Shown piece after piece: positions 1 through 33,259 of a stretch of DNA of 33,259 bases. Every line of letters begins with the position of its first letter. Positions within the stretch are counted from its first letter, which is position 1. The translations under genes were made by a program, and so were the position numbers. The notes beneath the pieces were generated by a model. The model saw nothing but the letters and a program-made list of their open reading frames with translations. It made no database searches and had not been told where the DNA came from. Origin of the DNA: a virus. Its lineage: Duplodnaviria > Caudoviricetes. The stretch is taken from the IMG/VR virus record IMGVR_UViG_3300025296_000068, positions 1 through 33,259 of that record. One strand, given 5' to 3'.

Positions 1-2
1 GG

Positions 3-71
3 GCCAACGTAGACGATGGACTCGACATCGTGCCGCTAACTGTAGACGAGATTAACGCAATCGTTAGTTAA
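3..71 (+). CDS. 3' end of a convergent gene entering from outside the window (...ANVDDGLDIVPLTVDEINAIVS*)
   Basis: Open frame from the window edge to TAA at 69-71, converging on the end of the minus-strand late operon. Too short to assign. Confidence 0.3.
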   Translation, partial: ANVDDGLDIVPLTVDEINAIVS

Positions 72-171
72 ACCCCGGTACCTTCCATGGCGGAGTGAAC
101 TGCCAGTCCAGGAAGCAGGCCCGGACACTCAGGAAGGCCAACATGATGAGGGTGGTCCCACCAAACTTCAT
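64..171 (-). CDS. Putative 35-aa hydrophobic peptide (MKFGGTTLIMLAFLSVRACFLDWQFTPPWKVPGFN)
   Basis: ATG overlaps the TGA of the 168..443 ORF (ATGA coupling); hydrophobic N-terminus. Not in the supplied ORF track. Confidence 0.3.
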   Translation of the reverse strand: MKFGGTTLIMLAFLSVRACFLDWQFTPPWKVPGFN

Positions 172-443
172 TCGCCGTCGCCGTTCAGCTTGTCTAGCTT
201 TCCCTCGATCCTGCCTAAGTGTCTGCTGAAGTCAGCAGCGAACCCTGCGCGCTTCTCCTCGGTCTGGTCTATGCGGCGATGAAGCTCGGCATGGTCTCCA
301 CGGTTGTTCTGGACCGCTGCTGCAAAGTCCACACCGAGCTTTTTAACAGTCGTAGAGATCCCGCTTGCCCGCCAACAAATCGCAGCGATAATGGTCAGGC
401 CCGTCAGGATAAGGCCGCCGATTGTCCCGATGAGTGCTTCCAT
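168..443 (-). CDS. Small membrane protein, N-terminal TM helix plus coiled coil (holin/XhlA-like lysis-module candidate)
   Basis: Hydrophobic IGTIGGLILTGLTIIAAICW followed by a heptad-like C-terminus (LGRIEGKLDKL); TAATG coupling to the upstream gene; position at the end of the late operon. Confidence 0.55.
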   Translation of the reverse strand: MEALIGTIGGLILTGLTIIAAICWRASGISTTVKKLGVDFAAAVQNNRGDHAELHRRIDQTEEKRAGFAADFSRHLGRIEGKLDKLNGDGE

Positions 444-1354
444 TACGGAGGGCTAATGCTGACCTCGACGTTATCCACGTTGTTGAACGTCTGATAGATT
501 ACACTGTCCTCAATAATGAAGTCTTTGGCGGCGAATCCGTCTCCAGCCCCAAGCTCATTAAAGATTATGTCTACCGTACCAGCTTTGATTCTAGTAACGA
601 CGCAGGGGCCGCCCTTAGTGTAGATGTTTGATAGCCGCAGCACGTCCACTTTCCCGTTGACCCCAGAATTCGGGGCTTGCAGTTTAAGCTGGTCATAATA
701 GCCACCCGAAGTGGTCATCGCATTAGCCCGGTTCCCGCCTCCTATTGCCCTGGCCCTTGGTACGCCTGGTGTCGGGGCTATGGACATGCCGTCCGAGGCG
801 TTCCATTTAACATTTAACTCATGGGCTTCGATGGTTGAGAGCGTGAGCTTGGTGCAGCGGAGTCGGTCGATAATAAGGTGTCCCACCTCTATAAAGGTGG
901 CTGTGAATCCTGAGCTAGTAGGCAGTCCACCGATATATACGACATTGGTTTGACCACTTGGGAGGGTGCTGCCTGCAAATGCCGTTCCCACGGTAATGTC
1001 CTCGATACTGATCTCACCCACAGGGGTCGTACCCAGATCGACTCTGAGCGTATTATCCGCAGAGTCGTAAAACGTGGGGATGTCTCCAGGCGCTTCATAA
1101 ATTCCAGCCGAACCGGCGGAGAATGACCGCTCCTCCAGCATCACGTCAGCAGCCACGTATGAGCCGCCTCCAACGAGAGCCAATAACACGCCGATACAAG
1201 CGGAAGGAGGAATCCCGGTCAGCCGGAGGAGTTTGTAGGGGCTGAGGATGAGAGTACCGAGCATCCTCCAGCGTGCCGACTCTGCTTGGAGATATTCAAT
1301 CTTAGCGAGAAGCCAGTCACGCTTGGCCCGGACCGCCCCGTAAAGCCTAATCAT
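443..1354 (-). CDS. Membrane-anchored beta-rich phage protein of unknown function
   Basis: About 300-aa ORF with a TM segment (ACIGVLLALVGGGSYVAA) and a Gly/Thr-rich beta-like C-terminal region. ATG at 1354 overlaps the stop of the upstream small gene; GTG at 1360 is an alternative start. Confidence 0.7.
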   Translation of the reverse strand: MIRLYGAVRAKRDWLLAKIEYLQAESARWRMLGTLILSPYKLLRLTGIPPSACIGVLLALVGGGSYVAADVMLEERSFSAGSAGIYEAPGDIPTFYDSADNTLRVDLGTTPVGEISIEDITVGTAFAGSTLPSGQTNVVYIGGLPTSSGFTATFIEVGHLIIDRLRCTKLTLSTIEAHELNVKWNASDGMSIAPTPGVPRARAIGGGNRANAMTTSGGYYDQLKLQAPNSGVNGKVDVLRLSNIYTKGGPCVVTRIKAGTVDIIFNELGAGDGFAAKDFIIEDSVIYQTFNNVDNVEVSISPP

Positions 1355-1514
1355 TGTCACTTTGCAGCACGTCCTTCGCCAGGGCGATAATACCTGCTCC
1401 CGAGCCAGTGGTAACCTCTATGGAACCGATCTTAAGGCCGTATATACCCAAGAGGAATAGGCCCACGATGGCGGCCATGATCTGCGGTCGTATCTTGCCG
1501 AAGAACTTCTCCAT
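1347..1514 (-). CDS. 55-aa two-TM membrane protein, holin-like (MEKFFGKIRPQIMAAIVGLFLLGIYGLKIGSIEVTTGSGAGIIALAKDVLQSDND)
   Basis: Strong RBS (AGGAGGCGATAATG), basic N-terminus, two hydrophobic segments, charged C-terminus. Missing from the ORF track (<60 aa). Confidence 0.7.
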   Translation of the reverse strand: MEKFFGKIRPQIMAAIVGLFLLGIYGLKIGSIEVTTGSGAGIIALAKDVLQSDND

Positions 1515-1538
1515 TATCGCCTCCTGCGGCGCCAGGGA

Positions 1539-2009
1539 TTACGAATCCGCGGGCGGTGCAACGGCTTCCTCCTTGGGGTCAGGCGGGTCCTCCCCTGGCG
1601 CCTCGACCTTGTTCGTCTCCATGTAGTGGACGAGTAACCACACGTCCTGCGCGAAGGACCAGATGCCCGTGCTGGCCCCGACCTTCGGTGGCCCGTACTC
1701 TTTGACCTGGGCTACAAACCATTCGTAGTTGGCACGCGGCAGCGAAACGTAACCGTCCGAGTCCTTCAGCCGCTCGTCAATGTCGACGATCTTGTCCGTA
1801 TCACTCCAGTCCTTGATGGGGATGAGCTTCCGGGTCTGCTGGAGCACGCCTACGAAGTCCAGGACTTCCGGATCTTCGCCACGCTTGGTGAGGGTCCACG
1901 GCTCGCCCTCATAGTCCAGCCATTCGTCCGGCACCGGGATGTGGACGAAAGGCCGGGTGTGCTTTCGCTTCTCCTCTGCTGCCTTCCGCTGCTGCCTGTT
2001 AGACGACAT
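1539..2009 (-). CDS. Hypothetical phage protein
   Basis: 156-aa ORF, RBS GAGGAGGGG, overlaps the upstream stop. Confidence 0.75.
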   Translation of the reverse strand: MSSNRQQRKAAEEKRKHTRPFVHIPVPDEWLDYEGEPWTLTKRGEDPEVLDFVGVLQQTRKLIPIKDWSDTDKIVDIDERLKDSDGYVSLPRANYEWFVAQVKEYGPPKVGASTGIWSFAQDVWLLVHYMETNKVEAPGEDPPDPKEEAVAPPADS

Positions 2010-2445
2010 CTTGCCCCTCCTCGAATACGTTTGTCGCCTGCCCGTCTTTGAACTCAGGATGGTGCGCCCTGGCCCAAAGGTAAATCGCCTTGATCGGCTC
2101 CATTCCCGCGCCCACTAGGACTGGGGTATCCAGGTAATCGTCGAAGATAGGCTGCGCAGGCTCCACGACAACCATGATGAAGTTCCCGGCCTCGTCCGCC
2201 ATCTGATTACCGTCGGCGTCCCGGTCCGGCTCCACTACCGCATCAATGTTCTCGATCCTACTGTGCTGGCGCCGCAGGAAGGGTTCTCTTTCCCCACGTT
2301 GGTAGTCCTCAAGGCTATTCCACCAGTCCCAGTACACGCTAACAGCAGCGTCCTTCCGGTGGTATACATAGGACTCAACATTGATATACGCGTGCTCTCG
2401 CGCAGTCCCGGTGCCCTCGTCCAAGTGCTTTTTTTTGAATCCCAT
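1999..2445 (-). CDS. Hypothetical protein following the tail fibre (possible fibre-assembly factor)
   Basis: Start chosen at ATG 2445 (MGFKKK), just after the fibre stop, with GAGG upstream. Function inferred from position only. Confidence 0.7.
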   Translation of the reverse strand: MGFKKKHLDEGTGTAREHAYINVESYVYHRKDAAVSVYWDWWNSLEDYQRGEREPFLRRQHSRIENIDAVVEPDRDADGNQMADEAGNFIMVVVEPAQPIFDDYLDTPVLVGAGMEPIKAIYLWARAHHPEFKDGQATNVFEEGQDVV

Positions 2446-2449
2446 CCTG

Positions 2450-3598
2450 CTACCTCGCCTCAAGCGCCGCTATCTTCCGGTTGGCAGCCGCCAGATCAGC
2501 CTTCACTTTATCGAGCTCGGTCCATTTCGTAGAGGCCGTCTTGTGTATCTCGTCGACGGCCAGCTCGACGCCGTTCACTCGCGGTTCGATATCGTTGAGC
2601 CGAAATTCGTGCCACTGGACCACACCCATCAAAAAGCCGCCTACGTAGCCAGCAGCGATGCCTTTACGGTTGCCCGAAGCAAGGAAGTCAGGCACGTCCT
2701 CGGCGATCATCCCGTAACGTAGGTACGGGTCGTCCTGCCTGCCATTCTCTCGCCGGTACTCATTCACTTCTACCATTGCGAGGAGCCGACTGAATATCGA
2801 CAAGTCTGCGATGGGGATAACGCCTCGCTTGATGTCACGGGAGGACCCATCTGTCCAGACACCAGAGGTAGAGAGGTTCCCACCGTTGACGTTCTCACGC
2901 ATGAAGAAGTTACTGCCTCCCTCCGTAGGGGCAGTGGTCATAAGGATGTTTTGTGCATTTGTGGCTGCCCCACTGCCCGCTAGTGTGATGACCGGCTCGG
3001 CTACCCTGAGCGTCTGAAGGTCGGTAATGGTCACGCCAGTCTGCACCGTGACTGCCCCGCCAGTAAAATCTACTATCTCCGCGTCCGCCCTGGTGGTGGT
3101 TTGGGTCAACGCGGGGGCAACGAGAATGGCCTTGGCACCATTTGTAGAGAGAGAACCCCCAACGCGAAAGTGTGCGTTGCTGGCCGCTGCCACGTTGACG
3201 CCAACCGTGCCGGTAGTACCGTCCACGTAGACAATGGTAACGTTGTCTCCGAGTAAGACGTTAGAACCCGCGGCAGCGCCCAGGGTCAGGTTGCCCGCGC
3301 TGGTGTTGACCGTCGTCGCTCCGGTAAATTTGAGCACCCCTGAACCTACGGCTTGGAGGTCCCAAATCGTATCGGTGCCATTGTAGGAGAGAATAGAGTC
3401 GCCGCCGGTTCCCAAGCTGATCCGCTGGTTGTCGTTGAACGTGAGGTGGCCGGTCGAGACGACGGCCGAGTCGAGGTTGCGGCCGTTACTCCCGTCGTGA
3501 AGGTGGCCAGTCGACGTGTCTATCGCGTCCGCGCGGAGGTTGTTGTACTGGGCCGCCGTAGCGGTATCGCCGGTGTCGACTGTTGAGCTATTCGCCAT
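2450..3598 (-). CDS. Tail fibre/spike with C-terminal intramolecular chaperone (peptidase S74-like) domain
   Basis: Gly/Thr/Ala-rich beta-repeat body, then the S74 signature 'DGSSRDIKRGV...YGMIAEDVP' and a terminal coiled coil. Confidence 0.85.
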   Translation of the reverse strand: MANSSTVDTGDTATAAQYNNLRADAIDTSTGHLHDGSNGRNLDSAVVSTGHLTFNDNQRISLGTGGDSILSYNGTDTIWDLQAVGSGVLKFTGATTVNTSAGNLTLGAAAGSNVLLGDNVTIVYVDGTTGTVGVNVAAASNAHFRVGGSLSTNGAKAILVAPALTQTTTRADAEIVDFTGGAVTVQTGVTITDLQTLRVAEPVITLAGSGAATNAQNILMTTAPTEGGSNFFMRENVNGGNLSTSGVWTDGSSRDIKRGVIPIADLSIFSRLLAMVEVNEYRRENGRQDDPYLRYGMIAEDVPDFLASGNRKGIAAGYVGGFLMGVVQWHEFRLNDIEPRVNGVELAVDEIHKTASTKWTELDKVKADLAAANRKIAALEAR

Positions 3599-3830
3599 GT
3601 CCTACCTCACAGGCCCGCGTCTGGTAGTCCTCGATGCTATGGATGGGGTCGTAAAGCCAGGGTAGCTTGCCGTGGGCGCCAGTATACTCGCCCTTCGTGA
3701 TCACGTCCCGATCCCGGCAGTGGCAGCATATCTGGCGGAAGTTTGGGTTGGCCGCGTCCTGGTCGGGATGCCAGCAGCACCGGGGGGCGATCGGTTCGAT
3801 GGTAACGTCCGTCGCTCGGGCTCGTTGCTC
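3588..3830 (-). CDS. Possible small Cys/His-rich protein; start codon unclear
   Basis: Open frame fills the gap between tail-tip and fibre genes, carries CCWH and CCHC motifs and overlaps the fibre start. No good ATG/GTG follows the upstream stop; the 5' boundary is approximate. Confidence 0.35.
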   Translation of the reverse strand, partial: EQRARATDVTIEPIAPRCCWHPDQDAANPNFRQICCHCRDRDVITKGEYTGAHGKLPWLYDPIHSIEDYQTRACEVGHGE

Positions 3831-3838
3831 TCTGTTGC

Positions 3839-6145
3839 TTAACCCCACTGGAAGAACCCCCACCGCGCGTTGCCCCAGACCCCGCCGATGGTCTGCTGGA
3901 GAGTCCACTGGCACTGGACGTACTTGTTCCCCTGCTTGAACTCCAGGGTCCGGCCCTCGATGTGATACTCGTCGTCGATACCCATGTCCGTGTAGACGAG
4001 GTTCACCCGGTCGCTCATGGAGCGGTGGATAGCCTGCATAAGCGCGGCCCGTGTCTTGTTGGGCATCGTGCAGGTGACGACTTCCTTACGCATCTGGCGG
4101 AGTTCGACCCGCTTCTCAGCACGGCCCTGGGCCGTGGCGAACTTGTCGATGTGGAGGGCCTTGTGCTCGATCCGTCGGCGCCCGACGTCCGTCTGGCTCT
4201 TACTATTCTCGGCCCGACCGAAGGTCTTGCTCGACTGCTGTCCCTTGTCCGCCCTTAGCCGCAGGAACGTGATGAAGCCATTCGTCCCCGAGCCGTTGTA
4301 TAGGTCTATGCGCCGGAAGTTGCCGTCGAACCCGGTCACCACCTCTACGGTCACATTGTAGACATTATAGGTCAGGGGGGTGTCCGTCTCGTCGAAGCCG
4401 GTGTCCGCCTGGGCGTAACCAACTGTGACGAGGTCAGGGGCGGTGAACAGAGCTACCCGGGTGCCGTCGCCGTCGACATCCGACGTTCCTATCCAGGCGA
4501 GCGCCGTGGTCCCGGACGCGTCGGTAATCCGGACCTGGTGCTTCCCGTCGTTCCAGTCTGTGAAGTCCTGGCTGATGTCGTCTAGCTGGTAAAGGGAACT
4601 CCCTGTAGCCGATACCGTGTCCTGCTGAGTGTCCACCGCGCCTAGGAGGTCCGTCCCGCCGCCAGTTTCCAGGGTGTTGACGGTGAAGTCGGTCGTATGA
4701 ACGGGCCATATCTCGTTCGCTATATGGTCCTCGTCGCCGACAGCGGTGAACTTCCTGGTGATACCGTTGTTAAGGGACGGCCGATCATCGACTTCCAGGC
4801 GCCAGACGAGGACGGCTGCCGTACGGCTGATCCGGTGGTACTGGTAATAGACCTCGTTCTCGACGTTCTCCTTGCCGTCGTCCCACCTGAAAAGGTCCTG
4901 GGACACGATCATATCCGTGGCCGCCGCTTCGCCACCGCCAGCAGGGTCTCCACGCCACGTCTTGAGCGCCTTCGTATGGGGCGCTGACTTCCGGTGGTCG
5001 GAGTCCTCGTAGCGGTAGTAGCCCGCCCCATCGACGGTGAATATGCCCACATCGTCGTCCTGAAGCTGGTACGCCTCGGTCAGGCCGTCCCGCCCCATGC
5101 TCTTGACGTGCTCCTTCTCGATCGCGAGGGTGGTGCCGGTGTCCAGAATCCGGTTCGCAGATGAAGCGTCCACGGCGTCCAGGATGCGGTCGAGGATGGC
5201 CTTAGCGGTCGTGTTGTCGACTTCGGGGGCAGTCCGGTACACCAGGTGTTGACCCATGCGCTCGCGGTCGTCCATTGCCCGAATCAGGCAGAACTGGTTA
5301 TGGGCCTCGGGCTTCGGCTCGATCCTGTCGATGCGCCCGAAGAATAGGGACCGCCAGCCTCCGAAGTCGTCCCACTTGTCGCTCGCGTGGGTTCCTCTAC
5401 CGCCGATGCCGTACTTAGTCGCCGTGTTAAACCTCGTGGTCGTGTGGGAGAACTGGAGCGTGTCGTCGACAGAGACACGAATCACATCCCCGTGAGTCTC
5501 GACGCCAATGATCTTTTCGTCGGAAGCGGTCCATGTGAAGGCGGCTTCGGCTATGGACGTGAGGGTGCCGGAGACAACCTCTCCAAGCCGTATATTCGTG
5601 CCGTCGTTGTAGACAAGCAGATAGTTACTGGCGTCAGAGTAGCGCACTATCAGGCCACTCCGGGTGCCTCCACGGACGTACTTGACGCCCACGAAGCAGT
5701 CCGTCTCACCAAAGTCGAGGACCGCTGAGTAGTTCCCGGCGGTGACGGGTATCATGCGGTTGGACTGGGCCTTGAACTGAGTGACGTCCCCGGCCCAGGC
5801 GTCGAACTCGCTGTCGTAGTCGGGCTTACGGCTGGCCAGCGTGGTGTTATCGGCCACGTCGAAGGTGTCTACCGGGTAGCCTACCTGGACCCAGATGTTC
5901 GGGCCGGGTAGTTGCAGGGGGTAGAGCACGCTCGTCGCCTTCGGTGGGCTGAAGCGGTGATCGTCGTTCTTGAGATATAGCTCCAGGATCGTCGCGGGGG
6001 ACCGGCGCTTCCGAAGGTTGATTTCCTCGATTATCTTCATACCGCGGCCCTGAGTCCGCACGTACGTCGTGATGTCGGAGTTCGCGTCCGTGAAGTCGCC
6101 GTCCTGGTCGAAGTCGGCCCGGACCCTTGTTAGTGGCGTGGGCAC
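3839..6145 (-). CDS. Large minor tail protein (tail tip/hub), with a probable beta-sandwich insertion
   Basis: 768 aa, directly after the tape measure. N-terminal 'DFDQDGDFTD..DIT.YV', 'LFFGRIDRIEP...IRAMD' hub-like segment, and C-terminal 'SDRVNL...YHIEG...W.L' plus aromatic WG repeats typical of siphophage tail-tip proteins. Confidence 0.8.
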   Translation of the reverse strand: MPTPLTRVRADFDQDGDFTDANSDITTYVRTQGRGMKIIEEINLRKRRSPATILELYLKNDDHRFSPPKATSVLYPLQLPGPNIWVQVGYPVDTFDVADNTTLASRKPDYDSEFDAWAGDVTQFKAQSNRMIPVTAGNYSAVLDFGETDCFVGVKYVRGGTRSGLIVRYSDASNYLLVYNDGTNIRLGEVVSGTLTSIAEAAFTWTASDEKIIGVETHGDVIRVSVDDTLQFSHTTTRFNTATKYGIGGRGTHASDKWDDFGGWRSLFFGRIDRIEPKPEAHNQFCLIRAMDDRERMGQHLVYRTAPEVDNTTAKAILDRILDAVDASSANRILDTGTTLAIEKEHVKSMGRDGLTEAYQLQDDDVGIFTVDGAGYYRYEDSDHRKSAPHTKALKTWRGDPAGGGEAAATDMIVSQDLFRWDDGKENVENEVYYQYHRISRTAAVLVWRLEVDDRPSLNNGITRKFTAVGDEDHIANEIWPVHTTDFTVNTLETGGGTDLLGAVDTQQDTVSATGSSLYQLDDISQDFTDWNDGKHQVRITDASGTTALAWIGTSDVDGDGTRVALFTAPDLVTVGYAQADTGFDETDTPLTYNVYNVTVEVVTGFDGNFRRIDLYNGSGTNGFITFLRLRADKGQQSSKTFGRAENSKSQTDVGRRRIEHKALHIDKFATAQGRAEKRVELRQMRKEVVTCTMPNKTRAALMQAIHRSMSDRVNLVYTDMGIDDEYHIEGRTLEFKQGNKYVQCQWTLQQTIGGVWGNARWGFFQWG

Positions 6146-8362
6146 TTAAGTCCCCCGTCTTTCGTTGATGTCGATGCGGTTAGCGATGTCGCGGGCCAGG
6201 TCGTTCGCGGCTACCTCGTCCTGGATGTGGGCCTCGTTGAAAATGAACGTATACGAGTTGCCGGCGCCCATACCTTTGCCTTTGCCGAGGGGTATGACGG
6301 CCTCGGGGCCAGCTTCGCCGATCATGGCAAGGGTGGGCTTGGTGACGATTCCTCCAGCATGGAAGCCGGGAACGGTAGCGGCGCCAAGCCCGGAGGAGGC
6401 GAACGGGCTTACGCCAGTGAATATCTTGATGATCTTCTTGAGCCAGTCGGGGATGATTCCTTCAATGAAGCTAATCGCGATCTCGACCCCGTCATCTATC
6501 CACTCCGTAACCATTGTGATGACTTTCCATACGGCGTTCGCCTTGTTAGTGCCGAACTTAAATGCTACCCAAACACCATCTGTAAGCCACTCCGTAACCT
6601 TGGTGATAATCTTCCATACGGCGTTCGCCTTGTTAGTGCCGAACTTAAATGCTACCAGAACACCATCTGTAAGCCACTCCGTAACCTTGGTGATAATCTT
6701 CCATACGGCGTCCGCCTTGTTAGTGCCGAACTTAAATGCTACCAGAACACCATCTGTAAGCCACTCCGTAACCTTGGTGATAATCTTCCATACGGCGTCC
6801 GCCTTGTTAGTGCCGAACTTAAATGCTACCAGAACACCATCTGTAAGCCACTCCGTAACCTTGGTGATAATCTTCCATACGGCGTCCGCCTTGTTAGTGC
6901 CGAACTTAAATGCTACCAGAACACCATCTGTAAGCCACTCCGTAACCTTGGTGATAATCTTCCATACGGCGTTCGCCTTGTCAGTGCCGAACTTAAATGC
7001 GATTTCAATACCCTCTGAAATCCAATCCGCCACCTTGGTGATAGTCTCCCAGACGGCGTTCGCTACATTCGTGGTGAACTTGAATGCAGCCTGTACCCCA
7101 TTGGCGATCCAATCCGCCACCTTGGTGATAGTCTCCCAGACGGCGTTCGCTACATTCGTGGTGAACTTGAATGCAGCCTGTACCCCATTGGCGATCCAGT
7201 CCGTAACCTTGGTGATAGTCTCCCAGACGGCGTTCGCTACATTCGTGGTGAACTTGAATGCAGCCTGTACCCCATTGGCGATCCAGTCCGTAACCTTGGT
7301 GATAGTCTCCCACGCGTTACCGGCGAGGTCTTTCGTCAGCTTTAGGGCGGCATTAACAGCCGTTTTGCCACTCTCCCACCACCCTAATACTGTCTCGACG
7401 ATCTTATCGATCACGCCCTTCGTGAAGTTAATTGCGATGCCGATTCCTGTCGCTGCGAGGCCAACCCAGTCCTTAATCGTATCTATCAGGGACCAGAACG
7501 TACCCGTAAGAAAATTGATGGTAATACCGAAGGCCGCAGGGATAAGCTCGGTGAAGAACGCATTGAAATTGGCTTTCAGCTCGTCGCTAATAATGGACTT
7601 AAGGAAGTTGGGGATGGTCTCGGTGAATGCCTTCTTGAGGAACGGTAGGACGGTGTCGCTAATGTAATCCATTAACTTCCCCCAGTCCTCTTGCAACTCC
7701 TTGCTAAACAGCAGGTCCTTGATATTGAAGTTCAGCAAGTCCTCTACGGCCTGCTGTAAGGTCGTCTTTACCTTATCGAGAACCGTCGTTGCGCCCTCAC
7801 CCGCGGCGATAATCCTCTGCATACCAGTCTCGTAGGAGCCCAGCCAGCCGACGAGGTCTTCAAGGGGCCGGATATTGCCCAGCATCGCCTCGCCGATGGC
7901 CTTTGAGGCTTGCTCTACTGATACGCCCGTAGCCTGAACCAGGGCCAGGGCGGCCTCTACGTCGTCGATGCCGGTAGTGGCATCCTTCGATGTGTTGAGA
8001 ATGATTCCAAACGCCTTCTCGGCATCCTTGGCAGTCTTGGCGTACGCATCCCCAATAGTAGCAAATTGAGGCTTTGCCGCCTCGAAGGACTGCTTAGCTA
8101 TAGGCCCCATGCTTGCGACGACGAGGTTGGTATGAGCAGATACCTTCTGGAGTTCGCGGTGCACGTCAATAATGGCCTTTATCGAGAAGACACCCGCGAC
8201 GGCGCCGACCCCGATAGCGGCAAGGGCGCTACTGAATCCCTTGAGGCCAGTCGTTACACCAGCGAAGCCCCGCTTCGTAGTCGTCAGGCTACTATCAAGC
8301 TCCTTGAAGCCCGCCTTGGCCTGTTTCGTATCTGCACTAACCTTTAGCTCTACGTCAGCCAT
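6146..8362 (-). CDS. Tail tape measure protein
   Basis: 738-aa helical protein downstream of the tail chaperones; Trp/Phe-periodic 29-aa repeats; C-terminal 'FHAGGIVTKPTLAMIGEAGPEAVIPL' motif characteristic of TMPs. Confidence 0.93.
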   Translation of the reverse strand: MADVELKVSADTKQAKAGFKELDSSLTTTKRGFAGVTTGLKGFSSALAAIGVGAVAGVFSIKAIIDVHRELQKVSAHTNLVVASMGPIAKQSFEAAKPQFATIGDAYAKTAKDAEKAFGIILNTSKDATTGIDDVEAALALVQATGVSVEQASKAIGEAMLGNIRPLEDLVGWLGSYETGMQRIIAAGEGATTVLDKVKTTLQQAVEDLLNFNIKDLLFSKELQEDWGKLMDYISDTVLPFLKKAFTETIPNFLKSIISDELKANFNAFFTELIPAAFGITINFLTGTFWSLIDTIKDWVGLAATGIGIAINFTKGVIDKIVETVLGWWESGKTAVNAALKLTKDLAGNAWETITKVTDWIANGVQAAFKFTTNVANAVWETITKVTDWIANGVQAAFKFTTNVANAVWETITKVADWIANGVQAAFKFTTNVANAVWETITKVADWISEGIEIAFKFGTDKANAVWKIITKVTEWLTDGVLVAFKFGTNKADAVWKIITKVTEWLTDGVLVAFKFGTNKADAVWKIITKVTEWLTDGVLVAFKFGTNKADAVWKIITKVTEWLTDGVLVAFKFGTNKANAVWKIITKVTEWLTDGVWVAFKFGTNKANAVWKVITMVTEWIDDGVEIAISFIEGIIPDWLKKIIKIFTGVSPFASSGLGAATVPGFHAGGIVTKPTLAMIGEAGPEAVIPLGKGKGMGAGNSYTFIFNEAHIQDEVAANDLARDIANRIDINERRGT
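6500..7320. repeat. 87-bp (29-aa) coding tandem repeat in the tape measure gene, about 10 units of two subtypes
   Basis: Units start at 6500, 6587, 6674, 6761, 6848, 6935 (AFKFGTNKA[D/N]AVWKIITKVTEWLTDGV type) and 7022, 7109, 7196, 7283 (AFKFTTNVANAVWETITKV[A/T]DWIANGVQ type; last partial). Confidence 0.95.
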
Positions 8363-8639
8363 TCCCCACCATCGTTATATCCGCGAGGTCCTTATCGGTA
8401 ATACCACCCTTGCCACCGTTAGACTCCGGTGTGTGCCGCCCGAGGGCTAGCACTTGCGATAGGCGTAAAATCTCGGTGCTCTCCGCGAGGAATTGCCCCG
8501 GCGATAAATGCCACTTCTGGCACATCCCCTCTATTAACTCGGCCCGCTCTAGCTCCCAGGGTTTAGTGAACTCGCTCCCGTCGGCGTTAGTGGCACCGGG
8601 TCCGAAGTGCTTCCATTGGGCGAGTCGACTTCTAAAGGG
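8355..8639 (-). CDS. Tail assembly chaperone C-terminal extension (lambda gpGT-like), reached by -1 frameshift
   Basis: The frame entered by -1 slippage at C CCT TTA reads PFRSRLAQWKHFG...GMCQKWHLSPGQFLAES and ends overlapping the TMP start. Confidence 0.75.
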   Translation of the reverse strand, partial: PFRSRLAQWKHFGPGATNADGSEFTKPWELERAELIEGMCQKWHLSPGQFLAESTEILRLSQVLALGRHTPESNGGKGGITDKDLADITMVGNG

Positions 8640-8980
8640 ACGGATACCTCGGCCACCATCCCCATCCACGCCTTTATTAGGAAAAGGCTGAAGCGCAAGA
8701 TAGACCCCGTTCGAAAGCCCTCTACCGTCGCCGGGATCGGTTCTCCGTCGTCGTCGAGGAGGTTCCACCCGATCAGGACGTGCTCGGCGAAGGTAGCAAG
8801 TAGAACGGCGATCTGGGACTGTTCGCCGCCTTCGGCCGCCTGACCCAGCCCGATGAGGTCCAGGTATAGGGCGTTCGATACGTCAAGCTGTACCTCGACC
8901 TTCGCGCCCACCCACTCCGTATCGTCAAAGTTGAGGTCCGCCGTCTTACGCTGGAGCGTATATCCCCTCTCAGATGTCAA
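8549..8980 (-). CDS. Tail assembly chaperone (lambda gpG-like)
   Basis: Lies between tail tube and TMP; 'LIGWNLLDDDGEPIPAT' motif; TTG start with GGAGGGG RBS; low-complexity Ser/Pro tail after the slippery site. Confidence 0.85.
   Translation of the reverse strand: MTSERGYTLQRKTADLNFDDTEWVGAKVEVQLDVSNALYLDLIGLGQAAEGGEQSQIAVLLATFAEHVLIGWNLLDDDGEPIPATVEGFRTGSILRFSLFLIKAWMGMVAEVSVPLEVDSPNGSTSDPVPLTPTGASSLNPGS
8633..8639 (-). other. Programmed -1 ribosomal frameshift slippery heptamer C CCU UUA
   Basis: XXXYYYZ heptamer in the correct phase (GTC CCT TTA GAA) at the canonical G/GT position. Confidence 0.8.
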
Positions 8981-9050
8981 CGTAGCCCCTCCATTTACCT
9001 GTTTCCGGGGTCGGAGGCCCCGGCACGTAGCCGAGGCCCTACCCTTCGCT

Positions 9051-9455
9051 TTAGGCCCAGGTCGGTACCGTTGTGCTATTGAGCAGGCCCGGCGCCGTAT
9101 ACGTCAGTTCGCCGGTAGCCGACCGAGCTAGCGCGTAGTCGGTGAAGATAGTCTCGTTCGGGAGGGTCTGCCCCGAGTGGACGAGCGTCACCGTACGCGT
9201 TACCGACGAAGACGACACCGTCTTGAACACGTCGTGGCTCAGGTTCGACGCATCGTTGAAGGTCCCCACGATCGTGATGGTGAAGTCAGCGAGCAGAAGC
9301 AGCCGCTCCATACCGCTTGAGTTGATCCCCGTCACGTCCTGAACGCCCCGAGGGACGCCCCAGTCGACCGTCTGGATATCGTTCGAGATGCTCCGGGCCG
9401 TTCCGCCGCTGTCGTCGACAGCGCAAGTCAAGCCTAGCCCTGCTTCCTTGGCCAT
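9051..9455 (-). CDS. Tail tube (major tail) protein
   Basis: 134 aa, 'MAKEAGLG...ISND...PRGVQDVTG...ERLLLLADFTIT' tube-like pattern, immediately upstream of the chaperone. Confidence 0.75.
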   Translation of the reverse strand: MAKEAGLGLTCAVDDSGGTARSISNDIQTVDWGVPRGVQDVTGINSSGMERLLLLADFTITIVGTFNDASNLSHDVFKTVSSSSVTRTVTLVHSGQTLPNETIFTDYALARSATGELTYTAPGLLNSTTVPTWA

Positions 9456-9464
9456 GTTGTTCTC

Positions 9465-9893
9465 CTATCCGCGCTTGCGCGCCTCCTGTAGTCGATACGC
9501 ACTCTCGTTAAACTCCCCCATGAAGTCCGGGAAGTCCATTACCCTCGGCTGCGTGCCCACCTTGTGTAGGAAGATCGGCTCGCGCTCGATCGGTAGCAGG
9601 TGCTCGTTAAAACACTGCTGGCCAGGTGGGAATGCGAAGGTCACGATTCCGACCTCCTCCTTTGTGGTGAAGTGGAGAATGGACCGTCCCTCGCGGGTCC
9701 TCATGGGATTCATCGCGTTACGGATATATAGGTCCTTGTCCGATCCGATCGGCACCACGACCTCGAAGCCCATGATGTGTCGCGGACATGCAACCTCGTC
9801 ACATCGAGCCCGCCGCCAGTAGTCCTTGCCCCACGGCCTCGTGGCGCGGTAGCGATCCAGCTTAGGCGTACGCCGTGTCGTCAACAGACTCAC
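9465..9893 (-). CDS. Hypothetical phage protein with Cys/His motifs (CDEVACPRH ... CFNEH)
   Basis: 142-aa ORF between two tube-like genes, GTG start overlapping the upstream gene. Confidence 0.7.
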   Translation of the reverse strand: MSLLTTRRTPKLDRYRATRPWGKDYWRRARCDEVACPRHIMGFEVVVPIGSDKDLYIRNAMNPMRTREGRSILHFTTKEEVGIVTFAFPPGQQCFNEHLLPIEREPIFLHKVGTQPRVMDFPDFMGEFNESAYRLQEARKRG

Positions 9894-10593
9894 CCCTTCT
9901 GATCCCGACCGCGAAGACGGCGGTGCTAAAGCTTCCCGAGGTGGTCACGCGCAGGTATCGATCCACGGTACCGGCGACGGTCAGCCGCTCCGTTGTTCTG
10001 CCTGTTGCGTTGGTGAACGCCTTCAGCGTCGCCCAGGTCGAATTGTTGGCACTGTCCTCTACCGTGATCGTTACCGTACCCGACGCAAGGCTCATTACCT
10101 GGAGGAATACGGCGGCGCCGGATGCACTCGAGGCGGAATTGTCCACGCTCGTAGTCGAGGCCCCCGACGAATGGCTAACCTTCCCAGCGGTGAGCAGGTC
10201 GCCCCATTCCAGCGGAACGAGGTTAGCTAGGCACTGCACGGTCAGCGAGAGCGCCCCGTCCTGGGTACGGCTGCCGTCGTAATTGATCTGCTTCGAGACG
10301 AGGTGGGCCATCACGTCGCCTCGGGTCGTACTCTGCGCGTAGAAGGCCAGTACGTCGGTAGTGAGCAGCGGACTCAGGGCCGGGTGGGACTGAAGGCTCG
10401 CATCATTAAACCAGCTTTTGAAGTCCATCAGGCCGTCTCCGTGCGTCAGTAGCCGTTCAATCGCCGAACTGGATAGCCCGGTCAAGTCCTGGACGCCGCG
10501 CGGCGAGGAGATCTGATCCAGGGCGCTAACGTCGCCTGAAAGGTCGTATCCACCGATATAAAACTGCCCCCCAAGGCCGCCCTTTTTGGCCAT
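9862..10593 (-). CDS. Tail-tube-like protein with extra C-terminal beta domain
   Basis: N-terminal half resembles 9051..9455 (MAKKGGLG / LSGD / PRGVQDLTG / ERLL); about 110 extra residues, Ser/Thr-rich. Confidence 0.7.
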   Translation of the reverse strand: MAKKGGLGGQFYIGGYDLSGDVSALDQISSPRGVQDLTGLSSSAIERLLTHGDGLMDFKSWFNDASLQSHPALSPLLTTDVLAFYAQSTTRGDVMAHLVSKQINYDGSRTQDGALSLTVQCLANLVPLEWGDLLTAGKVSHSSGASTTSVDNSASSASGAAVFLQVMSLASGTVTITVEDSANNSTWATLKAFTNATGRTTERLTVAGTVDRYLRVTTSGSFSTAVFAVGIRRGESVDDTAYA

Positions 10594-10770
10594 CTACTTA
10601 ACCTCCTTCAGGAAGCCCCGTTCCACGTAGTCGCCAGGGATGCCCTCGAACGTATCACCCTCGTAAAACAGGACCGGACCATCATGGCTATCCATCGTGA
10701 TAACCGGCATGCCCTCGGGGACTCCGCGTGGATTCAGGACCTTGTACTTCCCATGCTTAGGCTTGGCCAT
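10594..10770 (-). CDS. 58-aa hypothetical protein (MAKPKHGKYKVLNPRGVPEG...VERGFLKEVK)
   Basis: RBS AGGAG, fills the gap exactly, stop abuts the next ATG. Not in the ORF track. Confidence 0.7.
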   Translation of the reverse strand: MAKPKHGKYKVLNPRGVPEGMPVITMDSHDGPVLFYEGDTFEGIPGDYVERGFLKEVK

Positions 10771-10779
10771 GTTGTACTC

Positions 10780-11244
10780 CTACAACGCCGCGGTCGCCGA
10801 GTCGTCTACGATCAGCGGCAACATGATGTCCGCTACCCGGAACAGGATGCCGCTCTGGTCGAGGTGACCATATTCCGTTGCCACCGACTGCCCGTACTGA
10901 CCGCCTACGTCGATATTGCGGATGTTGGCCCCGAGGTCCGCGTCCTCCACGAGGTCCTGCTTGATATTCGATACAGCGTTGGCTAGCCCTAGCTCCATAC
11001 CCTCGACGGGCTCCTGGAGCATCTGGTAATAGCAGCGCAACATCACCAGGTGCAGTTCGATAGTCCCGCCGTTCAGCGAGAGGGCCGCTACGAAGTCGCG
11101 GAGCATGTAGATCGCGACGAATATCTTGTCGGTGTCCGCCTCGGGCGGCACCACTGGCTCGCCGATCACCACAGCGTGGGCGTACCGTCCCGCCGACACA
11201 TGGCTGGCTACCTGTTTCAGTGTTGCGGTTACATCGAACGCCAT
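10780..11244 (-). CDS. Putative tail terminator/completion protein
   Basis: 154 aa, acidic, positioned between the gp10-like gene and the tail tube genes. Confidence 0.65.
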   Translation of the reverse strand: MAFDVTATLKQVASHVSAGRYAHAVVIGEPVVPPEADTDKIFVAIYMLRDFVAALSLNGGTIELHLVMLRCYYQMLQEPVEGMELGLANAVSNIKQDLVEDADLGANIRNIDVGGQYGQSVATEYGHLDQSGILFRVADIMLPLIVDDSATAAL

Positions 11245-11664
11245 CTAGCGCGCCTTGAGGTCGTTAATGAGCTTGTTTGTATGGGCACGGAGCGCCGTCT
11301 TCTTCTTCTCGTTTAGCCATTGATCGGTACGGCGGAACATCGCGTAGCCCCGGAACCGGGTGCGCCCGATAGCCCCGACCTCAAGCCACGGCCCGTAGAT
11401 CACCCCGCTATCGTGGAGTCGCCCTACCCGGCCATGTACCTCACCGTGAATGTTCCGCCGGTAGTGCCCCTTCGATGCCTTTCCGCGCCCGGCCTGTGAG
11501 ACGGTCAGGAACACGCCCCCAGGACGCATCCGGGCCAACCCGTGCAGCCTGGCAAGCCCCAGGTCGACAAGCTCCCGCACCATACCGGCCGCCGCCCTCT
11601 CAACGATCTTCGGTCCGCGGAGTAGCAGGGGGCTCTTGATCTTCATGGAGACCCGCGTGGCCAC
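11245..11664 (-). CDS. HK97 gp10-like neck/tail-completion protein
   Basis: Basic 139-aa protein with 'GHYRRNI...VIYGPWLEVG...RFRGYAMFRR' motif. Confidence 0.75.
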   Translation of the reverse strand: MATRVSMKIKSPLLLRGPKIVERAAAGMVRELVDLGLARLHGLARMRPGGVFLTVSQAGRGKASKGHYRRNIHGEVHGRVGRLHDSGVIYGPWLEVGAIGRTRFRGYAMFRRTDQWLNEKKKTALRAHTNKLINDLKAR

Positions 11665-11858
11665 TAGCTGTCGGCCTCCACTAGCTCGTATCTCTTGAAT
11701 ATCTTCCCAATGGCGCCCGTTGTCAGTACGTGAATCTCCACGTTAATGATAGCCGTCTGGGTTGGTTGCCAATCGAAGGAGATTCGAGCTACCTCGTTGG
11801 CATCCAGCCCCAACGCTTCGCATAGCTCGGTACCTACCTGGCCCACTTCAACGGCCAT
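11664..11858 (-). CDS. 64-aa hypothetical protein
   Basis: ATG 11858 coupled to the upstream stop (TAATG), RBS AGGAG. Confidence 0.65.
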   Translation of the reverse strand: MAVEVGQVGTELCEALGLDANEVARISFDWQPTQTAIINVEIHVLTTGAIGKIFKRYELVEADS

Positions 11859-12916
11859 TAGATCACTCCTGACCGCGGCCGAATGTAAAGGGCCATCCAC
11901 GTCTTTATGAGGTCGGTTAGTTCGTTGCCCCTTAGCTCCTGTGCCGAATCCCCGACGCCTACCGTACGGGCGAAGTTGGCATTCTCCTGGACAATCTTAG
12001 ACAGGGCCAGTGCCAGGCACCACTCCCGGATGTTGAACGCGGGCTCGTACTTCGAGATAGCCGTGGCGTCGGCGTGGGTCGCCGCCGTGGTCCCGTTGAC
12101 GCCGCGCTCGATCGTCAGTGTTCGGTTGATGTTGACCGCCGTATCGTCCGCGTGGGTGGCTACCTTCGTCCCGTTGTAGGCCCGGATCACGTCAACGTCG
12201 TTCGTGCGGACCGCCTTGACGTACATCTGCTCAGAGTCCAGCCGGATAACCTCACCCCGGAGAACGCCGTGGCTAGCATCCAGCGTGATCGTATCGTCGT
12301 CTAGGGTCGCCACGATCGTCGCGTCGTTGACCACGACGGACCCCAGGGCTGCGAAGTCACGCTCGGACACGAATATCTGCTCGCTCTCGATCAGCAGGGT
12401 GTCCCCTACGTCGATCAAGGAAGCGTCGGAACAGACGCCCTCAGTCGCCGTGGCGTCAGAAGACAGGCCGCTTGAGACGGTACCGGTGGACTTCGTATCG
12501 TTGCTGTAGCCCCACGACCCGAGCACGCTGATAGATCGCTGCGGGGTATCACCAGACTGGAAGGCCGCCGAAGAGGATATATCTATCTCGATGCGGTCCT
12601 TCGGATCGACGTTATTGGGCTCGGTGAAGTAGTCGGTTGAGGCGATCGTGGTCGGGCTAGCGTTCTGGGCCTCGGACTTCAGGGTGGTCACCGCGAGGAG
12701 GTCCTGGTCCACCCAGAGCACCGTGCGGCGCCCGATCTGGTAGGGCGGCCAGCGGTAAAGGCGGGTTTCCGTCTTCGGGATGAAGAAGCGGCGCGTAGCC
12801 CGGTCTATGTCCCGGCTGGCAGCCTCGATGATGTCGTCGACCTTGCGGTCGCTATCCTGGCCCTTGATGCCAGCAGCAGCCTTCACGCGTTCGCGTGAGA
12901 CGTACCAGTTTGCCAT
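11858..12916 (-). CDS. Head-tail connector/adaptor (HK97 gp6/SPP1 gp15-like) with large inserted beta domains
   Basis: N-terminal 'YVSRERVKAA...IIEAASRDIDRATRRFF' and C-terminal 'P..IREWCLALA' helices of the adaptor fold, flanking two internal repeats (GDTLLIESEQIFV...RGVNGTTAATHAD / GEVIRLDSEQMYV...RAYNGTKVATHAD). Confidence 0.8.
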   Translation of the reverse strand: MANWYVSRERVKAAAGIKGQDSDRKVDDIIEAASRDIDRATRRFFIPKTETRLYRWPPYQIGRRTVLWVDQDLLAVTTLKSEAQNASPTTIASTDYFTEPNNVDPKDRIEIDISSSAAFQSGDTPQRSISVLGSWGYSNDTKSTGTVSSGLSSDATATEGVCSDASLIDVGDTLLIESEQIFVSERDFAALGSVVVNDATIVATLDDDTITLDASHGVLRGEVIRLDSEQMYVKAVRTNDVDVIRAYNGTKVATHADDTAVNINRTLTIERGVNGTTAATHADATAISKYEPAFNIREWCLALALSKIVQENANFARTVGVGDSAQELRGNELTDLIKTWMALYIRPRSGVI

Positions 12917-12973
12917 TGCCTCCCCTGCTTTCCAGTTCGGCTATCGGCGGGTTATTCAGTTGTTGCGTTTACG

Positions 12974-13138
12974 CTACCTAGGCCACCTGAAGTCCCCGAG
13001 CGGGCAGTTACGCCGCCCGTCCGGGTGAATGTCCAGAGGGTCCCCGTGACGAGGACAGGCGACGGGTGGCTCGGCGCGTTCACGCTCCGCCTCGCGCCTG
13101 TTCTCGTCCAGATACTCCTTTAACTGCTCCCAGGGCAT
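12974..13138 (-). CDS. 54-aa putative zinc-ribbon protein (MPWEQL...PPVACPRHGDPL...NCPLGDFRWPR)
   Basis: TAATG coupling to the upstream gene; CPxH...CP motif. Not in the ORF track. Confidence 0.75.
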   Translation of the reverse strand: MPWEQLKEYLDENRREAERERAEPPVACPRHGDPLDIHPDGRRNCPLGDFRWPR

Positions 13139-13662
13139 TAGTCCGGCTTGATCGTCAGGGTAACCCGGTACTTCTCGCCCGAGGTCGGGGTATGGGCCGC
13201 AGAGCGCACTACCAGGACGCCGAACAGAGAGTCATCCCCGGCCGCGCAGACGAAGGGGATCGGCATTTTGAGGTCCGCGGATACCAGAGTGGCCTCCGAG
13301 GGACCCCCCAGGTCCTCCAGGGCCGCCCAGTCGATCTTCCCCTGGTAGTTGTCGCTCTCGGTTGCGTATACGGGGTTGGTGTTCGCCGCGTTGTCGTCGA
13401 GGTTCCCTGTCGGTGCGACATTGGTTAGATACATTGTCAGCACCGGCACCTTGGCCGTCTCGTCGCAGAGAACTACAGCCTTGGTGATCTTTCCACTCCC
13501 GCCGGGGGTGGGGACTACGGCATCGAAGTCCCAGTGTGTGCCCGCGGACGTGCTCTCCGAGATAACGTCCTCGTTGGTGTAGGCCGTAGTGTCGGCCGGG
13601 CGAGTCTTCTCGACCGATACTTCGATCTGTGCCCCGAGGACGCTTTTGTTCTTCATCGTCAT
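13138..13662 (-). CDS. Putative virion structural protein (head decoration-like beta protein)
   Basis: 174 aa in the head-neck block, 'TRPADTTAYTNEDVI' start, beta-strand pattern. Confidence 0.7.
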   Translation of the reverse strand: MTMKNKSVLGAQIEVSVEKTRPADTTAYTNEDVISESTSAGTHWDFDAVVPTPGGSGKITKAVVLCDETAKVPVLTMYLTNVAPTGNLDDNAANTNPVYATESDNYQGKIDWAALEDLGGPSEATLVSADLKMPIPFVCAAGDDSLFGVLVVRSAAHTPTSGEKYRVTLTIKPD

Positions 13663-13668
13663 GGGAGG

Positions 13669-13830
13669 CTAGCTCCTACTGCGTCTTGCTCGCCGCTTGG
13701 GCGGCTCTGGCCCCCTTGGCTCCCTAAGCGGCTTGGCCTCGACGACCGATGGGGTCATGGGCGCGTAGCAAACGTCGCACCTACGCGCCTGGCGCTCGGT
13801 CTCCCACCCGCACGCTTCGCACTGGTTCAT
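13669..13830 (-). CDS. 53-aa double-CxxC zinc-ribbon protein with basic tail
   Basis: MNQCEACG...RCDVCYAPM...KRRARRSRS; ATG 13830 with GAGG RBS after the upstream stop. Confidence 0.7.
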   Translation of the reverse strand: MNQCEACGWETERQARRCDVCYAPMTPSVVEAKPLREPRGPEPPKRRARRSRS

Positions 13831-13841
13831 ATACACAACCT

Positions 13842-14804
13842 CTAGCTGGAGGTTGCGGGGATGATCCCGCCCTGGCCACCGGCCGCACCGTCGTTGCCGA
13901 AGGTGCCGCCCGCGTGGATGAAGAACTTGTCCCCGATGGTCCCTACCAGCGTGGCCTCGGTAACCGCAGCTTCGGCTGGGGTATTGAAGCCCCCGGCTAC
14001 CATCCCGCCCTCGCAGCCATCCACCAACTGGAACGGCTCGGCTCCCGAGAGCAACTGAACGCCGCGGCAGTTGACCACCCATACGTTCTTACCGGCGGTT
14101 GTTCGGTTGTGGATAATCGCCGTCTCGAAATTCCCGTAGAACTCGCAGTCCTCCACCAGGATGTTCTCGGAGTCGATGAAGAACAGGAACCCGGTGTCCA
14201 CAGCCCCATCGCTCCCCGCAGGGTCGGTAGGCTGGAGGGCTGTGCAGCGCCGGATCGTGAGGTCGTCGAACGTGGTCGCCAGGTTGATGAACCCGAGGGC
14301 TTCTTTGGCCGACGAAGTCACGAAGTCGCAGTCCTCGATCAACACATTCCCGACGTTGATGTCGAGGAAGTTGACCAGGTCGTTTATGTCGCAGACCATG
14401 CGGAAGTTGCTTATCACCGTGTTGGCCGCGCTGATAAGGATGTCGGCCGTGGTATCGGTCCCGAAGGTCAGTGTCGGCTTGGCGGTACCGAAGCCCAGCC
14501 CTCGGATGCTGATGCCCGCAACGTCGCAGGTCCAGCGGGCGGAGTTCGTCAGCGTCTCCGTGTAGCCGGGCATGACGAAGATAGTGTCGCCCTGGTTAGC
14601 CGTACACTGGCCAATCGCGAAGTCCACCGTGGCAAAGGGATCGTCGGGTGTAAGGCCGTGGCCCGCCGTATCCGTCCCGCCGGTCATTACGAAGAAGACG
14701 TTGCCGGTGAAGACGTGGGTATCCACCAGAGTCGCCGTCAGCGCCCCGCGCTGCTTGGTGTAGAACAGGCCGCTACGCTGGCCTACGAGGGTGGGAAGTG
14801 CCAT
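13842..14804 (-). CDS. Right-handed beta-helix (pectin-lyase-like) virion protein, probable head fibre
   Basis: 'GLTPDDPFATVDFAIGQCTANQGDTIFVMPG' cap motif followed by 'VLIEDCDF', 'LTIRRC', 'ILVEDCEF' beta-helix rungs; AAGGAG RBS. Confidence 0.8.
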   Translation of the reverse strand: MALPTLVGQRSGLFYTKQRGALTATLVDTHVFTGNVFFVMTGGTDTAGHGLTPDDPFATVDFAIGQCTANQGDTIFVMPGYTETLTNSARWTCDVAGISIRGLGFGTAKPTLTFGTDTTADILISAANTVISNFRMVCDINDLVNFLDINVGNVLIEDCDFVTSSAKEALGFINLATTFDDLTIRRCTALQPTDPAGSDGAVDTGFLFFIDSENILVEDCEFYGNFETAIIHNRTTAGKNVWVVNCRGVQLLSGAEPFQLVDGCEGGMVAGGFNTPAEAAVTEATLVGTIGDKFFIHAGGTFGNDGAAGGQGGIIPATSS

Positions 14805-14899
14805 CTACGTATCTCCTTTGCTTTTCGGGGTTGGTTACCCTTGTTGCTACTTGCTCACAGGTGGACGCTTTACGCGCTTGTCCCGAGGTGGCCCCTTTA

Positions 14900-15178
14900 T
14901 CACTCTGCTACCGCTACCGGCTCTCTCTCGGCGACTCCCCTCATCCGGTTGCCGAACGTAGTCACCGCGGCGTCGTCGCCCTTCTCGGCGGCGAGGTCCG
15001 AAAACGCCCTTGCATCGCCCTCGTCCTTCAAGGGGCATCCGCAGCGGGTGCAGTTGTCCGGCAGCCCGATAGGCTTGTTCTTCTCGTCCCGTATCTGGTG
15101 GGCCATCGAACAGTGAGGGCAGTCCGCCACGGTCACCGTGTCCCCGCTGATGTTGGGCATATTCTCTTTAAGTTCCAT
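14900..15178 (-). CDS. 92-aa zinc-ribbon protein (CPHC ... CTRCG)
   Basis: Start reassigned to ATG 15178 (RBS GGAGGGG); two CxxC pairs. Confidence 0.7.
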   Translation of the reverse strand: MELKENMPNISGDTVTVADCPHCSMAHQIRDEKNKPIGLPDNCTRCGCPLKDEGDARAFSDLAAEKGDDAAVTTFGNRMRGVAEREPVAVAE

Positions 15179-15615
15179 TGCTTTCCCCTCCCTAGAATGG
15201 TTAGGACGCTGTCGCAGAGCTTGCAGTACAGGGATTGCGGAGTCCCGTCGTGGTGGGGGCTCCACCTAGCCTCGCACCGCCCACAGTGCAATACGCCCTC
15301 CTCGTCGAAACTGGCCGGGGTGAGGCGCCCACTAAGGGGCAGGTCCCCCCGGTATCGTGCCTTCCGTAGCTCCATCCACCACCCGATTTCCTCGGGCCAC
15401 TCGCCGGTAGCCTCCCGCCATACGAGGGCCTTCGCCTTGACCCGGCAAAGCTCCTCGGGTGTCAGGAACTCGAAGCTGGGGTGCCAGAACGGGACCTCCA
15501 GGATGTCCTCGCGGAGGGCAAGCTCGTGGAACTTGTCCCACCACTCCTGCGGGATCATGCCCGGAGGCACCTCCCGCTTGTTCGCCCGGATTTGCGGCTC
15601 TAGCACCCAGCCCAT
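15133..15615 (-). CDS. Hypothetical protein with C-terminal zinc ribbon (CGRC ... CKLC)
   Basis: 160-aa Trp-rich ORF filling the gap in the operon. Confidence 0.7.
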   Translation of the reverse strand: MGWVLEPQIRANKREVPPGMIPQEWWDKFHELALREDILEVPFWHPSFEFLTPEELCRVKAKALVWREATGEWPEEIGWWMELRKARYRGDLPLSGRLTPASFDEEGVLHCGRCEARWSPHHDGTPQSLYCKLCDSVLTILGRGKQWNLKRICPTSAGTR

Positions 15616-15629
15616 TTTTGCTTTTACCC

Positions 15630-16109
15630 CTATGTCGGCTGGACGTAGACCTTCGAGCCGGTCGTTGCCGCGCCCTGAAGCTCCTTCTGCGGGTAAGCCG
15701 ACCCGTACACCACCTGGCTCGCCATCACGTCGTCGACGCCGGTGTTGCCATCCTCGCCCACGGTGGAGCGGACGGTCACGTCGGCGCCCTCTACGTCTAG
15801 CTGCTCGGCTCGCGCCTCCATGATTACGAAGTCGCCGTCCGCGTCGACCGGATTGTCGGTGTCATAGTTGCCACCCGACGCGTCGGTCGTAAGCTCGCCC
15901 GAGCCTGTACCGGACGTGTCCTGCGCCGCTTCCAGGCGGCACTGGTCCAGATCGTCTGAGCTATCCCAGGTACCTAGCTCGACGTAGGTGCAAACACGGA
16001 CGGCGCTTTTTAGGGTTCGCCATGCCGTGCTCGCCGTGGTGCCCCCGACATCGGTGCCGCTCGGGCTCACGATGTCGAAGACCGCATGCTCCGAAAGCCT
16101 ATTGCTCAT
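15630..16109 (-). CDS. Putative capsid decoration protein
   Basis: 159-aa acidic beta-type protein directly after the major capsid gene; AGGAG RBS. Confidence 0.65.
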   Translation of the reverse strand: MSNRLSEHAVFDIVSPSGTDVGGTTASTAWRTLKSAVRVCTYVELGTWDSSDDLDQCRLEAAQDTSGTGSGELTTDASGGNYDTDNPVDADGDFVIMEARAEQLDVEGADVTVRSTVGEDGNTGVDDVMASQVVYGSAYPQKELQGAATTGSKVYVQPT

Positions 16110-16154
16110 GTCGTCTCTCCTATTGCTCAGGTCCCAGCTAATCGCTGGTCCTCA

Positions 16155-17561
16155 CTAGGCTCGGGTTGCTACCGACAGGAACGGGGTCAGGGTATTAGAA
16201 CCGTTCCGAGGCGTCAGAGCCGAGTCGATCCACGGGCGCCCATCCACACGCTGGATGAAGCGGAAGTCGGTCTCGTCTGTGCTGAAGCGGACGTGCTCGC
16301 TGGAAGCCATCTCCAACTGCATCCGGTCACCGATCAGGTAGTAAGACGGGTCGACCAGGTACACGTCACCCGCAGTCCCCAGAGTCTCGGCCTTCTCGGT
16401 GTAGACCACCGGTCGCCCCAGAAGCATCGGGGTAGGCGCGCCAGTGATCCCGCCAGCCGGGAAGTACATCGGGGCGCCGCCAGTGCCAACCGACAGGCTC
16501 ATCGTGTAAAGCTGCGGTTGTACGTCCGGGTTCACGAGCCAGATGCTCCGCATAATCGAAGAAGGAAGCATCCGGGCGAACATCTTGATGATGTTCTCCA
16601 CGACGAGCGTAGTTGCCGCCTGGCCCGTCTCTTTGCCCACGGACACCAGCGCGTCAGCATTCTTGATGCCGAGGGGCTGCCCGCCGCCGATCCCGGCGAT
16701 AAAGGCGTCGTCCTCAAAGTACGCCAGCGCCTCCGCGAACAGCGTGTTAAGCAGGGGCTCCAGGGTGATCGCGCTATCCCGCAGAAGTTCGTTGCTGATC
16801 CGGGTCCCGCCGACCAGCTTCTTAGCCGTCAGGACCGCCTGGGCAAACGTCGGCTCGCTCTGGGTAATGGTACCCGACTCAGGTATCCAGTAGGCCGTCA
16901 CGCCGCCGTAGACGTTGCTGGCGTGGGTGGTGTCCCGGATGGTAGGGATACGAGTCGTCAGAGTAGCCATTGGGAGTACCCTGGCGCGGGGCCGTATGGC
17001 CGCCGCCTCAAGGGACATCCGCAGTAGCTCGGCGCGGAACTCCTCGGGTACGAGGAACCCGCCCTGGTCGCCCTGGCTCTCGCCGAGTACCTTCACCCTG
17101 GCGTCTAGCCCCTGCCTCGTAATGTGAGGGGAAATCGCCCTTGCGAAGTCGATGAAGTCCTCGAACTCGCCCGCGTCCATGCCCGCCCCAGTACCGTTAG
17201 CGGCGATCTGGCGGGCCTCTTTGCGTGTCAGCTCAAGGTGCTTATAGATGGCCATACGGTCGGATCGCGTAAGGCCCTGCTTGCCCGCGGCGCTCGGGTC
17301 CATAGGCACCCGCTTGACGGCCTCGGGCATGATGGTCTCGTTCGCGTCGTAGAACTCTTTGAGGCCATTCGCCACGCCCTCGGCGATCTGCTTATCGATA
17401 TCGGGGTCGTGTTTGCGGTGGAGGGCGGCGTATTCCTCCATAAAGGATCGAAACTTCGCCTGGTCCTCCGGGTCCGTGCTCATAGCCCACTTAGCGACAT
17501 GACCGCCGCTTAGCGCCTCCTCAAGCTCCTCAGAGGTCCGAGGTATTGCCTTAGTGACCAT
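16155..17561 (-). CDS. Major capsid protein, HK97 fold
   Basis: 'GGFLVPEEF', 'ISNELLRDS', 'G.GGGQPLGI', 'LLGRPVVYTE', 'FRFIQRVDG' motifs; N-terminal delta-like domain; GGAGG RBS. Confidence 0.96.
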   Translation of the reverse strand: MVTKAIPRTSEELEEALSGGHVAKWAMSTDPEDQAKFRSFMEEYAALHRKHDPDIDKQIAEGVANGLKEFYDANETIMPEAVKRVPMDPSAAGKQGLTRSDRMAIYKHLELTRKEARQIAANGTGAGMDAGEFEDFIDFARAISPHITRQGLDARVKVLGESQGDQGGFLVPEEFRAELLRMSLEAAAIRPRARVLPMATLTTRIPTIRDTTHASNVYGGVTAYWIPESGTITQSEPTFAQAVLTAKKLVGGTRISNELLRDSAITLEPLLNTLFAEALAYFEDDAFIAGIGGGQPLGIKNADALVSVGKETGQAATTLVVENIIKMFARMLPSSIMRSIWLVNPDVQPQLYTMSLSVGTGGAPMYFPAGGITGAPTPMLLGRPVVYTEKAETLGTAGDVYLVDPSYYLIGDRMQLEMASSEHVRFSTDETDFRFIQRVDGRPWIDSALTPRNGSNTLTPFLSVATRA

Positions 17562-17573
17562 TTGATATTCCTC

Positions 17574-18515
17574 CTAATGGACGCCGTTAAGGGCTTCGCG
17601 TATTACGTCGGCTGCATCCGGCGCCATCGGGTGCCCTTCCACCCCTAAGCGCCGGTCGAGGGCTTCGTCAAGGCGTTGCATAACTGCAATGTGGAACACA
17701 TCGGCGAACGCCCGCAGCATGTCCTCGGTGACGCCGATGTCGATTTCAGGGACCTCCCGGAAGGCCGTCAGTTCGGCCTGTAGGCGCTCCAAGCCGCGTT
17801 GAAGCTGTGCCTCGGTGAGCGCCAGGTCGCCAGACGAGGTAGCGCCTTCAAGTAGAGCATCGTGCTCCAGGGTCTCCACGTACTCGCGGAGGCCGGGGTG
17901 GACACCGGCGAAGCCCTTGGCTAACTGTAGCGCCTCAGGGTTCGACGGGATGGTCACCTGGGAGATTTCGAGGAGTTCCTGGCCCTTGAACTCGTAGTTG
18001 GGCCACCAGTCGGAGGAGTCCTCCAGCTTGACGGCCTTCTCCATGTCGGGAACGAACCCGACGGAGTAGGCGGCCTTCCCACGCTTTGCAAGCTCCCAGC
18101 CCCAATCAGCCTCCTGGTTCCCAGCGTCCTTGTAGTAGGTAGCGACGCCCTTCAGTTCCTTGGCCTGCCTGTCGACGGACACCGAAAGCTCCCCGATCTG
18201 GTTCGTGAGGCCCCGATAGTTGTGCGAGGAGAGGAGGACATTATGGGTGCGGAAGGTCTTGAGGTCCCAGAAGCTCTGACGGATGATGTCGCCGTCGCGG
18301 TCCTTCGCCTCGGTGGAGAAGACCGCGGAGACGGTGCCCTTGTCCTCGTCGAGGACCTTCGTGGTGGCGGTGACGAACTTGACGCGCCGGTGCTGGGGAT
18401 CAGGGATAGGCAGAAGGAACCTGCTCAGGTCCATAGTCCCCTGGGCAGGCCCGGTATCGTCTATATCGACTCGAGGATCGACGCCAGGGATGCCTTCGCC
18501 GCCGCTCTTAGCCAT
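17574..18515 (-). CDS. HK97-family prohead (capsid maturation) protease
   Basis: 'STEAKDRDGDII', 'VLLSSH', 'AYSVGF', 'ELLEISQVTIPSNPEAL' motifs. Confidence 0.92.
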   Translation of the reverse strand: MAKSGGEGIPGVDPRVDIDDTGPAQGTMDLSRFLLPIPDPQHRRVKFVTATTKVLDEDKGTVSAVFSTEAKDRDGDIIRQSFWDLKTFRTHNVLLSSHNYRGLTNQIGELSVSVDRQAKELKGVATYYKDAGNQEADWGWELAKRGKAAYSVGFVPDMEKAVKLEDSSDWWPNYEFKGQELLEISQVTIPSNPEALQLAKGFAGVHPGLREYVETLEHDALLEGATSSGDLALTEAQLQRGLERLQAELTAFREVPEIDIGVTEDMLRAFADVFHIAVMQRLDEALDRRLGVEGHPMAPDAADVIREALNGVH

Positions 18516-18532
18516 GTCGCCTCCTGTTGGGC

Positions 18533-18584
18533 AACAAAAAAGCGCCCAACCTGTACGTTCCGGTCAACGTACGAGTCGGGCGCT
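18533..18584 (-). terminator. Intrinsic terminator/attenuator hairpin just upstream of the protease RBS
   Basis: mRNA AGCGCCCGAC-UC-GUACGUU-(GACCGG)-AACGUAC-AG-GUUGGGCGCU followed by UUUUUGUU. Confidence 0.75.
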
Positions 18585-18701
18585 CAAGCGCCGGGAGGGA
18601 GGGTGATATGCCCCTGCCTACCTAGCGGGCCACACGGTCGGGAGCATCGGGCGTCTAGCGCACTGGCCCCCGAAAGGGTTCTATATATTGGTTACGCTAA
18701 T

Positions 18702-18732
18702 AGGATAACCACAACACTTAGGGGGTTGTCAA
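18702..18732 (-). promoter_or_regulatory. Candidate sigma70-type promoter for the capsid operon
   Basis: TTGACA (18727-18732), 19-nt spacer, TATCCT (18702-18707), beginning 2 nt after the portal stop. The spacer is longer than optimal. Confidence 0.5.
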
Positions 18733-18734
18733 GC

Positions 18735-21038
18735 CTACTCTATGACGTATCTCTCCGCTTTGCACCGGCGGCACCAGTGCTTCGAGCCCTTCGGTACATC
18801 CTTGGCCAGCAGAGCGTTGCAGTCGGAGCATCGGAACTCGGGTACGACTCGCGCGATAGGCTTGCCGCAGCCTAGACAATGGGTGAGGCCATTCCGGGCC
18901 GCAATCCGGTTTAGGTAGCCACACGGGCATTCCATAATCTGGATGGTTCCGCGCGACTCCTCGACCGCCTGCGCTGCCTCGTCTCCGATCCCCTCCAGCG
19001 GGTCGATGTCCGAGACCGGCGCCGTCCGATAGGTGTTCGCGCAGCGACAGTTGGGATGCTGCGGGATGGTGGAGCGCCCGGAGGGGAATGGGTCTCCTAC
19101 CTTTATCCACCCCGCAGCCTCGTTGGCCCGGCACTCCACTGAGACTAGTTCATCTCCCTGCGTCACCCACTGCTTCTCGTCCTGGTCCTGGATGATCGCC
19201 GCCTGCATGGCCCCCTCCCCGAGTGCCGTGGCCGTCTCCGTGCGGGCCACCAAGCTAGCCCGGTCCTTGCTGAAGGCGAAGTCGGATTGGAGCGCACCCT
19301 GTAGCTCCCCGAGACTCCGGCCTTCCTCGATCGTCTGCGCTACCAGTTCCCCTACCCGCCGTCGCGTATATGCAACGAGGTTGGCATCGCCTGTCACCGT
19401 GAGCAGTTCGGCGCCCCGGTGCTGGGCGTACCGTGAAGCGAGCACCTGGGCCTGCGCCGCCTCGACCTCGGGATAGGCTTCGGCAATGGATAGCTCGAAC
19501 AGGTCCTCCAGTTCGGCCACGGTGTCGTCGCTGTACTTGCTCCACCAATCCCAGTCGTATCCGTTGACATCCGACTCCTCGATCTTCGCCACCGGTGGCA
19601 AATCCTTGGTGAAGTCGCCAATCGTCTGTATGCCCTTGAACTGTTCCAGATATGCAACAAGGGCACTCGACTCGGTAGCCAGGCGATCGGACCACGACTG
19701 AGCTATCAGACGCCGCTGGCTCGCGACGGACTTCGTATCGAAGGCGTCCAGGATAAGGCCATTGAACTCGGCGACCGGGAAGGACCTGCGGGGCGGCTTG
19801 GCGCTCAGGGCAAAGGGTAGCCCTCCACCGGTGGGCTTGAACTCGTCGCCGTCGTCCACCTCGCCGTAGCCGAGGAGGCCACGGGACTCGTTCAGGGTCA
19901 GGATACCTGTCGCATAGCCGTCCCGCGCCTCCAGGAGGTCCCGATCCCGGTCCTGGGGTGTCGGGTCCCGGAAGTCGAAGGTCAGGTCAGACGGTCCGTA
20001 TGTGGGCAATAGGCGCCTATTCAGCGCCCGCCGGAAGCGCCGCAGCCTGGGGCGCACTATCCACCTGCTGAAGGCCACCTCGGCCGCCTCGGCGTTGGCC
20101 CGGTTGACCGACTCGCTGATCCCCAGCATGGCCAGGGGCATCCCGAAGGCGCCGAGGATAATGTCACGCTCCAGGCGCCGTAGCTGCTCCATTTGCATAT
20201 CGCGCTGGGTGTACTTCCGGTCGACCCATTTGCCCTTCTCCAGGATGGCGATGCGATGGGCATTGGCGACGCCCTTGTGCTGCTCCCTCCACCGCGTGAT
20301 GTAGCGTTCCCACGCTGTATCGTCCATTGTCTGGTCAAGCTCGATCACGCCGCCGGGCTCGGCGTTGTTCACGAAGAAGTTTCGTGTCCACTGCCCGGCG
20401 TACTTCTCCGATTCGAGGTCGTATATGAGGGCCTGCACCGGCCCGAGGCCCCGGTAGGGGTTCAGCGGGTGCGGCATCCGAATGAAGATTACGTCGTCGA
20501 CGTCCAGTGGGATGCGCTCGGACCCGATCACATAGAGGTAGCCCTGGATGAACTCGTCGGGGTGAGGGATCGGCCGGATGCGGTCGGGGCGCATAGGCCA
20601 TAGCTCGACGGGCCTGCCCCTGGAATCCCGCAGGATCAGCCACCAGCACTCCCCGGTAAGGTCGAGATGCTGCTGGCACGTCTCCAGGAACTCCTCGCGT
20701 CCGTAAAAGGGGTTAGGCTGCTCCCAGAGGTCGAGGACGGGGTGGGACTCGACCTCCCGGCGGTCGTCGCCGGTCCCACGGTACAGGGTCCACTCGTTGG
20801 CGCCGACCCCTTGGCTAATCCGGCTGACCGTGGAGAACAGCCATCCGACATCGGCGTACCGCTCCATGTTGGCGGTGGGGCTCTGACCAGGCTGGCCACC
20901 ACCGAACAGGCCGCCCATGAAGCCACCGACGAGCCCCAGGTTAGGGGCCATCGGTATCCGGTCCGGTGTCGCTGCCCTGATACGGCTCTTGAGGTAGCGC
21001 CCCATAAGCCCTACCAGGCTATCTGATCGTTCTAGCAC
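18735..21038 (-). CDS. Portal protein (HK97 family) fused to a MuF/SPP1 gp7-like minor head domain and C-terminal zinc ribbons (Mu Com-like)
   Basis: Portal motifs 'QPNPFY', 'LWPMRPDRI', 'YRGLGPV', 'FFVNNAEPGGVI', 'TLNESR'; MuF motifs 'RASLVARTET', 'KQW', 'C..NE', 'PQHPNCRC'; tail 'CPCG..CLGCG..EFRCSDCNALLAK..WCRRCK'. One open frame of 767 aa. Confidence 0.92.
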   Translation of the reverse strand: MLERSDSLVGLMGRYLKSRIRAATPDRIPMAPNLGLVGGFMGGLFGGGQPGQSPTANMERYADVGWLFSTVSRISQGVGANEWTLYRGTGDDRREVESHPVLDLWEQPNPFYGREEFLETCQQHLDLTGECWWLILRDSRGRPVELWPMRPDRIRPIPHPDEFIQGYLYVIGSERIPLDVDDVIFIRMPHPLNPYRGLGPVQALIYDLESEKYAGQWTRNFFVNNAEPGGVIELDQTMDDTAWERYITRWREQHKGVANAHRIAILEKGKWVDRKYTQRDMQMEQLRRLERDIILGAFGMPLAMLGISESVNRANAEAAEVAFSRWIVRPRLRRFRRALNRRLLPTYGPSDLTFDFRDPTPQDRDRDLLEARDGYATGILTLNESRGLLGYGEVDDGDEFKPTGGGLPFALSAKPPRRSFPVAEFNGLILDAFDTKSVASQRRLIAQSWSDRLATESSALVAYLEQFKGIQTIGDFTKDLPPVAKIEESDVNGYDWDWWSKYSDDTVAELEDLFELSIAEAYPEVEAAQAQVLASRYAQHRGAELLTVTGDANLVAYTRRRVGELVAQTIEEGRSLGELQGALQSDFAFSKDRASLVARTETATALGEGAMQAAIIQDQDEKQWVTQGDELVSVECRANEAAGWIKVGDPFPSGRSTIPQHPNCRCANTYRTAPVSDIDPLEGIGDEAAQAVEESRGTIQIMECPCGYLNRIAARNGLTHCLGCGKPIARVVPEFRCSDCNALLAKDVPKGSKHWCRRCKAERYVIE

Positions 21039-21040
21039 GA

Positions 21041-21091
21041 CGGTCGCCTCCCCCTTGCGAATCCCCTCTCAGGTTGTTGCGGAGGCGACCG
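21041..21091 (-). promoter_or_regulatory. RBS-sequestering hairpin in front of the portal gene
   Basis: Perfect 11-bp inverted repeat CGGTCGCCTCC (21041-21051) / GGAGGCGACCG (21081-21091); the 3' arm on the mRNA contains the portal's GGAGG. Confidence 0.65.
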
Positions 21092-21102
21092 GGCCGCCGC
21101 AG

Positions 21103-21222
21103 TTACGCGTAGATGTCCACCGCGCCGTTATCCCGCGGGAGCCCGATGGCGGCGTGGTGGTGTCCCTCATGTCCTGAGCCTCGGCGCCTTGTCCCATTAC
21201 GAATAGAGCACCAGTACATCAT
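21103..21222 (-). CDS. 39-aa peptide with GHEGHH motif
   Basis: ATGA-coupled to the peptidase stop: MMYWCSIRNGTRRRGSGHEGHHHAAIGLPRDNGAVDIYA. Confidence 0.4.
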   Translation of the reverse strand: MMYWCSIRNGTRRRGSGHEGHHHAAIGLPRDNGAVDIYA

Positions 21223-21527
21223 CGCACCCACCCGACCCGGCGCGGCGGCCAGTAGCGGAACGAGACGCGACCAAGGACCTTGTCGATTGGGACATCCGGG
21301 TAGTCGACCACGTCCCGGTTGTCACTGCGGAGGTCGGCGACAACACCCCGTCCCCGGCCGACGGTGAACGTGGTTATCCTCTTCACGACAAGGTCGAGGT
21401 CCACGATAGGCCGAGCGATCACGACGCAAAAGCTGAGCCGGTACCGCACCACGACGCAGCGATCACCGGGCTGGAGCGTCGGCGTCATGGACGTCCCGAC
21501 CATCTTGACCAGCCACGGCCGCCTCAT
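21219..21527 (-). CDS. S24/S26-family Ser-Lys peptidase (signal-peptidase/SodX-like)
   Basis: 'VGTSMTPTLQPGD', 'VVKRI', 'SDN', 'VLGRVSFRYWP' signatures; ATG 21527 in an ATGA overlap; no TM anchor. Confidence 0.85.
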   Translation of the reverse strand: MRRPWLVKMVGTSMTPTLQPGDRCVVVRYRLSFCVVIARPIVDLDLVVKRITTFTVGRGRGVVADLRSDNRDVVDYPDVPIDKVLGRVSFRYWPPRRVGWVR

Positions 21528-21680
21528 GCGTTCAGCCCCGCCGCCATCGCCGCGCCCTGTGCCGACTCGCCCACGACCAGCCCCGGCGTCTGGTGGGGGC
21601 CTTCGTGCTTCGGTGCCCGGCTCCCTCATAATCTCCTTCAGGACCTGGTATGCCCAATGCCACGATCGACAACGCTTCAT
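21524..21680 (-). pseudogene. Small gene apparently frameshifted by an inserted terL fragment
   Basis: Starts MKRCRSWHWAYQ at ATG 21680. After the 33-nt terL copy, another frame reads PKHEGPHQTPGLVVGESAQGAAMAAGLNA* and ends in ATGA overlap with the peptidase. Confidence 0.45.
21611..21643. repeat. Exact 33-bp direct repeat of terL internal sequence 22758..22790
   Basis: CGGTGCCCGGCTCCCTCATAATCTCCTTCAGGA at both places (encodes LKEIMREPGT on the minus strand). Confidence 0.95.
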
Positions 21681-21682
21681 GG

Positions 21683-21922
21683 CTAGACTTCCCCAACGTC
21701 GAGCAGAGTGCCCGACCGCTCGTAGATTTGGCCTAAATGGAAGACCGCCTTCAAGCAACTCTCGATAGGGTGCTCGGCTAGGAGCACCGCGAACATCGCC
21801 GCAAACTCCTCCTGCATTTCCGGGGAAGGCACCAGTGAGCCCTCCTCGATCACGCCAAGGGTATGCTCAAACGCCTTCAGACGGGCGGCGTGGCTTTCGT
21901 CATTCATATAGACGAGTACCAC
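21683..21922 (-). CDS. Hypothetical protein
   Basis: 79-aa ORF, helical; the true start may be the internal MNDESH. Confidence 0.6.
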   Translation of the reverse strand: MVLVYMNDESHAARLKAFEHTLGVIEEGSLVPSPEMQEEFAAMFAVLLAEHPIESCLKAVFHLGQIYERSGTLLDVGEV

Positions 21923-21947
21923 ACGTCAAGCACTTGGCTCCCCTCGC

Positions 21948-22023
21948 GGAGAGTTGCCCGAGTGGCCGAAGGGACTCGTTTTAGAAGCGAGTGGGGTGGC
22001 TTTGATCGGTGCCCCCACCTCCG
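21948..22023 (+). ncRNA. tRNA-like element/pseudo-tRNA: Ser-type 5' half, TAG anticodon, no canonical T arm
   Basis: GGAGAGT-TG-CCCGAGTGGCCGAAGGG-A-CTCGT-TTTAGAA-GCGAG matches a class II tRNA acceptor/D/anticodon arm. The 3' side has one hairpin and ACCTCC-G but no GGTTCRA. Confidence 0.6.
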
Positions 22024-22050
22024 CTTGCCCGTCGACAAGCCCTAGCGTAA

Positions 22051-23316
22051 TCAAACGAACCTCACGCTTGGCTCCCCCTCCAGCATAAGCTCGGACAGGC
22101 CCCACACGACAGCATCGAGGCGGTCCGGCGACGCTTCCCCCGGCTTGTTCTCCCAGGTGCACATCTGATCTTCGAGGTCCGGGAACTCCCCGACGTGGTG
22201 GACCTTGCCCTGTTGGTACAGTGCCGCTACCGGCTCCGCACGGGTACGTTTCCCTCGACTCGCGTGGACTAGCTGAACCGGCACCACCATACCACGATTT
22301 CGAGCGGCGACGCCGATGGTAATCTCCACCAGTTCGCCGCCGTTGTTCGCTTCTGCAACGATGGTGTCGGCCTTTAGCTCCAGGTAGAGGTCGATGGCCC
22401 GGTTAGCCCAGTCCAGCGGCGACATCCTGCCCGAGGCGTCCCGGAAGACGTAACCGTGGCTGTTCTCTCCGATCCCAGCCGCTACGATTCCCGCCTCATC
22501 GCTCTCCTCGGAAGTCGTAACGTTCGGGTCTATGGCTACCACAAGTCGTCGGATATTGTACTGCTCAGGTGTACCAAGCGCCACGCGCCGATCGTCGATC
22601 CAGGCCCGCTGCCATAGCGCCCCCTCTAACTGCTCTATCAGCTCGGCGTATATCTCCTGACGCCCTAGGTTGGTGCCCTCGTACTTGCGGATGATGGCGG
22701 CGAAGAAGGACGGGGGCAGGTTCGCCATGTTGTCGTAGGTGGCGCCCCTGGTGGTCACGGTGCCCGGCTCCCTCATAATCTCCTTCAGGAGCTTGATGGG
22801 CTTCGGTGTCGTGGTGATGGTGACCCTCGGTGCCTGCCCGAGGCGAAGGCCGAATTGCAGGTTGTTCCACGTCTCCCGCGGGTATTTCCACGATCCCAAC
22901 TCGTCGCACCATGCCTCGTCGAACTGGGGGCCTCGTAGCTGGTCGGGCTCATAGGAGCTAAAGCAAAGCGCGAAGGCACCGTTGGGCCACGATAGCTTCC
23001 GGTTGGCCTTGTTGTAGGTTGGCCGTTGATGCGGTGGTGAAACAGCGATCAGGCCGGACTCCCCCTCGATCATCGTGTCCCGGATGTCCGCCGGTGTCCG
23101 AGCCACCAGCGCCCACCTGCCCGAGCGACCAGAGTCTACGCCGTCACGGACTGTCTCGGCGCCCGTCCTCGTCTTCCCCCAACCCCTCCCCGCTAGGATC
23201 AGCCACGTCAGCCATGCCCCCGGCGGCGGCATCTGCTCCGTTCGCGCCCAGAACGTCCACTCGTATAGGAGGGCTCTCGCTTCCTCCTCCGGCAGAGAGA
23301 GCACGAGTGCCGTCAA
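22051..23316 (-). CDS. terL: Terminase large subunit
   Basis: Walker A 'AGRGWGKT', 'LRGPQF..AWCDE' Walker B, 'TTTP' coupling motif, nuclease 'VAIDP', 'EANNGG', 'SPDRLDA'. Start uncertain: TTG 23316 has AAGGA upstream; the frame is open to GTG 23418. Confidence 0.95.
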   Translation of the reverse strand: MTALVLSLPEEEARALLYEWTFWARTEQMPPPGAWLTWLILAGRGWGKTRTGAETVRDGVDSGRSGRWALVARTPADIRDTMIEGESGLIAVSPPHQRPTYNKANRKLSWPNGAFALCFSSYEPDQLRGPQFDEAWCDELGSWKYPRETWNNLQFGLRLGQAPRVTITTTPKPIKLLKEIMREPGTVTTRGATYDNMANLPPSFFAAIIRKYEGTNLGRQEIYAELIEQLEGALWQRAWIDDRRVALGTPEQYNIRRLVVAIDPNVTTSEESDEAGIVAAGIGENSHGYVFRDASGRMSPLDWANRAIDLYLELKADTIVAEANNGGELVEITIGVAARNRGMVVPVQLVHASRGKRTRAEPVAALYQQGKVHHVGEFPDLEDQMCTWENKPGEASPDRLDAVVWGLSELMLEGEPSVRFV

Positions 23317-23722
23317 GGAGTCCTTCTGCTTCAGCCTGCTCAAGTCTTCCAAAGTGGAGACCGAGCTTATCGAGGAGGGCTTTCCTGGGGTCGTCGTAGA
23401 CGTTGAGGTCGATTTCACCTGATACCTCGTGCCGCTGTGCGTTCTTCCACCGCTCCGGGCTCCGGTTGTATAGCCAAACCTGCTGCGCCGTTACGTTGCC
23501 GCCGATCGCCGAGAGGTACATCGCCCCCTCGACGCGCTCGTTCGCCGTAGTCTCCGCATAGGATACGTCCTCGGCGAAGGCCGGATACTTGTGCATGTGC
23601 TTCTCGACGGTCCGGGCGTTGACGCCTACCTGAGCCGCGCACGCCATCCGACGCCCACCGGCGGTAAGGAGCCGGATGTACTCCTTCTTCTTTACTGCGT
23701 CGAACTTTTCGATCCTACCCAT
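23144..23722 (-). CDS. terS: Putative terminase small subunit (HTH)
   Basis: HTH 'RMACAAQVGVNARTV' and 'VEGAMYLSAIGGNVTAQQVWLYNR.PERW' motif; directly upstream of and overlapping terL; ATG 23722. Confidence 0.75.
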   Translation of the reverse strand: MGRIEKFDAVKKKEYIRLLTAGGRRMACAAQVGVNARTVEKHMHKYPAFAEDVSYAETTANERVEGAMYLSAIGGNVTAQQVWLYNRSPERWKNAQRHEVSGEIDLNVYDDPRKALLDKLGLHFGRLEQAEAEGLLDGTRALSAGGGSESPPIRVDVLGANGADAAAGGMADVADPSGEGLGEDEDGRRDSP

Positions 23723-24935
23723 CGACCAGCACCGCCTTCTGGCCAGTGTAGTCTTCCCAGCGTCGGATTGTGACGTCGCAGTAGCGAGGCTCAATGTCCA
23801 AAGCATAGCACCGCCGCCCTAGGCGCTCCGCTGCGATGATGGTTGTCCCAGATCCGACGAAGGGCTCGTAGACATCGCCCTCGTGGTTGCGTATCGGGCG
23901 CTCCATGCATTCGAGCGGCTTCTGGGTGCTGTGCCCTCCCTCGACGTTAGCGTCTAGCGGGATAGCCCATAGCGTCGTCTGGGATCGATCGCCAGCCCAT
24001 GCGGCGGTCTTGCCCTTTCGGACGGCATACCAGCACGACTCATGCTGCCAATGGTAATGACCTCGCCCGATTGCGAATCGTGTCTTGGCCCATACGATTT
24101 GGGATCGCGTCTCGAACCCCTTGGCCTTTAGGCTTTCCTGAACCTCTTGCGCCGTCGCGTCATGCCACACGTAAGCAACGGCGCCTGGGAATAGCGCCCA
24201 TGCCTCGCTCCAATCGGCCCGGTCGTCGTTCGTGACGGTGCCGACTCTTGGGCCTGTCCTGGCAGTTAACCCAGCGTCGGCGCGCCAAATCGCGTCATAG
24301 CTAACCCCATAGGGCGGGTCGGTCACCATGAGATTAGGCGTCACCCCACCCAGCAACGCCCCCACGTCCTCCTCGTCGGTCGAGTCCCCGCACATCAGCC
24401 GGTGCTCGCCGAGCTGCCACACCTGGCCCCGTTGCACCGTTGCAGCGTAGTCGTCCGCCTCGGCTGCATCTATAGCGGCGCCAGTGTCGTGGGTTTCCTC
24501 TTTCGGGTCCTCGGGCAACGTGAGCGTTGCTAGCCCACCATCTGCGACGGACGCAACGAGTTGCGACAGGACATCGCTGTCGAATGCGGCTGCATCGGCA
24601 AGGGTCTTGATGGCATCGGTGTCCGCCTCCGCCATCGCCGCCAAGGGGTCCAGCGTCAGCAGGAGCTTGCGGGCCTCGTCGTCGTCGAGGTCGAGTACGA
24701 GCACCGGGACTTCCGTATCCGGGGTGGTCTCGGCTCGTAGGTGCCCGTCGAGTATCTGTAGGCCGTCCGGCGTCTCCCGCGCGAGGATCGCATCAGCGTA
24801 CCCTATCTCCCCGAGGACCGCTTCAATCGCCCGACGCTGAGCCGGTGGGTGCTGGCGCCAGTTCTCCGGGTGTGGCAGAAGCTCGGACGCCTTGACGGAG
24901 CGTAGCTCCTTTACTCTGTTGCGTATCTGCATCAT
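23715..24935 (-). CDS. ParB-N domain plus beta-class amino DNA methyltransferase
   Basis: 'LLPHPENWRQH...ILDGHLR' ParB/Srx domain; 'GEHRLMCGDST', 'TDPPY', 'HSTQKP', 'EPFVGSGTT'. Confidence 0.92.
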   Translation of the reverse strand: MMQIRNRVKELRSVKASELLPHPENWRQHPPAQRRAIEAVLGEIGYADAILARETPDGLQILDGHLRAETTPDTEVPVLVLDLDDDEARKLLLTLDPLAAMAEADTDAIKTLADAAAFDSDVLSQLVASVADGGLATLTLPEDPKEETHDTGAAIDAAEADDYAATVQRGQVWQLGEHRLMCGDSTDEEDVGALLGGVTPNLMVTDPPYGVSYDAIWRADAGLTARTGPRVGTVTNDDRADWSEAWALFPGAVAYVWHDATAQEVQESLKAKGFETRSQIVWAKTRFAIGRGHYHWQHESCWYAVRKGKTAAWAGDRSQTTLWAIPLDANVEGGHSTQKPLECMERPIRNHEGDVYEPFVGSGTTIIAAERLGRRCYALDIEPRYCDVTIRRWEDYTGQKAVLVDG

Positions 24936-25168
24936 TCCCCCGCGTGTCGCCGCATTACGCCCTCGTCGAACCGAGCAGGCGATACTCGTATCCTCGACCT
25001 TCTATGGGCGCTCATAATCCGAAGTACCAGGACCCTATCGCAGCGAGTACACCGGCCGTGGAGCGGCGTGTTCGGGTATGCAACGATGTATAGGGGGCGC
25101 TCGTTAGCTCCAGGGCAGTTAGCCACAACAGAATGGGCCTCCCGGGCTGAGATAATGGCGGCGTTCAA
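24932..25168 (-). CDS. Small Cys-containing hypothetical protein
   Basis: TTG start; CP...CTRC; ends in ATGA overlap with the MTase. Confidence 0.5.
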   Translation of the reverse strand: MNAAIISAREAHSVVANCPGANERPLYIVAYPNTPLHGRCTRCDRVLVLRIMSAHRRSRIRVSPARFDEGVMRRHAGE

Positions 25169-25180
25169 GACGATCGTGGG

Positions 25181-25378
25181 TCACTCCCTTTTGTTCCTCA
25201 TTGCCCGCCTCCGGCCCTCTGCGGCACGACGCCGGTGCTGTGCTGAAACGTTGAATTGCCCCTCCGGGACAGTGTTGTCCATGTCCCGCTTCGTGTTGCA
25301 TTTACGGCACACGCCTATCGTTAACGCCTCACCTCGAGGTGGCGGGATGAGGAAATGGTGGACGCAGTCACTCGGCAT
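25181..25378 (-). CDS. 65-aa zinc-finger-like protein (CVHH ... GVCRKC)
   Basis: Overlaps the upstream stop; CxHH/CxxC motif and basic tail. Confidence 0.7.
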   Translation of the reverse strand: MPSDCVHHFLIPPPRGEALTIGVCRKCNTKRDMDNTVPEGQFNVSAQHRRRAAEGRRRAMRNKRE

Positions 25379-26300
25379 CTTCTAGCTCGTCATGGCCACA
25401 TAGCGGACACGGCCCCTCGATAGGCTCCTCGAACTCGGCGTCGCAGTGCTGGCACGTCAAATCGTCGTCGTCATGCCATTCTTCCAGAGTAATAATTGTC
25501 TTGTTGGTCCGGTTGTCCGCCCCCGACGTATTCGAGTTCCACTTCACGAACTTCGGCTCCCCGAAGACGCAGTGGTCCGGGCTATCGTCTACTAGGACAC
25601 CCGCGTCTACAAGCCCGTCGAGGAAGGGCTTCATCCCAATAATCAGATTGTCCAGATCAACCTTCTGTTGATTTCGGAACGTATAGGTTACCTTAACCAC
25701 GTCGGGCTTGTGTCGGATAAACTCGGCGCCCTCGATATAGCCCCACCAGTTACCGCTCTCGCGAACCTTCTTCGCCCACCGAGCCTTCTCGTACCTATTC
25801 GCCCGGCTATTCCCCCTTAGCTGCTCAGGAGGCAGGTAGCCTAGCTCAATCGTCGCCGTGAGGGTCCTCTTATCGTCCCGCCCTATACAGTGCGCTTGGC
25901 AACGATGCTTGCGGGTCGGCGAGGTAGCGACAACGTCCATTATTTGCTCCAGGGTCTTTTTGAATCGCTTCTTGAAGGCCGCCCGGACAGCGATCACAAC
26001 CAGCGCCTCGTTCTTGTAGGGCCAGGCCCAAATCTCCTGCGCATAGGCACGGTTCCTGCGGTCGTCGACGAAGAACTCGACGACAATGTGGTACTGGTCG
26101 TCTCGGTAGTGCCACCAGCCACGGCGGAACGTCGACTGATGCGCTCCGCCCTTCTCGTCCTCGCCGCTAAACCAGATACGCCGCGGGTTGAGCGGGCTAT
26201 CGTACGGCTCGTGCCCGCAATAGGCGCAGGTGTAATACTCCCCGTCGTCGTGGAAGAAGTCCCCTCCGCACTTCGGGCATACCCTAGCCATCGTCGTCAT
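25368..26300 (-). CDS. RusA-like Holliday junction resolvase with N- and C-terminal zinc ribbons
   Basis: 'DLDNLIIGMKPFLDGLVDAGVLVDDS' RusA catalytic motif; CPKC/CAYC at the N-terminus and CQHC/CPLC at the C-terminus. Confidence 0.75.
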   Translation of the reverse strand: MTTMARVCPKCGGDFFHDDGEYYTCAYCGHEPYDSPLNPRRIWFSGEDEKGGAHQSTFRRGWWHYRDDQYHIVVEFFVDDRRNRAYAQEIWAWPYKNEALVVIAVRAAFKKRFKKTLEQIMDVVATSPTRKHRCQAHCIGRDDKRTLTATIELGYLPPEQLRGNSRANRYEKARWAKKVRESGNWWGYIEGAEFIRHKPDVVKVTYTFRNQQKVDLDNLIIGMKPFLDGLVDAGVLVDDSPDHCVFGEPKFVKWNSNTSGADNRTNKTIITLEEWHDDDDLTCQHCDAEFEEPIEGPCPLCGHDELEDAE

Positions 26301-26638
26301 AGTGCCACCTCGTAGATTAGCGATCGCCAGACGCGACGCGGATTCTTGTGTGCCGATATCCGGCTAGATAGTCTATATCGGTCGGTGGGCGCTATATAGC
26401 CAAGGGTAGCCGCCCGACGCATCACCGGTCCCATAGCCCTTAACTCGTGGGTTTGAACATCGTCGTCTAGGTGCGGCCATACTTCATCGACGATAAAACT
26501 AGGACTAGCCAACGCAGCGGCTCTTACCGCCTCTAGCGCCGCGTCCTTCCACTCCACGCGAGCGTGAGCCTCTACTTGGGCCATCGCCTCGGTTTTTGCC
26601 TTGGCGGCTGCCTGCGGATCGAATGGAAGTTGCGTCAT
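26297..26638 (-). CDS. Hypothetical phage protein (winged-helix-like)
   Basis: ATGA-coupled at both ends; 'RAMGPVMRRAA..GYI..T...S....H..P.RVWRS' pattern. Confidence 0.75.
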   Translation of the reverse strand: MTQLPFDPQAAAKAKTEAMAQVEAHARVEWKDAALEAVRAAALASPSFIVDEVWPHLDDDVQTHELRAMGPVMRRAATLGYIAPTDRYRLSSRISAHKNPRRVWRSLIYEVAL

Positions 26639-27432
26639 GTCATACAGAACCCGGAGTCGCAAGGCAGCTCTAGCTGCTGAGCCCCCTCGTCCTCTGGAAT
26701 CTTTACGGCCTCCGACAGCGGCTTGCGGTTAGGGTGAACGTACAGGAGATTTCCGGCAGATGCCCGCCGATCCCGGATGTTCGCGTCGACGGCCTCGGCC
26801 ACCTGCCAATCAGGGCCACCCCGACGCTTCATATCCTTCCACACCGGGATGCTCTTATAGGGGCAGAACACACACGACGACTTAACAGGGACGGGCAGGT
26901 GGTTTCTTTCTAGCCACGCCTTGCACTCGGCCCGCGTCATGCGCGCGTCGATAAGCGGGTAGACGTTCTCAATATATTTCACGTCCGAGTCCCGCATCCG
27001 CGTCCACTCGTCGAGGCTAATACCCTGGAGGCTATGGACGGCGCCTGGGGTTGCCTTTATCCCCCGTTCAGTCATGACTTGGCGGAGGTACTGCCGGATT
27101 GGCGCTATCTTCCAGTCATGAGTACACTGTCGCCTAACTTGGCCCCTTGCCCCCGTCTGCGTATCGGTCGTAAAGGCCGGGATTGACACTGCGTTCGCCC
27201 ATTCCTCGCGCACAACGTCAACCCGCCTAGCCGTGACCGTCACCACTTTGACGCCTTGCTCGCCCAGCCAAGGCGCCCACTTCTTAGCATGGGCGTACGT
27301 ACCAGCGTGCTCGTAGGTCGTATCGGCGTGGATGGCGTAGTCCACGGGCTCAAGCTCCCCGAGCGCCGTCATGGCCGCCAGCGTCCAGGACTGGACGCCC
27401 CAGCCGAGCGATATAATACGTAGATTAGCCAT
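26635..27432 (-). CDS. PAPS-reductase-like / adenine nucleotide alpha-hydrolase family protein
   Basis: PP-loop-like 'ISLGWGVQS', 'ADT..E', 'RQCT..WKI.PI', 'GISLDE..RM', 'YPLI', 'KSSCVFCPY'. Confidence 0.8.
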   Translation of the reverse strand: MANLRIISLGWGVQSWTLAAMTALGELEPVDYAIHADTTYEHAGTYAHAKKWAPWLGEQGVKVVTVTARRVDVVREEWANAVSIPAFTTDTQTGARGQVRRQCTHDWKIAPIRQYLRQVMTERGIKATPGAVHSLQGISLDEWTRMRDSDVKYIENVYPLIDARMTRAECKAWLERNHLPVPVKSSCVFCPYKSIPVWKDMKRRGGPDWQVAEAVDANIRDRRASAGNLLYVHPNRKPLSEAVKIPEDEGAQQLELPCDSGFCMT

Positions 27433-27441
27433 CTCGCACCT

Positions 27442-28470
27442 TCATCGGACGACCGCGTAAGTTTGCTGCTTCATCGGTTTATCCGGTGGCCCCTTGATAT
27501 AGGGCGCGATCCAAATCAACCGATGCGCTTTTTCCGAGGGATACCACTGAGCCCGGATGTGGCCACTCACCCACCACTGGTGATTAAAGCCGGAAGCACC
27601 ACCGGTAGCTTGTTGGGCAGCCCCGCTCGGAGTCGGCAGCGCCCGTCTCAGTACGATCGTGCTGTGCGAGGCGTCTTCTTTCCTGACAGCCTCGACACGG
27701 CGGCGGATGGTGCGAGGCAACGGCACCGATGCTTTTTCTATGTACGGCGAGTTGATAAACGCTAGCTTGCGAAGGACTGTTTCAGTCCCTCGAATCATCC
27801 CCCCCGACCGAAAATCGTCGGGATACGTCTGGCCGTATTTGATGGTGCCCCCGACGATTGCGTATCGGTCCTCTGACGGTGCTTGGATATCACTAAGTAT
27901 ATCGAGTTGATCGCCACGGTCCACAAGCAGCATCCAATTCATATCGCCGCCCAGGCTCTCGCCGGTCGCAGCGTTCCGGACGCGGTGCGCCGTTTCAGTC
28001 GACATAAACATGATCGGGTGGGGCATTGCCCGGCCGATCACATGGCGCGGCAGCGGTAGTTCACGCGCCACCGCGTCAATCTCGTTGCTCCAGTAGTATG
28101 TAGCCGCCATCATCAATAGCATCCCGATAGTGGCCCTGACCCATGCGTGAGGCTGCTCAGTGCGCCCACCAAAGATGTCTAACTTTAGCAAACCACTCGT
28201 TTCAGGAAAGGCCAGCATTGCCACAGTGTAAAGCCGCTCCCCCTGAGCCATCCAGGGAGCGGTATGGCGGAAGTCGCGGCCAGTCTGTGTATGTGCCAGA
28301 GCCGATTGGGCGTATTGTTGGAACAGTGGATCGCAGCGTACGCGTTCGGCTAGCCGGTCCAATAGGCGCTGCGTCGCAGCCGTATCGTTCTGTGCAGCTT
28401 CCATAAACCGCTGCATTTCCGGCAGGTCCCGCGCCGCCAAGAGTTGGTCATAGTCCTCGAAACTAACCAT
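27442..28470 (-). CDS. Hypothetical phage protein with C-terminal 'H.WWVSGH.R.QW...WI.PY.KG' motif
   Basis: 342-aa ORF; His/Trp/Arg motif of a recurrent phage family of unknown function (recognised from memory). Confidence 0.75.
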   Translation of the reverse strand: MVSFEDYDQLLAARDLPEMQRFMEAAQNDTAATQRLLDRLAERVRCDPLFQQYAQSALAHTQTGRDFRHTAPWMAQGERLYTVAMLAFPETSGLLKLDIFGGRTEQPHAWVRATIGMLLMMAATYYWSNEIDAVARELPLPRHVIGRAMPHPIMFMSTETAHRVRNAATGESLGGDMNWMLLVDRGDQLDILSDIQAPSEDRYAIVGGTIKYGQTYPDDFRSGGMIRGTETVLRKLAFINSPYIEKASVPLPRTIRRRVEAVRKEDASHSTIVLRRALPTPSGAAQQATGGASGFNHQWWVSGHIRAQWYPSEKAHRLIWIAPYIKGPPDKPMKQQTYAVVR

Positions 28471-28825
28471 GCCGACAGCCCCGCTGAGTGAAGCCTAGGC
28501 TGAACGGGTAGTCAGGGTAAATCGAGTAGTCGTAGTACTCGTACTTCTCATCGCCGATGAACTGCTCGACCGTGCGCCAGTCACCAGTTCCGGTGCCGCC
28601 AACGATAGCCTCGGGGTAGGCCGCTTTCAAGCGGTGAACAACAGGATCACTCCAGCGGAAGATAGACGACCCGTACACAGTGTCGTATCGGGGTTCAAAC
28701 ATACTGGGCGATGGCGTTCGGGCCAGCACCACTTGGTCTCCACGGTTCCGGTGCCAATGGGCGAGTTTCATCAGAGCCAGGTTAGGCAACTTGCCGTCGA
28801 TATGGACCAGCCTTACGGTCTTCAC
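28463..28825 (-). pseudogene. N-terminal fragment of a phage radical-SAM protein
   Basis: 'LVHIDGKLPNLALMKL..WH...GD.V', 'VYGSSIF', 'GGTG', 'DYSIYP', 'GFTQRGC' and then a stop, so the CxxxCxxC motif is cut after its first Cys. Confidence 0.75.
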
Positions 28826-28896
28826 GTACGTTTCAACCTGTAATCCTCCGCCTCGCACCAGATCACCCGCACGAACTCGGGATTGGTCCGGTCGAA
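28822..28896 (-). pseudogene. Orphan remnant of a DnaC-like gene 3' end
   Basis: Reads FDRTNPEFVRVIWCEAEDYRLKRT* versus FDRSSGIVRVIWCVAEDYRLKVPA* of 30388..31209; 28832-28874 matches 30401-30443 at 37/43 nt. Confidence 0.8.
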
Positions 28897-28999
28897 TGCC
28901 AGCAGCGCCGGGGTGGTCTTCGCGAAAGAGATAATCACCGAGTCGCCTTCGATCCCGGAACGTCATTCGTCGACATTGCTTACCTCCTGCTGTGTTTGG

Positions 29000-30391
29000 T
29001 TAAATCCCCAACGGTAGCGACACTTGGGCCAGCCTCTTTTCAGCCAGCGCCAGGTAGTCAGCATTGAGGTCAACGCCGATGGCTCGACGCCCGAGCTTCT
29101 GAGCCACGACACAGGTGGTGCCGGAGCCTGCGAAGGGGTCGAGCACTGTGGCACTTATCGGGGCTCGGTCGTGGTCGCAGGTGGGCCGCCAGCCGAGAGT
29201 CTGATCCGGATGTTCTGCCTTCCACCGGGCTTGTTCCTGCCCACTTAAGCGCGAAGCACGGAATCCCATATTGCCAGCACCGACATTTCCAGCTTGGCCG
29301 CGTTCAAGCCGCTTCGGTGGATTGCGGTGATTTGGTTCTGTTTGCGCTTTCCCTTTCTCAACGACCCGCTCCCACGGCGCGCCGCACTCGGGGCAGACGC
29401 CATGCTCCGACGTGCCGGCCAGGATGCACGGCTCGACCAGCGCCTCTGGAAATGTAGCGAAATGTGCCTCGGGGTAGGGCTGCGTGGCGACCTCCCACAC
29501 CGACCGCTTGTTGCGGCCACTCACGAGGGTGTCATGCTTTGCAAATCCTGCTGCTGTCCGTCTATCGTTGGTAGGCGTAGCGCCATCGAGGTTCTTCGCA
29601 TCGTGGCCAGACGCCCTAACTAAGCGGCCCTCGTGAATGGCGCTCTCCCGAACCGCGTCGGCGTCGTAGTAGTACCGTTCAGCCTTCGTCAACAGGAAAA
29701 GGTACTCGTGGCTCCGGGTCGGGCGATCGGTCACGCTCTCGGGCATGGGGTTGGGCTTCGACCACACGACGTCGCTGCGCACCCACCAGCCATCAGCTTG
29801 GAGCGCGAGCGCCACGCGGGCAGGCATCATGCAAAGGTCTTTGTCCTTCAAGCATCCAGACAAACGATCCACCCGTTCCGCAAGGGCTGGGGATGTATTC
29901 CCAATGATGTTGCGCCTAGAGGTAGACCAGGCCGAGGCATAGGAATCGCCGATGTTCAGCCAGCACGTCCCGTCCTTCCGCAGCACACGCCAGAGCTTGC
30001 GGAACACCTCGACCATGTGCTCGACGTAGAGGTCGATGGTCGGCTCCAGGCCAAGGGTGCCACGCCAAGCGCCGCAGGGGCAGCAGGACCTAGACGAGGC
30101 TGACCGTAGCGGCTCTCGCTTCGCATCGACCCCACCAGGCTGTAGTTCACCACGACCGTTGACACCCTGTGCCCAGTTGCCCTTGCCTATTTCAGTGGCG
30201 ACCGTTTCGTTCTCCCACTCGTGCTCGTGGTCGTCGCCGCCCCAAACGCTCGGTTCCAGCCCGTAGTCCCTCAAGCCCCAGTAAGGCGGGCTCGTCACGA
30301 TGCAGTGCACCGACTCGTCGGGGACCCCGCTCAGGTCGCGGGCGTCGCCCTGGTAGAGCCGCACCACGCCGTTGTCGTAGGTTGGGGTCAT
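29000..30391 (-). CDS. Beta-class DNA methyltransferase (N4-cytosine/N6-adenine)
   Basis: 'CIVTSPPYWGLRDY', 'WSKPNPMPESVTDRP', 'HFATFP', 'LDPFAGSGTT'; ATG 30391 in ATGA overlap with the DnaC-like stop. Confidence 0.93.
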   Translation of the reverse strand: MTPTYDNGVVRLYQGDARDLSGVPDESVHCIVTSPPYWGLRDYGLEPSVWGGDDHEHEWENETVATEIGKGNWAQGVNGRGELQPGGVDAKREPLRSASSRSCCPCGAWRGTLGLEPTIDLYVEHMVEVFRKLWRVLRKDGTCWLNIGDSYASAWSTSRRNIIGNTSPALAERVDRLSGCLKDKDLCMMPARVALALQADGWWVRSDVVWSKPNPMPESVTDRPTRSHEYLFLLTKAERYYYDADAVRESAIHEGRLVRASGHDAKNLDGATPTNDRRTAAGFAKHDTLVSGRNKRSVWEVATQPYPEAHFATFPEALVEPCILAGTSEHGVCPECGAPWERVVEKGKAQTEPNHRNPPKRLERGQAGNVGAGNMGFRASRLSGQEQARWKAEHPDQTLGWRPTCDHDRAPISATVLDPFAGSGTTCVVAQKLGRRAIGVDLNADYLALAEKRLAQVSLPLGI

Positions 30392-31209
30392 GCTGGCACC
30401 TTCAGCCGGTAGTCTTCCGCCACGCACCAGATCACCCGGACGATCCCCGAGGAGCGATCGAACAACCGCGACGCGAGCCGGTGGCCCCACTTCTCGGCCA
30501 ACTGGTCCGGGGTGGTCCCGTTGGTGGCCGCGATCATGTACGACCCGTCCGCGTAGCGATGGTCGACGATGTCCGTCAGGTAGTCGACGCCCCACGGGGT
30601 GACGTTTGAGTCAACGCCTATCTCGTCCAACGCGAGCAGGTGAACGGATCGCAGAAAGTCCATTAGCTCGGTAACGCCTTCGCCCGAACCTACGGCCGCC
30701 CGGAGCCGGTCTAGGAGGTCTAACGCGTTCGTGTAGTAGACCGAGTGCCCCGCCGTAAGGACGGTGCGGCAGAGCGCCTCTAGCATGTGGGACTTGCCCG
30801 CACCCGTAATCCCCGAGAGCAGGAGGTGACGCGGCCCAGCGCCCTTGCTTAGCGCGACCACGGCGCCGAACATCTCCCGCGTATCGGTTGTGGGCTTGAA
30901 GTTGTCGAAGGTCCGAGGACCGACCGGATCATTGCGGATCGGAAGGTGAGCCGCTATGAGGTTTTGCTGATCCTGCGCTTCGCGCTGTAGCACCGCCTGA
31001 TCCATTCCGCACATATACGGGGAAAGTCCGGCCGCCGACCCGTTAGCTAGGGCTGGCCGATGCTCCTTGGCCCACTCGACGAAGCTGGCGATCCTATCCG
31101 CCCGAAGACCGCCGCCAGCGCCACACTTGAAGCAATCCTCCCGGGGAGTACAGAAGAACTCGTCAGGGACTGGCGTCCTAGGGGTCGTATCGAATACGAG
31201 CGGGTTCAT
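30388..31209 (-). CDS. DnaC/IstB-like AAA+ helicase loader
   Basis: 'TFDNF', Walker A 'GITGAGKSH', Walker B 'LLALDEIG', 'IVDHRY', 'ATN', 'RLASRL'; follows the replication initiator. Confidence 0.92.
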   Translation of the reverse strand: MNPLVFDTTPRTPVPDEFFCTPREDCFKCGAGGGLRADRIASFVEWAKEHRPALANGSAAGLSPYMCGMDQAVLQREAQDQQNLIAAHLPIRNDPVGPRTFDNFKPTTDTREMFGAVVALSKGAGPRHLLLSGITGAGKSHMLEALCRTVLTAGHSVYYTNALDLLDRLRAAVGSGEGVTELMDFLRSVHLLALDEIGVDSNVTPWGVDYLTDIVDHRYADGSYMIAATNGTTPDQLAEKWGHRLASRLFDRSSGIVRVIWCVAEDYRLKVPA

Positions 31210-31949
31210 CCGTGCGCCTCCTTCGCGGCCCGGACAGCGGCCCGTCGATCGTCCTCGCTCTGCGGGCCTGACTGTAGCCCAGCTAGACGCTTACTCTCCG
31301 ACGTTGTGCACCAGCGCATAAAGAAGCCCTTTACGCCCTTCGGCTTCCGGCTAGGCGCTGCGTTCTCGATCCACTCTAGGGCTGCCTCAGCCTCTAGCGA
31401 CAGGTTGAGGAGAGGATACGCCTCCTCCATCTTCGCAACCCACCCGTTCTGGAGAGCAGCAGCGTCGAACTTCTCGTGGGCAGATAACCGGTTAGCCCAG
31501 TCGGGCACCCCTTCTAGTAGTAATAGTTCGTTGTTAGTTCCTTTGTTAGTTACGGGTGACGCGTCAGTGCGCCCCTCGGGTAACGCATCAGTGCGTCTCC
31601 CCCTAACGCGTGGGCGCGTCACCCCCTGACGCGTAGATGCGTTACCCCCTGTCGCGTGTACGCGACTCTCCTGGGCCTCGGTAAGGCCGGGTAGCGATAG
31701 GACGAAGACGTTCGAGGTCTGCCGCCCGCCCTCGAAACGGTTGGCTACCCTTAGTAGCCCGTCGTTCTTCATGGCGTCGACGTGACGCCATACCTGACTC
31801 CTCGAAAGCCCGCAGAGGTGCCCGAGGTCCCTGGCGCTCGGCCAGCAGACCCCTACCTCGTCGGCACGGTTGGCAAGAGCTAGGAGGACGAACTTCCTGG
31901 CTGCTGGCAATTCCTGATCCCAGGCCCACGCTGTAGCTTGCGCCGACAT
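31206..31949 (-). CDS. Phage replication initiator (N-terminal HTH, lambda O-like organisation)
   Basis: 'MSAQATAWAW...KFVLLALANRADE.G.CWPS...L...CGLSRSQV' HTH; low-complexity linker that coincides with iterons; TAATG coupling. Confidence 0.88.
   Translation of the reverse strand: MSAQATAWAWDQELPAARKFVLLALANRADEVGVCWPSARDLGHLCGLSRSQVWRHVDAMKNDGLLRVANRFEGGRQTSNVFVLSLPGLTEAQESRVHATGGNASTRQGVTRPRVRGRRTDALPEGRTDASPVTNKGTNNELLLLEGVPDWANRLSAHEKFDAAALQNGWVAKMEEAYPLLNLSLEAEAALEWIENAAPSRKPKGVKGFFMRWCTTSESKRLAGLQSGPQSEDDRRAAVRAAKEAHG
31513..31665. other. Putative replication origin: five palindromic iterons plus AT-rich tract
   Basis: WCGCR-N4-YGCGH units at 31559, 31583, 31606, 31629, 31652, adjacent to AT-rich 31513-31552, inside the initiator gene. 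Confidence 0.75.
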
Positions 31950-32527
31950 TACAAGCCTAACTCCTCGGCCGGGGTAGGCTCCTGGCTGATCCACCGATAG
32001 ATGGCCTCGGCCGTCGCCAGGAGGTCTTCATTTAAGCGCACGTCCTTCGCGCCGCCGCCGATGCTGTAGTAGGCTATCGCCTTGTCGACGGCCCCCTGGC
32101 GCTCGATACTCCGCCGTTTAGAGGGGTGATCCGGCTTCATCGTGTCCTCGGGTATCCGAGGAGCCGAAACGTCGGGCTGGGGGCCTGTTGGGGCCTCCTG
32201 GTGGCCGTGCCCAGCGTTGAGCTTAACGAGGTTCCAGTGGCCGTGCCCAGCGTTGAGCTTAACGAGGTTCCACTGGTAATGGTTGTCGTACTGCCCGTCC
32301 TTGTCCTGCTTGAGCTTGCCCCGCTCGATGATCGAGGTGAAGGTCTGCCGGGGCGGCGCGCCCTTATCCGGGTTGCGGGGAATCCACATCTTCGACGGGT
32401 AGTTAGATATGGACGGAATCTTGACCGATAGCTCCCACTGCGGCTCGTACGGCTCCCGCTTGGATTCCGTCTCGGCCGCGCTCAGAACCTCTAGCTCGAC
32501 GGTTCGACGTACCGGGTCTTCCGCCAT
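31949..32527 (-). CDS. Hypothetical replication/recombination protein (possibly ssDNA-binding)
   Basis: Beta-rich N-domain, Pro-rich linker, C-terminal 'SIERQGAVDKAI...AEAIYRWI' helices; GGAG RBS. Function is a guess. Confidence 0.7.
   Translation of the reverse strand: MAEDPVRRTVELEVLSAAETESKREPYEPQWELSVKIPSISNYPSKMWIPRNPDKGAPPRQTFTSIIERGKLKQDKDGQYDNHYQWNLVKLNAGHGHWNLVKLNAGHGHQEAPTGPQPDVSAPRIPEDTMKPDHPSKRRSIERQGAVDKAIAYYSIGGGAKDVRLNEDLLATAEAIYRWISQEPTPAEELGL
32201..32272. repeat. Exact 36-bp in-frame tandem duplication
   Basis: GTGGCCGTGCCCAGCGTTGAGCTTAACGAGGTTCCA x2 (WNLVKLNAGHGH x2). Confidence 0.95.
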
Positions 32528-32529
32528 GA

Positions 32530-32742
32530 TTAACTCCCTCCGTTCCTCTCGATGATTGCTCGTAGCTCCTCTGCCGTCTTCCCGAGAGCCGTCGCGACCT
32601 TAGTAACCGTCGTAGGGTGAGGCCCATAGGGACGACGGTGCCGCTGGTCAAGTCGGACAATAGTCGAAAGAGACACGTCGGCTGCCCTTGCTAAAGACTC
32701 CTGGCTATAATTGGCGAGTTGCCGAGCGCGCCGGAAAGTCAC
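32530..32742 (-). CDS. XRE-family HTH regulator
   Basis: 'FRRARQLANYSQESLARAADVSLSTIVRLD...KVATALG'; GTGA coupling. Confidence 0.88.
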   Translation of the reverse strand: MTFRRARQLANYSQESLARAADVSLSTIVRLDQRHRRPYGPHPTTVTKVATALGKTAEELRAIIERNGGS

Positions 32743-32948
32743 GCCACCGTCTCCGCCATCAACTGAGTGCGGAGGTCCCCCGCTTCGATCCCCAGGTGCG
32801 GTGCCAGCGCCTTCGCGGTACGGAAACGCATCTGGTGACGCCGCCCGTTCTCGTAGGAAGCGATGGCTTGGATGCTGATACCGCTCAAGGCCGACAACTC
32901 AGCCTGGGTTAGTAGTTTGGCTTCTCGGAGTCCCTTGAGAATACTCAT
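32739..32948 (-). CDS. XRE-family HTH regulator (Cro/repressor-like), probably leaderless
   Basis: 'LKGLREAKLLTQAELSALSGISIQAIASYENG...KALA..LG'. Confidence 0.9.
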   Translation of the reverse strand: MSILKGLREAKLLTQAELSALSGISIQAIASYENGRRHQMRFRTAKALAPHLGIEAGDLRTQLMAETVA

Positions 32949-32955
32949 ACTCGGA

Positions 32956-32985
32956 AGTATAAACGGCCTTGCATTGCCTCGTCAA
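32956..32985 (-). promoter_or_regulatory. Leftward sigma70-type promoter
   Basis: TTGACG (32980-32985), 18-nt spacer, TATACT (32956-32961); ATG lies 7 nt past the -10 box. Confidence 0.75.
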
Positions 32986-33000
32986 TACCCTCCGCAGGGG

Positions 33001-33029
33001 TTGACAAGTGGGATTCTATGCCTGACAAT
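33001..33029 (+). promoter_or_regulatory. Rightward sigma70-type promoter
   Basis: TTGACA (33001-33006), 17-nt spacer, GACAAT (33024-33029). Confidence 0.65.
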
Positions 33030-33167
33030 GCCTTTACAATCAGGAGGTAGCTAGAGAGTACGAACAACAAACGGTGGTGACGACAACCAACCCAAACCAA
33101 GCCCGGCAGGCGGTGCAAGGGGGGAGCTTCGAGAGCGGCGAACCCGGACCCGGCGACGAGGCGGCAA

Positions 33168-33225
33168 AGGTTCAGGGGATGAAAGGGCCACCCCTGCTGA
33201 CGAGGCCCCAGCCGGGCCGAAACCT
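33168..33225 (+). ncRNA. Type III hammerhead ribozyme
   Basis: Stem III AGGU/ACCU, cleavage triplet GUU (33170-33172), stem I CAGGGG/CCCCUG, core CUGACGA (33197-33203), stem II GGCCC/GGGCC, GAAA (33219-33222). Confidence 0.88.
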
Positions 33226-33238
33226 AGAGGAGACGACG

Positions 33239-33259
33239 GTGCACGTTTACACCTACAAC
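33239..33259 (+). CDS. Start of a rightward gene running out of the window (MHVYTYN...)
   Basis: GAGGAG RBS 6 nt before GTG; frame open to the window edge. Confidence 0.55.

Follow-up and report, generated by a model that had tools for sequence, protein, structure and literature searches.

The window analysed here, a 33,259-nucleotide stretch of a tailed-phage genome (IMG/VR record IMGVR_UViG_3300025296_000068), carries a head module with a normal gene order, namely terminase, three short frames, a portal fusion gene, prohead protease and capsid protein. The fusion gene is a single open frame on the minus strand, in which a portal, a MuF domain and a zinc ribbon succeed one another, and its parts and surroundings are as follows:

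21041..21091, minus strand: hairpin in which the ribosome site ahead of the GTG start is buried; found in the window, unconserved and probably not part of the system
18735..21038, minus strand: portal-MuF-ribbon fusion gene, 767 aa from the GTG
19869..20837, minus strand: HK97-type portal domain, residues 68-390 (Pfam PF04860, E 3e-64; best Foldseek matches GTA and HK97 portals)
19728..19841, minus strand: flexible linker 1, residues 400-437 (pLDDT <50), with candidate [RK]-small-hydrophobic protease sites at which cleavage is predicted
19356..19727, minus strand: helical N-terminal part of the MuF unit, residues 438-561, inside which the gene split point of relatives falls
19023..19355, minus strand: MuF core, residues 562-672 (Pfam PF04233, E 3e-12 over 562-667)
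18939..19022, minus strand: acidic linker 2, residues 673-700, with a candidate protease site at its end
18861..18929, minus strand: inner Cys4 ribbon, residues 704-726, private to this phage and of low model confidence
18747..18848, minus strand: terminal Com-type zinc ribbon, residues 731-764, predicted as the likely RNA-binding part
17574..18515, minus strand: prohead protease, the first gene past the terminator (PHROG 80, E 1e-11; Pfam S78 weak)
16155..17561, minus strand: major capsid protein, the second gene of the proposed gated operon (Pfam PF05065, E 2e-50)

The portal domain scores 218 bits against a cut-off of 39 (PF04860), and this score, the position of the gene between the terminase and prohead protease genes and the fold match agree in assigning the fusion to the HK97-type portals. 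Directly 3' of it, the MuF domain attains 47.6 bits against a cut-off of 29.6 and belongs to the PF04233/SPP1 gp7 family. The constituents listed in the original prediction, i.e., portal, MuF domain with its PQHPNCRC motif, acidic linker and two Cys4 ribbons within one 767-aa frame, were all confirmed. In an AlphaFold model of the fusion, a linker of low confidence joins the portal to the helical MuF unit, and past a second linker the inner ribbon is modelled poorly (pLDDT 45-65) and the terminal ribbon confidently. At the other end of the protein, the N-termini of relatives fit a start at codon 12, an in-frame ATG (21005), more closely than one at the GTG. The worry, raised together with the prediction, that a sequencing error had deleted a stop codon can be laid to rest: the same frame recurs in other IMG/VR records (100% over residues 1-767 in L001, 99% over 603-767 in L019 and 100% over 629-767 in L020), its sequence cluster comprises 8 sequences on 11 contigs, and among 80 homologues the terminal ribbon stands at the end of 64 of the 66 closest and of 0/14 distant ones. 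Nor is the protein a MuF polymorphic toxin, for its tail consists of a linker and zinc ribbons, with no match to an enzyme family and no C-terminal toxin domain. Relatives sit in long Dehalococcoidia contigs (L181, L182), which suggests that the hosts of the related phages are Chloroflexota; one short contig is filed under Phycisphaeraceae. Searches of annotated phages gave 4 weak, MuF-only matches and no cultured relative with the ribbon.

Only the terminal ribbon is common to relatives; two ribbons were flagged in the window's protein alone among the 80 homologues, and we rejected the pair as a conserved unit. The terminal module is a Cys4 ribbon of about 35-40 aa, recognized by a profile built from related loci and also visible directly in the homologue sequences, in which three cysteines are invariant and the fourth is present in at least 90% of 39 ribbons, these residues being kept across proteins that are about 40-50% identical. 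Its model is all-beta (pLDDT 86) and displays the Cys4 ribbon of the Com family (PF10122). Pfam Com is the commonest Pfam family among the 39 ribbons, being matched by 13 of them at E up to 0.1 (best E 5.5e-5), and the leading PHROG families are 6417 'translational regulator' (21 ribbons) and gpCom (16), all to be read in the light of 40-aa Cys4 ribbons matching many families. The window's own ribbon reaches 9.9 bits against the Pfam Com cut-off of 22.9, with an E of 0.03 to PHROG gpCom. Fold searches with the ribbon returned generic ribbons only, none at E <0.001, an ESM Atlas search unnamed clusters only, under 0.9, and a homologue search with the 48-aa tail alone no candidate. By these comparisons, the terminal ribbon is a distant Com-type domain and not a formal member of the Com family. 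The earlier idea of a Com-like tail thus stands at the level of the family, including a free gene in a related phage that does pass the cut-off (see below), but not for the window's ribbon taken by itself.

The original prediction had placed this module between a hairpin occluding the ribosome site upstream and an attenuator downstream. The former is present, in that a hairpin of -27 kcal/mol buries the GTG start, after which a small one with a GCUAGA loop covers the start codon, but the stability of the 21041-21091 element is not beyond chance (z -1.55), such burial of the ribosome site was seen in 1/33 loci examined (7 more being too near a contig end), and the portal start abuts the upstream gene in 30/33. 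We rejected it as a conserved part and place it outside the conserved circuit; it may be a private feature of this phage. The downstream element, with the features that accompany it in the leader of the protease gene, is well conserved:

18727..18732, minus strand: -35-like hexamer TTGACA, 3 nt past the stop codon of the fusion
18702..18707, minus strand: -10-like hexamer TATCCT, at a 19-nt spacer longer than the 17-18 of most relatives
18651..18661, minus strand: upstream small hairpin with a CUAGA loop (Com-type C(N)2GA loop)
18579..18592, minus strand: competing hairpin GGCGC-UUGA-GCGCC, whose 3' arm is the terminator base; predicted as the likely antiterminator and binding site
18536..18584, minus strand: intrinsic-terminator-like hairpin (18541-18584) with an ACCGG loop, plus U run
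18520..18525, minus strand: AGGAGG, the ribosome site serving the protease gene, not part of the terminator stem

At -30.4 kcal/mol (z -4.4), the terminator hairpin is the strongest on the whole minus strand of the window. Of 40 non-redundant loci that had a protease match, 33 carry the ribbon and 7 do not: a strong hairpin with a T run precedes the protease in all 33 ribbon loci (30 by rule and three, L025, L114 and L130, on inspection), and among the 7 ribbonless ones in L107 only. The downstream terminator-like hairpin is therefore present and conserved. The further expectation that ribbon and leader go together is upheld as well, the leader being absent from 8/9 ribbonless loci with L107 as the exception, where the loci are related and the association reflects few independent events; L135 and L184, ribbonless MuF loci with a Clp-type protease, have no leader. 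The ribbon profile has no second full match in this 87%-complete record, and its only full matches in three leader-bearing host assemblies are to the prophage's own ribbon.

For the leader itself, 33 examples were analysed, those of 32 ribbon loci and L107, with L104 left out as a near copy of L103 and the boundary in L113 set by hand. TTGAC occurs within 230 nt in 33/33 of them against a background of 23%, with TAnnnT 16-19 nt from it in 23/33; a scan for consensus promoters and terminators missed both window sites through its limits on spacer and loop. In L022, L112 and L259, tRNA-Met genes lie between promoter and terminator, and in 20/33 loci the promoter is set apart from the stop of the ribbon gene by as much as 2.3 kb of extra DNA. 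The leader is thus tied to the protease, and any action of the ribbon would be that of a protein. An RNA model of the leader recovered one copy in the window, 21/24 protease-anchored leaders held out of training, of which many were close to the training set, and 0/57 ribbonless portal loci, these controls being mostly distant and many possibly not reaching their protease gene; it did not find the leader of L284. Rfam gave no family match in 17000-23500, its sole hit (E 0.93) being at chance level.

In 33/33 leaders, the first bases of the terminator double as the 3' arm of a 3-6 bp hairpin, under a permissive rule that 20.5/33 also satisfy after shuffling; the mean energy of this competing hairpin is -3.6 kcal/mol, versus -2.3 +/- 0.3 when 5' parts are swapped between leaders (0/1000). 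Changes at the terminator base are matched by changes in the 5' arm in L032, L103, L106, L118, L180 and the window. RNAalifold found two-sided changes in 5/7 pairs at the terminator base, and displayed nothing beyond this region, as the small hairpin is mis-registered in the MAFFT leader alignment. In the folding model, the window's competing hairpin is predicted at a probability of 0.3-0.95 until the 3' arm of the terminator is made, whereupon the terminator wins completely; the latter is modelled as more stable than the open form by 9 kcal/mol in the window and by 2-12 in relatives. The succession of a promoter, a small hairpin mutually exclusive with an intrinsic terminator and then the controlled genes, as read from sequence, folding and covariation, corresponds to the predicted layout of a protein-operated antiterminator.

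The loops of these hairpins bear a further signature. The hairpin loop selected by Mu-family Com contains CC(N)2-3GAG, and GAG(N)2CC repeats accompany it (PMC6483171; this and the other literature is cited for the accessible parts of each text). Hairpins with C(N)2-3GA loops occur in 21/30 leaders versus 3.8 in shuffles and overlap the terminator in 13/30 versus 0.9, while loops ending in GA number 49 versus 14; 9/30 leaders are without a Com-type loop near the terminator, and 7/30 without CC(N)2-3GAG. The window's competing hairpin, with its shorter, 4-nt loop, goes uncounted under the strict Com-loop rule and carries GAG(N)2CC, and the second hairpin, upstream, has the C(N)2GA loop. A further contact may link three bases 5' of the small hairpin with the apical loop of the terminator, with 20/22 Watson-Crick pairs at the variable position versus 13.6 in swaps, under a pairing rule that was set after seeing the data, an earlier anchoring having given no signal (536/10000). 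Two-sided changes occur in four loci, the signal is weaker on the unedited alignment (6/500), and four leaders, including that of the window, were not anchored in this comparison. We treat a putative pseudoknot between the flank of the small hairpin and the terminator loop as a lead.

The ribbon itself comes in several configurations. Across 33 loci there are 21 triple fusions, 10 cases with the portal and a MuF-ribbon as separate genes, one ribbon joined straight to the portal and one separate Cys gene. In a quick portal tree, most split forms group in a single clade (11 rows, support 100) and three others lie outside it. L284, a related complete phage, has a ribbonless portal-MuF protein and, 3 kb on, a free 53-aa Com-type gene that passes the Pfam Com cut-off (23.4 versus 22.9 bits), aligns to the fused ribbons (95%, E 4e-8) and lies directly before a promoter-like site, small hairpin, terminator and protease. 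L126 lacks ribbon, promoter and terminator alike, with its protease start and MuF stop overlapping. In L107, where the one Cys gene is separate, divergent and located past MuF, the leader is retained, and L263 has a leader with no portal module within 4.5 kb. A second ribbon copy in L181 was rejected as a free gene, being part of a tandem repeat of the portal end, and searching loci with a free ribbon protein gave none. It had been expected that the domain of relatives, fused or free, would always adjoin the leader: fused, split and free forms were indeed all found; L107 and L263 count against a role of the ribbon at the leader. What did not survive is the portal as the necessary carrier, because 10 of the 33 loci separate it from the MuF-ribbon and in L284 a leader of this layout is preceded by a Com-type gene that stands free.

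Taking these observations together, we propose, and consider it probable, that the ribbon, by binding the leader as it is transcribed, causes antitermination in the capsid-tail operon. RNA would start at the promoter-like site just past the fusion gene and by default would stop at the terminator. The terminal ribbon, itself a product of the packaging operon, would bind the conserved small hairpin in the emerging RNA and hold the bottom pairs of the overlapping terminator open, whereupon the polymerase would enter the protease, capsid and tail genes. For an intrinsic terminator to work, the part of its stem adjoining the U run must be closed, and the small hairpin is predicted to dominate the nascent RNA until the 3' arm is made; from these two points we infer that the ribbon could let the polymerase through. 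The resulting cascade would have the last product of the DNA-packaging operon license the capsid operon.

The rival that survives best, though we deem it unlikely, holds that the ribbon is structural or packaged cargo, either a zinc knuckle binding the DNA in the head or a MuF tail carried to the next host, with some other factor, of phage or host (for instance an antiterminator acting on RNA polymerase), opening the leader. MuF proteins do occupy the head together with the portal, and delivery of their tails on infection has been proposed (PMC5576092); the ribbon fold is generic, and the window encodes other small Cys-rich proteins that are candidates for the factor alongside the ribbon. Such cargo would leave unexplained, however, why Com-type loops overlap the terminator, why the similarly laid-out leader of L284 has a free Com gene in front of it, and why ribbon, promoter and terminator are missing together in L126 with its overlapping protease start. 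We find it quite improbable that the leader is instead a protein-independent attenuator, in which folding kinetics pass a fixed share of transcripts, and the ribbon a relic, retained after stop-codon loss had fused a neighbouring Com gene. The small hairpin does form by itself in nascent RNA, and the free gene of L284, at the same position, would make fusion by stop loss easy, but the cysteines of a relic would hardly be kept at the divergence seen among these proteins, the loop letters match a protein-binding motif, and in the model the terminator prevails entirely once its 3' arm exists. Finally, action on translation in the manner of Mu Com, whereby the ribbon would unmask the ribosome site of the protease or, via the 21041-21091 hairpin, that of its own gene, draws on the only shown role of Com, translational activation (PMC6483171), and on the buried GTG start with its GCUAGA-loop hairpin, but is very unlikely given that the upstream hairpin is confined to one locus and that the ribosome site of the protease lies outside the terminator stem, the conserved parts being the promoter-like site and the U run. 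Judged by sequence, unmasking of a translation start as in Mu is not supported; the controlled step in our antitermination model looks like transcription termination, since the protease ribosome site falls outside the stem.

Whether assembly feeds back on this switch is a more tentative matter. The fullest version of the scheme, which we rate as a possibility short of an even chance, is that unassembled portal-MuF antiterminates the capsid-tail operon through its Com-type finger, that the 12 copies nucleating a prohead lock their fingers inside, and that the prohead protease cuts these off at basic linker sites. Capsid output would then track free portal, in a self-limiting loop made of one fusion protein and one pseudoknotted leader RNA. 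The shut-off of ribbon activity by assembly is likewise plausible yet doubtful: a ribbon on a protein that ends up inside the head would likely be removed by encapsidation. In SPP1, the MuF protein gp7 is a portal binder of which one to two copies are packaged (PMC5576092), and assembly is thought to be nucleated by the portal (PMC10275583); in almost every form, the ribbon would accordingly be taken up into the prohead. The basic-small-hydrophobic motif is enriched 3-4 fold in both linkers and not in the folded parts, an excess that becomes modest after removal of similar linkers (7/30 versus 2.9; 36/2000), and it resembles the delta-domain boundary of the capsid protein in the clade and the K103/S104 site of HK97. 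Sequestration of the ribbon and linker cleavage on assembly are plausible on these grounds; as split and free ribbon forms also exist, the feedback is the least supported step of the scheme.

Similar logic operates in the BglG/SacY/LicT proteins, RNA-binding antitermination proteins of bacterial sugar operons that are controlled by phosphorylation. As there, the protein would hold a small hairpin overlapping the base of an intrinsic terminator, whereas the protein fold and the RNA are unrelated and the protein here is of the phage head. A close parallel in parts is the Com-mom system of phage Mu (PF10122; PMC6483171), with which this locus shares a small Cys4 zinc ribbon encoded next to its presumed target and a candidate C(N)2-3GA-loop hairpin with GAG(N)2CC repeats beside a larger inhibitory hairpin. 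In Mu, that larger hairpin is a translation-inhibition stem and the target a DNA-modification gene; here, its place is taken by a terminator that follows a promoter-like site, the capsid operon is the presumed target, and the ribbon is fused to a head protein and falls below the family cut-off. Fusions of portal and MuF and C-terminal tails on MuF have been described (PMC5512222, PMC5576092), and resemble the present case in having MuF beside or joined to the portal and an added C-terminal domain; the described extensions differ in being toxins, enzymes or unknown domains. The six searched supplementary files on MuF tails (PMC5576092) hold no Com or ribbon term, in a survey that, by its accessible text, counted only tails of at least 100 aa, longer than most ribbon tails here.

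Structural or assembly proteins that double as regulators are known in kind: Psu of P4 is a capsid decoration protein and a polarity suppressor acting on Rho (PMC7552001), and the scaffolding protein of P22 has been implicated in autoregulating its own translation (bioRxiv 10.1101/2022.12.13.520362). Going by the accessible text, neither uses a zinc ribbon with a dedicated terminator leader. Com homologues also precede bacteriocin, tailocin and methyltransferase genes, in a role described as unexplored or presumed translational (PMC6240691, PMC3299994). The literature search, outside of which most subscription papers lie, returned no Com-type antiterminator or Com-MuF fusion, and the accessible parts of PMC11445458, PMC10713586 and PMC6473078 contained nothing relevant. 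The combination of a Com-type ribbon fused to a head protein with a terminator leader before capsid genes, which was found in no paper, therefore appears to be new.

Com proteins are annotated in many phages, and the literature found addresses only the translational role in Mu, with the wider role unexplored (PMC6240691, in its accessible part). The clade described here provides a compact, testable case: the ribbon measures 40 residues, the leader of 75 nt has alternative folds that covary, and nature supplies versions in which the ribbon is fused, split, free or deleted. If the proposed antitermination holds, it would constitute a late-gene switch that needs no phage sigma factor or polymerase-binding antiterminator, and one class of MuF tails would be regulatory rather than toxic. 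It would also offer these phages a way to match capsid output, of hundreds of copies per particle, to a portal supply of twelve.

In several related loci (L023, L025, L032, L109, L164 and others), three bases flanking the small hairpin on its 5' side covary with the ACCG loop of the terminator, a contact suggesting that the leader RNA preceding the prohead protease gene may fold into a pseudoknot. The window's own leader has the following:

18592-18594 with 18560-18562, minus strand: three-base contact, in degenerate form only
18687-18711, minus strand: short inverted repeat spanning the -10-like hexamer and resembling an operator

Elsewhere, the leader accommodates a tRNA-Met gene, with the promoter upstream and the terminator downstream:

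L022, 6196-6271: tRNA-Met gene
L112, 2715-2788: tRNA-Met gene
L259, 4310-4385: tRNA-Met gene

L022 and L259 also possess tRNA-Ile (TAT) genes farther upstream. Separately, the interval between the ribbon gene and the promoter is an insertion hot spot (L003, L025, L111, L124, L128, L130), with inserts of up to 2.3 kb coding for nuclease-like, membrane and other proteins. At the protease itself, the split clade, which holds most loci with separate portal and MuF-ribbon genes, displays a conserved frame of ~85 codons before, or fused to, the protease (5' ends in L004, L008, L012, L014, L017), interrupted by a stop in L004 and L008.

Two elements lie at and upstream of the start of the portal-MuF-ribbon fusion:

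21026-21041, minus strand: small hairpin with a GCUAGA loop over the GTG start, adjoining the ribosome-site hairpin
21219-21758, minus strand: small gene of S24/S26-type peptidase-like character in the interval from terminase to portal

The former could be a private autoregulatory site. The latter matches Pfam S26 (E 0.009) and a PHROG repressor C-terminal family (E 8e-5), and probably starts later than the listed TTG.

Among homologues, P0043, P0050 and P0064 are longer, with an intein-type domain (Pfam PF14890) inserted at the MuF cysteine motif. Another portal has lost MuF and has a duplicated ribbon end:

L181, 6300-6760: ~350-bp tandem repeat doubling the ribbon-coding end, which may be an assembly artefact

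The ribbon profile found no matches among the window's other small cysteine-rich genes:

13669-15615 and 24932-26300, minus strand: several further small cysteine-rich genes

A Com-family gene is found free in L284, a complete 42-kb phage whose own portal-MuF lacks the ribbon:

L284, 9529-9895: free Com-family gene (53 aa), promoter-like site, small hairpin and terminator, with the protease gene downstream

This arrangement is the unfused version of the proposed antitermination switch.
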